Positions 1-55,154 of a DNA stretch of 55,154 nt are shown piece by piece. The stretch's first letter is position 1; every line of letters begins with the position of its first letter. The position numbers were made by a program, and so were the translations under genes. The DNA lies in IMG/VR virus record IMGVR_UViG_3300042366_001387, positions 1 through 55,154 of that record, one strand, 5' to 3'. Source of the stretch: a virus (lineage: Duplodnaviria > Caudoviricetes). The notes beneath the pieces are model-generated. The model ran no database searches. It saw only the letters and a list, made by a program, of their open reading frames with translations, and was not told the origin of the DNA.

Positions 1-2
1 TG

Positions 3-290
3 TTGGTACACTTATATGAACCAGAGCTAATATCTACAGATCCTCGCCCCATCACGAAAGGCATGGGATTTGGCGGGGGTGGCGGCAAACAACCTCTCGC
101 CCCCACCTGGATTGGCAAGAATTTCAAATGCGAGAGAAAGAAGGCCAGGCGATCAACAGAGAACGCAGAGGAGAAGAAGGCTGTCAGGGCGCACTGGAGA
201 CGTGGGCATTGGCACACAGTTTTGTGCGGGCCAAAGAAATCTGAAAGAAAAGTCCAGTGGTACAAGCCAGTTTTCGTCACGGGGGTGTAA
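3..290 (+). CDS. Phage hypothetical protein, 5'-truncated (HWRRGHW motif family)
   Basis: Open from the window edge; C-terminal RAHWRRGHWH...WYKPVFV motif is recurrent in phage proteins. Confidence 0.7.
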   Translation: MVHLYEPELISTDPRPITKGMGFGGGGGKQPLAPTWIGKNFKCERKKARRSTENAEEKKAVRAHWRRGHWHTVLCGPKKSERKVQWYKPVFVTGV

Positions 291-342
291 GATGTAGGTT
301 GTTCACCAGACCTGTAAGCTTCCGCCCCCGCGCAAAGTCTCA

Positions 343-585
343 ATGAAAGCAGCTATCAGCAAAGACGGAACACTTACGGTTTTAGCCGAAAATGAAACCG
401 AATACTACGCACTCAAGCATTGGTTTGATGCGTACAGAGGCAGAATTGACGGAGCCGCTCTCGGGATCGACATGGAGAAACCAAAGCCAAAGCCCACTAC
501 TCCGTCAAACCCAAAGGTAAAAAGCACGGACGATTCGGAATACGAATACGTTCACATTTCCTATCGCAAAGACTGCCCCTTCTAA
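343..585 (+). CDS. Hypothetical protein
   Basis: 80-aa ATG ORF in a co-directional run. Confidence 0.6.
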   Translation: MKAAISKDGTLTVLAENETEYYALKHWFDAYRGRIDGAALGIDMEKPKPKPTTPSNPKVKSTDDSEYEYVHISYRKDCPF

Positions 586-605
586 TTTTATCTATTAACG
601 AAATC

Positions 606-923
606 ATGACAAAAATTATTCAAATCAACGGCCACCGTTTTCCAGTTGAGGAAATTGCTTTTGTCTCTTCTGTTTTTGCTGAAGACTGTGGCAACAATAT
701 TATGTACTCAACCATCGAAGGAAAGTATGTGTACGAAAAGGTTTTCTACAGGTTTTACATTAAGCTGAAAAACGATTTTACTATTTACTGGGATTCAGAA
801 GTGGTAGGCAATGCGCATGTCGAGCCGGCGGCCACCGAAAGAAAGGCTACGGAAACGACAAGACAGAGGATTATTGATTTCATCTGGCCGGATGCAGAAA
901 CATTGATAATCTCAAATCAGTAA
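606..923 (+). CDS. Hypothetical protein
   Basis: 105-aa ATG ORF, 20 bp after the previous stop. Confidence 0.7.
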   Translation: MTKIIQINGHRFPVEEIAFVSSVFAEDCGNNIMYSTIEGKYVYEKVFYRFYIKLKNDFTIYWDSEVVGNAHVEPAATERKATETTRQRIIDFIWPDAETLIISNQ

Positions 924-942
924 TCATTCACTCAACAAAATC

Positions 943-1377
943 ATGGCAAAGTACGTTTTTCATTACTGCTGCAGAACTTGCTTCAGTCAAGAAGTTTTTG
1001 ACAAATATCGATGTGCAAAGTGTCGGTATTTCGATAGCGACCGGCAACTGCAAAGCTTGCATCTCTCTGAAAAGGAGATGGAACTCATGGAGACGGAATC
1101 AGCCCGACGTGAAATCAAGGGGTTTTCATTTGACAAGGAAGAAAGAGAGGCTTATCTATGGCTGATCAAAAAAGAAACCATGCAAAAAATACGAAATAAT
1201 CGCATAGAGAGAGAGGCTCTCGAAAAACAAGCCAGGGAGCTAGCTACAGAAGACATACGCTGGAGAAAGAGCGTAATCGGAGTCGAGAAAGGGCGGATTG
1301 TGGAATACAGCAGGCAGGATGGCCCAAGCAGAGATAACATATTCAAGCACCTCTTCAGGCTGATAGCTGGCCAGTAA
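943..1377 (+). CDS. Hypothetical protein with N-terminal Cys cluster
   Basis: CCRTC...CAKC motif followed by a charged helix. Confidence 0.65.
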   Translation: MAKYVFHYCCRTCFSQEVFDKYRCAKCRYFDSDRQLQSLHLSEKEMELMETESARREIKGFSFDKEEREAYLWLIKKETMQKIRNNRIEREALEKQARELATEDIRWRKSVIGVEKGRIVEYSRQDGPSRDNIFKHLFRLIAGQ

Positions 1378-1400
1378 ACTGAAGAAGACTCAACAAGCAC

Positions 1401-1607
1401 ATGCAAGGCGACAGCAAAATCAAGAAAGCCGCATCAGCAATTGAACGCTACGCCAGAGAGAACATCCCCGAGAGTCGCAAGGCTTTCGGGGAATTCATGT
1501 ATCACGCCGAATTACTGCGTAAAGGCCACGTCAGCATCCACAAGAAAGATCTGCAGCTTCTGCCCAGGAAGTATCAAACCGTGATCGAGGGGATCTGGCA
1601 GAATTAG
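1401..1607 (+). CDS. Hypothetical protein
   Basis: 68-aa ATG ORF closing the + run. Confidence 0.6.
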   Translation: MQGDSKIKKAASAIERYARENIPESRKAFGEFMYHAELLRKGHVSIHKKDLQLLPRKYQTVIEGIWQN

Positions 1608-1730
1608 ACTCAGAGAGGTCTTGCAAGACCGGAAGCGAAAGAGATATGTGACAGTTGCAAGAGTGTCATTAGTACACTACAGATAAAAACGACACCGCTC
1701 AGCCTGCAAGCCAGCCACGCCCCTCAATCT

Positions 1731-2030
1731 TCAGTCTCTTCGCATCCAGTCCGGTGCCTTGAAAAAATTGGCGAGGTCGTCAACGCTGCTATCGCTCGTA
1801 ACATGACTTGACGGGTCGGGGTCCCCGAGATTCATCTCATCGCATAGGTCCCAGTCTTGCTTGCCATTGCTCACTGCGCGACGACGAGCATTTTGCAGCA
1901 TGTCGTGAACCGTTCTATTTGATACCGCCCACTTCTGCACCCAAGTCATATCAGATAATTCGACGGGGGCGCAACTTTCAATTCTCCTGCAGATAAACTC
2001 AACGCGCAGCCTAGTCTTCGTGGAAAGCAT
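1731..2030 (-). CDS. Conserved cyanophage/picocyanobacterial hypothetical protein
   Basis: MLSTxxRLRxEFICxxI...LGDPDPSSH...WMRRD pattern recognised from cyanophage ORFs. Confidence 0.8.
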   Translation of the reverse strand: MLSTKTRLRVEFICRRIESCAPVELSDMTWVQKWAVSNRTVHDMLQNARRRAVSNGKQDWDLCDEMNLGDPDPSSHVTSDSSVDDLANFFKAPDWMRRD

Positions 2031-2183
2031 GGCGAAAGTAGAGGTTGCCTCAGGCTAGACGGAAAAAGCCAGAAAGCAAGACTTGGCTTTGGCTTGTGAA
2101 TAATCTGGACCGGCACCAAACATCCCAGGCTCAAGGCTTGCCTCTCGGGCTACACTGGCAAAAGCACGACCCCTGAAAAGGGT

Positions 2184-2214
2184 GAGGCCCCAGGAGCAAA
2201 ACCCCCAGGGCCTC
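2184..2214 (-). terminator. 13-bp GC-rich hairpin upstream of the Rep gene, stable only on the - strand
   Basis: - strand GAGGCCCUGGGGG-UUUUG-CUCCUGGGGCCUC with G-U pairs, followed by ACCCUUUUC. Confidence 0.5.
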
Positions 2215-2285
2215 AATAGCGGATTAAGTCTTCCCGGACGCCGCTATGTGTTCAAACGAAGGGACTGTCGAACAAGCGCATTCTA

Positions 2286-3707
2286 ATGCACCCAAGCCCC
2301 AAACAGCAACCCACCCCCCAAGAGCAGTGGCTCTCGGTTGCCCACCCCAGTGAATGGCACTTTGCCATCACCAAGAAACCCGGCGGTGAATGGGTTTCTC
2401 TGCCCAAGCCCTACAGAAGAGAGGCGATCTGCAACTTAGCCAGCAGCGAGAGAAAAATTACTGGCATCCGCCCCGAAGGATTTGTAAGATCAATAACCTG
2501 CGACTTTGATCACAAAGAAGACTACAGCAGTAAATACTGGCACAAATTCGCTTGCAGCAAAGAACTAATACAACTCGAACAAGAAGCAAATAAAGCTGGC
2601 TGTTCTGTATCTTTCATTCGCAGCAGTGAATCTGGTGGGCTGCACTGCTACATCTCTCTGCCCGACGCCGCCCCCTGCTGGCTGGCCCACTGGATCGGCA
2701 TGGAGCTGTTCAGGAGGGCCGGGATCGAGGCTCAGCAGGGCCAAGCAGAGCTGTTCCCCTCACGGATGGACTTCCAGCAGGATCTCTCCCTGGGGCGGGT
2801 CCAGAGCCAGGGATTCCGCCTCCCCGGACAGCAGGGCAGCGCTCTGATCGTCAACGAGTCATACGTTGAAGACTGCGATTTAATTTACAGCCAGCTCAAC
2901 AATGATTTGGAGGAGGCTAAAGACTGCCATGAATGGCGAAAATTGATTGAAGCGGCAAAGCAGCTCAAGAAGAGAACTGCCTGGGGCGCGTTGGGGGCGA
3001 GGAAAAAAGCAAATAAATTCAGCGGTGAGGAATCTGGCATCAAGTGGACTGAAAGCGGTCAAAGCGAGAGATTGCTTCTACGTATCACTACACTTGCAAG
3101 AATCAAAAACCCTCACATTACCTGCCCCGTACAACTGGGGGAAATTATCAGAGATACTGCGCTTGAGACAGAAGGTTTCAATGAGTACGCATCAGATGCA
3201 ACCAAAAAAGATTTGATGGCAACTCGTGGTGGGTGGGGCGAAAGATTGGCAAGATGTTCACTTAAAAAAGATTTCGGCAATCTGAAAGCCGTACCAGCAG
3301 GGAAGCTTGGTGGTGACAAGCATCGCAATGAAAGACTTTTCAAAGAAAGTCGAGCGAAACTTAAAGCTGTATGGAGAACATGTAAGAAAGCAGCAGAACT
3401 GAGCAAGAGGGAGCTTGCCAAAGCAGCCAGGATCAGCCGCAGAACCCTTGAGAAGCACTGGGAATACTGGGTTTCTCTCCTGGCCCACACCCCCCTTAGT
3501 AACGGTGTCCACCCAGGCAGGCACCAGTACAGAAAGGCAATAGCGCCCTCGAATCGATATAACTGTAAAAATTTTGCTTCAAAATTTGATGAAGCTTTCG
3601 TTTATCTCGATGAATTTGATTGTTTCATCGAAAATCCGTTGAAACGATTGCTAGACAGCTCAATACTTTGCAGTTCCCCGCCCCATCCGCTGCTCTCGAC
3701 TGCTTGA
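2286..3707 (+). CDS. AEP-superfamily primase / plasmid-type replication initiator with C-terminal HTH
   Basis: Motif I TCDFDH, motif II RSSESGGLH, ELFP and GFRLPGQ motifs; HTH LSKRELAKAARISRRTLEKHW. Resembles cyanobacterial plasmid Rep/primase proteins. Confidence 0.7.
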   Translation: MHPSPKQQPTPQEQWLSVAHPSEWHFAITKKPGGEWVSLPKPYRREAICNLASSERKITGIRPEGFVRSITCDFDHKEDYSSKYWHKFACSKELIQLEQEANKAGCSVSFIRSSESGGLHCYISLPDAAPCWLAHWIGMELFRRAGIEAQQGQAELFPSRMDFQQDLSLGRVQSQGFRLPGQQGSALIVNESYVEDCDLIYSQLNNDLEEAKDCHEWRKLIEAAKQLKKRTAWGALGARKKANKFSGEESGIKWTESGQSERLLLRITTLARIKNPHITCPVQLGEIIRDTALETEGFNEYASDATKKDLMATRGGWGERLARCSLKKDFGNLKAVPAGKLGGDKHRNERLFKESRAKLKAVWRTCKKAAELSKRELAKAARISRRTLEKHWEYWVSLLAHTPLSNGVHPGRHQYRKAIAPSNRYNCKNFASKFDEAFVYLDEFDCFIENPLKRLLDSSILCSSPPHPLLSTA

Positions 3708-3732
3708 CAGCCTGGACCAATGGTGCTATGGT
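3704..3732 (+). promoter_or_regulatory. sigma70 promoter with operator copy 1
   Basis: TTGACA-17-TATGGT; GGACC-AAT-GGTGC at 3714-3726. Confidence 0.85.
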
Positions 3733-3760
3733 TTGAATTGTTACACGATCCCTCTCTTGC

Positions 3761-4153
3761 ATGTCTCTGCTTGACCTAAAAGACAACGGATACACCGCTT
3801 GCGTAAAGCTTTCTCAAGGAAATCCTGGTGCAGTTACTACCATTGTCTTGCTCCTTAAATACGCGGGCGATATTGACAAAGATTCCGCGCTTGGCGGAAT
3901 AGGGTCTTTGCTTCAGTTGGATCAGCTTGGTATTTATGGCTCACGAATTTGGATGCTTTATTCCGATGCTTGCAATAGAAGCTTGCCAAAGATGGTTGCG
4001 CTTCTTCGTGCTGTTCAACTCGGTATCCTTGATACTACTACTCTTCAGCATGGCATTGATAACTATGGGAGGGGGCTGGATGTTGACGGGGTGCTGGAAA
4101 TGGTGAAAAAAGAGCTTAAAGGTTTTGATGACACGGTTGCAGCTTACTCTTGA
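3761..4153 (+). CDS. Conserved phage hypothetical protein (SxGNPGA motif)
   Basis: LSQGNPGA...LDQLGIYGSRIWMLYSDAC pattern; first gene after the promoter. Confidence 0.8.
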   Translation: MSLLDLKDNGYTACVKLSQGNPGAVTTIVLLLKYAGDIDKDSALGGIGSLLQLDQLGIYGSRIWMLYSDACNRSLPKMVALLRAVQLGILDTTTLQHGIDNYGRGLDVDGVLEMVKKELKGFDDTVAAYS

Positions 4154-4176
4154 GTCGCTTCAGGAAATTTAATTAA

Positions 4177-4521
4177 ATGACTGAAAACACTCCCGCATCA
4201 GAATCAATTACTATGTGGCGCGTTAATCGCTCAAAAAAAATTGAGCGGGTTGAATGCAGCAAGGTCACTGAAAAGTCTGTGTTTCTTATTGCTGAGCCAA
4301 CTTGGGACGGCAAAATGCACCGATTCTCTAAGCCTCAAAGAGAAAACATTCGCAGTGGCTATCGCAGTTATCACAGAACTTGGGGCGATGCTCACGCTGC
4401 ACTTCTGAAAAGAGCTGAGGATCATCTGAGTAGTGCGCGTTTGCAGCTTGCAATGGCTCAGGGCGAGTATGGGCAAATTAAGGGCATGAAGCCGCCGTCT
4501 GATATGGAGGCGCGGTCATAA
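4177..4521 (+). CDS. Phage hypothetical protein
   Basis: IERVECSKVTEKSV...YHRTWGDAHAALL pattern typical of phage early ORFs. Confidence 0.75.
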   Translation: MTENTPASESITMWRVNRSKKIERVECSKVTEKSVFLIAEPTWDGKMHRFSKPQRENIRSGYRSYHRTWGDAHAALLKRAEDHLSSARLQLAMAQGEYGQIKGMKPPSDMEARS

Positions 4522-5132
4522 GTTTTGTAATTAAAGAGCGCCCCATCTTGTTCAGCGCCCCGATGGTTCGCGCCATCCTTGATGGCAGCAAGACCCAGAC
4601 GCGGAGGGCTATAAAAAACTTCGGTGACATGGAGTTTGACGGCAACGATCCACACTTTGGTCCCTATTGGGAGCCGTATGTCGCCGGAGGTGCCACGGGT
4701 GAGGATGCCAGGGTGCGCTGCCCCTACGGCGCCCCCGGCGACCGGCTGTGGGTACGGGAAACGTGGGCGCACGAAAGGGATGGCACAGGCTGCCCTGATG
4801 ACACCGGCGTTCTTTATCGCGCCACTGATCCTGGTTGGGATGACGAAGGAACCGGCCTCCGCTGGCGCCCGTCGATCTTCATGCCCCGCATAGCATCGCG
4901 GATCCTGCTGGAGATCACCGACGTTCGCGTTGAGCGGCTGCAGGAGATCAGTGAAGACGATGCAAGGGCAGAAGGCATTGATCTGGAAGGCTTCCGGTCA
5001 CATACCGAAGGCATCGCTGGCCGTGAACATCGGATTCAGTTCCGAACGCTCTGGGAGTCAATCCATGGCCTCAACTCATGGAACGCCAATCCCTGGGTCT
5101 GGGCCATCACATTTCGGAGGCTGAAGCCATGA
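4518..5132 (+). CDS. ASCH/PUA-like phage protein, probable non-canonical ATA start
   Basis: KERPILFSAPMVRAILDGSKTQTRR, CPYGAPGDRLWVRETW, WRPSIFMPR, ASRILLEITDVRVERLQEISE, WNANPWVW. Confidence 0.85.
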   Translation: MSFVIKERPILFSAPMVRAILDGSKTQTRRAIKNFGDMEFDGNDPHFGPYWEPYVAGGATGEDARVRCPYGAPGDRLWVRETWAHERDGTGCPDDTGVLYRATDPGWDDEGTGLRWRPSIFMPRIASRILLEITDVRVERLQEISEDDARAEGIDLEGFRSHTEGIAGREHRIQFRTLWESIHGLNSWNANPWVWAITFRRLKP

Positions 5133-5440
5133 CTCCAAAAGATCATCCACATAGGCTCTGCTTTAGCGACAATAACAGGAAACTCATGGAGCGAGCTGCG
5201 GCACTATTAAAGGAAGAAGATTGGACTGAAGCCATTCGCGTGGGAATGAGGCTGGTCATGAACCACTCCGAACAATATGTTAAGGGGAAGACCGAAATCG
5301 TATATTGTACGCCAGAGCTTAAAGACTGTATCGAAAATAACCCAGCCTTCTTCGAGGCCCTGTGCCAAGAAGGCGTGATCGAATGGCTGACGCCGTTCGT
5401 ACTGGCTAAAGGCGTTCCACTTTCTGAGCAAGCTCAATGA
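5129..5440 (+). CDS. Hypothetical protein, possible N-terminal ribbon-helix-helix
   Basis: ATGA overlap with the previous gene; beta-helix-helix-like N-terminus. Confidence 0.6.
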   Translation: MTPKDHPHRLCFSDNNRKLMERAAALLKEEDWTEAIRVGMRLVMNHSEQYVKGKTEIVYCTPELKDCIENNPAFFEALCQEGVIEWLTPFVLAKGVPLSEQAQ

Positions 5441-5709
5441 CTCAATCCACCTCTTCAATGCTAGAGCTTTTTGAAAACCTAAAAAGACAGATTCCAGGAT
5501 GCAGTATCACACTGAGCGATTCTACGAAACGCAGTGACGGCGAGTGGCACGCTAGATGGACTTTTGTTGTAAAAGATTGCAATGGTAGGCCATTGTTTCT
5601 GTCCGCCCCTTGGTTTGGTTATGAAACATTGAATGAGGCTATTCTGGCATTGTCAGAATGCCTGGAATGCTACACAAAAACCTCTACAACGCAGAACAGA
5701 GATCAATGA
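5437..5709 (+). CDS. Hypothetical protein
   Basis: ATGA overlaps at both ends. Confidence 0.65.
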   Translation: MTQSTSSMLELFENLKRQIPGCSITLSDSTKRSDGEWHARWTFVVKDCNGRPLFLSAPWFGYETLNEAILALSECLECYTKTSTTQNRDQ

Positions 5710-6092
5710 CTAAAGTCGATCGCCCTAACACTGACACCTATTGCTTTGGTGGTGCTGTTCAAGAATACTGGTATCGGTATCATGCTTTTCGTCAAGCGTG
5801 GTCCGAGGAGTCTCTTGGTTATGACATTAGGCTCCATTGCTTTGAGTGTCGAGTTATTAAACACACGCCCAAGGGTGTCTGGCTGCAGCGTCCATACGAT
5901 GGGGATAAAACGTTTGTACTGAAAAACGCAAAAAAGCGATTTGCTTATCCGACTAAACGAGAAGCGTTGATTTCCTACATTGCTAGACAGAAACGAAGGC
6001 TTTCAATACTTAGAAGTCAGATCGAGGATTCTGAGATGGGCCTGTGTGTTGCAGGTCGAATGCTTCTGGAAATGCCCGAAACGAACGCCTGA
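5706..6092 (+). CDS. Conserved phage hypothetical protein
   Basis: VIKHTPKGVWL...KKRFAYPTKREALISYIARQ motif common in phages. Confidence 0.75.
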   Translation: MTKVDRPNTDTYCFGGAVQEYWYRYHAFRQAWSEESLGYDIRLHCFECRVIKHTPKGVWLQRPYDGDKTFVLKNAKKRFAYPTKREALISYIARQKRRLSILRSQIEDSEMGLCVAGRMLLEMPETNA

Positions 6093-6104
6093 AGCTTTGC
6101 TCTG

Positions 6105-6133
6105 TTGACGCCAGGCACCAACGGTGCTACTTT
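6105..6133 (+). promoter_or_regulatory. sigma70 promoter with operator copy 2 (perfect palindrome)
   Basis: TTGACG-17-TACTTT; GCACC-AAC-GGTGC at 6115-6127. Confidence 0.85.
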
Positions 6134-6165
6134 AATGGTTGACCGCCTGCGCAACCCTGTTTCTC

Positions 6166-6585
6166 GTGTCAGACCAGATCAAGTTTGAAGTTACCTGCGA
6201 TCCGTGCTTTGCTCGGGCTCTTGACAGCCTGGGTTCTCGCCTTGGCAAAACAAGGTCAGAGGTTATTCGAGATGGCTTAAGCTTCTATAACGAAGCTGTG
6301 AGCAGGTCTGTTTTTCGTAAATGGGAAGAAAGCAATGACTCCGCGAAAGCTGATGAAAAAAATCGATTGATTGATGAGCTTCAGGAAGTCGCAAAGCAAT
6401 TTGTTGAAGCCAAAAAAGAGCTTGACATAGCAAGAGAAGCCCGCGACAAAGCGATAGAAAAAGAGAGAGACGCTTCCAGAAAAGCTAACATACTTGGCGA
6501 GAAAAAGAATCAGCTTACATTTGATCTCCAAAACTTTTTTCTTAGATTGCACTCCACTGAATCAATGCAAGGGGAAGAGCAATGA
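6166..6585 (+). CDS. CopG/RHH-family DNA-binding protein with C-terminal coiled coil
   Basis: IKFEVTCDPCFARALDSLGSRLGKTRSEVIRDGL fits the RHH pattern; GTG start inferred. Confidence 0.7.
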   Translation: MSDQIKFEVTCDPCFARALDSLGSRLGKTRSEVIRDGLSFYNEAVSRSVFRKWEESNDSAKADEKNRLIDELQEVAKQFVEAKKELDIAREARDKAIEKERDASRKANILGEKKNQLTFDLQNFFLRLHSTESMQGEEQ

Positions 6586-6950
6586 TTTATGGCACACAGA
6601 CCGACACTATCACCGACCCACGCCCCATTGACCCACCGGAATACTGGCTCGATGATCGTGACCCCAATGAAAAAAACCTAATCGTTAGCGGTTCTCATGG
6701 GGATTACGTCCCCCAGGTTTTTTGTCGGGGGCGAGAAAAGATAGATAACGTGCCTCAGGCAGATTGGGACATTTGCCGCACTGGGCCGGAACATGAAGAT
6801 TACTGGGTTGCCTGGAGCGAAGTGCTTAGCTCCTATGACTATGAAGAATATGACTGTAATTACAGCTTATTCAGGGTTCATTTGGAGCACGATGGGAAGA
6901 CGGGGGATCTTTTTGAGTGCAGAGACTTTATTCGCAGCGATCCCGATTGA
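6582..6950 (+). CDS. Phage hypothetical protein
   Basis: ATGA overlap; HGDYVPQVF...GPEHEDYWVAWSEVL. Confidence 0.7.
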   Translation: MIYGTQTDTITDPRPIDPPEYWLDDRDPNEKNLIVSGSHGDYVPQVFCRGREKIDNVPQADWDICRTGPEHEDYWVAWSEVLSSYDYEEYDCNYSLFRVHLEHDGKTGDLFECRDFIRSDPD

Positions 6951-6953
6951 ACC

Positions 6954-7166
6954 ATGGCAGACTTTGTTTTCAGGCCAAGTCACTACGAAGTTTCCGGCCC
7001 AATTAGTGGGCTTTGCAAGTCTTGGGGCGTATGGGGGCGAGATGGCAGTGTCACCGCCCCACTGTTTTACATGCAGCGCCCCAAATGGATCAAAGATGAT
7101 GCTTGTTGGGAGAAAATTGTTACATCAGTCAAGCTCAACCTTCCTTCTGAGACCGAGATCAAATGA
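6954..7166 (+). CDS. Hypothetical protein
   Basis: ATG 3 bp after the previous stop. Confidence 0.6.
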   Translation: MADFVFRPSHYEVSGPISGLCKSWGVWGRDGSVTAPLFYMQRPKWIKDDACWEKIVTSVKLNLPSETEIK

Positions 7167-7203
7167 TGCAATTTGTCACTAAACCAAAACTCTCTTTTTG
7201 GCT

Positions 7204-7512
7204 ATGAGAATCGGTTACGGGGGCGGCACAACTGAATACGGTCCTGGAGTTGCTATTGAGCTTGAGGGGGAGGAAATCGCGGTTGCGATAGAGGCCTTTC
7301 TTGTTGCGCGAGGCTTTCATGTGTCGGGGCCGCGCACAATTATAGTCAATGGTGTGCTGCTGGGCGATGGGCGGGTCTACGTTGATCCGTCCGGGTCTGT
7401 TATTACGCCGGAAGGCAAGAGAATATGTGGTCGCGGCCAGTGCCACGGTTCTCGACTGGTCAGGCATAACTGGCTAAAACAAAACCAAAAATCAAATGAC
7501 CAACACCATTGA
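7204..7512 (+). CDS. Phage hypothetical protein
   Basis: TEYGPGVAIEL...GPRTIIVNG...VYVDPSG. Confidence 0.7.
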   Translation: MRIGYGGGTTEYGPGVAIELEGEEIAVAIEAFLVARGFHVSGPRTIIVNGVLLGDGRVYVDPSGSVITPEGKRICGRGQCHGSRLVRHNWLKQNQKSNDQHH

Positions 7513-7930
7513 TTCAAAATCCATGTCAAAATCACATGTTATTCAAGTGCCACAAGAGCTTGCTCAAGAACTTTGGCTAAAGCTTCGCGATGAGACCGCT
7601 TCTGGTTTTTCTGGTGCGTGGCACAATGCCGTTACACGCGCAGCTCAGTGGGGTTGGGACCAGCGCGAGCCTGAGATACAGCAGGCTGCAGATCAGATGC
7701 TAGATGCCTGCTGTGATTGGGCTTCTAAATACTTGCCATACCTTGGTGACTTTCCCATGCCCGAAGACAAGCTCCGCGCTGCCATGCGCCCCAGCCTGAG
7801 CCCGGTAGAGCGAGTACGGTCTCGATTGGCTTGCTTGATGGACCGCATTGCCACAGAAGGGGCGATTGCAACGGCAGAACCTATAAGAGAATGTCTGGAG
7901 ATTCTCGATAAATTGGAGGCCCAGCAATGA
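7496..7930 (+). CDS. Cyanophage small-ORF family protein (AAQWGWDQ...ADQMLDACC)
   Basis: Paralogous to 7927-8316 (PPEL, AAD.QL, AMRP motifs). Confidence 0.75.
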   Translation: MTNTIDSKSMSKSHVIQVPQELAQELWLKLRDETASGFSGAWHNAVTRAAQWGWDQREPEIQQAADQMLDACCDWASKYLPYLGDFPMPEDKLRAAMRPSLSPVERVRSRLACLMDRIATEGAIATAEPIRECLEILDKLEAQQ

Positions 7931-8316
7931 CTAATCATCCCATTCAGATTCCGCCCGAACTGCTTTCTGAGTTGCTGCAAGCAGCGATGGAGGAACATGG
8001 CACAAAAGCTAACACAGTTACTTCAGTGGTTGCTCACAAAGTTGCTCACTGGGCCGCAGATGAGCAATTGAAAAGAGTAAGCGCTTGGCTTTATGGCAAC
8101 AATCTTGGTGGTATTGTTAATCGACTTGAAGATGCCATGCGCCCCAAATCACTGGTCGAGCAGGGGCTGGAGATTCTTTCACCGTCAGAGGGGCCAATTA
8201 TAGCTGGCACACCAGAGTATCGACTTACAGAATTTCAGGCAGAAGTTCTTCGCGCTGCCCTCAATCGTCTCGACAAGCTGGAAAATCGTATCAAAGAACT
8301 GGAGAATCAACGATGA
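7927..8316 (+). CDS. Cyanophage small-ORF family protein, paralog of 7496-7930
   Basis: HPIQIPPEL, WAADEQL, DAMRPKSL; ATGA overlaps. Confidence 0.75.
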   Translation: MTNHPIQIPPELLSELLQAAMEEHGTKANTVTSVVAHKVAHWAADEQLKRVSAWLYGNNLGGIVNRLEDAMRPKSLVEQGLEILSPSEGPIIAGTPEYRLTEFQAEVLRAALNRLDKLENRIKELENQR

Positions 8317-8678
8317 CCGCAATTTACACTGCGCACCATTTACTTGATGACATGTTGGCGTGCATGGACGCAGACGCGGCTTACATTCGCTTGCTGCACG
8401 CTGCAGCGGGGGAGCCGCTTGAGAGCGAGTGGCGAAAGGGGATTCGTGAGCGTGCTCTGGCATGGCTCCGGGGGCCGGAGATCGACACTCCTGGTGATGA
8501 GGAGGTGGAGGCCTGGGCAGACCGCGAGGGATTCATTCAGGGGCACGCAGAGCACCCCTGCGGCTTCTGGATCAAGGATGGAGATGTCGGCCCTCTGGTC
8601 CGCGCTGCTTTGCGCCGCTGGGGGCCACGAAGTCTTGACTCGATCACTGATCACACTAAGCAAACAGCCAACAATTAA
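8313..8678 (+). CDS. Mosaic phage hypothetical protein
   Basis: ATGA overlap; RAALRRWG module. Confidence 0.7.
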   Translation: MTAIYTAHHLLDDMLACMDADAAYIRLLHAAAGEPLESEWRKGIRERALAWLRGPEIDTPGDEEVEAWADREGFIQGHAEHPCGFWIKDGDVGPLVRAALRRWGPRSLDSITDHTKQTANN

Positions 8679-8681
8679 GCT

Positions 8682-9422
8682 ATGTCTGAAAACGAAGTCT
8701 TTATTTTTCATGCAGAAAAGTTTTCTACCAACGAACTTTGGCAAATAGTCAGAGACAATGAGCAGCTAACGCGAGATGGTCACATAGGTGACTGCTTGAT
8801 GCGTCAAATTGCCGCCAGAGAGGCTCGCAATACATATACCGTACTCAGCATGGAATCAATAGCGGCAAGGGCGCAAAGAGAGCTACTTAAGCGTTACTTT
8901 CCATTTTTGATGCCATCCAAAGGGGAGGTCGTCGAGACAGATGCTCGTTTGCTTGTAAGAGAAATACTTGATCTACTTGATTATCATATTCCAGAAAGAG
9001 AAGCAGAATATGAAACCGCTTGGGAGCCGTGGAGAAAGAAAGCGCGTGCTTTGCTCGCTGAGCCAGTAGAACAGAACCCATGGCGTGCGGTAATCGACGA
9101 CGCCTTGGTTTGCAGGTTTCTACTAAACAAGGAAAATGAAAACGATCCAAAGAAAGCCCTGAACGACATTATCAATTGGGAGGTGCAAGTTTCAAAAGAC
9201 CCGCGAGTTTCCAGTGATGCACTTTTCGAGCCTGTTCCACTCTCTGAAAGAAAGCCAGAGCCAGGCGACTTGGATAACTGTGGCAGGTGCTGGTTAATAT
9301 CTGAAATTGGTGGCTCGAAGTGGGTCCTGGATGAGCCGCCAAGTGAAACTAATCACACTTGGTTTACCCACTTTGCCCCATGGTGGGCCTTGCCACGCCC
9401 CCGGCCCAAGCCTCTTGCGTAA
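8682..9422 (+). CDS. Mosaic phage protein with C-terminal DUF551-like module
   Basis: PVPLSERKP...GRCW...THFAPWWALP. Confidence 0.75.
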   Translation: MSENEVFIFHAEKFSTNELWQIVRDNEQLTRDGHIGDCLMRQIAAREARNTYTVLSMESIAARAQRELLKRYFPFLMPSKGEVVETDARLLVREILDLLDYHIPEREAEYETAWEPWRKKARALLAEPVEQNPWRAVIDDALVCRFLLNKENENDPKKALNDIINWEVQVSKDPRVSSDALFEPVPLSERKPEPGDLDNCGRCWLISEIGGSKWVLDEPPSETNHTWFTHFAPWWALPRPRPKPLA

Positions 9423-9443
9423 CGGCACTAATGGTGCTAAGCT
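9415..9443 (+). promoter_or_regulatory. sigma70 promoter with operator copy 3
   Basis: TTGCGT-17-TAAGCT; GCACT-AAT-GGTGC at 9425-9437. Confidence 0.8.
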
Positions 9444-9477
9444 TTGAAAGACGCTTAGCTTATTTATTTTTGTCTTA

Positions 9478-9786
9478 ATGAACAACATCAATGAATGGAT
9501 TACAGATCGCCCTCCCACCGCTGTTGATGGCGACGAAGAGGGAGATGTTTGCATGGTCACCGGCCCTGGTCGAGACAGGGAAGAAGAATACGTCTATATT
9601 CATTGGAGCTATGTTGGCCAAAGGGCGCCATGGAGGCACTCTCGTAATTGGGAGCCACCTGATGAGTCTGCTCCCGCTGAGCCCGACCGCATCGCCGCAC
9701 TGGAGCAGCGTATATCAGAACTGGAAAAAGTTGTTGATTACTTGATTAAGTGTCCGAACAGTCGTCGCTCTATGGGGATTTTATGA
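9478..9786 (+). CDS. Phage hypothetical protein (WITDRxPT family)
   Basis: WITDRPPTAVDGD; paralog at 37026-37244. Confidence 0.75.
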   Translation: MNNINEWITDRPPTAVDGDEEGDVCMVTGPGRDREEEYVYIHWSYVGQRAPWRHSRNWEPPDESAPAEPDRIAALEQRISELEKVVDYLIKCPNSRRSMGIL

Positions 9787-10007
9787 CATACAGCAATGGA
9801 ACTACTGGAGCTATTCGTTGCAAGTATTGCGGGCGCCCAATAGCCAGTCATGGCTATATGGACAAGCTGACCTGGGTTAATGGCGAGCCCTTTCGCTACC
9901 AATGCACGCTCCCTCCGTCTCCTGACAATACAAGCGATAGGCGATACTCGCCATACGATCTTGGCTCTCTGGGGCTGTCTCAAAACACCTTAAAAGCTCA
10001 ACCATGA
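9783..10007 (+). CDS. Hypothetical protein with CxxC
   Basis: ATGA overlap; CKYCG. Confidence 0.55.
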   Translation: MTYSNGTTGAIRCKYCGRPIASHGYMDKLTWVNGEPFRYQCTLPPSPDNTSDRRYSPYDLGSLGLSQNTLKAQP

Positions 10008-10300
10008 AAAACTTTCTTTCTCGTCTTATCTCTCGAATTAAGTCAAAGCCTTTGAAAGGCGAAGTAAGGTCTTCGCTTGCTTTTGGTATTGCTGCTTTTC
10101 AAATCAAGGAACCAATTTCGCTTTCAAAAGAAAGGCCTGGGGCGGATGATGTGGATGCCAAGGGGCGTTGTCTTTATGGCCTTTGGAACAAAGAACAGGA
10201 TGCTTGGGAGTTTGGTTTGCAGGGTTGCCCTTATGTCGGAGATACTCATTGGCTTCCAGTTTCCTGTGAAGTCGTGCCACATAAAATCTTTAAGCCATGA
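10004..10300 (+). CDS. DUF551-like phage protein
   Basis: PISLSKERPGADDVDAKGRC...THWLP. Confidence 0.7.
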   Translation: MKNFLSRLISRIKSKPLKGEVRSSLAFGIAAFQIKEPISLSKERPGADDVDAKGRCLYGLWNKEQDAWEFGLQGCPYVGDTHWLPVSCEVVPHKIFKP

Positions 10301-10330
10301 ATTTTGTTTTGTCTTTGAGCAATTAAACAA

Positions 10331-10726
10331 ATGAATACAGAGCAGCTGATTGTATCTGAAGAGCTAAAAGCAAAATGGCGAGAAGAGGCGCCTCGTTACA
10401 GAGACGGGGGCGCTGGTCGAGAATCGTGGTTGATCGACAAAGCGGCGAACCAGGGATTTGAGTGGGGGCGGGAAAGCATAGACGAATCTTTAACCGTAAA
10501 GCTCACCTACTTCAAGCAGCGTGGTAAATACTACAGCGATGGTGAGTTCAGAGTTCACAAAAGCGTGTCTCTTTTTCAGATTTGGGATGACGTGATTCAA
10601 AGGAGGGATAGCGGCAATCTTCCTGGGCTGGTTGAGGGTGCGGGCAAAGAATTTATCATTTTGGTGAACGTGCCTGGGCACGATCACGAGCACCCTCGCT
10701 TAATCATGCCAGATGCCAAACACTGA
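10331..10726 (+). CDS. Mosaic phage hypothetical protein
   Basis: LTYFKQRGKYYSDG...LPGL...HPRLI module. Confidence 0.75.
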   Translation: MNTEQLIVSEELKAKWREEAPRYRDGGAGRESWLIDKAANQGFEWGRESIDESLTVKLTYFKQRGKYYSDGEFRVHKSVSLFQIWDDVIQRRDSGNLPGLVEGAGKEFIILVNVPGHDHEHPRLIMPDAKH

Positions 10727-10886
10727 AATGAACATTTACTTTTACGGAAGTGGCTGCCTCGCTATGTGGATGCTACTTTCGGTGCTTGACAAGCTGACTG
10801 CTCAGACTATCGCACTGGCTTTCCTATGGCCATTCATTTGGCCGGTATATGTAATTTCTGCACTGCTTGACAATGCCTCAGGCTGA
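10713..10886 (+). CDS. Small putative membrane protein (57 aa, below the ORF-track cutoff)
   Basis: MPNTEMNIYFYGSGCLAMWMLL...IALAFLWPFIWPVYVI; fills the gap and overlaps both neighbours. Confidence 0.5.
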   Translation: MPNTEMNIYFYGSGCLAMWMLLSVLDKLTAQTIALAFLWPFIWPVYVISALLDNASG

Positions 10887-11082
10887 TTTGTTCGCTAAAG
10901 TTTCACTTATCGGTGGCCCGTATGATGGTCTTTCCATGAAAGTAACGCCGTCACACTGGATTTGCGTCCCCGAGTTTAATTGCTTTGGGGAGCTTGAACA
11001 TGTTTACGAGCGCGTCGCACCTAACAGATTTGAATACTGGAAAGTGCGTCGATGCTGCGATCCCCTGCCTCCTATTCGTTAG
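10873..11082 (+). CDS. Hypothetical protein
   Basis: LIGGPYDG motif common in small phage ORFs. Confidence 0.65.
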   Translation: MPQADLFAKVSLIGGPYDGLSMKVTPSHWICVPEFNCFGELEHVYERVAPNRFEYWKVRRCCDPLPPIR

Positions 11083-11095
11083 ACAGTGCTCGAAA

Positions 11096-11884
11096 ATGTC
11101 TCAAGCTGACGCTTTTGATTGTTGCACCAAGATAATCACGCGATTGTCTGAAATAGAGCAAGAGCATTCTGTTGAGATTCTCTACGCGGCAGAATCTGGC
11201 TCAAGGGCCTGGGGTTTTGAATCCCCCGACTCAGACTATGACGTGCGTTTCATCTATAGACATAAAGAAGACTGGTATCTGAAAGTGATGCCAGATAGAG
11301 ATGTTATCGAGTATCCAATTGTTGACGAGTTTGACTATTCTGGCTGGGATGTTAGAAAAGCTCTGTTTTTGCTGAATAAGGGCAATCCAGTGCTCATGGA
11401 ATGGCTCAGATCCCCAATGATTTACAAAGTTAATCTTGATTTCTATCAAGAGCTGTACGAACTAAGTAAGTCTTGCTTTTCAGAGATAGCATCTGCGTAT
11501 CACTATATTCATATGGCGAAGAAAAACTTTAAGGAATACTTGAAGAGTGATTTAGTTAGAACTAAGAAATACTTTTATGTTCTCCGCCCTGTGCTTGCCT
11601 GTATGTGGATCGAGAAGTATCACAAATCCCCGCCCATGCCATTTGCGCAATTGCTGCACGAATGCGATGTGCCAGAAGCTGTACTGAAAGAGATCTTGGT
11701 CTTGCTCGAAAGAAAGAAAAGTCAGAAGGAGCTTGGCAAGGGGATGAGAATTCAGGTAATCAATGATTTCCTTGATGAGAAAATTGCATACTTTGAAACC
11801 ACTGCTCATGGTTTCAGTCCGGGGCAAAAAAGAACAATCGAACCCATCAATCGATTGCTGTGTAAAACGGTAAAAGCCAGATAA
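11096..11884 (+). CDS. Pol-beta-superfamily nucleotidyltransferase (RlaP/YcgL-like)
   Basis: ESGSRAWGFESPDSDYDVRFIY, SGWDVRKAL, GNPVLMEWLRSP, KKYFYVLRP. Confidence 0.92.
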   Translation: MSQADAFDCCTKIITRLSEIEQEHSVEILYAAESGSRAWGFESPDSDYDVRFIYRHKEDWYLKVMPDRDVIEYPIVDEFDYSGWDVRKALFLLNKGNPVLMEWLRSPMIYKVNLDFYQELYELSKSCFSEIASAYHYIHMAKKNFKEYLKSDLVRTKKYFYVLRPVLACMWIEKYHKSPPMPFAQLLHECDVPEAVLKEILVLLERKKSQKELGKGMRIQVINDFLDEKIAYFETTAHGFSPGQKRTIEPINRLLCKTVKAR

Positions 11885-11889
11885 CTACA

Positions 11890-12334
11890 AAAACAAGAAA
11901 GACCCGAAGCTTTCAGGGCCTCGGGTCTCTCTATGATCCTTCGCGCTTGCCAAATGGGTCGAGGGCGCAACTGTGGATCAGTCAGTGCGGGGGTGATCAG
12001 TCCCCGGCCTGCAAATACAGGACTTTGCCCGATGCAACGACTGGAGATTTCCGGTCCATGCAGAGCGGGAACACAACCCGGAGATTCCTACTGTCGCGTC
12101 TGGCGCGGATTCAGAACCAAAGAAAGGGTTGTATCGAAGATGGGTAGCTCGAAGTTGGTGAGAGAATGCCATGGCTAATGACAAGCTTTGAAATCACCGG
12201 GCGAGCATCCATCTTCATTTCCAGTATTTGCTAGGTTTTCCGGTTGCAACACTGGCAAACTCCCCGGAAACCGCCCTGCCGCCGAAGCAGGGTCTTTGTT
12301 GCGGCCTACAGCCCGGTAGGGGCTTTGAGTCGCT
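11890..12334 (-). ncRNA. Candidate large structured non-coding RNA (~440 nt)
   Basis: No credible ORF; about 10 consecutive helices plus an 8-bp pseudoknot; extended -10 upstream and terminator downstream. Confidence 0.6.
11897..11931 (-). terminator. Intrinsic terminator (primarily - strand; may be bidirectional)
   Basis: - strand GAGAGACCCGAGG/CUUCGGGUCUUUC 13-bp stem with 2 G-U pairs, then UUGUUUUU. Confidence 0.85.
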
Positions 12335-12339
12335 CAGGG

Positions 12340-12360
12340 ATTCTATCACGGATTGCGTGA
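12340..12360 (-). promoter_or_regulatory. Extended -10 promoter overlapped by palindrome TCACG-N5-CGTGA
   Basis: - strand TGaTAGAAT at 12348-12340; no recognisable -35. Confidence 0.6.
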
Positions 12361-12594
12361 AAGAAAGACCCTGCCCCATGAGCCCTCGTCTTGGTCCGAG
12401 TTGAACCAGCGAATGCGCCCAAAGCATCCCTTTTCGGGCTGACAACCAAACCACCAGAGCTGATCTCGATCTGGCTGATGCCAAATAACTCTTTTCGATT
12501 CACTTTTATCTTTAATAGAAACCACTATCTTTACAAGCTTTCCAATAAATGTCTTATTGCCTTCACTGTCGGTAAAATGCAAAGATCTTTCCAT
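12346..12594 (-). CDS. Hypothetical protein
   Basis: 82-aa ATG ORF following the structural island. Confidence 0.5.
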   Translation of the reverse strand: MERSLHFTDSEGNKTFIGKLVKIVVSIKDKSESKRVIWHQPDRDQLWWFGCQPEKGCFGRIRWFNSDQDEGSWGRVFLSRNP

Positions 12595-12649
12595 GTTTTA
12601 GAAGTCAAAAGCCTGAGCTTTTTAATTCTATCACACAGTCTTTTCTTTG

Positions 12650-12883
12650 TCATGTGCCTGTAACTGGAATGCCCAAGGGCCAGATCTGCCCAGTGGTGGG
12701 GATGGTCGGGCCGGGGGGTTCGGGAGTGCCGCCAAACGAGATCGCCACGCTTGCTCCACCATCATGTACACGCGAGACAGGCTCGCGGTATGGATCGCCG
12801 CTGCCGACCACCACACCGGCGAAAGACGGGCCCGAGATGGCGATGCTGGTTTGCCCTGAAGGGCTCTGATTGATCGTTGCCAT
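12650..12883 (-). CDS. Small putative virion protein B (MATINQSP family)
   Basis: TGATG coupling to the upstream gene; paralog of 15848-16135. Confidence 0.75.
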   Translation of the reverse strand: MATINQSPSGQTSIAISGPSFAGVVVGSGDPYREPVSRVHDGGASVAISFGGTPEPPGPTIPTTGQIWPLGIPVTGT

Positions 12884-13875
12884 CAGACCATGCGGGCGAG
12901 GAAGAGAGGGGTGGCAATGGTCCCCGCAGTGCCTGCGGTTTCAGCCAGCACCTGCCATTCTTCAGTGCCTGCAGTGACTACCAGCGTGTCGCCGGGGTCG
13001 AAGGCATTGCTGGCGAAGTGGAAGCTCAGACCGAAATCAGAAGGCAGCGATTCAGCAACATAAGGGTGGAATGGCAGGCTGTGGAATACGGGGTTGCTGT
13101 CGGCGGTGTAGGCGGGGTTTGCGGTGGCCGAGGCGGTGGGGAGGGGGATGAATCCCGTGGTGCCGTAGTTGCCAACACCACTATTACTGACCCTTCCGGT
13201 TACTCCATACGAACAAAGGGTTCTAGCGACAATGCTATTAGTATAATTCGTTAGGCTCGTGTCACCAATTAGGTAGGTCCCCACCGCGATTTCTCGCCTA
13301 AGCGAAGGCCCGCGATCAAACTGAATAACTCCAGAGTTGTTGTCAATCAGCGGCGCAACATGCAGAAGCCCATTGAAAAACCCCTTGCTTAAATCCAACC
13401 ACGAACGCACCGTAACGCCTTTCAGGATCGTAAACGTCCGATCAACGCCACCGCTGCGCTTGATCGTAAACCAGCTCTGATCCGCATCCACGCCTGAGGT
13501 GTAGCGCACTAGCTCCACGGTGTTCGACGTGGCAGCAGCGAACATCTGCCAGTGGTTGGTCGTTGCGTTGGTTGTAGCGAGGAAGTAGTCCAGATACTGC
13601 GTACCAGTTGGAACATCCGTCGAAGCATTCCAGCCAGTCGCTACATGCAGCCACACGCCAGTCGTGGCAAACATGAACCAGTAGTAAGTCTTGCCATACG
13701 TCTTGGTGCCGTCGTAGGTGACTTCCAGCACGCGATTCTCAATGCCGCCATTGGCGAATGAGTCATACCAATCCGTCATCAAACCCGCGTCGATGAAGGC
13801 ATTGCGGAACAGATTAGCCAACTGGCTAGCGGTCCAGGTAGCTGTTGCGGTGTAAGTCTGTTTGGTGCAGGCCAT
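12883..13875 (-). CDS. Putative virion/tail-associated protein A, paralog 3
   Basis: MACTKQTYT...AFIDAGLM...YDGTKTYG...PLFLARMV; Thr/Ser/Gly-rich. Confidence 0.8.
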   Translation of the reverse strand: MACTKQTYTATATWTASQLANLFRNAFIDAGLMTDWYDSFANGGIENRVLEVTYDGTKTYGKTYYWFMFATTGVWLHVATGWNASTDVPTGTQYLDYFLATTNATTNHWQMFAAATSNTVELVRYTSGVDADQSWFTIKRSGGVDRTFTILKGVTVRSWLDLSKGFFNGLLHVAPLIDNNSGVIQFDRGPSLRREIAVGTYLIGDTSLTNYTNSIVARTLCSYGVTGRVSNSGVGNYGTTGFIPLPTASATANPAYTADSNPVFHSLPFHPYVAESLPSDFGLSFHFASNAFDPGDTLVVTAGTEEWQVLAETAGTAGTIATPLFLARMV

Positions 13876-13918
13876 GATCAAAAAACGAAAGAATGAGTTT
13901 TACGGAGGTGGCTAGCTG

Positions 13919-14599
13919 TTAATCCTGTGGAATGGGTAAGCCGTAAGCAAGAATCCCAAAATTAAAATATAGCTCTCTATTTACAGTATCCATATTAACA
14001 ACCCGAACAAATATCTCCCCAAAAGATGTGAGCACCATCGGAATAGGGGAAAACCTGATAAGCTGTGGAGATTCTGTGGTTACGACTTCTGCGTAAAAGT
14101 CTGTTCCGGCTGCTGGTGGTATTCCGCCTGGACTGGTTCGCGTATCAGCCGCTCTTGCATCACTTGTTCCATAGACACGAACCCATGCTGGATTGGTTGA
14201 ATATATTGCCAGTATGTTGAAAATTAGCGGAGAGCTTAATGAAACGTCTTCTACGCCGCCAGGCAGCAAGCTCTCGGTTGTATGTTCAATGTAGTCAAGG
14301 CTGATGGGCTGATCGCCTGGGACCCACTTATTAAGTGATGAACTATAGACGAGTGGTTGATTGTCTGACGGAGTATTTGATATAACGTCTACGTCTTCAA
14401 GCTCTGAGAGATTCTTTACTCCGCCCCCGTCCCCGCCAGTGCCGGCGAGTCCCCTCATCGCCACGATTGCCATGCGAGAGGGCGTCGAAGCTGTCAGCGT
14501 GGTGGATTCACTGCTTGATGTTGAAATCGTCATCTGCGAAGCAGCTTCGGCGGCAATACCCGCTTGACTATCTTTTGGCGGAACAGAAATGCTGGCCAT
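13919..14599 (-). CDS. Putative tail-fibre-related protein
   Basis: LSELEDVDV...LVYSSSLNKWVP fibre motif; C-terminal AWVRVY...RAAD.R...AEVVT domain seen in cyanophage fibre proteins. Confidence 0.7.
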   Translation of the reverse strand: MASISVPPKDSQAGIAAEAASQMTISTSSSESTTLTASTPSRMAIVAMRGLAGTGGDGGGVKNLSELEDVDVISNTPSDNQPLVYSSSLNKWVPGDQPISLDYIEHTTESLLPGGVEDVSLSSPLIFNILAIYSTNPAWVRVYGTSDARAADTRTSPGGIPPAAGTDFYAEVVTTESPQLIRFSPIPMVLTSFGEIFVRVVNMDTVNRELYFNFGILAYGLPIPQD

Positions 14600-14617
14600 T
14601 TGCAACTTTAGTTAAGA

Positions 14618-15616
14618 TCAGACTAGCCGCGCCAAGAACAGCGGATTGGCAGCGTCTGCTGAGCTGTTATTGGCAAAGTTAAGTACCTCCCATTCTTCAA
14701 CACCAGCCGTGACCACGATGCTATCGCCAAAACTGAAGCTAGTGCTGGTGTAGGGGAAGTAAACACCAAAGTCCTCCGGCAGCGGCTCGTTCACATAGAA
14801 CGAATAGGAGCAGCCGAATAGGACGGGGGTGTAATTAGAGGCAAACGGCAGGTTGGTGCGCTGCAGGCGATAGGGGACGGAGATGACGTTGTTATTTGTA
14901 TCAGCACTAGAGGAAGAGCCAGTAGGGGCGCCAATACTGCTGTATCCGAAAAGTCTTTTGCTTATCGCATAGACAAAGTTTTCCGTTCTACTCCTTGCAC
15001 CTTGGCTCTGCGCGTAGCTTCTGCGCAGCCTGTAAATATCCTGAAAATGAACCCGTCCTATGCTGGTATCACTCGTAGTGCTTGCTTCCATCAGCATATT
15101 CACAGCATGATGGAAAAATACCTGATCCAAATCCAGCCACGGCACCAGCGTCGCGGAACTTGGCGTGATCATAAATGGATAAGGCGTTGCGCCATTCCTG
15201 ATCACAAACCACGAATAGTCCGGGTTGTCGGTGCTGGTGTAGCGAACGACGTTAATCTCTGTGCTGTTTGACAGCGTGCCAGCCAGTGAAAAATGGTTGG
15301 CCGTGGTGTTGGTTGCCGTGCTGTAGAAATCCGTGTATTGCGTCCCGGTTGGCACATGCGTCGTGGCGTTCCATCCGCTTGCTACACTAATCCCGATTGT
15401 GCTAGTTGAAATGACAAACCAGTAATAACAGGTGCCGTAAGTCTTGGTGCCGTCATATACCACCTGCAAGATTCTGTTTTCAACATTGCCGCTCAGGAAT
15501 GAGTCATACCAGCTCGTCATCAAGCCAGCATCAATAAACGCATCCTCCAGCAACTGCGCTGCACTTGATGCAAGCCATGGGGCAGCCGCTGAATAGGTTT
15601 CCTTAGTGGCGGGCAT
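14618..15616 (-). CDS. Putative virion/tail-associated protein A, paralog 2
   Basis: TKETYSA...AFIDAGLM...YDGTKTYG...PLFLARLV. Confidence 0.8.
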   Translation of the reverse strand: MPATKETYSAAAPWLASSAAQLLEDAFIDAGLMTSWYDSFLSGNVENRILQVVYDGTKTYGTCYYWFVISTSTIGISVASGWNATTHVPTGTQYTDFYSTATNTTANHFSLAGTLSNSTEINVVRYTSTDNPDYSWFVIRNGATPYPFMITPSSATLVPWLDLDQVFFHHAVNMLMEASTTSDTSIGRVHFQDIYRLRRSYAQSQGARSRTENFVYAISKRLFGYSSIGAPTGSSSSADTNNNVISVPYRLQRTNLPFASNYTPVLFGCSYSFYVNEPLPEDFGVYFPYTSTSFSFGDSIVVTAGVEEWEVLNFANNSSADAANPLFLARLV

Positions 15617-15676
15617 GGCGAAACTGCGGCTCTAGGCCTATTTTAGTTGATGCCACGCTAGCTGAGGTCAGCGATC

Positions 15677-15817
15677 TTATTCCTCAACGTCGGATGGCTG
15701 TATTATGTCGGCCATGGCTGCCACCAATGGCAGGGTTAACGCCAGAGAAGCAGCGAGCGGCAGAGGGATCGCCGGAATCAAGACAATCGAGGCAATGATC
15801 AATACAGCGCCTGCCAT
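15677..15817 (-). CDS. Possible 46-aa membrane peptide
   Basis: MAGAVLIIASIVLIPAIPLPLAASLALTLPLVAAMADIIQPSDVEE; fills the gap. Confidence 0.35.
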   Translation of the reverse strand: MAGAVLIIASIVLIPAIPLPLAASLALTLPLVAAMADIIQPSDVEE

Positions 15818-15847
15818 CGTTAAAAGCCTCTGCTTCGATTGCCGAGT

Positions 15848-16135
15848 TCACGACTGCGGCCAAACCCCGGCACGCTTAGCCGCAATATGGTCGTCTAGCG
15901 TGAACATTCCGCTGGCCGAGGATTCTGATACCTCTGTGTTTTTGCCCAGTAGCTGAGCCGGAATAGCCAAGACACTGCCAGCCACTTCTCCACCGAAGCT
16001 GACGGCAACGCTGGGGCTGCCGACGACCTTGCGCGACTGCCGGAACGGCGTACCACTGGCCTCGATGTCGTCAAAGCCGATCCCCGATAGCGTGACACTG
16101 GCCTGCCCTGCTGGTGATTGGTTGATGGTTGCCAT
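15848..16135 (-). CDS. Small putative virion protein B (MATINQSP family)
   Basis: Paralog of 12650-12883; TGATG coupling. Confidence 0.75.
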   Translation of the reverse strand: MATINQSPAGQASVTLSGIGFDDIEASGTPFRQSRKVVGSPSVAVSFGGEVAGSVLAIPAQLLGKNTEVSESSASGMFTLDDHIAAKRAGVWPQS

Positions 16136-17208
16136 CAGATCATCCTCGCCAGGAACAGTGGAGAGGCGCCGGTCACGGCAGAGGCGTTAGCGGCGAAGTC
16201 GAGCACCTCCCATTCCTCAGTGCCGGCGCTCACCACGAAGGTGTCACCCTGACTGAATGAGTTGGTGGCGTAGTGAAAGGTTAGGCCAAAATCACTTGGC
16301 AATGATTCCGTGATGTACGGCATGAACGGCATACTGTGAAACACAGGATTGCTGTTGCTGGTAAAGGCAGGGTTGGTGCCGCTGAAGTTGCTGGGGAGGA
16401 TGATGGTATGAGCGCCAAAGCCGCCGCTGCTGGGGGAGCCGAGCTGGTTGGTGTTCGCGGAAAAACGCTCAGCATTTGCAAAAAAATTATTAGAACTATT
16501 TCCAGGCGCTCCATATCCAAGGATTGCTATGCCCGTCGAAGTAAATGAGTTTGATGTAGCCAGTGTGCCCGCGTAATTATTTGAGCTTGTGCTTCCATTA
16601 AGGGCGCCACCTAGTGCTAGATCCCGCCTAAGCGAAGGGCCGCGCATAAGACTTAACACGCCACCGCGATGAGTCCAGGTTGAAGGGTAGACCCAGACAA
16701 AGCCAGCAAAAAATCCCTTTGCCAAATCCATCCACGGCTGCACAGTCATGGCGCCATTGACGATAGTGAAGCAGCGCCGATCTGCGCCGCTCTTAAGGAC
16801 AAACCAGCTTTGATCCGTGTCCACGCCACTGGTGTAGCGCACCAGCTCTACAGTATTGGCAGTGGACGCACTGAAGATTTGCGAGTGGTTGGCTGTTGAG
16901 TTTGTCGTGGTGGCGAAGAAGTCCAGATATTGCGTGCCAGTCGGCTGATCCGTCGAAGCATTCCACCCCGTTGCTACATGGAGAAACACTCCACTGGTCG
17001 AGAACATAAACCAGTAGTAAGTTTTGCCGTATGCCTTAGTCCCGTCGTAGGTGACTTCCAGGATACGATTCTCGATGCTGCCGCTCAGGAACGAATCGAA
17101 CCAGGCTGTCATCAGCCCAGCATCAATAAACGCATCGCGGAAAAGGTTGGCCACTTGGTCTGGCGTCCAGGTAGCAACTGCCGTGTAGGTTTCTTTGGTG
17201 CAGGCCAT
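16135..17208 (-). CDS. Putative virion/tail-associated protein A, paralog 1
   Basis: MACTKETYT...PLFLARMI. Confidence 0.8.
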   Translation of the reverse strand: MACTKETYTAVATWTPDQVANLFRDAFIDAGLMTAWFDSFLSGSIENRILEVTYDGTKAYGKTYYWFMFSTSGVFLHVATGWNASTDQPTGTQYLDFFATTTNSTANHSQIFSASTANTVELVRYTSGVDTDQSWFVLKSGADRRCFTIVNGAMTVQPWMDLAKGFFAGFVWVYPSTWTHRGGVLSLMRGPSLRRDLALGGALNGSTSSNNYAGTLATSNSFTSTGIAILGYGAPGNSSNNFFANAERFSANTNQLGSPSSGGFGAHTIILPSNFSGTNPAFTSNSNPVFHSMPFMPYITESLPSDFGLTFHYATNSFSQGDTFVVSAGTEEWEVLDFAANASAVTGASPLFLARMI

Positions 17209-17210
17209 GA

Positions 17211-17570
17211 TCAGGAAATCTCCTCGTAAGAAATGACCAGCTCAAGGTCGTTTGATGCGCTGGCCTGTGCTCGCAGGCTGTGCCCTTCTTCCAGATAGAT
17301 AGGTGCTTCGCGTTTTACCAGAACCTGGGTCGCATCAGCAGGCACCGAGATACCTGGAGCAATCTTACCGCTCGCCGTGCCATTGTAATGTTCCAACGTG
17401 ATGTCAGCAGCAACCGAGCCGTCTACATTGGCGCAGTAAACCGAGACAACCTTTAATGATTTACCAGAGCTAATACCGTTGCTTAGTGCTGCAGACATCG
17501 ACTCCGTAACCGCATAGGCAATAGTTCTACCTATAACACTATTCGGGTTTTTTAGGTTTGGCGCTGCCAT
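17211..17570 (-). CDS. Conserved phage structural-region protein
   Basis: MAAPNL...ANVDG..AADIT...ISVPADAT...IYLEEG...SYEEIS family found beside tail-fibre genes. Confidence 0.85.
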   Translation of the reverse strand: MAAPNLKNPNSVIGRTIAYAVTESMSAALSNGISSGKSLKVVSVYCANVDGSVAADITLEHYNGTASGKIAPGISVPADATQVLVKREAPIYLEEGHSLRAQASASNDLELVISYEEIS

Positions 17571-17611
17571 AGATCAAAAACTCTGAAACGAAAACAGCTT
17601 TTGTCCTCAGT

Positions 17612-18097
17612 CTAGCCGGCCCACCAGTCGGGGTAACTCTCTGGCCACCAGCCATAATTTTGTTCGGCCCAGCCTCCCCAATAATCCAACAAGGCTGGTT
17701 CTGACAAGCTAATCTCAACGGGCGATACGGCAAAATTTATGCTAGGCGTTGGATTGTTGAATTGCAGCGTGCCCTCCGGCGGCAAGGCAACATTTCCCCC
17801 AACACCGGTTGCCTGGAGAACAGCAAATGGAACAACGAAATTAAAGCTTACCGTTGGATTAAAACTCGCCAGTCCTGATTCTGATATTGGAGATGGCGGA
17901 ATGGGGGTCGGTCCTGATACAGAATCAACGACAGCGACCATGACCGCAGCTGGTTGATTTGCAAATATTGCACTTTCTGGCTGCTCAGCCGTAGAAACTT
18001 TTATCCTGTCGATGGAGTTGGCAGTGACTACATATGCACTCTCTCCGGTATTGCTTGAAGATACTTGAGCGACGACGACAGTATCGATTGCTGTCAT
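17612..18097 (-). CDS. Putative virion protein
   Basis: Val/Ala/Ser/Pro-rich with a Trp-rich C-terminus; within the structural island. Confidence 0.65.
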   Translation of the reverse strand: MTAIDTVVVAQVSSSNTGESAYVVTANSIDRIKVSTAEQPESAIFANQPAAVMVAVVDSVSGPTPIPPSPISESGLASFNPTVSFNFVVPFAVLQATGVGGNVALPPEGTLQFNNPTPSINFAVSPVEISLSEPALLDYWGGWAEQNYGWWPESYPDWWAG

Positions 18098-18099
18098 AA

Positions 18100-18726
18100 T
18101 CAGCTCCTCGAACTGGTTTTTGTCACAGTTGCAGTGCCTTGCAGCCAGTAATATCGGGCGCCGGTATCACTTGTCAGTGACAAATCCCAGTTATTGAGCC
18201 CCTCTGTCAGGTCAACAGTGATTTCTGGTTCCATCGTGATTTGGACCAGTCCATCAGCAGCGGCTGGCAGGGTGCAGGTAAATGTTGCTACCTCTTCTTT
18301 GGTGATAACGTCTATCAGGTCGGCATCGGCGGTATAGTCCGTTAAATCAACAGGTTCTGCAACCATTAGAGAACCCAGGGGGGTATCAGCAACCGTAATT
18401 GGACTACCGCCATCTGTTTCCGAAATAGTAAATGTGTTGGTCGCCAACCCAGTGTCAACTACAAAATACACTTTGTTTAATTCCAGCCCGCAGGGAACAT
18501 CGTATGTTTCTGGTGTTGCGGCAGGCAGCGATGCACTGCTTTGCCCTTGAGGCACTATTACTACCTTGCTGCCAGCAGTGAAGCGATGGCATGGCACAAC
18601 AAAAATTGGATTGCTGTTGGCAACAGCAAAACCAGTGATAACTTTCTGATTCTGCAATGCACGAAGACTCAACTCAAAGGTCGAGTTCTGCAGAATCGTA
18701 ATATTGAGAGTTGCGGGGTAAATCAT
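18100..18726 (-). CDS. Putative tail/baseplate-associated protein
   Basis: Related to 54739-55122 (ILQNSTF/VLRNSTF; DLT..TADAD; G.RYY..). Confidence 0.7.
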   Translation of the reverse strand: MIYPATLNITILQNSTFELSLRALQNQKVITGFAVANSNPIFVVPCHRFTAGSKVVIVPQGQSSASLPAATPETYDVPCGLELNKVYFVVDTGLATNTFTISETDGGSPITVADTPLGSLMVAEPVDLTDYTADADLIDVITKEEVATFTCTLPAAADGLVQITMEPEITVDLTEGLNNWDLSLTSDTGARYYWLQGTATVTKTSSRS

Positions 18727-18788
18727 GGCGAAAATGTGGGCTCTATCAAGCCATGAACGGCAGGACAGGCTTTATCCAGTTGCGTCTG

Positions 18789-19403
18789 CTAAGACTCTAG
18801 CTGCCAGCACTGCTCCATCACTTTTTGTATCACGACATGCTCTGCATTGATTCCAGACTGCACACCATCAATCAAATGGCCGTAAAGCGGAGAGCCGAGA
18901 TTTATGACCGGCACTTTATATTCTTCCGCGATTCTTAGTGCCTGCGATGTTCCGCCAGACATTAGACCGCTCTTCGTCCATGCGATAACCAAATCAGCAG
19001 GGCGATCTAGGTTTGGCCCAAGTATCTGCATGGCGTTCCTCGCCATCAATTTGCGCCCAAACGGACTGAGATTGTCGGGGGCGGGGTGAAAGCGATCTAC
19101 CGTCTTCAGGGCCTTCTCCCAGCCTGGGAGCTTGGTGCTGTCGTAAAAGCCGCCAGTGCCCGCCCTGCGCTCGTTGAACCAGTCTCCGGGGAGGAAGATG
19201 GCTCGATGCCTGGGGTCCGTGACACCCTGCTCGAAGGCGATGTCAGCCCCATCTGCGCCCCCACTCCGCAGTAGCCAGCCCTTTCGCTCCAGCAGGCCCG
19301 CCAGCTTCTTGATGATTGCAAGTGTCTCGGGGGGCGTTTTTCTTGAACCTATCCCCGCGTAGATCATTTTGCTATTCATCGCCCCGCTCATCGCCCCGCT
19401 CAT
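18789..19403 (-). CDS. SLOG/DprA-like nucleotide-binding protein
   Basis: YAGIGSRKTP, LRSGGADGADIAFE, LMARNAMQILG, GGTSQALRIA. Confidence 0.85.
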   Translation of the reverse strand: MSGAMSGAMNSKMIYAGIGSRKTPPETLAIIKKLAGLLERKGWLLRSGGADGADIAFEQGVTDPRHRAIFLPGDWFNERRAGTGGFYDSTKLPGWEKALKTVDRFHPAPDNLSPFGRKLMARNAMQILGPNLDRPADLVIAWTKSGLMSGGTSQALRIAEEYKVPVINLGSPLYGHLIDGVQSGINAEHVVIQKVMEQCWQLES

Positions 19404-19690
19404 CGCCCCCATTGACTAAGAAAAAACAGCCCGCATAAAGCAAGGACTGTAAAAGCAACCCCCGCCCAACCCCCTAGCCCATAGCTTGCAAGCAGTAGGC
19501 CGCTTATTGCGGTAAGAACAAGACAGAGAACCGCAAATATTGCAGCAACCATGCAAACTGCCTTAAATACATTCACGACAACAAAAAGAAACTTGTTTGT
19601 GTGAGGCCGTAGTTTCATGAGAGGTCGCTTAAGTCCTCGCAGTCTATCAGATTGCCGTTTGCTTGCAACAGTTTGAAGATTTTCTGACAT
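19400..19690 (-). CDS. Putative membrane protein
   Basis: Two hydrophobic segments; overlaps the SLOG gene start. Confidence 0.6.
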   Translation of the reverse strand: MSENLQTVASKRQSDRLRGLKRPLMKLRPHTNKFLFVVVNVFKAVCMVAAIFAVLCLVLTAISGLLLASYGLGGWAGVAFTVLALCGLFFLSQWGR

Positions 19691-19695
19691 GGGGG

Positions 19696-19724
19696 TTGCG
19701 CTATGGGACTATCGGTGCTAGTGT
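19696..19724 (+). promoter_or_regulatory. sigma70 promoter with operator copy 4
   Basis: TTGCGC-17-TAGTGT; GGACT-ATC-GGTGC at 19706-19718. Confidence 0.8.
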
Positions 19725-19775
19725 CGCAGACAGGTCAGGCCACCAATGGCCCCCTTCCTTCGCAAACACTTCTCA

Positions 19776-20789
19776 ATGAGTCAAATTGTATTAGCCGATA
19801 CAGAGGTAACAGCTTTAAGCAAATGGGACGCCATTGCTGCGGACATTGCTATTGCAACAGAAGAGTCCCAAGAGAAAACCTTTGACTACCGCGACAAAAA
19901 ACAAAACAAAGAAGCTCGCAGTTGGGTTGCCAGTCTTCGCAGGCTTAAGGGCGACATTGAGCGTGCTCGCAAAGACGCCAAAGCGGTCCATATTCAACGA
20001 GGTAAGGCCGTAGATGAAACAGCCAAACTGCTTGAAGCCTCTGTTCAAGGGCTAATTGAACCTCATGAGCATGAGATTAAAGCTCTGGAGGCAGAAGAAG
20101 AGGCTCGGATTGGCATCCACAAGGCCGTGCTTGGCAGGATTGCAACTCTTGCCGAAGGCGTCTCTACTTCTCAGGAGGCGCAGGCTCGAATCAAGGAGCT
20201 AAAAGCCATTGATACTTCCACTCTGGAAGAGTTCTCCACTGCTGGCACCAATCGCAAGCAGGAGGCCCTGGAGAAGCTGCAAGCGGCTTTTGACATGCTG
20301 TTGATTCAAGAGGAGCAACAGGCTGAGCTCGAAAAGCTTCGCGCTGAAAAAGCTGCTCGCGACGAGGCGGATCGACTTGAGCGAATCAAGCAAGAGGCTA
20401 TTGAAGCTGATCGCAAAGCTCGTGAAGTCGAAGCGGCTCGGCAACGCCTTGAAGCCGAAGAGCTTGCGGCAAAAGAGCGAGAGCGCACTCAGGCTGCTCT
20501 GATTGCACAGCAAAGAGCTGAAGAGGAAGCCGAAAGAGCCAAGCTGCTTTTGCAGCAGAAAGAGCAGGAAGAGAAGGCCAGAGAGGAGGAGCAGGCTCGG
20601 CGTGAGTGGGAGCGAATTGAAAAAGAGGAGGCAGAGGCTCGCGCTCGTCAAGAGAAAAGAAATCAGCTGATTTCTGAAGTAGCTTCTTTCATTGAAAAGA
20701 TCCCGTCTGCCACGCCTGCGTCAATTGCTACTGCAATTGTTGATGAAACCATTCACGATGCTGTTTTCATCGACTGGTCATTCGCTTAA
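19776..20789 (+). CDS. Phage coiled-coil protein (DUF1351-like)
   Basis: RRLKGDIERARKDAKA...GKAVD; long E/A/R/K coiled coil. Confidence 0.8.
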   Translation: MSQIVLADTEVTALSKWDAIAADIAIATEESQEKTFDYRDKKQNKEARSWVASLRRLKGDIERARKDAKAVHIQRGKAVDETAKLLEASVQGLIEPHEHEIKALEAEEEARIGIHKAVLGRIATLAEGVSTSQEAQARIKELKAIDTSTLEEFSTAGTNRKQEALEKLQAAFDMLLIQEEQQAELEKLRAEKAARDEADRLERIKQEAIEADRKAREVEAARQRLEAEELAAKERERTQAALIAQQRAEEEAERAKLLLQQKEQEEKAREEEQARREWERIEKEEAEARARQEKRNQLISEVASFIEKIPSATPASIATAIVDETIHDAVFIDWSFA

Positions 20790-20825
20790 TTCCATTCAAG
20801 CCAATCACACGAATCAACTAATCAA

Positions 20826-22847
20826 ATGACAGTTTCCATCGACCGCCCCACATCCTCCGTTTCCTCCATGCCCGTTGCCGGTGGCTTCCGAGAGTTTGCC
20901 ATTGCCGTCAATCAGCGGCTCGAACAACTCAAAGGCAGTTTTGCCGAGTTCTACAAAGTTGATTGCCCCGAAATCTTTGATCACTACCTGAACGCTTTCC
21001 CCGAGGGCACAAACCCTATCTTCCGCGAGCGCACTGAGCACGACTGTCAGTGCTGCAAGCAGTTCATTCGCAATTTGGGGGCGATCATCGCAATCAAGGA
21101 TGGCCAGATCTATACGGTCTGGCAGGGACTCGCCGGCATCTCTGGCGTCTATGCCACTGTCGCGGAGGAAATGGATCGTGTTGTGCGAAACAGCCCCATT
21201 CTTTCCGTTTTCCGCACCAAAGAGACAAACTTTGGGCACGAGAAAAACTTTGATTCTCATGCTGCGATTACTTGGTATCATTTTTATGGCGACACCCCCA
21301 GCCGTTGTATCTCTCACTCGCCAGGCGAAGACATTGGCAAGTTCAATTCTGTTCACGATGTATTCAAGCGTGGGCTTGAAATCATCAAGTCTTCTGATCT
21401 CGATGAAATCATCACTCTGATTGACGACAACCAAATCTATCGGGGCGAAGAGCATCGCAAGTCCGTCGCCGAGTTTCGTTCTCTGAAGCGAGGCTACGAG
21501 CGGGCGGAAAACAAAGAACTCTATGTTTGGGAGCATGTTGGCAACCCCGCTGCTCGTTTCAAAAATACGGTGATTGGCACGCTTGCTGTTGATTTTTCCG
21601 AGGGGGCGGAACAAGAGAAAGCTATCAAGAGCTTTGAAAGTAAAGTTGCCCCTGCAAGCTACAAGCGCCCCAAAGCCTTGATCACGCCCCGCATGATCGA
21701 AGATGCGGTTGCAACGCTCAAGCGTCTTGATCTGGAGGATTCAATCAGCCGTCGCTTTGCCTCGATTGAAGACATCAGTGTTAATGACATTATTTTCATC
21801 GACAACGATGTTCGTGGCAAGGCAAAGGGCGGACTGACCGATCTCCTGATGGAAGAGGTGCGCCCCACCGCTCCTGCACGCAAGGGCGAGGAGATTGGAA
21901 TTGAACAGTTCATCGCAATGCGTAGCAAGCGCATCGAGCTTGTTCTTGAAAACCGTCACCTGAATAACTTTGTAAGTATTACCGCCCCAGCCATTCCCGA
22001 CTCGCCCTCATTGTTCAAGTGGGACAATGCTTTTGGCTGGTCCTATGACGGTGATGTAGCTGACTCGATCAAAGAGCGTGTAAAAACCGCTGGCGGCAAC
22101 ATCAATGCACTGCTGCGCTGCTCTCTCGCCTGGTTCAACTATGACGATCTCGACATTCATTGCGTTGACCCTCGTGGAACTCACATTTATTACGGCGCTA
22201 CAAGAGGTGTCCTTGATGTTGACATGAACGCTGGTCTTGGGCGTTCGCGAGAGCCTGTTGAAAATCTCAGCTGGAATCGAATTACCGATGGCGAATACAA
22301 GATCTATGTCAACAATTTCTGCCGTCGAGAGACTGTTGATTCAGGTTTTCGGCTTCAGGTTGAGTTCGCTGGCGGCATTCATGAGTTTTCTTGTGACACT
22401 TCGCCCATGCCCAGGGAGGGGAATCCCGGAGTTCACTGCCTGACACTTATTGTTGAAGGCGGGGAGCTTGCAAAAATTAAGACTCATGGTAAACTTAGCG
22501 GGAGTGCAGCCATTGCACGAGAGAAGTGGGGCGTGAAAACCAACATGCCAACGAAGGTCAACGTCCTGATGCTTTCTCCCAATCACTGGGAGAATTCAAG
22601 CAAGACGGGCAATCGGCACTACTTCTTCATTCTCGACAAGTGCCTTAACCCAGAGCCTGCAAGGGGGATTTTCAATGAATTTCTGATGAGTTCACTTGAG
22701 CAACACCGCAGGGTGTTCGAGGTGCTTGGAAACAAAACCAAGTGCCAGCCGAGCAACAATCAGCTTTCTGGTGTTGGCTTTTCTTCCACTCGCTCTGACT
22801 CCGTGAACGTGATTGCAGATGGGCGACCCTTTACAATCAAGTTCTGA
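20826..22847 (+). CDS. Large conserved phage protein with YfaP/DUF2135-like domain
   Basis: RERTEHDCQCCKQFIR, ARFKNTVIGTL, FESKVAPASYKRP, LRCSLAWFNYDDLDIHC, LDVDMNAG..PVENL, GNRHYFF. Confidence 0.9.
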   Translation: MTVSIDRPTSSVSSMPVAGGFREFAIAVNQRLEQLKGSFAEFYKVDCPEIFDHYLNAFPEGTNPIFRERTEHDCQCCKQFIRNLGAIIAIKDGQIYTVWQGLAGISGVYATVAEEMDRVVRNSPILSVFRTKETNFGHEKNFDSHAAITWYHFYGDTPSRCISHSPGEDIGKFNSVHDVFKRGLEIIKSSDLDEIITLIDDNQIYRGEEHRKSVAEFRSLKRGYERAENKELYVWEHVGNPAARFKNTVIGTLAVDFSEGAEQEKAIKSFESKVAPASYKRPKALITPRMIEDAVATLKRLDLEDSISRRFASIEDISVNDIIFIDNDVRGKAKGGLTDLLMEEVRPTAPARKGEEIGIEQFIAMRSKRIELVLENRHLNNFVSITAPAIPDSPSLFKWDNAFGWSYDGDVADSIKERVKTAGGNINALLRCSLAWFNYDDLDIHCVDPRGTHIYYGATRGVLDVDMNAGLGRSREPVENLSWNRITDGEYKIYVNNFCRRETVDSGFRLQVEFAGGIHEFSCDTSPMPREGNPGVHCLTLIVEGGELAKIKTHGKLSGSAAIAREKWGVKTNMPTKVNVLMLSPNHWENSSKTGNRHYFFILDKCLNPEPARGIFNEFLMSSLEQHRRVFEVLGNKTKCQPSNNQLSGVGFSSTRSDSVNVIADGRPFTIKF

Positions 22848-22881
22848 CCATCATTCTCAAACACACATCACCTTACGCACC

Positions 22882-23295
22882 ATGTCTGAAGTCAATCTGT
22901 TTCTTCTCGCCTCTCGCAAAAAGTTTCGCTTTTCTTCTGAGCGGGGCGAGCTGACAGTTGAGCAACTCTGGGACATTCCTCTTACTTCTCGTAGCGGTTT
23001 CAGTGTCAACAACATCGCCATCGAGGTGAACCGCGAGCTGAAGTCCCTGGAGGAGGAGAGCTTCGTGGAGACCTCCAAGAACCCCCGCAGGGACACACTG
23101 AGGGCCATGCTGGAGCTTCTGAAGACCGTGATCGCCGTGCGCCAGGAGGAGGCTCAGAAGGCCTCCGAGGCTGCTGAGCGTGCCAACAAGCGGCAGAAGA
23201 TCATGGAGGCGATTGAGGCCAAGGAACAGGAAGGTCTGCAGTCGGCTTCGCTTGATGAGCTGAAGCTGCAGCTGGCTGCTCTTGAGGCCGCCTGA
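22882..23295 (+). CDS. Conserved phage protein, usual partner of the preceding gene
   Basis: NLFLLASRKKFRFSSERGELTVEQLWDIPL...EESFV. Confidence 0.88.
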   Translation: MSEVNLFLLASRKKFRFSSERGELTVEQLWDIPLTSRSGFSVNNIAIEVNRELKSLEEESFVETSKNPRRDTLRAMLELLKTVIAVRQEEAQKASEAAERANKRQKIMEAIEAKEQEGLQSASLDELKLQLAALEAA

Positions 23296-23350
23296 TCGCA
23301 TCACGGCCCGCCGGAGCCCATCCGGCACATCGTTTCATCGCTTTTCTTTC

Positions 23351-23632
23351 ATGACGGTTCTCCCCGCTGGTAAAACATACATCGGAGACAGCATTCCCCA
23401 AACAAGAATCATCACGTCTTCCACGCCCCCGGTCGATCCACTGCTCAATCGCCTGCGTTTCCCACAGTTTGACTGGGACAAAATGCTTCGTTCAGAGCGT
23501 CGTTCTCTGGCGCGTAAATGGTGGCAGTCTTGCGCTCGCCCCTGTTCTACATGGAACGAGGCGTGGCAATATATCAATCAGCTAGATGGAATGATTGAGC
23601 CAGAGTTTCTGCAGTATCGCTTGGAGAAATAG
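23351..23632 (+). CDS. Hypothetical protein
   Basis: ATG at 23351 in the long ORF. Confidence 0.6.
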   Translation: MTVLPAGKTYIGDSIPQTRIITSSTPPVDPLLNRLRFPQFDWDKMLRSERRSLARKWWQSCARPCSTWNEAWQYINQLDGMIEPEFLQYRLEK

Positions 23633-23637
23633 GCAGC

Positions 23638-23862
23638 ATGTATTTTGCAGCCAATCCAGATCAAGACAGGTATTTTAGGTCGCCAGCTGGTGGCTATCGG
23701 CACGAGTTCGATCTCGGCAGATTCATTCTTGTTAAAGACAACGGTGATGGCACTGGAATGTTTAAGCCAGATCGAACTCAACCAGGTTATCGGGACACTG
23801 GCGATTTAACACCAGCGACTTACAGGTATCGTTGGCGTGAAATGCGCGTTGACCGACTTTAG
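23638..23862 (+). CDS. Hypothetical protein
   Basis: 74-aa ATG ORF. Confidence 0.6.
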   Translation: MYFAANPDQDRYFRSPAGGYRHEFDLGRFILVKDNGDGTGMFKPDRTQPGYRDTGDLTPATYRYRWREMRVDRL

Positions 23863-23882
23863 TTTTTGCTTTACGTCATCAC

Positions 23883-24206
23883 ATGAAAAACTCAGCAAAA
23901 ACCGCAATCGAAGAATCCGTCTGGAAAACCAAAGATGGACGAATAATTCCAATCTCAAAGATGGGGGACATTCATCTTCTGAATGTTGAAGCTTTTCTCC
24001 GAAAGAAACACAGAGATCTTCTTGACACGTCTCCGCCCCCTGGCTTTATTGGTGAAATCGCTGACTGGCTTGCTGATCAGGACTGGCTGGCGTTGCAGGA
24101 ATCAGATGTCTCTGATGTTTATCCCATTTACGAAAGTATCCTCACCGAGATCCAAAAAAGAAATCTTTTACATTTGATGGAAATGTTTCACGAGGCAAAG
24201 AGGTGA
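23883..24206 (+). CDS. Phage hypothetical protein
   Basis: WKTKDGRIIPISKMGDIHLLN motif. Confidence 0.75.
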   Translation: MKNSAKTAIEESVWKTKDGRIIPISKMGDIHLLNVEAFLRKKHRDLLDTSPPPGFIGEIADWLADQDWLALQESDVSDVYPIYESILTEIQKRNLLHLMEMFHEAKR

Positions 24207-24318
24207 TCACTCAGGCATTTGCTGTTTGCCACTCATTTCAAGCTGTTGCAACTGGAATGATGCTGGGCTTTGTTACTGGATTTCTGCTAGCGGCCTTTCT
24301 TACGGGAGTCATGCACAA

Positions 24319-24489
24319 ATGAAACCATTGAAAACACAAAAAGAAGTTATGGAATTGTTTGAAGAATGGTGGCACAACGAGGGATCTAGTATGCCACCAA
24401 GGCCTGGCGAAGATGCAGAGATCCATGTCAAGCGAATTTCTGCTATTGCCTGGAGCAATGGCGCTTACTGCGTGGGGGCAACAAAATGA
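24319..24489 (+). CDS. Hypothetical protein
   Basis: FEEWWHNEGS...AWSNGAY; ATGA overlaps. Confidence 0.6.
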   Translation: MKPLKTQKEVMELFEEWWHNEGSSMPPRPGEDAEIHVKRISAIAWSNGAYCVGATK

Positions 24490-24734
24490 GCGAACCGCAA
24501 TTTATTTTTGCTACCTTGGCCCAGCCACGTATCGGATCAAATGTTCCTTCCGCCTATCGCCTAATTCACAGAAAATACGAAGGGGGCGAGAGTGAATATG
24601 TATTGCAGGGGCTTTTTACGTGGACGGAAGGATACGGTGAACGCGGTGCGGAATGGCAGGATCTTCCAACTCAGGAGGAAGATTCTCAAAATACACCTAA
24701 AGACGACATTCCATTTGCTTGGGCGAAGCAATGA
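24486..24734 (+). CDS. Hypothetical protein
   Basis: VLQG...EWQDLPT; ATGA overlaps. Confidence 0.65.
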   Translation: MSEPQFIFATLAQPRIGSNVPSAYRLIHRKYEGGESEYVLQGLFTWTEGYGERGAEWQDLPTQEEDSQNTPKDDIPFAWAKQ

Positions 24735-25084
24735 GCGAACTTGAAAAGATTGACGCCGAAATCAAATCTGTTGTCAATCAGATTAAGGGTTATCAGGTCG
24801 TAGTTGATGAGCTGCGGAAAGCAAGGCGAGAGCTACTGTCGAAGCAATTCATCGAAAAACACAAACCAGCTCTTGATGAGATAGAGATGTCCTCGGGCGA
24901 GGGCAAGCCTTATTTCGGGCACGTTTGGGCTTTTACGCATTGGATGAAAGAAAACAACATTGACAAGCGTTTTTGCGAGTGGAATAAGTTTGTCTATCTG
25001 ACATCTGAAATGCTACAGGGGCACAAGAGCCAAACAGAATTTACTACGGTTGAGGAAATCGAGCAATTTCAGAAGCATGAATAA
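24731..25084 (+). CDS. Hypothetical protein
   Basis: ATGA overlap. Confidence 0.7.
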   Translation: MSELEKIDAEIKSVVNQIKGYQVVVDELRKARRELLSKQFIEKHKPALDEIEMSSGEGKPYFGHVWAFTHWMKENNIDKRFCEWNKFVYLTSEMLQGHKSQTEFTTVEEIEQFQKHE

Positions 25085-25283
25085 CAGACCTGAGCACATC
25101 AAATGTATTCAGCACACGCACGCTGACAGGCGGAAAACCTCCTGGTGCGGGCAAAGACTATCTAGTTTCGACTGGTGTTTTCAAAACATAGATCATGCAA
25201 TTTATTCAGTAGAAAGCAAAGGGCGACTGGTCCCCTGTCCTGAGTGTCTATTAGTTATTAAATCAGCTTTATTCGACAGATGA
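25077..25283 (+). CDS. Small Cys/His-containing protein
   Basis: HIKCI...WCG...CPEC. Confidence 0.6.
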   Translation: MNNRPEHIKCIQHTHADRRKTSWCGQRLSSFDWCFQNIDHAIYSVESKGRLVPCPECLLVIKSALFDR

Positions 25284-25498
25284 GAAATTCACCTCGCTTT
25301 ATAGCGGAAGATGCTGGAGAGTTTTATTTAACATCGCCCCTTGCAAATCGCTGTGTTCGAGCTGGTCTTGACCAGCTTACAGCAGTCCACGTTCTTTTGC
25401 ATGAGATTAAGCTTTTGCAAAATCAATGTGCCACGCTTTTGACTGAAAGACCGCCTGTGCTTTTTGATGGTTACTCAGACTCTAGTAATTTCAAATGA
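25280..25498 (+). CDS. Hypothetical protein
   Basis: ATGA overlaps. Confidence 0.55.
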   Translation: MRNSPRFIAEDAGEFYLTSPLANRCVRAGLDQLTAVHVLLHEIKLLQNQCATLLTERPPVLFDGYSDSSNFK

Positions 25499-25818
25499 AA
25501 AAAGATTTTTTCTTCAGGTTCAGAGTAAAAGCCTTTCATCAAATCTGTGATTTCTTTTCTTTGCCAGAGGGGATGATTCTTCCCTGGTGGGCTCGATGTA
25601 TTAGATTTATTTTGTTTCCAGTTCAAATGCTTGGCTGGGCGCTAACAAGGCAAAATCATTACGACATACTAACTGACACTTATTTAATTCATGGTATGCG
25701 TTTTAGTGGAAGATTCTTTGAGCTTCTTGCTGCTGAGGGGGAGTGTGTTTACAAATTCAAGAGAGAGGGGAATCTGGCAGTCGCGAAACGAATTTGCTTC
25801 CTGAGGATGCAAGACTGA
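25495..25818 (+). CDS. Hypothetical protein
   Basis: ATGA overlap. Confidence 0.6.
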   Translation: MKKDFFFRFRVKAFHQICDFFSLPEGMILPWWARCIRFILFPVQMLGWALTRQNHYDILTDTYLIHGMRFSGRFFELLAAEGECVYKFKREGNLAVAKRICFLRMQD

Positions 25819-25831
25819 GTATTTAATGCAG

Positions 25832-25860
25832 CTTGTCAACTCGACAAGTCAAGATACAAT
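25832..25860 (+). promoter_or_regulatory. Probable promoter with palindrome CTTGTC-N5-GACAAG over the -35
   Basis: TTGTCA-16-TACAAT. Confidence 0.55.
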
Positions 25861-25890
25861 ACTTGTGAAACTGTCTACATCCATGCCACC

Positions 25891-26796
25891 GTGACTATCA
25901 CCATTAAGGGCAAAAATTTTTACAAAAATGGTAAGAGAATCAGGCTTGCAGGTAATCACACTTGGAACACGGTTCAGAGGATTGGGGGCGAGAAAATAGG
26001 AATTGACAAGATCACGGGCAATTTTACAAGAGCCTGGACCGTAGAAGCCGGTGGGGCAATTTTCTCTCAGTCACAGTGGGGCAGCAATACTCCTGGCGTC
26101 GCAAAAATACAAGATGGGCCATGGAAAAAAGATGGCTCATTGAACAGATCGTTTTATAGAAATCTTGAAGTATTTGTCGAAAAAGCAGAAAAGAAAGATA
26201 TTGTAGTAGGCGTTGCGTTGTTCGAGAACTCAATCGAAAGGATATTTGAGGGGGCGTGGGAAAGGCATCCATTTAATGGCATGGGGCCTAGATCTTATGA
26301 TCAAGTGCATACCAAGGGAAAGTGGAACAAGTATCAGCGAGCACATGTAAAGCAAGTCGTAAAAACACTTGAAAACTATGACAATGTGATTTACGAGGTA
26401 GGCAATGAGCTGCCCGCTGACTCCGTGAAATGGTTCCAGCCTACGGTTGTTCGATGGGTTAAAAAGTGGTCTGACAAGCCTGTTGGTGTTTCCTACGCCA
26501 GCGGCATTAGGGCTACAAAGGGGCGAAACGAACTGGGCTGGATGAAAACGACCGGGGCTGACTGGTATGGCCCCACGTTCACTGCTTTAAGGGATGGGCA
26601 ATTTGATAAAGTTAATAAACCTATTATTTTTGACACAGATCACTCCTGGCCATTGCTTTCTAATGTTGCTGGGTTGAAAGAAGTATGGGAAAAGGGGCAT
26701 AATATTTGGCTTATGGATGGTTTTAGAGGAACTGTGCTGAGAAATCAGCAAAGCCTGGAAGCTGACAGAAGTTTTATTGCCGGCATATTGGTTTAG
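25891..26796 (+). CDS. Putative glycoside hydrolase (clan GH-A-like TIM barrel)
   Basis: IKGKNFYKNGK..RLAGNHTW, NFTRAW, NVIYEVGNE (acid/base-like), KPIIFDTDH. Confidence 0.65.
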   Translation: MTITIKGKNFYKNGKRIRLAGNHTWNTVQRIGGEKIGIDKITGNFTRAWTVEAGGAIFSQSQWGSNTPGVAKIQDGPWKKDGSLNRSFYRNLEVFVEKAEKKDIVVGVALFENSIERIFEGAWERHPFNGMGPRSYDQVHTKGKWNKYQRAHVKQVVKTLENYDNVIYEVGNELPADSVKWFQPTVVRWVKKWSDKPVGVSYASGIRATKGRNELGWMKTTGADWYGPTFTALRDGQFDKVNKPIIFDTDHSWPLLSNVAGLKEVWEKGHNIWLMDGFRGTVLRNQQSLEADRSFIAGILV

Positions 26797-26843
26797 CCAG
26801 GCTATCGCCCCTCGCCCCATCCCTCTTCTTATCTCCCTGCCTC

Positions 26844-26872
26844 TTGCCACCTGGGACCAACGGTGCTACAGT
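26844..26872 (+). promoter_or_regulatory. sigma70 promoter with operator copy 5
   Basis: TTGCCA-17-TACAGT; GGACC-AAC-GGTGC at 26854-26866. Confidence 0.85.
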
Positions 26873-26895
26873 TGGCAGGTACTTCAGGGGGCGGC

Positions 26896-27111
26896 ATGAG
26901 CAATCACTTCTTCCGCATAACCAGCGAAGGTGGCTTCCTTGGGCGATGGTTCTGGGGGAATACCGGCGGAACTGGTTGTGATGGATGGGGCGGAAATCAC
27001 TGGATTACAAACAAAGTGTTGAGGGATTTTGATTCTGCTTGGGCTGGATCAATTCCTATTCTCCGTTATCTGACTTTGCCTGTTAAGCAGGAAGACTACG
27101 ACCGTGGCTGA
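26896..27111 (+). CDS. Hypothetical protein
   Basis: First ATG after the promoter. Confidence 0.6.
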   Translation: MSNHFFRITSEGGFLGRWFWGNTGGTGCDGWGGNHWITNKVLRDFDSAWAGSIPILRYLTLPVKQEDYDRG

Positions 27112-27340
27112 TTTACTGGACATGGAAGCCATCAATAGTCTGCCGCATCCTCTCTATGCAGGGCGCGGAGGTGGTGGTACGGAGTGGCCGATTGCTTTTA
27201 TTTGCGTCCAAACGGGCTGCTGCGCTATGGACGTTGTAGGGCTGTCTGAAAATTTCCACTTTGCAGAGCTGATCTGGTTAATTGACGCTGATGGCACTAG
27301 GCACGACCCTGACAGTTTCTATTTTGATTCCCAGCCATGA
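27104..27340 (+). CDS. Phage hypothetical protein
   Basis: DLLDMEAINSLPHP...ICVQTG..DVVG...DADG..HDPD.FY. Confidence 0.75.
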   Translation: MADLLDMEAINSLPHPLYAGRGGGGTEWPIAFICVQTGCCAMDVVGLSENFHFAELIWLIDADGTRHDPDSFYFDSQP

Positions 27341-27364
27341 CCTGGCACACAACCCCACCTCCCG

Positions 27365-27553
27365 ATGATCACCTACACCACCCCCACCCAGCAGGCCATG
27401 GCCCGCATTGCCACCGCGCCTGTCACCAGTGAGCAGGCCCGCCCCATCGCTTCTGACGATGAGCTTGAATTGCTGTTTCAGCGATCTTCTGCCAACTTCT
27501 ACAGTGCCTTGCGAGCCGTCTACAACCTCGGGAGGGAGCATGGCCCTCTCTAA
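27365..27553 (+). CDS. Phage hypothetical protein
   Basis: ASDDEL...ALRAVYNLGREHG module. Confidence 0.65.
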   Translation: MITYTTPTQQAMARIATAPVTSEQARPIASDDELELLFQRSSANFYSALRAVYNLGREHGPL

Positions 27554-27664
27554 CTACTGCAAGGCGCCATGCTCTGTTGCAGGCCGCACCACGCACTACT
27601 ACGTTTGCAGGGCTTGCAATAAGCCTTGTGACACGATCCCCACTAGACAGGAGGACTACTAGCG

Positions 27665-27934
27665 ATGAAAATTTATTGCCTGTTTGCACAGCAAAAGTGC
27701 TCTTACGAAGATGAGTACGCTCCTGATCTCAGGGCTGCTATTGACGAGTGGGGTGATAGCGACAACCCTCACTACCTCAACGACGAGGAAGAAAAGCTGC
27801 GCAAGGATGGCAGCATTGCGTTTTGGAGGCGCATCACGATTGACCTTGACGATGCCCAATTTGATCGCCTGTTCTATCCGCCATCAGAAATGCTCAAGCC
27901 TACAAACCTCAGCCGCACAAGTGAAGGAGACTAA
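27665..27934 (+). CDS. Phage hypothetical protein
   Basis: 89-aa ATG ORF with upstream GAGGA. Confidence 0.7.
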   Translation: MKIYCLFAQQKCSYEDEYAPDLRAAIDEWGDSDNPHYLNDEEEKLRKDGSIAFWRRITIDLDDAQFDRLFYPPSEMLKPTNLSRTSEGD

Positions 27935-28040
27935 TGGGTAAAGATCACTTTTTTCTTTTGGGCTTTTTTGTGGGAGGCATCACTGGGGTCCTCATACATG
28001 CTTATTTGACCAACACACTGTTCACCTCGTAGAGACTTCG

Positions 28041-28559
28041 ATGCCTGAAACTAACTATCGCGCCTTGTGTGTTGAGCTGCTCCAGTTTGGAGATCAAGCA
28101 GGGGAAATTGCAGCAAATGAAGGCCTGTGGCCGGATTGCGACCCAGGCCCTGATTCGCTATTAGACCGCGCCCGCGCCGCCCTGGCCCAGCCCGAGCTGG
28201 AGGTGGCGGGGCTGAGTGATGATGCGATCGAAGCCGATTTCCGCAGCTGGTACAACGAACGCTATCACCACCACTATTTCGGCGCCATACCACTGGTGGA
28301 GTGCATCGAGTGGACCCGCTACGCCCTCACCCGCTACGGCACCCGCCCGCAGCCGGTGCCTGTTGCGGAGCGGCCATGGGAGCGCGAGGGGTGGTGTGAT
28401 GCGCAAGGGATTTGTTGGTGGTGGCACGCTGCCACTGATGACACCAATCCCGGCTGGATTCCTGCAACCTATGCAGACATTGAACTGGTTGGGGTTGAGT
28501 TTTTTGATTCATCCCTCCCCCACCACGCCCTGCCGGTCCCCGGCGCGGAGGTGGGGTGA
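28041..28559 (+). CDS. Mosaic phage protein (ALAQPE + DUF551-like + LPVPGAEVG modules)
   Basis: YRALCVEL, RARAALAQPE, PVPVAERPW, HALPVPGAEVG. Confidence 0.8.
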   Translation: MPETNYRALCVELLQFGDQAGEIAANEGLWPDCDPGPDSLLDRARAALAQPELEVAGLSDDAIEADFRSWYNERYHHHYFGAIPLVECIEWTRYALTRYGTRPQPVPVAERPWEREGWCDAQGICWWWHAATDDTNPGWIPATYADIELVGVEFFDSSLPHHALPVPGAEVG

Positions 28560-28738
28560 TGAATCGTCTTGCAAAGTGCTGCGATCATTGCGGCAGACTT
28601 GGAGCCTTGACCTATCACCAACGCACCAAATACGAGAATCCCGCCGAAAACATCGTCACTCTTTGCCCTGCCTGTAAAGAGCGAAATGATGAATACTGGG
28701 ATGAGATGTGGGCCGATTATTACAGCGACATACTATGA
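28556..28738 (+). CDS. Small HNH-like zinc-finger protein
   Basis: CDHCG...HQR...ENIVTLCPAC. Confidence 0.6.
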   Translation: MMNRLAKCCDHCGRLGALTYHQRTKYENPAENIVTLCPACKERNDEYWDEMWADYYSDIL

Positions 28739-28807
28739 CCACCCCAACCCCACCCCTATCCCCCGCCGCACTTCCTGACACCATTACCACCACCAAAGGA
28801 GATCACG

Positions 28808-29146
28808 ATGACTAACGAAAGCCGCCCCATTTGGACCGAAGGCATTTGCGGGGATGGTGCAGCCATCCTAAGGGATGGTGTAATGCAGCCAATAGAAGAG
28901 GTGATTGCTGCGCTCAATGCCGCTGAACTGTCCCAGCCCGAGCCGGAGGGGGACCAAGTCTGTTGCATGGTTAGCTGCCACTGGGATGGCCCCCCACCAT
29001 CCCCACATGCGTCCGTTTCTGATTGGTTTGAACAGGAAGGGTCGAAGGGCATCCTGTATGGTCTGCGCATTTCAGCACTGCCATCCCGCAATGAGGCCCT
29101 CCGCACCGCCCTGGGCCTGCCCGAGTCGGAAGGACCAGTCCAATGA
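28808..29146 (+). CDS. Mosaic phage protein
   Basis: WTEGICGDGAAILRDG module plus R1; AAGGAG SD. Confidence 0.75.
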   Translation: MTNESRPIWTEGICGDGAAILRDGVMQPIEEVIAALNAAELSQPEPEGDQVCCMVSCHWDGPPPSPHASVSDWFEQEGSKGILYGLRISALPSRNEALRTALGLPESEGPVQ

Positions 29147-29751
29147 CCAGACAACAAGCCGCAGCGGAGCGCATCCGCAAGTTCATTGATGAATACAAGA
29201 AGATGCGTGGGCTGCATCCCGAAATGGTTTACGAGATCCACGGCGGAGACGATCACAGGCAGGCGGCCATCACCATTGCCGATCTGGAAGCACTCCTGGC
29301 CCAGCCCGAGCCGGAGGGGCCGCCCATGCCAGTGCCTGGTGATGCGGAGGGCTTGGCCGAAGTGTTTTGGGGTCGTTACGACCAGCCCGAGCCTGAGGTG
29401 GATGAGGGCATAGATGATCTGGTTGCCTGGCTGTGGTCAATGCGCGATCTGGCGGGGGAATGCAACCCTGATGAGCAACGCCGGTATGGACTGGCCGCCA
29501 CATTGCTGGGGCAGAAAGCCGCCGAAACTACTCACTGGCGCCCCGCCACCCTGGCCCAGCCCGAGCCGGAGGCTGGGCAGCCAGCGATTGCCGAAGAAGC
29601 CTATCTGGCTTTCGTGCAAATCTGCAAGGGCAATTCTGACGATGCTGGCACTTACGACGCAGACGAAAAACTCGTAAGGCGTGCACTCAAGAAACTCAGC
29701 GACCTGGAACGCAACGCCCTGCCGGTGCCCGGTGCGGAGGTGCAATCGTGA
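29143..29751 (+). CDS. Mosaic phage protein with three QPEPE linkers
   Basis: ATGA overlap; ends ALPVPGAEVQS. Confidence 0.8.
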   Translation: MTRQQAAAERIRKFIDEYKKMRGLHPEMVYEIHGGDDHRQAAITIADLEALLAQPEPEGPPMPVPGDAEGLAEVFWGRYDQPEPEVDEGIDDLVAWLWSMRDLAGECNPDEQRRYGLAATLLGQKAAETTHWRPATLAQPEPEAGQPAIAEEAYLAFVQICKGNSDDAGTYDADEKLVRRALKKLSDLERNALPVPGAEVQS

Positions 29752-29924
29752 AGGTCGAAGACTTCAGGGCCAGCATCATCGCCGCAGCCGCTCTCCTTCC
29801 ACCTGAGCCCCGAGCCCCAAAACCAGGCACGACCTGCCTCTATCGCGGTGGCGAGGTTCTGTGGTGGGCCGAGCCTGATCCATGGTCCCCCATTCTGCCG
29901 GTGCCCGGTGCGGAGGTGGGGTGA
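29748..29924 (+). CDS. 58-aa ORF ending in LPVPGAEVG (below the ORF-track cutoff)
   Basis: GTGA overlap; MKVEDFRAS...ILPVPGAEVG. Confidence 0.6.
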   Translation: MKVEDFRASIIAAAALLPPEPRAPKPGTTCLYRGGEVLWWAEPDPWSPILPVPGAEVG

Positions 29925-30154
29925 TGGATTCGTTTATTTATCTGCTGTTAAGTGTTTACCTGCCCAGCTATCAAGAGGTCGGGCGTTGCGCTGTAAAAAG
30001 GGACGTAAACACAATTCCAGGTGGCTGGGATGCGATTGAAAACTGGGCGGATCTTGAGCATAAGACCTATTTCCTCTCTATGCTCCCTGAGCATATTACA
30101 GAAGACTGCCCTGTATTAGTTAATGTTGAGCTAATTCAATGGATTGAATCATGA
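29924..30154 (+). CDS. Hypothetical protein
   Basis: Start supplied by repeat R2 (TGATG). Confidence 0.6.
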   Translation: MDSFIYLLLSVYLPSYQEVGRCAVKRDVNTIPGGWDAIENWADLEHKTYFLSMLPEHITEDCPVLVNVELIQWIES

Positions 30155-30387
30155 CCACCCCAACCCCACCCCTATCCCCCGCCGCGCAACTCCTCGCCCT
30201 CGCCGCCGAGCTGCGGCAGGAGGGGCGGGCATGACCCACCCATTCCGCCCACGCCCTGCCAATCCCCACCCCCTAGGGTGCGGAACCGGAACCCACCCGG
30301 CACCACCCGCAACGCCTCCAGTCCGCCGGGAGTTGGGGGCAGACGTATGAATCCCGGCAGTCATCCACTCGCTATTCCCATTCTCCA

Positions 30388-31062
30388 ATGACTACACCAA
30401 CCACAGTCGAAGAACTTCTTGATTACTGGCCTGGAAACATCCCCTTTAAGGGAAGTCTTGTAAGTGACGACGGTTCTTGCATGTGCGCCCAAGGGCAAGC
30501 GTTGCATTTTATTGGTGGGCTAACCGTTGAAGAATTGCGCCATGTTGATCAAGCTGCAGCGGACAAGCGAGTTGCTGAATTGTTTGGCATCAGCCGCGCC
30601 CATTCGGTCTTGTTGCGCATTATCAACGACAAGCAACAAGGTGCGCCTTCTAGTGTTATTCGCAACCCCGAGCAAATTTTAGGAGATCAAGCGCAAGTAG
30701 TGCTTGCCTTTTGGCGACATCTTGATCACATGACACCAGCGGCCTGGGCAGCGGCCGGGGAGGCGGCCTGGGCAGCGGCCGGGGAAGCGGCCGGGGCAGC
30801 GGCCTGGGCAGGGGCCGGGGAAGCGGCCGGGGAAGCGGCCAGGGCAGCGGCCTGGGCAGCGGCCTGGGCAGGGGCCGGGGCAGCGGCCTGGGCAGCGGCC
30901 GGGGCAGGGGCCTGGGCAGCGGCCTGGGTAGCGGCCAGGGAAGCGGCCTGGGCTTCCAATGAAATCCAAGGTGCCGCTGTTATGCGGAAACGAAATCAGC
31001 CATTTTTCTTTCTGCCGCTATTTGGATTCGCAAATCCAGAAGCAGTAATTAAAGCACCATGA
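30388..31062 (+). CDS. Phage protein with Ala/Trp-rich tandem repeat
   Basis: CMCAQGQAL N-domain; (AAWA/AAGE)n tract. Confidence 0.8.
   Translation: MTTPTTVEELLDYWPGNIPFKGSLVSDDGSCMCAQGQALHFIGGLTVEELRHVDQAAADKRVAELFGISRAHSVLLRIINDKQQGAPSSVIRNPEQILGDQAQVVLAFWRHLDHMTPAAWAAAGEAAWAAAGEAAGAAAWAGAGEAAGEAARAAAWAAAWAGAGAAAWAAAGAGAWAAAWVAAREAAWASNEIQGAAVMRKRNQPFFFLPLFGFANPEAVIKAP
30738..30953 (+). repeat. 12-bp coding tandem repeat GCAGCGGCCTGG and variants (~18 units)
   Basis: Visible directly in the sequence. Confidence 0.95.
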
Positions 31063-31226
31063 CCACCACCATCCACCTCCAGCCTGGCGAGACCATCAAC
31101 CAAGCCCTGATCAGAGCGGCGCTGATGGCACCGCCAGCAGGGGGAGAGCCTGAAACGATCACAATTCCACCCGGCGCTTGCATCAAGAATCCAAGCCTCA
31201 GGAGGACCCGCATCATTGAGCATTGA
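31059..31226 (+). CDS. 55-aa hypothetical protein
   Basis: ATGA overlap; MTTTIHLQPGETINQAL. Confidence 0.45.
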   Translation: MTTTIHLQPGETINQALIRAALMAPPAGGEPETITIPPGACIKNPSLRRTRIIEH

Positions 31227-31309
31227 AATCGCAGCTGCACTTGATGAATTCGAGAGGAGCGGCACAGAGCTTAATTGTATAGAGGTCAGAACGGATCTAC
31301 TCGAAGGAG

Positions 31310-31642
31310 ATGACTGATTTGCTTAAACAGCTGGCTGAACTGCATCAATCTATCAAATTAAAAAGAGACGAGTACAAGAAAAGAATTGCTGACATTGACG
31401 ATCAGCGTGCAAATCTTTTCTACAAAGCAGCTCAACTTGAAGAAGACACACCAGCAATGGATGAAGTTTACCGGCAGTTAGATTTACTTGACAGCAAAGA
31501 GTTTTCATGCTACTCTCAACTTAGAAATTTTCTTTCACTTGCTGATGAGCAGATCGACAGAACAATCAAGTCAGTTGTTCAGCGAAGGTTTGAATCCATC
31601 GGACCCCTTCTTCCATATATTGGTAGCGATGCGCTTGAGTGA
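31310..31642 (+). CDS. Hypothetical coiled-coil protein
   Basis: 110-aa ORF. Confidence 0.7.
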   Translation: MTDLLKQLAELHQSIKLKRDEYKKRIADIDDQRANLFYKAAQLEEDTPAMDEVYRQLDLLDSKEFSCYSQLRNFLSLADEQIDRTIKSVVQRRFESIGPLLPYIGSDALE

Positions 31643-31856
31643 GCTGAATCCGCTCATGACGGTTGACCAAGCTAGGAGGGCAGATGAAATATCAGACAAG
31701 CTTTGTAGGTTTGCGGTCAGAAAAATCAAAGCCTCTGACCAGGGCAGTAGAGTAAACCATATTCACAAACAGCAACTTGAGCTTGCAGTGCTTGGGCGTG
31801 ATCTGATAGTTGAACTTGAGAGCGAAATCCAAGAGCGTGGGGGCGAAAATGAGTAA
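31629..31856 (+). CDS. Hypothetical protein
   Basis: Overlaps both neighbours. Confidence 0.55.
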   Translation: MRLSELNPLMTVDQARRADEISDKLCRFAVRKIKASDQGSRVNHIHKQQLELAVLGRDLIVELESEIQERGGENE

Positions 31857-32595
31857 CAAAACAGTGCCCGTTGTATCTGATAGATTTCTCGTCGCCCCAG
31901 CAAATCTTCTTCAGCAAAACAAAAATTATATCTGGGTGTTTTTGATATTGATGAACAAAGCGAACAGTCAGAGGTCTACTGTGATTTCCGGCGATGAACT
32001 TATCGAGTTGTCGGGCCTTTCTCCAGCTGATCTAAGAGATGCCCTGTACTGGTTGATGCTAAACGGTTATGTTAGAAAGACATACTCTGAAGAAAAAGCA
32101 AAGAGTGTTTATCTTTTAAGTGTTGAGGGAGCGCTCCCTCATGAAATTTCCAACAACCTTCGCCCCTCACTAAATCAGCTGCCTCGCCCCACACGCTCAA
32201 CCGAGCCAGTCAAAACGAAAAGCGGGAAATTTGTTGCAACCCTCTCGGGAAGCGAGGGCGTCACAATTCCCCCACAGCTATCAACTGTCGCTTCCATTAT
32301 TTGCGACTTTTTCAACAATCACAAAGGGGGCGCAAAAACAAAAAGATCTTTTTACAGCCTGCTTGATTCTCTGGTTCGGATACTTGAAGACCCAGGGGGC
32401 GGCATCGAAGCAGTAAGGAAGCAGCTCGACTCTGCCATTGAGAAATCGAAGTCGGGCGAGAAAAAGTGGGATTCTATCACCTATCAGAATTGGGACAAAT
32501 TTGGTAGAGAGAAGAAGCCTCATTGGGAGCAAAACACCAGGCCCTCCACTCAGCAAATAGTTAGCACTTTTGAAGAGGACATCGCAGGTTTCTGA
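31849..32595 (+). CDS. Putative replication initiator (N-terminal winged HTH)
   Basis: ISGDELIELSGLSPADLRDALYWLMLNGYV; lies directly before dnaB. Confidence 0.65.
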   Translation: MSNKTVPVVSDRFLVAPANLLQQNKNYIWVFLILMNKANSQRSTVISGDELIELSGLSPADLRDALYWLMLNGYVRKTYSEEKAKSVYLLSVEGALPHEISNNLRPSLNQLPRPTRSTEPVKTKSGKFVATLSGSEGVTIPPQLSTVASIICDFFNNHKGGAKTKRSFYSLLDSLVRILEDPGGGIEAVRKQLDSAIEKSKSGEKKWDSITYQNWDKFGREKKPHWEQNTRPSTQQIVSTFEEDIAGF

Positions 32596-32596
32596 C

Positions 32597-34018
32597 ATGA
32601 GCATCATCAATCTCGAAGAATTTGAATCACAGCAGGACTCCTGCGAAATTGAGAAACACTTTCTCGCTGCTGCTTACAATCATTTCTGTTTTGCGTTTGG
32701 GGAGCAGGAATGGGCAGATAAATTTATGGAAATGCTGAAGGGGCGAGAGTTGTTCTCGGACCCATTCAACAGATACATGTTTGACTGCCTTGAGGAGGAA
32801 TACGGGACTTTTCACCAATCCCCGACAAATGACATTACACTTGCCGCCAGACTGAGAGATGTTTCTGGCTGCGAAATAAAAGCTGCCGAAGATTACATCG
32901 AGCAAATCGCATCCTATCCCATAGAGAAAGACTTGGACGTATGGGCGGAAAAGATAATGCCTATTTGGTATTTTCATCATTCTCGCTCAAGAGTTAAGGA
33001 CTATATTCAGAACTCGGCTGATATTGTCAGCAAGAGCTGCAACATCAAAGAATCGAAGGTTGCAACTTCTTACCTGCTGCAAGCGGTTGATTTAATTGAG
33101 GGGGCGGAAGTTTACAAGAAAGAGGTTCATCCTCTTATTGCAGCCAAGGAGATGTTTCTGGGGCCGAAAATCAATAATCGAGTGATCAGGACTCGCTTCA
33201 CTGGGCTCAATGCCTCGCTTGGGGGCGGGTTGAATCACCCCGACATGGGCAAAGGGGGGCGGCTGATCGTTGTTGCGGGGCGCCCCGGCAGTGGTAAATC
33301 AACTTGGGCGATGAATCTTGCACTCGATGTTGCAATCAAGAACTACAAGGTTCTGTATTACACCTTGGAAATGCCAGATAGCGAGGTGTGTCAAAGGATG
33401 CTGTCCTGCATGGACTATCTCAGGTGCCTGGAGGAAGGGGGCAGCCCTTTAACTTACGGGCACGTTATCAGGCAGGCCAAAGACGAGAAGCAGGAACAGC
33501 GAATTCTTGATACAGAAGTTGAGCCGATAGCCCAAAACCTCATATTCACTAACACTTTTGAAACGACTGCCTCTCAGGTTGTCAGCAAAATCAAGTCCGA
33601 AAAAAGAAAGCATCCAGATCTGGCTTTAGTGGTGATCGACTACCTCACGCTGATGGACATGGACTCTGATACCACAAAAGCGGAGAACAGGGCTTTAGCG
33701 GTGGGGGCGGCAACGAGAAAGTTCAAAATAGCAGCAACACGTACTGGTGTTGATATTTTGCTTGTTTGTCAGCTAAACAGAGGGGTCGAAAGTCGTACAG
33801 ATAAACGCCCCATGCTCTCAGACCTCAGGGAGTCGGGCAAGATCGAGGAGGACGCTGATATGGTTGTCTTTAACTACTGGCCGTATTATTATGACAAAAC
33901 GCAGGATCAGATGATTTACGAGTACGCTATTGCCAAAAATAGAAAGGGGGCAACAGGAACATGTAATATCAACTTTGCTGCTGAGTGCTATGCAATGTTT
34001 GAATCTCGCCAGTGGTAA
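32597..34018 (+). CDS. dnaB: DnaB-family replicative helicase
   Basis: Walker A AGRPGSGKS, TLEM, VVIDYLTLM, CQLNRGVESRTDKRPMLSDLRESGKIEEDAD, AKNRKG. Confidence 0.97.
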   Translation: MSIINLEEFESQQDSCEIEKHFLAAAYNHFCFAFGEQEWADKFMEMLKGRELFSDPFNRYMFDCLEEEYGTFHQSPTNDITLAARLRDVSGCEIKAAEDYIEQIASYPIEKDLDVWAEKIMPIWYFHHSRSRVKDYIQNSADIVSKSCNIKESKVATSYLLQAVDLIEGAEVYKKEVHPLIAAKEMFLGPKINNRVIRTRFTGLNASLGGGLNHPDMGKGGRLIVVAGRPGSGKSTWAMNLALDVAIKNYKVLYYTLEMPDSEVCQRMLSCMDYLRCLEEGGSPLTYGHVIRQAKDEKQEQRILDTEVEPIAQNLIFTNTFETTASQVVSKIKSEKRKHPDLALVVIDYLTLMDMDSDTTKAENRALAVGAATRKFKIAATRTGVDILLVCQLNRGVESRTDKRPMLSDLRESGKIEEDADMVVFNYWPYYYDKTQDQMIYEYAIAKNRKGATGTCNINFAAECYAMFESRQW

Positions 34019-34633
34019 ATGAAGGCCTCGTCCAAAAAATCCCCATGCCCTGTATGCTGCCGGCACACCGACGATAAGTGTAGGTGGAATGAGGAGAGTA
34101 TTCTGTGCTACTCCGGGGACAGCTTCGGCCCAAGCCAAAATCTCAAGAAGGGCGATAGTATTCAAGCTCTTGGCAAGACCTGGATACTTATCTCGTACAA
34201 CGCGGGCTTTTCGGCAACCTCGTATCTGTTTGTTATAGATGACGGAAGGTACAAGAAATTATCGCCCCAAGAAAAAAGCCAACTCAACCGAAAGAAAGTC
34301 GCTCTGGCACGAAAAGCAATATTTGCTTTTAGAGAGATTGAGAATAGCTTCTTTTTATTTCTCGCCCCACGAGATTTGCTTTCGCTCGCCCCCGATGAAA
34401 TTGATTATGTCGAAGCCTTTGGCAACAAGTTGATCGAGCTGTGTGAAAACCTGGAGGACTTTCTTTCTCTCAACAGAATTCACATCAAGCAGTTGGGGGC
34501 GATCAGGGGCAGGCTCCACCAAATGAGGGAGCTACTAAAGGGCGTGCAGGGAGATCTGGAGCACTTTAGGCGACAGTTCCTCGGCGAACCGACCCAAGTC
34601 CCTTCCTGGGGCTCACAGGAGGCAGAGAGCTAG
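34019..34633 (+). CDS. Protein with primase-type zinc-binding N-terminus
   Basis: SKKSPCPVC.RHTDDKCR...ILC. Confidence 0.65.
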   Translation: MKASSKKSPCPVCCRHTDDKCRWNEESILCYSGDSFGPSQNLKKGDSIQALGKTWILISYNAGFSATSYLFVIDDGRYKKLSPQEKSQLNRKKVALARKAIFAFREIENSFFLFLAPRDLLSLAPDEIDYVEAFGNKLIELCENLEDFLSLNRIHIKQLGAIRGRLHQMRELLKGVQGDLEHFRRQFLGEPTQVPSWGSQEAES

Positions 34634-34836
34634 TCCTCCCGACCGGCAAGGTTCGCCTTTTCCCACCTCTCAAACCCATATTCAACAAGAAGAGCGCAAA
34701 AGGTGCTCATTGAAAGGGTGCGTGGTTTCATTGCTGCGACTTTTACAGCAGTCTCTTCTTCAATCCGCATTTTCACGGTCATCAAGGAGTGCCTTTTGGT
34801 CTCCACTTTGGCTTTGCTTGCTTCTTCTGTCATCAT
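34630..34836 (-). CDS. Small putative RHH/repressor-like protein
   Basis: TVKMRIEEETAVKVAAMKPRTLSMSTFCALLVEYG; isolated on the opposite strand. Confidence 0.6.
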   Translation of the reverse strand: MMTEEASKAKVETKRHSLMTVKMRIEEETAVKVAAMKPRTLSMSTFCALLVEYGFERWEKANLAGRED

Positions 34837-34886
34837 GCTAAGATTTGGCTCGAAAGGGGAACCAACAGGGACTCTACACTAAACCA

Positions 34887-35096
34887 ATGCCAGAGGAAAG
34901 TCAAGCACCGCGAAAGATCTCTCCCGCCCCAGATTGGACAGCAATCTTCAGCGTCCGCTACGACTTATCGCCCCCAGGCTATGATGAAGTTTTTCTCGAT
35001 TGCGTCAATAACCCCAAAAAAAAGAAAAAAGAGCTAATGTGGGAAACCAGCCTTGACAAAAAGAAAAAGAAAGGGCTCGGTCGCAATCAAAAGTAA
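34887..35096 (+). CDS. Small basic cyanophage protein
   Basis: PDWTAIF...DLSPPGYDE; Lys-rich tail. Confidence 0.65.
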   Translation: MPEESQAPRKISPAPDWTAIFSVRYDLSPPGYDEVFLDCVNNPKKKKKELMWETSLDKKKKKGLGRNQK

Positions 35097-35302
35097 TTCA
35101 TTCTCATCTTAAAATCATGGGCAGGCTTAAGCTTTTTCGAGGTGACCAAATTCTTATACCCGGCATAGAAGTGATTTCTTTTGTCGAGACCCCAAAGATT
35201 GATAGGAGCGAAAAAAAGGAAAGCTAAAGCTCGCAAACCAAGGCTGCAAAGGCCTGTTCAGCTTTCACTCCTTGACCTTGAAAGGAGTTTGTCGGCCAAG
35301 GG

Positions 35303-35331
35303 TTGACAGGCGGGGCCGATGGTGCCATTAT
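35303..35331 (+). promoter_or_regulatory. sigma70 promoter with operator copy 6
   Basis: TTGACA-17-CATTAT; GGGCC-GAT-GGTGC at 35313-35325. Confidence 0.8.
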
Positions 35332-35356
35332 TGGTTGGTCCACCACTCGCCTTGTC

Positions 35357-35647
35357 ATGGGCAAAGACAGATTAAACCAACTGATTGACTCTCTGATTAC
35401 TGAGTGTCTCTCTCGTAACAGCCTTTCTTTTGATGATGTTTTTCTTTATGTTGGGCGCAATTTTCCTATCAACACCCGACAGCCTGAAAGGGGCTCTGTG
35501 CCGCCCCGTTTCTATTTTCTCGTTGAAAGTCGCATGAAGGCACTTAAGCGCAAAGGACTGGTTTCTTACGATCGGAAGTTGTCTTGCTGGTGCTACAACA
35601 AAGAAGCCGCCAAAGAAATCAATGCAGAAGCCGTTGTTCCGGCCTGA
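35357..35647 (+). CDS. Putative winged-helix protein
   Basis: VESRMKALKRKGLVSYDRK..W. Confidence 0.65.
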   Translation: MGKDRLNQLIDSLITECLSRNSLSFDDVFLYVGRNFPINTRQPERGSVPPRFYFLVESRMKALKRKGLVSYDRKLSCWCYNKEAAKEINAEAVVPA

Positions 35648-35837
35648 CAGCGCCGCTTTTGTCACAACTGACGATGGCGAAGAAGAGATCGTTTCTGTCA
35701 AGTCCAGACTCGGCAACTACGTGATTCTCGACAACGGCGTCAGGTTTCATGTTCTTGACGATCGCAAAAAAAACACCATGATTTGGAGACTACCGGATCA
35801 TGGTATTACCATCAAGCCAATTCTCGGAAAAGAATGA
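35622..35837 (+). CDS. Hypothetical protein
   Basis: Overlapping run. Confidence 0.55.
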   Translation: MQKPLFRPDSAAFVTTDDGEEEIVSVKSRLGNYVILDNGVRFHVLDDRKKNTMIWRLPDHGITIKPILGKE

Positions 35838-36004
35838 AGATCGAAGAGGTCCCACTGGGCCAGCAAAACTGCTTCAATTGCTATTACAAGCGCGAGCATC
35901 CAACCAGTCTGATTCGACTTTGCTGTCTCGACAATCAGCCACTTCCATTGCCAGCAACAAATTGGTGTGGGCAATGGGCAAAGCATCCCGACCGATTTAA
36001 GTAA
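35834..36004 (+). CDS. Small Cys-rich protein
   Basis: CFNCYY...CC...WCGQW. Confidence 0.6.
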   Translation: MKIEEVPLGQQNCFNCYYKREHPTSLIRLCCLDNQPLPLPATNWCGQWAKHPDRFK

Positions 36005-36020
36005 CCAATCAATTAATCAA

Positions 36021-36263
36021 ATGACTCCTATTTCTTCTATCACCGAAGTCCAGGGCACGCTTTCTCTCTCGCCCGAATCTCAAAAGCTCCTCGATGAAGC
36101 TCTTGCTGAGTTTGAGTCCGCTGAGCGCAACAAAGCAAAGCTGATTATTCAAGAACGGCTTCGCGAGATTCGCCGCCTTGAGATTCTTCTGGAAAAAGCC
36201 AAAGCAGATCTCGCCTCTCTTGTTCAAAAAGGTGAACAGGAAATCTTGATGCTGAATTACTAA
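36021..36263 (+). CDS. Hypothetical coiled-coil protein
   Basis: TAATG coupling to the next gene. Confidence 0.65.
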   Translation: MTPISSITEVQGTLSLSPESQKLLDEALAEFESAERNKAKLIIQERLREIRRLEILLEKAKADLASLVQKGEQEILMLNY

Positions 36264-36616
36264 TGGCCGTGCTTTGTAGTTCCTCCAGTGGCAAAAGCCT
36301 GTTGCTTTCCGATGGCAGCAGGCTTGCCATTGAGTGGCCTAATTGGGATCGGTGTTTGCTTTTTGATGATTTTCATGTTACCGAACTTCAGTGCGAAATG
36401 CACGAAAACACCGTTGACGTAATGGCCTATGGAGATAGCTACCCGCGTTCCATATCAATTGGCAGATCAATAACTCTTGATCTTCGCATTCGATGCGGGC
36501 AGATGGAGCAACTACCCCTGCAAGAGGCTCGCAAACTATTTAGAACAGCGGAGTCAATGTCTGTGAACGATTTGCTGGCTGTAGCTTTTCAAAAAATGAA
36601 CGAGAGAGATCAATGA
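36263..36616 (+). CDS. Hypothetical protein
   Basis: Coupled at both ends. Confidence 0.65.
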   Translation: MAVLCSSSSGKSLLLSDGSRLAIEWPNWDRCLLFDDFHVTELQCEMHENTVDVMAYGDSYPRSISIGRSITLDLRIRCGQMEQLPLQEARKLFRTAESMSVNDLLAVAFQKMNERDQ

Positions 36617-37029
36617 ACGACAAGCTGAAGAGCTTGGTTGAAGAACTGGCTCAAGCAGGTAAGCGCTCTCATCACGAGTGTGAAGACTCTTGGTATTCTT
36701 GCCCCAAGTCTCCAGATGGATGCTCAAACGAGAGCGAGGGAGAGGATTGCAACTGTGGGGCGGACAGCTGTAACGCCAGGATTGACAACCTCTCCTGCTC
36801 ATTGTTGACAGAGATGGAAGCCCGTGAATCTGGAATCAGGGCGGAGATAAGGTTGTATCACGAAACCGCCAATGCCGCTCTTGAGAAAGTAAATAAAGAC
36901 GCTGCTCGGATTGGCGTTGACACAGGAATTAAGGCCGTAGCCAAAATGCTCAGAGACCTTCACGAGAAAGGTCTTAAACAGGCATCTCCATTGCTACTTG
37001 CTGAAATGATTGAGGACTGTTTCAAGTGA
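36613..37029 (+). CDS. Phage protein with CEDSWYSCPKS motif
   Basis: HHECEDSWYSCPKS.DGC.N...CNCGAD. Confidence 0.75.
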   Translation: MNDKLKSLVEELAQAGKRSHHECEDSWYSCPKSPDGCSNESEGEDCNCGADSCNARIDNLSCSLLTEMEARESGIRAEIRLYHETANAALEKVNKDAARIGVDTGIKAVAKMLRDLHEKGLKQASPLLLAEMIEDCFK

Positions 37030-37244
37030 GCATCTGGATCAACGACAGACTGCCAACCCTTGAAGACGCAGATCTTCACGGAATGGTGCGCTGGGGCAAG
37101 GATCAGCCTGGGATGCTCATGCACTGGAAGGGAGTAAGAGCCAACGAGTTCTGGTCGCATAGTTCTGCTTGGAGGCCTGCCACCGCCTGTTACACTGAAA
37201 GTGCAACTTGCGTTTCGCAAGATGAACAGCTATCTCAGCGATGA
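37026..37244 (+). CDS. WxxDRLPT family protein
   Basis: Paralog of 9478-9786. Confidence 0.65.
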   Translation: MSIWINDRLPTLEDADLHGMVRWGKDQPGMLMHWKGVRANEFWSHSSAWRPATACYTESATCVSQDEQLSQR

Positions 37245-37566
37245 CGATGAGTTTAAGGAGCAGTTAGACGACCCAGAAATTTTTGAAGCAACTGCTTCAT
37301 TGAGCCTGGCTGTAAGCATGATGGAGAACCTAGATCTCTCCTTTGCTGAAACACTGAAGCTTGGCCAAATCGCTCTTCTTCGGTGTGAAAGAAGGCTTGC
37401 CAGATTCCTTGATGATCTTGAAGGCAAGGAGAATGGCAATTTTATCGAGCAAAAAGAGGCAATGCGCTCTCTTTCTGCTTATTGGTCAACAATCTTTGAC
37501 TCTATAGAGGCACTGTCAAGTATAAGCCTGGCAGAAACCGATCACTACCTAGAAGACCCCCCTTAA
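37222..37566 (+). CDS. Acidic hypothetical protein
   Basis: 114-aa ORF before the tRNA. Confidence 0.65.
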   Translation: MNSYLSDDDEFKEQLDDPEIFEATASLSLAVSMMENLDLSFAETLKLGQIALLRCERRLARFLDDLEGKENGNFIEQKEAMRSLSAYWSTIFDSIEALSSISLAETDHYLEDPP

Positions 37567-37575
37567 GCGACTTCC

Positions 37576-37648
37576 GCGAGTCTACCTATCTGGTGAAAGG
37601 AGCCTGCTCATAACAGGAAACAGGCCAGTTCGATTCTGGCGACTCGCA
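37576..37648 (+). tRNA. tRNA with CAT anticodon (Met elongator or Ile2); CCA not encoded
   Basis: Acceptor GCGAGTC/GACTCGC; D-arm CCT/AGG with TGG; anticodon arm CCTG-CTCATAA-CAGG; T-arm GCCAG-TTCGATT-CTGGC; discriminator A. Confidence 0.93.
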
Positions 37649-37649
37649 T

Positions 37650-37913
37650 CTACTTCTTTCTGGGTTTGCCCCCGCTTCCGTTTCTTGCCCTGTTAGTCCT
37701 GGGATTCTCAAGCACCATGCGCCCATCCTTGGTGTGGCTGAGATCTTTTCCGCCTTTGCCGGCAATCCCCCGCTTTTTTCTTTCGCTCCACCTTTCTTCC
37801 GAAGCCTTCTTCACAGAGGGCTTTTTGTTGTATTTGCGCTGATACGCATTCCTTTTGCGCCTAGCCTCTGGGTTCTCAGAGTAGTAGCGAGATGTTCTGC
37901 TCTGACCGGCCAT
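37650..37913 (-). CDS. Basic, degenerate HNH-like cyanophage protein
   Basis: GKGGKDLSHTKDG...ENPRTNRARNG. Confidence 0.75.
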   Translation of the reverse strand: MAGQSRTSRYYSENPEARRKRNAYQRKYNKKPSVKKASEERWSERKKRGIAGKGGKDLSHTKDGRMVLENPRTNRARNGSGGKPRKK

Positions 37914-37918
37914 AGCAA

Positions 37919-38197
37919 TCACATTTGTGCAGCCCAGAGCTGCCTGATGTGAACTTCAGCCTCAATCAGGGAGGGGGCGATCAAGGGAAGGATTTGTGGT
38001 GATTCAACAAGGGCGACTCTCCTGATCTCAGCAAGATCACGGAAAAGCTCTCTAATAGTTGGGGGAATTGTATTATTTGCCCTCTTGTCACCTTCTTCGC
38101 TCTGGTTGTTATAGGCTTCAGGAGCGAGGGCTGATGCCATGACTGGGCTAGCGGGTCGGCATTCCTCACCATAGCCGTGGGCGTGGCTCAAAGCCAA
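37919..38197 (-). CDS. Hypothetical protein
   Basis: In a short - strand run. Confidence 0.55.
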   Translation of the reverse strand: MALSHAHGYGEECRPASPVMASALAPEAYNNQSEEGDKRANNTIPPTIRELFRDLAEIRRVALVESPQILPLIAPSLIEAEVHIRQLWAAQM

Positions 38198-38475
38198 TCG
38201 ACATGAGACTGCGTTCGCTCCTCAAGCGCTTCCACCGTGATGTCATCCCAGTTGATGGGCGGCATGGGAAGTCGGTACTTGTTCTTGCTTCTGTTCACGT
38301 CATTCGGCAAGCCGTTGTGTGAGCAGTAAGCCTCATACCACTTCTGCAGCATTGACCTATCAACAAAGCCCTGCATCAATCCATGCACTTCGCTCACGTC
38401 CTGCCCTTTCTCGTAAAGCAGATGGGCGGCAACGCGAAGAATTCGATTCAGGTTGGTACTTCCTCTTGTGTGCAT
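38188..38475 (-). CDS. Hypothetical protein
   Basis: 95-aa ATG ORF divergent from the ERF promoter. Confidence 0.65.
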   Translation of the reverse strand: MHTRGSTNLNRILRVAAHLLYEKGQDVSEVHGLMQGFVDRSMLQKWYEAYCSHNGLPNDVNRSKNKYRLPMPPINWDDITVEALEERTQSHVDWL

Positions 38476-38486
38476 ATCTTTCGTCC

Positions 38487-38515
38487 TTGACAGATGGGGC
38501 TAATGGTCCTACCCT
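38487..38515 (+). promoter_or_regulatory. sigma70 promoter with operator copy 7
   Basis: TTGACA-17-TACCCT; GGGCT-AAT-GGTCC at 38497-38509. Confidence 0.8.
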
Positions 38516-38569
38516 GTGGATCAGGGGGCGCCGCCGTCATCCTATAGTCCCTCGGTCACTCAAAAACCT

Positions 38570-39343
38570 ATGGCCAACGTCTACTCAAAACTCAACCAGG
38601 CTCGCACCGAGCTTCAGCGGCGTGAGCTGAAAAAAACTGGGCACAACAAGTTTGCGGGCTACAAATACTTTGAACTTGGCGACTTCTTGCCAACAGTGCA
38701 AGAAATCTTTGCCCAGACTGGTTTGTGCGGAATCGTGAGCTATGGGGCGGAAGCCGCAACTCTCACGATTATTGATGTAGAGGCTCCCGATGGCGCAAAT
38801 GTTGTAATTAGCAGCCCGATGAGTTCCGCTGCTCTCAAGGGGGCTCACGACATTCAGAACCTGGGCGCGGTACAAACGTATCTGCGTCGCTATCTCTGGG
38901 TGACGGCCATGGAGATCGTTGAGCACGACGAGCTGGACGCCACGCTTGGGGCACCTAAGGAGGCTTCCACCGCCCCCGAGAAGGCCGCCCCCGCCCCAAG
39001 GAAGCAGCGCACCTACTCCCCTGGAGATTCGGTCGCCCCGGCCCGCCAGGCGCCCATCCAGCAGGATCTGGAGATGAAGATGAAGGAGCTGGGTCTTACG
39101 GCTTTCGGCGAGAAGACATTCCTGCAGCTCTGCAAGGCTGAATCCTTCAGTGCTATTGCTGACTCGAAGGCTGCTCAAGCATATAAGATTACGAATGAAG
39201 AGCTTGTTGCCAAGCTCAATGCTGGCAAGAACAGCAAAAATGAGCAGATTCTGCAGCCTCCCACTACTTCCAAGCCTAAGGACAAAATTGAAGATCTAGA
39301 ACGTGCAGCCTCAGCTTTGTTCAAAGGCGATGAGGAGGAGTGA
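38570..39343 (+). CDS. erf: ERF-family single-strand annealing recombinase
   Basis: LKKTGHNKFAGYKYFELGDFLP...IQNLGAVQTYLRRYLW...IVEHDELD. Confidence 0.9.
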   Translation: MANVYSKLNQARTELQRRELKKTGHNKFAGYKYFELGDFLPTVQEIFAQTGLCGIVSYGAEAATLTIIDVEAPDGANVVISSPMSSAALKGAHDIQNLGAVQTYLRRYLWVTAMEIVEHDELDATLGAPKEASTAPEKAAPAPRKQRTYSPGDSVAPARQAPIQQDLEMKMKELGLTAFGEKTFLQLCKAESFSAIADSKAAQAYKITNEELVAKLNAGKNSKNEQILQPPTTSKPKDKIEDLERAASALFKGDEEE

Positions 39344-39654
39344 TGATTGACACTTTTCAGTATGCAATTTGCTGTTTGGTGCTCACGCTTCCAGCGCTTA
39401 TTGCAATTCAGTTTGTTTACGCCCCCAGAAAATACAAGCCTCGCCCCGAGAATACTTTTGTCACTTGGCATGGTGAATTTGCAGAGGGGCTGGTGAAGGC
39501 CCTCGGGCTTGGTTGGGGCGTGGCAAGTATTCACATCATGGTTGATGCGGGGGAGGTCGTGAAAGTGCGAGTAGAGCAGTATCTCAACGAAGAGCAGGCA
39601 ACGAAAATCCTGGGCCTTGTCGAAAAACACAAAGCTGTGGAGATGGAGTCATGA
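39340..39654 (+). CDS. Hypothetical membrane-anchored protein
   Basis: N-terminal hydrophobic segment; GTGA overlap. Confidence 0.6.
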   Translation: MMIDTFQYAICCLVLTLPALIAIQFVYAPRKYKPRPENTFVTWHGEFAEGLVKALGLGWGVASIHIMVDAGEVVKVRVEQYLNEEQATKILGLVEKHKAVEMES

Positions 39655-39911
39655 CACCTGTTAGATATATTTTGCATCCCGGCTATGTACGCAGTAAGTA
39701 CGATGGCGACGAGCACTTTATTGGCGGTCCTCGGTTAGCTCGTCTTTATGGCGTAAGCCTTCGGGATTGCGTTTATGGAGATGTTCGTACCTATGCGCCA
39801 AGAGAGGGTGATATTCACCTTCGCCCGCGCTTTGACGGAGACTATCAGTTGCCGGGACTTTCTCCGCCCCGGCCCATGTCAACTCCAACAAACCAAAACA
39901 TTAAACAATGA
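39651..39911 (+). CDS. Conserved phage hypothetical protein
   Basis: YILHPGYVRSKYDGDEHFI...LARLYGV...LRPRFDGDY. Confidence 0.75.
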   Translation: MTPVRYILHPGYVRSKYDGDEHFIGGPRLARLYGVSLRDCVYGDVRTYAPREGDIHLRPRFDGDYQLPGLSPPRPMSTPTNQNIKQ

Positions 39912-40309
39912 ATCGAACTACTGTTGTTATTTTGTCCAGCGCTGGCATTGCAACTGCGTTGGCTTTTGTTCTGTGGGGGCTTCCCCAGCTCGGCGTTTAC
40001 AACCGCACCCTCTCTGGTCGTGCCGCCCTGATGGAAGCCGAGAGCACTCGCCAGGTTCGAGTGCTCGAAGCCAAGGCCAAGCAGGAGTCCGCGACGCTTG
40101 AAGCCCAGGCAGAAGTTACAAAAGCCGAAGGCAGTGCCAAGGCTATCGCCGCCCTGAAGGCTGAATTAGGTAGCAGCGATGCCTACCTTCGCTGGCTGTA
40201 TATTCAGGGCCTGCAAGAGCAGAATGGCCAAGGCGAGAAAACCGTGGTCTACATTCCCACGGATGGACTGGTTCCGCTGCCTATATCGGAGGCTGGCAGG
40301 GTCAAGTGA
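39908..40309 (+). CDS. Phage membrane protein, SPFH/band-7 C-terminal-like
   Basis: TM helix; G.A.L.EAESTRQVRVLEA..K; YLRWLYI; VVYIPT. Confidence 0.8.
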   Translation: MNRTTVVILSSAGIATALAFVLWGLPQLGVYNRTLSGRAALMEAESTRQVRVLEAKAKQESATLEAQAEVTKAEGSAKAIAALKAELGSSDAYLRWLYIQGLQEQNGQGEKTVVYIPTDGLVPLPISEAGRVK

Positions 40310-40615
40310 TCAATTTCTACCAGTAAGCCAATCGATCAACTTCGCTTGCCCAATCTCAGACCAGTAGGGCTGCTCTCGCCACCAACTAAAAACTTCTCGA
40401 TGCCCCTTCTTTCTATTGCAGGGCAGACATGCAGGTACAAGGTTTTTGGCGACAGTTAGCCCTCCTTTCATTTTTGGCTGAACATGATCAAGGCTTTCGG
40501 CGTACTCACCACAATAAGCGCATCTGTGACCCCATTCCTGAAAAATGCTTTGCCTGAATCGAGAGCGAAGAGTGCGAGAATGGACAAGAACCGTTTCCTC
40601 GATCGTGGACTGCAT
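40310..40615 (-). CDS. HNH endonuclease
   Basis: CAYCG...LDHVQPK.KGG...NLVPACLPCNRKKG. Confidence 0.93.
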   Translation of the reverse strand: MQSTIEETVLVHSRTLRSRFRQSIFQEWGHRCAYCGEYAESLDHVQPKMKGGLTVAKNLVPACLPCNRKKGHREVFSWWREQPYWSEIGQAKLIDWLTGRN

Positions 40616-40657
40616 TTGAATCAGTCATTTGCTTAAACCCTAGCCGATTTCTCAGAG

Positions 40658-41431
40658 ATGGTTCACCCTGCTTCAGGTTTTTATGTCAAAGACAATCAGG
40701 AGTACGCCTCCGTTAGTCTTGTGTTGGGGGCGACGAGTCAAATGTTTGACCCCTCCAAGGAAAAGGGGCTGCAATTCTGGCGTAGAAACGAACCGGACTG
40801 GGAAGAGGTAGTTATCAGAGCCCAGAGGAGGGGCAAAATTATTCATGCCGAAATAGAAGCAACCCTTCTCGGCATCTCAACGGCAGGCCACGAAGACGAA
40901 GGGACCTACGAGGAAATAGTAAGATATAATATCAATGAATATTTGATGTATTTGGGACCTCTACTGGAAGAAATAAAAGCAGAAAACGAAGACAGAAAAG
41001 ACATAGAGCTTGAGCAAGTTGTTTTTTGCCCACATGGATACGCGGGAACAAAAGATGCAAATTTCATGTTTAGAAGGAAATATTCTATGTGGGATTGGAA
41101 GTCAGTCAGGTCTTACAAAGAGTACGAGAGCGAAGAAAAGGGCAAGAAAACCAAACCAAAGTCCAAGTACAAAGATGCCTTTCTTCAGATCGGGGCCTAC
41201 GCCTTGGCTCACAACATCGGGGTCAGAAATGGTGAACTTGACACTTCGGTTGAGCGTGGTGTAATCTGTGTCTGTTACGACTGGAGGGAACCTCAGCTTC
41301 ACATTTTGGACGGAGATGATCTGAAAAAAGCGGTGCTTGGGTTTGTTGAGCGATTTGCCGCTTACTGCGAACTCATTGGCTGCAGTCTTCCTCGCCCCGT
41401 ACAAGAAGAAGCTGAAGAGCTTTCTATCTAA
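40658..41431 (+). CDS. PD-(D/E)XK phage exonuclease
   Basis: SVSLVL, RGKIIH, GYAGTKD, WDWKS, LQIGAYA. Confidence 0.85.
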   Translation: MVHPASGFYVKDNQEYASVSLVLGATSQMFDPSKEKGLQFWRRNEPDWEEVVIRAQRRGKIIHAEIEATLLGISTAGHEDEGTYEEIVRYNINEYLMYLGPLLEEIKAENEDRKDIELEQVVFCPHGYAGTKDANFMFRRKYSMWDWKSVRSYKEYESEEKGKKTKPKSKYKDAFLQIGAYALAHNIGVRNGELDTSVERGVICVCYDWREPQLHILDGDDLKKAVLGFVERFAAYCELIGCSLPRPVQEEAEELSI

Positions 41432-41450
41432 CATTTTCGCAAAACACACG

Positions 41451-41831
41451 ATGCTTTCTCTCACTGCTACCGGTTACGTTTCCGGTAAGCCCAAAATTGA
41501 AAACAGCGACTACGGAGACTTCATCTCCATTGGCATTCGTTGCAAGGGCGAAGGCGGCAAAAACGTTTTCTACGTTAATGCCAAGTTCTACGGCAAGAAG
41601 ATGGGAGTCATTGAAAAGTACATCAATGACGGTGATCAGGTGACGGTTGCTGGCATGGTCTCAATGGCAACCGAAAAAACCAAGCGGGACGGCACCAAGT
41701 ACGCCCAGGTTTACATGACGGGATCGAGCTTTTCCATTCCGCCCAACCCCGCCCTGAAGGATGCCGCAGCCCCTCTGCGCCCTCTGCCACCCTCTGACGA
41801 GGAAGACGACGAAGACTCTGTGCCCTTCTGA
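41451..41831 (+). CDS. ssb: Single-stranded DNA-binding protein
   Basis: OB-fold pattern (GDQVTVAG) and acidic tail DEEDDEDSVPF. Confidence 0.88.
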   Translation: MLSLTATGYVSGKPKIENSDYGDFISIGIRCKGEGGKNVFYVNAKFYGKKMGVIEKYINDGDQVTVAGMVSMATEKTKRDGTKYAQVYMTGSSFSIPPNPALKDAAAPLRPLPPSDEEDDEDSVPF

Positions 41832-42052
41832 TCCGCTCCTGGCATAGCGAACGCCCCTGTCCCCCCAAGGGCCTTTTCTCCGCGCACTAACACCTCTACT
41901 GCTCGGGCTAAGTGGTAGATCGACAGGCCAAAGTGCAAGCCAGCGGTCTTTTCCAAGAGTGTCGCAGTTCCGGGGCCGGTCGGGTCCTTTTGGGCGACAT
42001 GAAGAAAATAAGCTTGTAAGTCCAGGAAAGGCCCTCTGTAACAGGAGGGCTT
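41832..42052 (+). ncRNA. Candidate structured RNA (or ssDNA) element downstream of ssb
   Basis: Nested helices, a pseudoknot and an 11-bp long-range pairing in a 240-bp gap. Confidence 0.4.
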
Positions 42053-42072
42053 CCAAATACTATTTTGTTTTC

Positions 42073-42303
42073 ATGGAAGATTTTAATGCAATGAAGCTCG
42101 CTCGCGAGGAAATCGAGTGGGCGATTGATCTCGGCCTTGAACCAAAGTCGTGGATTTTCGGCCTGGAGACTTATCTTTGGCTTTTGCGAGACAATTCTGT
42201 GCTTTGCGATTCACCCAAGATGGAATTCAGGTTTTTAGGTCGTCCGGGAATCGTTGATCACAACGTAAATCCCTGGACAGTTAAACTTATCACAGAGGGG
42301 TAA
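42073..42303 (+). CDS. Hypothetical protein
   Basis: ATG at 42073 is the likely start. Confidence 0.55.
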   Translation: MEDFNAMKLAREEIEWAIDLGLEPKSWIFGLETYLWLLRDNSVLCDSPKMEFRFLGRPGIVDHNVNPWTVKLITEG

Positions 42304-42307
42304 TCTC

Positions 42308-42865
42308 ATGTTCCCCAAGGTCATCGGTCTTTATAGCCCCGCCCCCGGTTCTGGTAAATCAACCATTGCTACCTGTCTGGAGGATTACAGCTATAGCGTT
42401 GTTCCTTTTGCTGGCTCTCTAAAGGGAATGGTCAGGATGTTGTTGGTTGAGCTTGGGTACACACCAGCTCGGGCGACCGAAATGATCAAGCAAAAAGACT
42501 TGGTTGTTCCAGGTATCAATATTAGAATGAGAACTCTGATGCAAACACTTGGTACTGAGTGGGGGCGGAATACGCTAGATCAAGATTTCTGGATTAACTG
42601 TTGGAAGGAAAAAGTGAAATCTTGCGGGAGCCTCGTAGTTGCAGACGATGTAAGATTCCCAAACGAGGCAGCTGCCATCAAAGAAATGGGCGGGGAAATA
42701 TGGAAGATTATTCGCCCCGGCGTAGAAAATGGCGAAAATCACTCCTCTGAGGGGCGGCTTGATCATTGGGATGGCTTCTCTCGTATTATCGTAAACGATG
42801 GATCGCTTAATGACCTGTACTGTAAGCTTGAACTAATACTGGGCGATGCTGAAAGACAAGAATGA
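42308..42865 (+). CDS. Deoxynucleoside monophosphate kinase
   Basis: APGSGKST, FAGSLK, RTLMQTLGTEWGR, DDVRFPNEA, HSSE. Confidence 0.92.
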   Translation: MFPKVIGLYSPAPGSGKSTIATCLEDYSYSVVPFAGSLKGMVRMLLVELGYTPARATEMIKQKDLVVPGINIRMRTLMQTLGTEWGRNTLDQDFWINCWKEKVKSCGSLVVADDVRFPNEAAAIKEMGGEIWKIIRPGVENGENHSSEGRLDHWDGFSRIIVNDGSLNDLYCKLELILGDAERQE

Positions 42866-43592
42866 TGATTTCTATGGGGCAAGGCTCGTAGCAACTGCGA
42901 GACTGCATCTGCCATCTGTCATGGCAAAACAAAAATCCCCATTCTTTTTTGAGGTGATGGGCGAGATAATTGAAAAAAGAATCTACAGAGGCTATAAAAG
43001 CATCAAAGGCAAAGACATTAAACTAAGCGGGGTAAAAGATTTCTTTTTCAATTATCACTACGGGCTTGGCATTCGAGACCTGCCAGCTTTTCTTGGTTGC
43101 TGCGCCCACCTGGAGTCGAGAGACAATTCAAAGCAGAAGCACGCCAGAAGGTTTATTGACTGGCTCAAGAAAGAAGACCCAGAGTCTTTTGCTTTTCCTT
43201 CTCATTACTGGGAATACAGGCGCCTGATGACGGCGTTAAACGAAATGAAGTGGGCCGCTGACAAGAAGAATAGATATTACGGCATGATGAAAAAAATGTA
43301 TGATACGCACCCCGAAATCCTGCAAGAGATAGGGCCGGGACGTAAATATGAATCAATTCCAGAAGCTTACAAAAAAGAAGGATATATCATAGAACCGAAA
43401 AGACTCAAATCAATAAGGCTTTCTCAATACCCCACATACAAAGAAGTTGAAAAACTGGCCAGAGAGCTGAACTCCAGGCTGGACAAGCTCAAGAATCGTG
43501 TTTTGATTGCTAAGCTGATTGAGATCTACAAGATCAACGAAGCGCTCGAACACCATGTTGTCATCAACCCTTCTCAAGACGGCGACAAGTAG
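42846..43592 (+). CDS. Hypothetical protein
   Basis: 248-aa ORF overlapping both neighbours. Confidence 0.75.
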   Translation: MLKDKNDDFYGARLVATARLHLPSVMAKQKSPFFFEVMGEIIEKRIYRGYKSIKGKDIKLSGVKDFFFNYHYGLGIRDLPAFLGCCAHLESRDNSKQKHARRFIDWLKKEDPESFAFPSHYWEYRRLMTALNEMKWAADKKNRYYGMMKKMYDTHPEILQEIGPGRKYESIPEAYKKEGYIIEPKRLKSIRLSQYPTYKEVEKLARELNSRLDKLKNRVLIAKLIEIYKINEALEHHVVINPSQDGDK

Positions 43593-44088
43593 CTTTGAGT
43601 TTTTTGTTGCTGGCTCCCCGGCTGTTCAGGGCAGCAAAACCGCGTTCGGGCGAGTAGTCAAAGGCCAGGACGGAAGGCCCAGGGCCGTCGTCAACATGGT
43701 CGAGCAGGACAAGGGATTGGGCGAGTGGAGGTATTCGGTGTCTCAGATGGGACGCCTAATGAGGCCCAGGGGCTGGTCAAAGCAGGGGATTTTCATGCTT
43801 CAAGCAATTTTTTACCTGCCACGTCCAAAGGATCACTTCAGCAGCAAGGGGGAACTCAAGCCCGACGCCCCAATTTTTCATTCAAAGCGCAAGGACTGTG
43901 ATAAAATGATACGAGCTGTCGGCGATGCCCTGACAGATGTCTGCTACGAAGACGACTGCCTGTTGGTCTTCGATCAAGGCCTCAAGCTCTACTGCAATCC
44001 CGAGGGCGATGGCGAAGGGGCAAGAATCCTTGTCGCCCGCCTTGATGAAGGCAAGGCCGCAGCCGCAATCCAATCACTGGGTCTGTGA
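43555..44088 (+). CDS. rusA: RusA-family Holliday junction resolvase
   Basis: G.PAVQGSK, FYLPRPK.H, DCDKMIRAVGDALT...DD. Confidence 0.9.
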   Translation: MLSSTLLKTATSSFEFFVAGSPAVQGSKTAFGRVVKGQDGRPRAVVNMVEQDKGLGEWRYSVSQMGRLMRPRGWSKQGIFMLQAIFYLPRPKDHFSSKGELKPDAPIFHSKRKDCDKMIRAVGDALTDVCYEDDCLLVFDQGLKLYCNPEGDGEGARILVARLDEGKAAAAIQSLGL

Positions 44089-44096
44089 CCGGGTAC

Positions 44097-44125
44097 TTGC
44101 AAGATCCCACCCCATCCTGTACGAT
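44097..44125 (+). promoter_or_regulatory. Probable sigma70 promoter without the 13-bp operator
   Basis: TTGCAA-17-TACGAT; -35 lies inside the near-palindrome GGGTACTTGCAAGATCCC. Confidence 0.6.
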
Positions 44126-44149
44126 TAGCAGGTAACCAACGAAAGGCAG

Positions 44150-44686
44150 ATGCCTCGTCGCAAACCCACTCAAGAAGAAACCGACCAATCACTTTCCGCT
44201 AACACTGAAATGCCCACCGCTGAAATCGAAGCCACCGAGACTGCCGAAGTTGCACCCAAGGCAACTGTCATCAAGGGCGAGCGTCTGACGGGTCAGGCCC
44301 TGCTCGACTTTGTGCTTGCCAATCGCGAGCGCCCCGTCAATGAACTGGCGTTCGAGGCTGGCTATTACACCAAGAAGATCGATCCTGAAACTGGTGAGGA
44401 AAAGATCACCTACCAGAAGCCTGCGTTCCACGAGGCCATCAACAGGGCAAATGGCATCGAGCTGGCTCCTGCCACTCGCACCTATGCCCCCCGCAAGAAC
44501 CGCGCCCCCGTGGTGAAGCTGGGCAAGAACGGCAACATTGTGGTTGGCGGTCGTCACAGTGGCGTGGCCGGCTTTGAGCCTGGCAGCAAGGTCAAGGTGG
44601 AGTCCGAGCCTGGGCGTATCACCATCGTTGCGTGGGCAGATGAAGACGATGACGCCAGCGACACTGATGACCAAATGGACCTCTGA
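44150..44686 (+). CDS. Cyanobacterial-type AbrB-like transcriptional regulator (cyAbrB)
   Basis: LTGQALL...ELA..AGYY...F.EA...A.GIEL...KNGNIVVG...G.EPG..V.V....GRITI. Confidence 0.8.
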   Translation: MPRRKPTQEETDQSLSANTEMPTAEIEATETAEVAPKATVIKGERLTGQALLDFVLANRERPVNELAFEAGYYTKKIDPETGEEKITYQKPAFHEAINRANGIELAPATRTYAPRKNRAPVVKLGKNGNIVVGGRHSGVAGFEPGSKVKVESEPGRITIVAWADEDDDASDTDDQMDL

Positions 44687-44713
44687 TACAACAGAGGAGT
44701 CATGGGAATCTCG

Positions 44714-44740
44714 GGCCCGATTCGTCGGGCCTTTTCTTTA
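44714..44740 (+). terminator. Intrinsic terminator
   Basis: GGCCCGA-TTCG-TCGGGCC followed by TTTTCTTT. Confidence 0.85.
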
Positions 44741-44752
44741 TCCGTTTCAACC

Positions 44753-45151
44753 ATGTCACTTATCGAACAGGCTCACGCATTCAGAGAGGCTTTTGATTTT
44801 AGCAATAATTTCAGCCCTGCTGGCTTTCAGCTGCAGAAACGTCTGATCAATGAAGAATACTACGAAGTGATGTCTGCATGTGAGGAGTGCGATGCCAAGA
44901 GCTTCAATATTGGTAGTAAGATCGAACTGCTGAAAGAACTCAGCGATCTTGTTTTTGTTTGCTATCAAATGGCTGCATATCTTGGACTCGACCTGGACGA
45001 GGCAATGAAGCGAGTATTTGAAAGCAATATGAGCAAGCTGGGGGACGACGGAAAGCCCCTGCGCCGAGAAGATGGAAAAGTGTTAAAGGGGCCAAACTAT
45101 CAACCCCCTGATCTGTCAGACTTGGTAATCAGCGTTCATCTTTCACAATGA
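44753..45151 (+). CDS. MazG-like/PRA-PH nucleoside triphosphate pyrophosphohydrolase
   Basis: LINEEYYE, LLKELSDLVFVCY, VFESNMSKL...RREDGKVLKGPNYQPPDL. Confidence 0.92.
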   Translation: MSLIEQAHAFREAFDFSNNFSPAGFQLQKRLINEEYYEVMSACEECDAKSFNIGSKIELLKELSDLVFVCYQMAAYLGLDLDEAMKRVFESNMSKLGDDGKPLRREDGKVLKGPNYQPPDLSDLVISVHLSQ

Positions 45152-45339
45152 GCAATCACAACTTCCCCACTGAGCAACAGCTGTCAGACTTTTTCTATGA
45201 GTGGTTCCTTGATAGCTACCCCAGGATTACGCCTTCAAGTCGCACGGTTCAGTCACACGTTGCGTTCGCTCAGGAAGCGTTAAAGCATTTTTCACCTCTG
45301 GATGCCGATACCTCTATTGATCATGACGACGAATCGTGA
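45148..45339 (+). CDS. Hypothetical protein
   Basis: ATGA overlap; F.EW..DSYP. Confidence 0.6.
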   Translation: MSNHNFPTEQQLSDFFYEWFLDSYPRITPSSRTVQSHVAFAQEALKHFSPLDADTSIDHDDES

Positions 45340-45695
45340 TCGAAGACACCAGCAGATTTGAAAAGTCTGCAAAGTGCCCCAAGTGTGGACAACACCTTTT
45401 TCGAGTTATAGAGACTCGAAACGTCAACGGGATCAAACGAAGACGAAGGCGTTGCGGTGACTCTGCCTGCGACCATCGAGAAACAACTTACGAGATAAGC
45501 TCGTCGGATTACCAGTTTCTCAAAAAAGCAAGACAGGTTGAGAAAATCTTTTCCTCTGGCGGAAAAATCGCTTCTCAAAAGCAACTTACGTGTCAAGACT
45601 CATGTTCCAATTGGGCAAATGGATCTTGCGCTTTTGGCTTTCCTGAGGCGGGTGGTAGATTTGCGGAGGAATGCACTTTGTTTGATCAGCGCTAG
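45336..45695 (+). CDS. NrdR-N-like zinc-ribbon protein (no ATP cone)
   Basis: CPKCG...VIETR...RRRRRC...C.HRETTYE; second Cys cluster at the C-terminus. Confidence 0.75.
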   Translation: MIEDTSRFEKSAKCPKCGQHLFRVIETRNVNGIKRRRRRCGDSACDHRETTYEISSSDYQFLKKARQVEKIFSSGGKIASQKQLTCQDSCSNWANGSCAFGFPEAGGRFAEECTLFDQR

Positions 45696-45700
45696 GTACG

Positions 45701-46219
45701 ATGGCTTTTCTTAGTGATGCCCAAATCAGAAAACAGTGCCAAGAGGACAGGCTCGTCGAAGGCTATCTTGATGAACTCATTGGCCCCTGCTCCATCGATG
45801 TCCGCCTTGGGGCGGAAATTATGGTGGAAACACTCCATTCGAGAGACCTTGAAAAAGTCTCTATTGCTAGCACAACTGAGCAACGGCCATACTTGTTAGT
45901 GCCTCAGCAGTTTATACTGGCTCACACTATTGAGCTGTTTAATATTCCTGACACGCTTTGTGCCTTTTTCGCCCTAAAAAGCAGTCGTGGGCGGGAAGGA
46001 ATATCCCATGTTCTTGCTGGATTTTGTGATGCAGGCTGGAACAACAGCCGTCTCACACTTGAGCTTCACTCCGTTCGCCAATATCACTCAATTCCTATTT
46101 GGCACGGGATGTCTATCGGGCAAATGATTTTCGGTGACATGTCTCAGGTCCCAGAAAAAAGCTATTCCTTGGTGGGGCGATACAATAATTGCCCCACAGT
46201 TGAACCCAGCAAGGGCTAG
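45701..46219 (+). CDS. dcd: dCTP deaminase
   Basis: LSDAQIR, P.SIDVRLG, LKSSRGREG, AGFCDAGW, LTLEL, IGQMIF, Y...GRY. Confidence 0.92.
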   Translation: MAFLSDAQIRKQCQEDRLVEGYLDELIGPCSIDVRLGAEIMVETLHSRDLEKVSIASTTEQRPYLLVPQQFILAHTIELFNIPDTLCAFFALKSSRGREGISHVLAGFCDAGWNNSRLTLELHSVRQYHSIPIWHGMSIGQMIFGDMSQVPEKSYSLVGRYNNCPTVEPSKG

Positions 46220-46539
46220 TCCTCTTTCCAGCCCATCGACTCAAGATCTTTCTTGAGCTCCTCTGGCATTTGATAATCGGCATTGCCAGGTCTCGCCGCG
46301 TCGAGGGCTTCCTTCAGCGCCCATCTCATCTTGCTGTTGTTGAACGAAGCCTGGTAATTTAGTATCAACGCAAACTCCAGCAGCCCCGTATAGTCGCCAC
46401 TGCTATAAAGTTGCTTCAATTTCATTGAATTGCTCGCCTCGGCGAACTGGTCCTCCTGACGATAATGAAACTGATTCACAGAGATCAAGCGTGTGTCCAA
46501 CAATACTCGCGTTTGGCTGGAAGAGCCATCCCCTGACAA
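46216..46539 (-). CDS. Hypothetical protein
   Basis: 107-aa ORF filling the gap. Confidence 0.55.
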   Translation of the reverse strand: MSGDGSSSQTRVLLDTRLISVNQFHYRQEDQFAEASNSMKLKQLYSSGDYTGLLEFALILNYQASFNNSKMRWALKEALDAARPGNADYQMPEELKKDLESMGWKED

Positions 46540-46640
46540 CGATTGGCAATGGCTGTGTTACGGTCTTGGCATGGTGTTTGCGCATCGCTACCAGTGGCAA
46601 GCCGAGTGGAAAATGCGCTGGATGGAGCTAGCATCCGGCT

Positions 46641-47573
46641 GTGAAACAGGACAACCCCGCCCTCAAGGCCTACCTCAATGCGGTGGGCAAGTACCCGCTC
46701 CTGGGGCCAGAGGAGGAGCTTGCCCTGGGGAAAATGGTCCAAAGATTGATTGAACTGGAAGAAAAAGTAAGCTCAGGGCAAATTCTTGACGTACAAGAAG
46801 AATCGCAACTGTTTATAGGGCAAAAAGCAAAAAGCAGATTTATCAACTGTAACTTAAGGCTAGTTGTTGATATTGCGAAAAAGTATCATTACCAGTGCCA
46901 AACGCTTGAGCTGCTTGATTTGATACAGGAAGGCAATCTTGCTTTGATAAGGGCGGTAGAAAAATTTGACTACACCAGGGGGTACAAGTTTTCTACTTAT
47001 TGTTACTGGTGGATTAGGCAGGCAATGCAGAGAGCGGTTGGCTCTCTTGATTCTTCAATCAGGCTTCCGACAAGCTTTCGCGACGTTATTTTCAAGATCA
47101 GCAAAGCGACTGAACGCCTGTCAAAAACTCTTGGGCGTCGCCCCACCGCAGAAGAGCTTGCAGAGGAACTTGGTGTATCGACGGAAATACTCGATCTTGC
47201 GAACCAGAGATCTCAGGGTGTTTTGAGTCTCGATGTTCTTATTGATTGCGAATCTGCAAAAGTGTCAGTAATTGATAGCATTGAAGATGTAGTCAATGTC
47301 AATACCATTGAAAACCTTGACGCAAAAATAATGCTAGAAGAGCTTTTGTTTGCTCTTGAGAATTTTCTGGACGAGACCGCAGGAATTGTGCTTTTAGAGC
47401 GTTCTCGTTCGACCCCAACCCCATGGAAAGAACTTGAAAAAATAACAGGTCTCAGCAAGTCAAGACTTAAACAGGTGGAAAGATCTGCTATAGCAAGATG
47501 CAGAGTAATGATCGAAACCCATAAAGTAATGGGGCTTGACTTTACTTCTCAATCTTCTCTGCTGCCTGATTAA
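46641..47573 (+). CDS. RNA polymerase sigma70 factor (RpoD/group-2-like)
   Basis: YL..VGKYPLL..EEE; NLRLVVDIAKKY; DLIQEGNLALIRAVEKFDYTRGYKFSTYCYWWIRQA; region 4 divergent. Confidence 0.95.
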   Translation: MKQDNPALKAYLNAVGKYPLLGPEEELALGKMVQRLIELEEKVSSGQILDVQEESQLFIGQKAKSRFINCNLRLVVDIAKKYHYQCQTLELLDLIQEGNLALIRAVEKFDYTRGYKFSTYCYWWIRQAMQRAVGSLDSSIRLPTSFRDVIFKISKATERLSKTLGRRPTAEELAEELGVSTEILDLANQRSQGVLSLDVLIDCESAKVSVIDSIEDVVNVNTIENLDAKIMLEELLFALENFLDETAGIVLLERSRSTPTPWKELEKITGLSKSRLKQVERSAIARCRVMIETHKVMGLDFTSQSSLLPD

Positions 47574-48769
47574 GCGGCTTCCTGGTAAACGCTCACAAAC
47601 ACCTTCCCGGTCTTTGTTAAAGGCAAGACCTTATCTCGAAGATCGACGTTGCGCATACGAATGCAGCCATGGGTTGGGAAGAGCTGTTGATTTGCCGCCC
47701 AGGCGCCAGGCCAGCCACAGGCGCTACCGCCCCCATGGATCATGATTCCAGCCCGCTCATACCTGCTCTCCTGGCCCTCCAGGTCGATCAGATCGAAGCT
47801 GTACCAGCCATAGGACATGAGGGTGCGGTCAAAACCTGGATTCGCCCCAACCCTTTCATAGTCCTTGTAGATTTCCCCAATGCTGTAAACACCTGGGGGC
47901 GTGTCAGTATTTGTATATCGCCATTCTCTGTCACTTCCCTGCCCCCGAGCAAGTGCCGGAACACTCCAAAGCCTTGCGCCTTCAAAGCTGAAAGCTTGGG
48001 CGGCTTCGGTGATGTCGCTAACAATGATGTGGCTATCTCCTTTCTTGAAGCCAAAGTCATGCGGCGTTTTTTTTGGCCCAGTCGCTCCAAAAATAATGAG
48101 AGGGCGAGGATGCTGAGGAGTAACCTGCTGAAGCGGAAGGGCGACAGCAGGAGGGGTTGGGGGCGTAGGTGAATTGTCATTCATCAAGCGAATGAGCTTC
48201 GTGGCGTAATCGGGATCTGTTGCATATCCCTCTGAGACAAGCATTTTGGCTGCAGCTTCTCTGCTCGTCGCACTGTTTACGCCTTTGTAATTCTTAAAAT
48301 CTTTATACCACCTATCAACAAGATACTTGATACAGTCCTGGGGCGTGGCGAAATCAATGAAACTATCAACGATCTCAATCCATTTGCCGTTGATAAATTC
48401 TTTCGTCTTTGTTTCTGTTCCCGCCCCCTTCAGCCCGAAATAGTTGTTAAGACCAGAAACATGTTCGCCCCAACCGCTCTCCAGGGCCCATTGAGCGGCT
48501 ACCAGCTCGGGGAACTTCGCCCCAGCAGTCTTTGCCATCGAGGAGACCTCCGCCCACCCGGAAGGCCCTCGTGGGGGCGCGAGAGAGGTCAGTGGGGTCT
48601 TGCTGGGCACTGCGGCAACCCAGATGTCCCTGAGGGCTCCACCCGGCTGCAGTGCTCCTGGATCAAGCTCTTCTACGCGGTCAAGCAGCGCCTGAAGAAA
48701 CGCCAAATGATGAGACTTGCTCGGATCGAAATGATTTGCATAGTTATTGGTTGGAACTTTGTTGGTCAT
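47570..48769 (-). CDS. Endolysin: GH73 glucosaminidase plus L,D-transpeptidase (YkuD)-like domain
   Basis: AAQWALESGWG, NNYFGLKG, GYATDPDYA; DTPPG.Y, IMIHGGG, THGCIRM.N. Confidence 0.88.
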   Translation of the reverse strand: MTNKVPTNNYANHFDPSKSHHLAFLQALLDRVEELDPGALQPGGALRDIWVAAVPSKTPLTSLAPPRGPSGWAEVSSMAKTAGAKFPELVAAQWALESGWGEHVSGLNNYFGLKGAGTETKTKEFINGKWIEIVDSFIDFATPQDCIKYLVDRWYKDFKNYKGVNSATSREAAAKMLVSEGYATDPDYATKLIRLMNDNSPTPPTPPAVALPLQQVTPQHPRPLIIFGATGPKKTPHDFGFKKGDSHIIVSDITEAAQAFSFEGARLWSVPALARGQGSDREWRYTNTDTPPGVYSIGEIYKDYERVGANPGFDRTLMSYGWYSFDLIDLEGQESRYERAGIMIHGGGSACGWPGAWAANQQLFPTHGCIRMRNVDLRDKVLPLTKTGKVFVSVYQEAA

Positions 48770-49080
48770 GGCAATGATTTGTTTGCGGTAATTCGTGGAT
48801 CGTAAATCTTAAACAGTTCGTCAATTTCTGTATCGCTCCATGATTCGCCCGTGACGGACTCAAGTCTTTCCCTTAGTTGAAGATTAATATCTCTTGCCCC
48901 ATACCTTGAAAATGCTCCAGGCATTTTTTCGTCAAGAAACTCCATTGCAGCAGGGGCGTGCTTAATGATCTTTCGCTTGACAAATCTTTTAGCGATCGGC
49001 TTGATCAATGCCTCTTCGATACCAAGCAGCACAAACGCAATGCCGACAGAAGAGATGTTTTCAAGAATCAATTTAATCAT
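48766..49080 (-). CDS. Putative membrane protein of the lysis module
   Basis: N-terminal hydrophobic helix; ATGA overlap with the endolysin. Confidence 0.6.
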   Translation of the reverse strand: MIKLILENISSVGIAFVLLGIEEALIKPIAKRFVKRKIIKHAPAAMEFLDEKMPGAFSRYGARDINLQLRERLESVTGESWSDTEIDELFKIYDPRITANKSLP

Positions 49081-49081
49081 T

Positions 49082-49627
49082 TCAGCGCCCTCTGTCTTTG
49101 TTTCTGTCTTTGTTTTTGTTTTGAACTTGCTTCAACTCACCATACCTTTTCAATGCCTTTCTAACTTGATAGCGACTAATGCCGAGAGAGTCACTGATTT
49201 GTTCTTGCGTCATGCCGGAATCTCGCTTGGCAGCAATTTCTGCTGGGTCGGGGGCGGAAACACTAAAAGTATTCGGCTCGACAAGCTCCCGTGGCGGAAG
49301 CTTTGATTCGGGCAGGATTGCATCATCTACATGCAATTTCCTGTTGTAAGTGTTGAACGCCCCCCAGTTGCCAAGCAGTGCCAAAACACCTGTTGCAACA
49401 ACCGGGGCATTTTCTTGGATCGCCTGATCGCACTGGCCCGCCCCAGTTTGATAGCGAATGCAGTCAGCAATTTTATATCCGCCAATCAAAGCCGCTAGCA
49501 CGCCGCCTACGACAGAGGCGCCGAAAGCCGCTGGTGCCAGGCTTGGTTGATTCCTTGCGATTGCAATTCCCCCTTTCATCAAAGAGGCTGCCGCATCAGA
49601 GTGCATAAACGACTGGAAAAGTTTCAT
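49082..49627 (-). CDS. Putative holin-like membrane protein with C-terminal HTH
   Basis: Two hydrophobic segments; GMTQEQISDSLGISRYQVRKAL. Confidence 0.6.
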   Translation of the reverse strand: MKLFQSFMHSDAAASLMKGGIAIARNQPSLAPAAFGASVVGGVLAALIGGYKIADCIRYQTGAGQCDQAIQENAPVVATGVLALLGNWGAFNTYNRKLHVDDAILPESKLPPRELVEPNTFSVSAPDPAEIAAKRDSGMTQEQISDSLGISRYQVRKALKRYGELKQVQNKNKDRNKDRGR

Positions 49628-49905
49628 TGTCCAATTTCAAGTTTGATTAGCCGTCGATCATGTTGATCAACCGTATCTTCCAGTTTTTGAAATCTGTCTC
49701 CAAAGGCATCCTGATTTTTAAGGATTTGTGTTATTTGGGTTTCAAGTTGCTGTAGCCTATTTGGCAGGCTCATCACAAGCCAACCAACTCCGCTAGCCGT
49801 TCCAACAATGGCAGCGGCAAGAACGGTGGCAGAGGTGCCCTGGGCCACCTGAACGAAGGAGAAGCCCCTCCCCTGCGCTTTCGACTGATTCTCGGGAATT
49901 GGCAT
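49624..49905 (-). CDS. TM plus coiled-coil protein (holin/XhlA-like)
   Basis: TM helix followed by LQQLETQI...VDQHDRRLIKLE. Confidence 0.65.
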   Translation of the reverse strand: MPIPENQSKAQGRGFSFVQVAQGTSATVLAAAIVGTASGVGWLVMSLPNRLQQLETQITQILKNQDAFGDRFQKLEDTVDQHDRRLIKLEIGQ

Positions 49906-50030
49906 AGGATGGGCGCCCCTGTTTTCACAATAGCCATCGGAAAAGTTAACAAAAGCTTACCCAGGTTCAACCGGGTCGATCTTTTGTGTGAAAGCAATTG
50001 GGGCGAAGCTCTGTCTTTGATCGACGATTA

Positions 50031-50050
50031 GCCCGGCGGTAGAGCCGGGC
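50031..50050. terminator. Hairpin after the tail-fibre gene
   Basis: GCCCGGC-GGTAGA-GCCGGGC; weak U-tract. Confidence 0.5.
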
Positions 50051-50062
50051 ATGTCGCCATTG

Positions 50063-53000
50063 TTACGGTACAGGTATCTCAACTATATTTGCGGTAAAGT
50101 TTGCAAACAATTGAGCCCCCGTGTAGGTGGTTCCAGCGTGCGTCCAACTGTTGTTGGAATGTAAAACCTGAACTGCGCGATCCAGCTTGATTGGCGGATT
50201 TGCGGATGGACCGTTAACAAAAACGCAGTCAAAAATCAGCATGGGGTCATAGCAGTTTGCACCCGTTGCCTTGCTGAGAATCGCATAACCAGTGTTGGTC
50301 CATCCAGAAATATAGCAATCCTGAATTGAAGTAGTCCTGGACGACGGAACAGTAATTGTCTGCGCATCTCGCTCATAGAAAACACGCGACCCAACAGAAC
50401 TGCAGCGTCGAATGGAGTTAGCGCGAGAGTCATTCAACTCCTTCACGTCCATGTCTGTTGAACGGAAGAATCGGCAGTTCCTGATTAGCGCTTGACCAGT
50501 AGGCGCGTAAACACCAATTGCATTGTCGTAGAACCAACAGCCATCAACATTAATCATGTAGTCGTTGCCGTTGGTAGCCGAAAGTGCTGTTCCGCAATTG
50601 ATAAAAATACAATCTCGCCACTGACTTGACTCTAGGTACTTGTCGCTAAGTGTTCCCGGCCTTGACAGCGATCCACTGCCATTCTGGGTAAAGTTCCTGA
50701 ACACCTCAAATTGGTGCAAAACTTTTGATTCACGCATCACGGTACTCCGGTGCATAAATCCCTTGCCAGCTATGTTTCGGCCATCCCAGATGATGCCAAT
50801 GTAGCTGGAGTGTGGCGCTCCATCCGAGCGGAACATTTGGCCTCCGCTAGCGCCGTGCCATTCAACAATTGTGTCTCGACCATGGCCACGCATATTGAAA
50901 GAAGTGCTCTGCCCGGCACCAGACTGCATTGCAGTGCTAGCAACTGGACTAGCAAAACTGATATTAAGTATGTACGTGCCAACTCCGCCCGTGCCTGTGC
51001 CTCTCGATTTAATGATCGGCCCCTCAGTAACACCATTGCCCTGGACGGCATGACCGGTCGTAATCGTTCCGCTGGAGACTGCTGTAACAGTCAGAGTGTT
51101 TCCAGTGATAGAACCGGTAAACGAAGCCGATACGGTAATCGGGGGCGGATAGGGGAACAGTTCGCTAGCCAGGCAGTAAGTGCCGGGCGGCAGATAAACC
51201 GTAGACCAGGGAGAATTTTTCTTGCGCACTTCGTTGCAGGCCGCCAGGATCGCCGCAGTGTCCTGGTTTTTGTTTGCAGGATTACCGTTGCCAACAGCAG
51301 AGACTCCCCCATTGACACTAGATGGCAGCGCTTTTACGTCCAGCCAGTCAGAGCGCTTTTCCCAGTCAAGCTGTGGCAGCAACGGCGGCGTCGTAATTTC
51401 CCCGGAAGTGGGCAGAGGGAAAGTTGCGCTGTCGATATATTTGTTCAGAAGCAGATCCATGCGGCTGAGCTCGCGCAGGTCGTTTAGCGCTTGTCCGGCC
51501 AGCGTGAGAGTGTTGGAATCGGTAATATTTGGCACAACCTTGCTGGCGGACACGGTCGCACCCGGATTCCAGTTTGCAAGTACATGGCGACCAACATTTG
51601 TGCCACCTTGAATTTTTGGAGCCGCTTGCCCAACGCCCTGCTTAAACGAATTACCGGCCAGCAGCACAGATACTGGAGCCGTGCCTGCGCAAGTAAACTT
51701 AAACTCAAGCTTATTTGGGTCGTAGTCTGACCCTCCAGACTCAAAAGCATTTGAGTATTCGGCAGAAAGCATGGAAAGGCGCCCCCTCCAATCGCTTACT
51801 GTTACATAGGTTTCATAAGGTAGTTTATTCGTGTCTGTTGTTAGCTGAGCAGAAGATCCGTAGGCTCCATTGAGAACAGAAGAAGAAAAGGTGACCCGAC
51901 CTGTCCTCGTATCCCCCGGTGAACCACTAAGAACCAGCGCAGGCGAAGCAAAGTTTTTGTTATCCAGGGTCGTGGTAGGCCTTAGCTGCTCAATATAATG
52001 ATCAGAGGCGATAAAACTAAGATTGTCCTCAATCCTGGCCATGCCATAAAAGTTCAGCGCACCAAAGAAGCCATTGCGCAGGGCTGTCGAACCCCTAACC
52101 CGTAACGCGCCCCAGCCTTGTTGACCGTATTGGCTAAACAAGATTCGCGCATTGGAGCAATTGTCAAAGCTAACGCCTTTCCGCTGACTGCTAGTAGCAG
52201 AAGATGTAAGAATGCTATTGCTGTTCAGGTTTAGCACTTGCCATGCCATTCCAGCGTTGGAGGTGAAAGAATATGATTGCCCGTTACTTGGATTGACAAA
52301 CTGTGAACCCCACCCATTAAAATTACAATGTTCGTAATGAAGCCGAGACGGCTTGGAGCTGTCGCTGGACGATTGGCGCACGACAAGGCGCATTTGATCT
52401 GTGTTATGCCTAATATCCAAAAACTCGATACGACCAGTAAAGTCAATAATCTCAAAAACGGGAGAGATTGAACTACTCGCAGTGTCGTGACCAATTATAG
52501 ACGTTAGGTTTAATCCAGCTCCGCCAATCATGTAATTGCCGCCAGTTACGACAATAGTGCGCAAGGTTTTGTAGCTTGCCCTTGGGAAATACGCCATTGC
52601 GTATTCACCTGTTGAGGCAGCCCAGTCTCTTGCTGCGTTGATACAGGCTTGCATGGCAGCCCAGTCATCGGCACTGTTGTTTCCAACAGCAGAAACACCA
52701 CCGTTCACGTTTGACGGCAGGTTCCGAACATCAAATATCTTTACAGGAACAAGGGCCTGTGGCAATGGAGTGGTAGTTGGCACTGGAGGTTCTGGCGGGG
52801 GTGGTGGCAGCACTGTGCCCTTTCTGTATCGCAAATTGTCAAACAAGCATGTTCCAGTCTTTCGATTTGAATCAGCGCCAGTTCCACCAGCAAATAAACC
52901 AAATGCAGTAAAGCTTTCCGTGCCGGGCGTGACAGCAATGCTTACTGCTGTGCCAATAAGCGTACCAGACAAAACACCGGAACCATTAGGCGTGCCGGTC

Positions 53001-54739
53001 CAGGTCAGGTCAAAGCTGTGAGTAACATTTTGCTGTGCTAAAATCGTGGCAGAGGAGCCGCCGCCGGGGCCGTTAAACTTGGCAACAACCCGGAACGGAT
53101 CAGTTGTGCTACCTCCCGCTGGTTCAACAAACTCAATACCGACAAACGGAGCAGGGGGCGAGCCAGCAGCAAGAGAGAGTTGAGCGGTATAGCCCAGAAA
53201 GAACGTGCCGTCAAAATTATTGTTTGCAAGTCTAAAGCTGCCAGCCATTCGGAAAGTATTGGTCCTGGCCAGTGGAGTGATACTGGTGTCGGCGTAGTAG
53301 GCATACGTGGACGCCCGAGCGATTGCGCCACCAATGGCACCGGCTTCGCCGCTGACAGCACTAGAGTTTTGCCAACCAAAATTGTGACCATTGATAGTAT
53401 TTCCAAGCCCGATCCAGTCAGCGTCTTCTGTTGATTGCTGAGTGAGAAATGGTTGCACGATGCTGATGTCAGGCTCGCCTGGGTCAACGGGGCCACCGCC
53501 CTCGCCGCCGCCCTCTTCGCCGCCCTCGCCGTCAGGGTCTTCCGGTTCGGGAGGCGGTTCAGGCATAAAGCCTATGTTTTCGCTTACTTCTACAACAACA
53601 ACGCCAGAAGGCACGTAAGTATCAACGCTGCCAACATTTCGGAATACAGCCAATACGATACCGTCGCCACATTGATACTCAACCTTTACGACAAAAGGAA
53701 GTGACTTGCTGTAGCTAGCGCGATCAACAAAATCCCCCAGCGCCACTTCGGCAGCGGGAATACTAACTTCAAATGCCTGGCCAGGATTTAGCGCAAATCC
53801 AACAACACCAAGCGTGTATCTCATTGACGTTACGATTCGCCTTGCTGTCTCTGCGGTGCCGCTAATATCAATTGGCCATTCGCCGGTCGCTCCATCGCCA
53901 TCGACTCCGGGCGCCCCAACTGAGTTGTAGCTAATCGCACGAGGAGCCGATCCGTCATAGCTAGAGCCTGGATTGGCGCCGCTTCCGGTGTCGTCAAAGG
54001 TTATCGATTCAGGGGAAATGGCTTCAACCTGGATGTTCTCCGTGCCGTCAAACTCAACGCCATTGATAAGGCGGCCCGTTTCAAGCTGGCTGGCGGTTGC
54101 GGCATTGCCAGTTATATCAATGTCCCAGCTACCCGAAGCATCTTCACCAGTCAGCCCTGGTGCGCCAATGGTGTTTCGGCTAACCGTCAAAGCCTGAGAG
54201 CCATCGAACTCGGAATCGGGGGCGGCGCCGGATCCAGAGTCGTCAAAGGTGATCGTCTCAATTTCCGTGCCAGGTAGCGTTATGTCTTCGGTGCCATCAA
54301 AAGACACGCCATTGATCAAGCGAGCAGTGGCCAGCTTTGTAGCAGTGTCAGCATTGCCCGACAGGTCCCCCTCGAACGTATTGGCCTCCACGTTGCCACT
54401 TTGGTCCCTGCGCATCAGGGTGCCACTGCTGCTGGTCGCCGTGGCCCCATCCAAAAGGGTGAACATGGCGCTGGGCATGAAGCCTGCGGCGTTGCTCGTG
54501 GCAGCCGCGTGCTGAAGGCCGCCTCCCTGGTTCCCGTGGGCGTGAACATGCCCTGCGTCCGCTCCCTGGCCCGTGGTGCCCGGTGCGGCCGTGCCAAGCG
54601 GCTGAGGGTTGGCCGTGCTCAGCGAAGGGTCTCCAGTGCCAAACACGGCGACCTGCGCAGCTGGCGCATCAAGCACTGTTACCTGAACGCCGTCAATTTC
54701 GATGACAGAAAGCTCAACCTGGGATGCAGTGGATGACAT
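50063..54739 (-). CDS. Tail fibre/tailspike with two pectate-lyase-like beta-helix modules
   Basis: ATKLATARLINGVSFDG x2; DVRNLP..GGVSAVGN..DDWAA.Q...YFPRASY and DVKALP..GGVSAVGNG...DTAAI...VYLPPGTY. Confidence 0.85.
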   Translation of the reverse strand: MSSTASQVELSVIEIDGVQVTVLDAPAAQVAVFGTGDPSLSTANPQPLGTAAPGTTGQGADAGHVHAHGNQGGGLQHAAATSNAAGFMPSAMFTLLDGATATSSSGTLMRRDQSGNVEANTFEGDLSGNADTATKLATARLINGVSFDGTEDITLPGTEIETITFDDSGSGAAPDSEFDGSQALTVSRNTIGAPGLTGEDASGSWDIDITGNAATASQLETGRLINGVEFDGTENIQVEAISPESITFDDTGSGANPGSSYDGSAPRAISYNSVGAPGVDGDGATGEWPIDISGTAETARRIVTSMRYTLGVVGFALNPGQAFEVSIPAAEVALGDFVDRASYSKSLPFVVKVEYQCGDGIVLAVFRNVGSVDTYVPSGVVVVEVSENIGFMPEPPPEPEDPDGEGGEEGGGEGGGPVDPGEPDISIVQPFLTQQSTEDADWIGLGNTINGHNFGWQNSSAVSGEAGAIGGAIARASTYAYYADTSITPLARTNTFRMAGSFRLANNNFDGTFFLGYTAQLSLAAGSPPAPFVGIEFVEPAGGSTTDPFRVVAKFNGPGGGSSATILAQQNVTHSFDLTWTGTPNGSGVLSGTLIGTAVSIAVTPGTESFTAFGLFAGGTGADSNRKTGTCLFDNLRYRKGTVLPPPPPEPPVPTTTPLPQALVPVKIFDVRNLPSNVNGGVSAVGNNSADDWAAMQACINAARDWAASTGEYAMAYFPRASYKTLRTIVVTGGNYMIGGAGLNLTSIIGHDTASSSISPVFEIIDFTGRIEFLDIRHNTDQMRLVVRQSSSDSSKPSRLHYEHCNFNGWGSQFVNPSNGQSYSFTSNAGMAWQVLNLNSNSILTSSATSSQRKGVSFDNCSNARILFSQYGQQGWGALRVRGSTALRNGFFGALNFYGMARIEDNLSFIASDHYIEQLRPTTTLDNKNFASPALVLSGSPGDTRTGRVTFSSSVLNGAYGSSAQLTTDTNKLPYETYVTVSDWRGRLSMLSAEYSNAFESGGSDYDPNKLEFKFTCAGTAPVSVLLAGNSFKQGVGQAAPKIQGGTNVGRHVLANWNPGATVSASKVVPNITDSNTLTLAGQALNDLRELSRMDLLLNKYIDSATFPLPTSGEITTPPLLPQLDWEKRSDWLDVKALPSSVNGGVSAVGNGNPANKNQDTAAILAACNEVRKKNSPWSTVYLPPGTYCLASELFPYPPPITVSASFTGSITGNTLTVTAVSSGTITTGHAVQGNGVTEGPIIKSRGTGTGGVGTYILNISFASPVASTAMQSGAGQSTSFNMRGHGRDTIVEWHGASGGQMFRSDGAPHSSYIGIIWDGRNIAGKGFMHRSTVMRESKVLHQFEVFRNFTQNGSGSLSRPGTLSDKYLESSQWRDCIFINCGTALSATNGNDYMINVDGCWFYDNAIGVYAPTGQALIRNCRFFRSTDMDVKELNDSRANSIRRCSSVGSRVFYERDAQTITVPSSRTTSIQDCYISGWTNTGYAILSKATGANCYDPMLIFDCVFVNGPSANPPIKLDRAVQVLHSNNSWTHAGTTYTGAQLFANFTANIVEIPVP

Positions 54740-55122
54740 TAGTTGTTCCTGGAAACAGTTTCTCGAACCTGAAGCGGTGCAGTGGCGTAATAAAACCGAT
54801 CGCCATTTGACTTGGTGATACTAATATCGGTTTTATGATTGCCGCCAACCGGAAGCATCAGTGATTCGATTGGCGTCAATTCGAGATCAAACATGCCAGG
54901 TACTGGCGTGCCCTCAATTTCCGGCAGGGCGACAGTGAAAGTCCCGATTTGCTCACCCGCAGCATTTTTAATGTCTGCATCAACCACAACGCCTTCTTCC
55001 GTTAGGTCGATCTCGCTGCCACCTACTGAAACAATAAAGCGCTTCCTGAAGGTAGAATTGCGCAATACAATAAATGGCTCCAGTACCGCTGGCAATTGAG
55101 AAAGTTGAGGGAGCTCGCTCAT
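54739..55122 (-). CDS. Tail-associated protein
   Basis: TAATG coupling to the fibre gene; related to 18100-18726. Confidence 0.75.
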   Translation of the reverse strand: MSELPQLSQLPAVLEPFIVLRNSTFRKRFIVSVGGSEIDLTEEGVVVDADIKNAAGEQIGTFTVALPEIEGTPVPGMFDLELTPIESLMLPVGGNHKTDISITKSNGDRFYYATAPLQVRETVSRNN

Positions 55123-55154
55123 GGCTTAGGTTGCTCCACTGCAGAGTATTCTTC

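Follow-up and report, generated by a model that had tools for sequence, protein, structure and literature searches.

A modular structured phage RNA with a core related to bacterial small RNAs next to PemK/MazF-like toxin genes

Large phage RNAs and RNA antitoxins as points of comparison

GOLLD and ROOL, both of which belong to Rfam, are large, multi-helix, phage-borne non-coding RNAs with a pseudoknot. RNA antitoxins form a second group of possible counterparts: ToxI consists of tandem 36-nt repeats that lie upstream of toxN and are cut by the toxin, and the abiF RNA, for example RCd22 of Clostridioides difficile, directly binds and neutralises AbiF, a toxin of RNase type (both according to the accessible part of bioRxiv 10.1101/2025.04.15.648962). 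The abiF motif is also found by itself within tRNA arrays of cultured Synechococcus phages (accessible part of PMC9964418), and a precedent for a phage RNA that mimics an RNA antitoxin is given by pseudo-ToxI of phage PhiTE (accessible part of PMC3475682).

The RNA described here lies in a 55,154-nt stretch of DNA from a virus of the Caudoviricetes, the whole of which is called the window. It resembles GOLLD and ROOL in the features named above, but it is smaller and modular, one of its modules has a bacterial relative, and it has no Rfam match. With ToxI and pseudo-ToxI it shares a proposed logic, in which a phage-made RNA resembling the host antitoxin would keep an endoribonuclease toxin inactive (as outlined in the same part of PMC3475682). 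However, a likeness to a putative antitoxin RNA is shown for one module (P6-P8), a three-hairpin unit in a much larger RNA, and the toxin concerned is of the PemK/MazF family (PF02452) rather than ToxN; neither the direct repeats nor the toxin gene of a ToxI-type (type III) system was found, in the region and in the window, respectively. The abiF RNA is likewise structured, and its motif adjoins the P6-P8 core in phage relatives, whereas its sequence and fold differ from those of the bacterial small RNA (sRNA) related to P6-P8, and it lies upstream of its toxin gene while that sRNA lies downstream. The bacterial neighbour gene encodes a PemK/MazF-fold protein as in type II MazEF, yet a conserved MazE-like gene upstream is absent and a conserved sRNA lies downstream instead. 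The literature searched yielded no published description of a MazF-linked bacterial sRNA, and no MazF or PemK toxin paired with an RNA antitoxin.

A structured, non-coding RNA gene on the minus strand

The first-pass annotation had proposed a large structured RNA with a promoter-like box and a terminator, transcribed from the minus strand of a gap without a credible open reading frame (ORF), and our analysis confirms that such an RNA is real. The gene is conserved and non-coding and spans about 445 nt (11888-12334). Its predicted features and neighbours are as follows:

12625-12653, minus strand: second promoter-like site, ATGACA-17-TAGAAT with TG (10/12 matches), upstream of the 82-aa ORF
12346-12594, minus strand: upstream 82-aa ORF, with its TGA stop (12348-12346) inside the -10 box of the RNA
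12340-12348, minus strand: extended -10 promoter-like box TGATAGAAT (TG 12348-12347, TAGAAT 12345-12340)
12300-12334, minus strand: P1 region, predicted start at about 12333-12334, inner hairpin GCCC/GGGC (12323-12320 with 12314-12311; RNAalifold)
12274-12292, minus strand: P2 hairpin CCCUGCU/GGCAGGG (7 pairs, 3 changed on both sides, 98% paired)
12234-12272, minus strand: P3 hairpin GGUUUCCGG/CCGGAAAACC, inner UUGC/GCAA, loop feeding the pseudoknot
12222-12254, minus strand: pseudoknot of loop CAGUGUU (12254-12248) with AAUACUG (12228-12222)
12136-12216, minus strand: P4 rod of about 80 nt, four stacked helices (25 pairs, 5 two-sided changes, 100% paired)
12072-12133, minus strand: P5 three-part hairpin UACAACCC.../...GGGUUGUG, closing stem adjoining P6
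11988-12069, minus strand: core module P6-P8, matched by the bacterial-only model R1; P6 12069-12028, P7 12023-12007, P8 12006-11988 with loop UGAUCA
11943-11986, minus strand: P9 module, ACUG/CAGU hairpin and GCGC/GCGC hairpin
about 11886-11932, minus strand: intrinsic terminator, 12-15 bp stem (stem scan 11932-11896 plus U tract)
10985-11884, plus strand: convergent RlaP nucleotidyltransferase gene of an RNA-repair family (PF10127, E 1e-88)

A long ORF is absent from the gap, and the internal ORFs have just 25-68 aa. None shows a coding signal: nonsynonymous differences outnumber synonymous ones in 4/4 internal ORFs, and indels and stops accompany this excess in the relatives. The predicted minus-strand fold (MFE -175 kcal/mol, z = -3.86) was not equalled by any of 100 shuffles; since the plus strand of the same region folds equally well (z = -4.09), folding energy alone cannot choose the strand. 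The RNA is assigned to the minus strand because of the asymmetry between G-U and A-C cells (63 vs 11), on which the first-pass annotation had also relied.

The structure was assessed in an alignment of eight related sequences with 119 pairs, the controls being partners slid by 1-3 columns. In the alignment 96.0% of cells are paired, compared with 37.7-47.8% in the slid controls, and 15 pairs are changed on both sides against 0-5; in none of 500 shuffles did the share of paired cells, the number of pairs or the covariation score reach the observed value. Most of the helices proposed earlier are borne out, with two-sided changes in P2, the rod, the distal part of P6, P8 and the terminator. An exception is the CCUAC/GUAGG helix, in whose place both RNAalifold and variant L284 prefer GCCC/GGGC (4 pairs, invariant across the 5 rows with letters); neither helix covaries, and in the L132 type the P1 interior differs and is closed by GCGACAG/CUGUCGC. 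P3, P5 and P7 are nearly invariant, with 7/9 pairs of P3 never varying and the 18 pairs of P5 showing one-sided changes only. The proposed pseudoknot is upheld by 7 countable pairs that are 89% paired and include 2 two-sided changes (G-C to A-U and U-A to C-G). Other parts differ among relatives: the L132 and L284 types lack the tip of the P4 rod, and the P9 module, present in the window, L002 and L284 and in similar form in L131, L136 and L143, is missing from L004 and L005. The closing element of P5 (CAACC/GGUUG, UU and CCCGC) recurs in most phage relatives and is absent from the bacterial RNAs. A long-range pairing of GCAAAUAC with the U tail, suggested by RNAalifold, was dropped as implausible for a terminated transcript.

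Both ends of the gene carry the signals that had been predicted. The extended -10 box is kept in all variants of the window type (TGATAGAAT in L002, L004 and L005; TGATACGCT in L284), and the L132 type has TGCTATAGT at the aligned position, while promoter activity is not visible in the RNA-library contigs. The terminator was recovered by a terminator scan, and its sequence varies while pairing holds (12 pairs, 100% paired, with two-sided change in 1 and one-sided change in 4). In L005 the RNA follows a different upstream gene and similarity to the window begins at the -10 box (TCCGTGATAGAAT), and in L002 the downstream gene is different; together these swaps indicate that the RNA is a self-contained unit.

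Contigs from RNA libraries provide evidence of expression. Three are identical to the window, namely one of 462 nt covering 11909-12363 (run X3), one of 391 nt covering 11924-12314 (run X5, same study) and one of 181 nt covering 12143-12323 (run X17, second study), and pieces 85-95% alike to the RNA region, with unlike flanks, occur in run X18 from a third study. The stretch is present in part in 20/22 runs listed, 8 of them RNA, and all runs come from lake, freshwater or sediment samples. A transcript start near 12333, as suggested at first, is not confirmed, as the longest of these contigs extends to 12363. In four RNA runs there is no contig on 10900-11808 or 12415-13900, an absence of cover that is evidence neither way.

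Searches of databases set this RNA apart from described families. Rfam gave no match at the gathering threshold in the whole window, and at E<=10 in 11700-12600 there was none on the minus strand and just two chance-level matches on the plus strand, located on the terminator; accordingly the RNA matches no family of Rfam 15, those for tmRNA, RNase P, SRP, 6S, introns, GOLLD, ROOL and ribozymes included. ARAGORN found no tRNA or tmRNA in the RNA region, as had been noted by eye, and a single tRNA-Met elsewhere in the window. Among 50,697 phage records, BLAST found none that matches the region. A viral scan with a 14-mer from P3 gave more than 117 stretches, and nhmmer upheld only the already known contigs among 122 loci; a two-part P3/linker pattern retrieved solely the 4 known contigs from the viral collection and, from a metagenome scan, 2 unrelated stretches that are both coding sequence. 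An origin from a diversity-generating retroelement or another repeat was set aside, a second copy of the region being absent from the window. The RNA is well supported as a new structured family with a pseudoknot and expression evidence. The earlier suggestion of a new or highly divergent class holds in that no Rfam family applies, and has to be qualified in that the RNA is modular and its P6-P8 part has bacterial relatives.

The P6-P8 core, its bacterial relatives and their toxin genes

Homology of the core was assessed with R1, a covariance model built from 51 bacterial sequences only, with which the window was scanned on both strands with filters off. R1 matches 12069-11971 over its full length, with a modest score (26.4 bits, E 1.9e-5) that is to be read in the light of the bacterial RNAs having been found with a search pattern derived from the phage family. 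For the same reason, the most conserved letters are common to phage and bacterial RNAs partly by construction. This is the single match below E 0.6 in 55 kb (runner-up 9.1 bits), and the model matches 26/36 viral loci. The bacterial features occur in the window in the same order: P6 with a CUC bulge, a linker of the form GGGC-N(1-3)-AAGUCC, P7 and P8, the linker (here GGGC-A-AAGUCC) running from the 3' end of P6 into the start of P7. P6-P8 is a member of a widespread bacterial sRNA family adjoining PemK/MazF-like toxin genes.

The bacterial sRNA is about 95 nt long and has its own promoter and terminator. A promoter with at least 8/12 matches ends 4-12 nt before the RNA in 35/50 loci, against a mean of 3.5 and a maximum of 9 in shuffles; in locus L174 P8 is followed by a terminator, and bacterial P7 and P8 covary, with two-sided changes in 9/21 pairs. 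The bacterial sRNA starts at P6, whereas the window core is internal, with about 265 nt (P1-P5) before it. The core accounts for about 82 of about 445 nt, and a bacterial counterpart was not found for P1-P5 or P9. Window P6 carries a 22-nt insertion and window P8 is shorter than bacterial P8, its loop being UGAUCA as against GAUUGCAA in 38/51 bacterial RNAs; a palindromic P8 loop was rejected as a universal feature, as it occurs in those 38/51 but just some phage variants. The idea that the MazF-linked unit is repeated in P1-P3, based on the three-hairpin order and GGAG...UUGCAA in the P3 loop, was also dropped because the likeness is by eye only; R1 gives no match there at E<=10.

In 36/51 bacterial loci a solitary PemK/MazF-like gene (PF02452, E 1.5e-13) lies directly upstream of the sRNA on the same strand, ending 8-109 nt away. 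Of the 15 loci lacking this gene, four are truncated at their start, leaving 11/47 assessable loci with the sRNA and no toxin gene. The linkage also holds in the reciprocal direction: a toxin profile matched 9/400 gammaproteobacterial genomes, 7 of them new, and in 5/7 of the new loci R1 detects the RNA 31-92 nt downstream of the toxin gene and on its strand, while one of the remaining two is truncated where the contig stops. The toxins have a length of about 140 aa, and their N-terminal half alone matches solved MazF chains. PADLOC has no model for them, and no conserved protein partner lies upstream in 31 loci. A type I style pairing of the sRNA with the toxin 5' region was considered, and nothing obvious is common to the 15 upstream regions inspected. 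From this gene linkage we infer that the bacterial sRNA acts as the RNA antitoxin of its neighbouring toxin, in a type III manner.

Relatives in phages combine the core with other elements, and modules are shuffled among them. The abiF motif (RF03085; 39-56 bits) immediately follows the core on its 3' side in 10/14 more distant phage loci, 5 of which also have a tRNA or tRNA-like gene no more than 5 nt further on. The motif, a 37-nt hairpin with the conserved loop CUCUCAACGAU and an internal loop, is not found in the window at E<=10; conversely, the abiF regions of the cultured phages S-CREM1 and S-SRM01 gave no R1 core. The relatives with core, abiF motif and tRNA suggest a family of modular multi-antitoxin RNAs. 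One phage contig of the L004 type falls in the bin of a Phycisphaerales genome, in which R1 finds just that copy.

The bacterial layout is not seen in the window, where the RNA does not lie directly downstream of a PemK/MazF-like gene. Searches for toxin genes of PF02452 and of PF07751 (Abi_2) gave 0 matches in the window and none in any of 5 related phage records, of which three have a completeness of 92-100%; the window record is 69% complete, and a toxin gene elsewhere in this phage is possible.

Candidate functions of the phage RNA

As the phage records searched contain no such toxin gene, we infer that the window RNA is an antitoxin mimic. We propose a model, which in our estimate stands about an even chance, in which a modular phage RNA with antitoxin-like modules neutralises host RNase toxins. 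The separable hairpin modules P1-P9, set between the extended -10 promoter and the intrinsic terminator, would make a stable RNA of about 445 nt, in which P6-P8 would be a copy of the bacterial sRNA encoded, in many phyla, directly behind a solitary PemK/MazF-like endoribonuclease gene. The binding site of the toxin would be the linker GGGC-N-AAGUCC, kept single-stranded between P6 and P7. Abundant during infection, the phage RNA would soak up host MazF-like toxin once the host antitoxin RNA decays, and this capture would prevent abortive infection.

A broader proposal with two linked parts, which we consider somewhat less likely than not, is that an unreported type of bacterial toxin-antitoxin system (a solitary MazF-fold endoribonuclease with a downstream three-hairpin sRNA) is answered by phage antitoxin-cassette RNAs. 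Freshwater and cyanophage-like phages could string mimics together, with the MazF-linked core and the abiF motif as two of them and P1-P5 and P9 perhaps directed at other toxins. In relatives with abiF the modules might be released by tRNA processing, while in the window type the whole RNA might be stabilised as one large fold.

Other explanations have to be weighed against the antitoxin mimic. It is conceivable, though we consider it unlikely, that the RNA does a different job, as a sponge or regulator of a host RNase, RNA chaperone or polymerase, or as a scaffold, with P6-P8 being a reusable folding or stabilising unit. About 80% of the RNA (P1-P5 and P9) is unexplained yet conserved and covarying, and both the shuffling of modules among relatives and the 11/47 bacterial loci with an sRNA and no toxin gene agree with such a role. 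A neutral folding unit, however, would not be expected to be linked so closely, and in both search directions, to a single toxin subfamily in different phyla, nor to be joined in relatives to abiF, an experimentally established antitoxin motif. We regard it as rather improbable that the RNA instead partners the phage's own 82-aa protein, either as the RNA antitoxin of a toxin used for exclusion or addiction or in a ribonucleoprotein; a shared ancestry of such pairs would then account for the likeness to the bacterial sRNA. The gene-then-RNA layout, with the stop codon within the -10 box, is as in bacteria, the ORF accompanies the RNA in 4/5 window-type variants (59-98% identity, C-terminal half nearly invariant), and the contig reaching 12363 runs 30 nt upstream of the predicted start into the ORF end. 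Yet the gene before the RNA in L005 is a different one (a 202-aa ORF weakly matching DNA_processg_A), and the core occurs with no 82-aa ORF in the L132 type and in about 20 further relatives. The protein is also unrelated to the MazF-like family (hhalign probability 0.2%) and matches no Pfam, PHROG or PADLOC family, with no Pfam hit even at E<=10. It falls into just 2 clusters in a large protein search and only unnamed viral clusters in Atlas (0.86-0.87), and an AlphaFold model from 4 sequences is unusable (pLDDT 47). Its C-terminal GRIRWFN..G.WGRVF presumably resembles a cold-shock-domain motif.

The same ORF raises the question of whether the RNA is a long structured 3' untranslated region that stabilises or regulates the ORF's mRNA in cis. 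The promoter-like site at 12653-12625 before the ORF, the failure to find a terminator between ORF and RNA, and the RNA-library contig that spans the ORF stop codon are all compatible with this; on the other side, the extended -10 of the RNA itself is kept throughout the variants, the RNA can follow unrelated genes or tRNAs, and its bacterial counterpart is an independent transcription unit, which together make this reading very improbable. Hardly any weight falls on a DNA-level element (an origin, packaging or recombination site) or a decayed gene remnant: the plus strand folds as well as the minus strand and there are palindromes in P8 loops, but G-U cells outnumber A-C cells, compensatory changes keep RNA pairs, RNA-library contigs cover the region, there is no repeat elsewhere in the window, and a coding signal is lacking.

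If the antitoxin-mimic model is true, the RNA would represent a natural, modular and RNA-only counter-defence against RNase toxins that is common in lakes. To our knowledge, RNA-only counter-defence is so far known essentially from one laboratory-evolved case, pseudo-ToxI. It would also imply that the MazF-fold toxin and the sRNA downstream of it form a new protein-RNA toxin-antitoxin pair, one that is widespread in bacteria and easy to test. Asking which modules copy host RNAs beside toxin genes could offer a route to the functions of large phage RNAs, and even if the decoy idea is wrong, the RNA family would still be suited to structure determination.

The convergent RlaP gene adjoins the RNA in 3/5 window-type variants, and PADLOC has no model for it. 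RlaP extends damaged RNA ends with added nucleotides and contributes to the restoration of cleaved tRNA (accessible part of bioRxiv 10.64898/2025.12.29.696909), and its presence next to the RNA fits a local theme of countering RNase toxins.

Borders, variants and expression of the RNA gene

The IMG/VR record of 55,154 bases, whose completeness was judged to be 69%, has a gap of about 460 nt in which no ORF is credible; it is bordered by the stop codon of an 82-aa ORF on one side and by the convergent RlaP gene on the other.

Features of the locus
12346-12594, - strand: 82-aa ORF, upstream of the RNA gene
12348-12340, - strand: promoter-like -10 box TGATAGAAT, at the 5' start of the stretch
11932-11886, - strand: terminator (12-15 bp hairpin and U tract), from a terminator scan
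10985-11884, + strand: RlaP nucleotidyltransferase gene (RNA-repair family; PF10127, E 1e-88), convergent with the RNA gene

Closest phage variants (window-type)
L002 (= L003): 92% identical to the window
L005: 88% identical to the window
L004 (= L006): 86% identical to the window
L284 (= L285, L286)

Relatives were found in IMG/VR by neighbour-gene and pattern searches, and comprise only five distinct window-type sequences and a more distant type, L132 with six near-identical loci and the shortened forms L141, L144 and L145. The first-pass annotation had proposed an RNA running from an upstream -10 box to a U-tailed terminator at its - strand 3' end, and both borders were recovered: the terminator scan reports the latter, and the box is retained in variants (TGATACGCT in L284; TGCTATAGT as its counterpart in the L132 alignment), in every case 5-6 nt ahead of the conserved GCGAC that opens the first hairpin, P1. 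The 82-aa ORF adjoins the RNA in four of the five window-type variants and RlaP in three; L005 has another upstream gene, its likeness to the window beginning at TCCGTGATAGAAT, and L002 has another downstream gene from just past the terminator. The RNA gene is thus a self-contained unit. L132 (6880-6930, +) and its near-identical loci carry a tandem duplicate of P6 (CCCGCUCUGC-loop-GCAUCGG twice), and L144 and L145 are without P5 and the first P6 copy, a comparison that shows the family gaining and losing modules. A 17,102-base contig of a lake Phycisphaerales (Planctomycetota) MAG, L227, is an L004-type phage contig with the RNA; its binning is a weak hint of a possible host, or an artefact.

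The region is non-coding, because nonsynonymous codon differences (1-20 per comparison) predominate over synonymous ones (0-6) in its four internal ORFs of 25-68 aa, and relatives carry indels and stops; no codon-pattern conservation was seen in these ORFs. As had been claimed, no Rfam class fits: Rfam gave no match in the whole window at gathering thresholds and, at E<=10, only two chance-level + strand hits in the RNA region, on the terminator. ARAGORN reports one tRNA-Met in the window, outside the RNA region.

Part of the stretch is contained in 20 of 22 listed public runs (14 studies), eight of them RNA libraries, with sources that are all lake, freshwater or sediment. Four RNA runs were compared with window 10900-13900.

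Assembled contigs identical to the window
11909-12363: X3, 462 nt
11924-12314: X5, 391 nt, study shared with X3
12143-12323: X17, 181 nt, second study

Three pieces from X18 (third study), 85-95% alike and with flanks unlike the window, are diverged relatives. Such contigs record presence in RNA libraries only, not ends, strand or level. The X3 contig reaches 30 nt farther upstream, past the start predicted near 12333, which is accordingly tentative.

Fold and strand

The RNA has an MFE of -175 kcal/mol (z = -3.86), and none of 100 shuffles of the - strand folds as well, in keeping with the structure first proposed. Since the + strand folds just as well (z = -4.09), energy cannot by itself identify the strand; the RNA is assigned to the - strand by the excess of G-U over A-C cells (63 to 11 in the alignment and, counting only the window, 8 to 1), a result that bears out the original argument from G-U pairs. 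Pairing was counted for a structure checked by hand (21 helices with 119 pairs, pseudoknot included) on eight closely related alignment rows; as several have inherited changes in common, each count refers to cells and not to independent events. Of 771 cells, 96.0% pair; shifting all 3' partners by 1-3 columns lowers this to 37.7-47.8%. The compensatory changes sought in homologues were present, with both sides altered in 15 pairs, compared with 0-5 after the shift. No column shuffle among 500 reached the observed values, except for further pair types (450 of 500). Support is strongest for P2, the four-part rod P4, distal P6, P8 and the terminator; P3, P5 and P7 are nearly invariant. The proposed pseudoknot has seven countable pairs, two of them with compensatory change, and half of the rows fail to pair at one position. 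The CCUAC/GUAGG helix could not be confirmed, as it competes with GCCC/GGGC, which RNAalifold picks and L284 extends; neither helix covaries.

A core shared with a bacterial sRNA

Bacterial genomes were scanned with a pattern (CCGCNYTGC, 4-30 nt, GCATCGGG, 2-4 nt, AAGTCC) derived from the phage family, returning 109 stretches in many phyla, of which 81 are distinct sequences with a motif span of at most 45 nt. By eye, and without use of neighbouring genes, 51 were chosen for P7 and P8 hairpins; the other 30, mostly G+C-rich coding-like matches, and the longer-span stretches were left out. RNAalifold gives the 51 sequences 21 pairs, nine with both-side changes; P7 and P8 covary heavily, P6 and the linker being fixed by the search pattern. 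Of 50 loci, 35 have a promoter match (at least 8/12) that ends 4-12 nt before the sRNA, and in 30 of the 35 the distance is exactly 9 nt; shuffles gave 3.5 such loci on average and 9 at most. L174, with promoter TTGACT-17-TATTAT and a terminator after P8, gives an sRNA of about 95 nt. Rfam assigned no family (18 loci at gathering; L174 at E<=10).

In 36 of the 51 loci the sRNA follows, on the same strand, a PemK/MazF-like gene of about 140 aa (PF02452, E 1.5e-13; N-terminal half matching solved MazF chains) that ends 8-109 nt upstream of it; four of the other 15 are truncated at the locus start. Conversely, a toxin-profile search hit 9 of 400 sampled gammaproteobacterial genomes, seven of them new relative to the RNA pattern. 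In five of the seven, R1, a covariance model built from the 51 bacterial sequences only, places the sRNA on the toxin strand, 31-92 nt downstream; of the other two, one runs into a contig end and the other lacks the sRNA. P6 itself covaries in these toxin-first loci (CCUG/CAGG). In 31 loci the toxin is not preceded by any conserved protein gene, PADLOC has no model for this toxin, and we found no description in the literature searched of a MazF/PemK toxin with an RNA antitoxin. As the simplest account, we infer a toxin and RNA antitoxin, since the only conserved partner of a solitary MazF-fold RNase gene is an sRNA that has its own promoter; the pair is analogous to type III toxin-antitoxin systems, but with opposite gene order and no repeats. 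The bacterial locus L260 (~3400-4050, +) has the sRNA without a MazF-like gene, followed by ORFs that look HicB/HicA-like by eye.

Searched with filters off, the window gave one R1 match (12069-11971, 26.4 bits, E 1.9e-5; next best 9.1 bits, E 0.62), and 26 of 36 viral loci match at E<=0.01. The sharing of letters in P6 and the linker is partly by construction, which does not apply to the order and shape that P7 and P8 have in common. The first-pass suggestion of a new or divergent class therefore stands as to Rfam, but not as to relatives, since the P6-P8 core is matched by bacterial R1.

abiF partners and readings of the phage RNA

A viral scan for the P6/P7 junction (GCATCGGGC, 1-3 nt, AAGTCCTG) returned 37 stretches, and nhmmer confirmed 25 of 33 new loci as relatives, most sharing only the P5 closing stem and P6, P7 and P8. 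In 10 of 14 related loci an abiF RNA (RF03085, 39-56 bits) lies 10-110 nt 3' of P8, and in five of these ten an ARAGORN tRNA or tRNA-like gene follows within 5 nt. This 69-nt gene (L133, L137, L142, L158; L142 8656-8765, -; L138 3037-3149), called tRNA-Ile(GAU) or, in L138, an odd tRNA, is below the Rfam tRNA threshold and looks like a processing handle to release the upstream RNA. Glutamine-II riboswitch aptamers (RF01704) in L140, L143 and L151, within 1-2 kb of the RNA on the opposite strand, suggest cyanophages. In cyanophage-like relatives a ribonucleotide-reductase-like gene lies upstream of the RNA-abiF-tRNA unit and a calcineurin-like phosphoesterase gene (172-196 aa) downstream.

Calcineurin-like phosphoesterase
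L132 7432-7950: PF00149, E 2e-6; equivalents in L141, L142, L144, L151, L156, L140

[quoted passage not shown] In the cultured Synechococcus phages S-CREM1, S-SZBM1 and S-SRM01, abiF stands by itself in tRNA arrays, without the core; the account of the S-CREM1 match in PMC9964418 proposes no target.

abiF directly upstream of tRNA
S-CREM1 (L273) 1403-1617: between tRNA-Asn and tRNA-Gly
S-SRM01 (L274) 1501-1616

Neither locus has an AbiF-type gene nearby or a MazF-type core, and their lone abiF could be an orphan antitoxin RNA freed by tRNA processing.

PF02452 and PF07751 (Abi_2) are absent from the window and from five related phage records (three 92-100% complete). Because phages have the sRNA-like core without the toxin, often joined to abiF, we give an even chance to the phage RNA being an antitoxin decoy or mimic against a host toxin, for which PhiTE pseudo-ToxI, likewise a phage-made RNA antitoxin mimic as PMC3475682 presents it, is a precedent. 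The window RNA would then be the largest form of the family, the core set between P1-P5 and P9, and would end in a terminator in place of abiF and tRNA. RlaP is described as adding nucleotides to damaged RNA 3' ends and helping to restore cleaved tRNA (bioRxiv 10.64898/2025.12.29.696909); as context only, RlaP and the phosphoesterase, of the very broad Metallophos family, are in line with a theme of coping with cleaved RNA.

Some other RNA function, in which the core would be a reusable folding unit, is possible though doubtful. Partnership with the phage's own 82-aa protein is rather unlikely: that ORF accompanies most window-type variants, but in L005 the RNA lies behind a different gene. 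The X3 contig, in running past the predicted RNA start, would suit a cis-acting 3' UTR, which we consider improbable, and a DNA-level element, with which the equal folding of the two strands agrees, is scarcely credible given that the G-U excess points to a - strand RNA. The antitoxin-mimic reading is accordingly the one we favour.

The C-terminal half of the 82-aa ORF is nearly invariant (PEKGC.GRIRWFNSDQ.EG.WGRVF.SRNP) and recalls the start of a cold-shock domain; the ORF has no Pfam match, and its predicted structure has a pLDDT of 47. Elsewhere in the window, 16 overlapping repeat copies of 12-nt period at 30701-30988, within ORF 30388-31062, encode a four-residue peptide repeat. Repeats of 143-300 nt and 66-77% identity (13452-13751, 16785-17084, 15402-15544) connect the - strand genes 12883-13881, 14618-15616 and 16135-17208, which are paralogous structural genes, perhaps tail-fibre-like.
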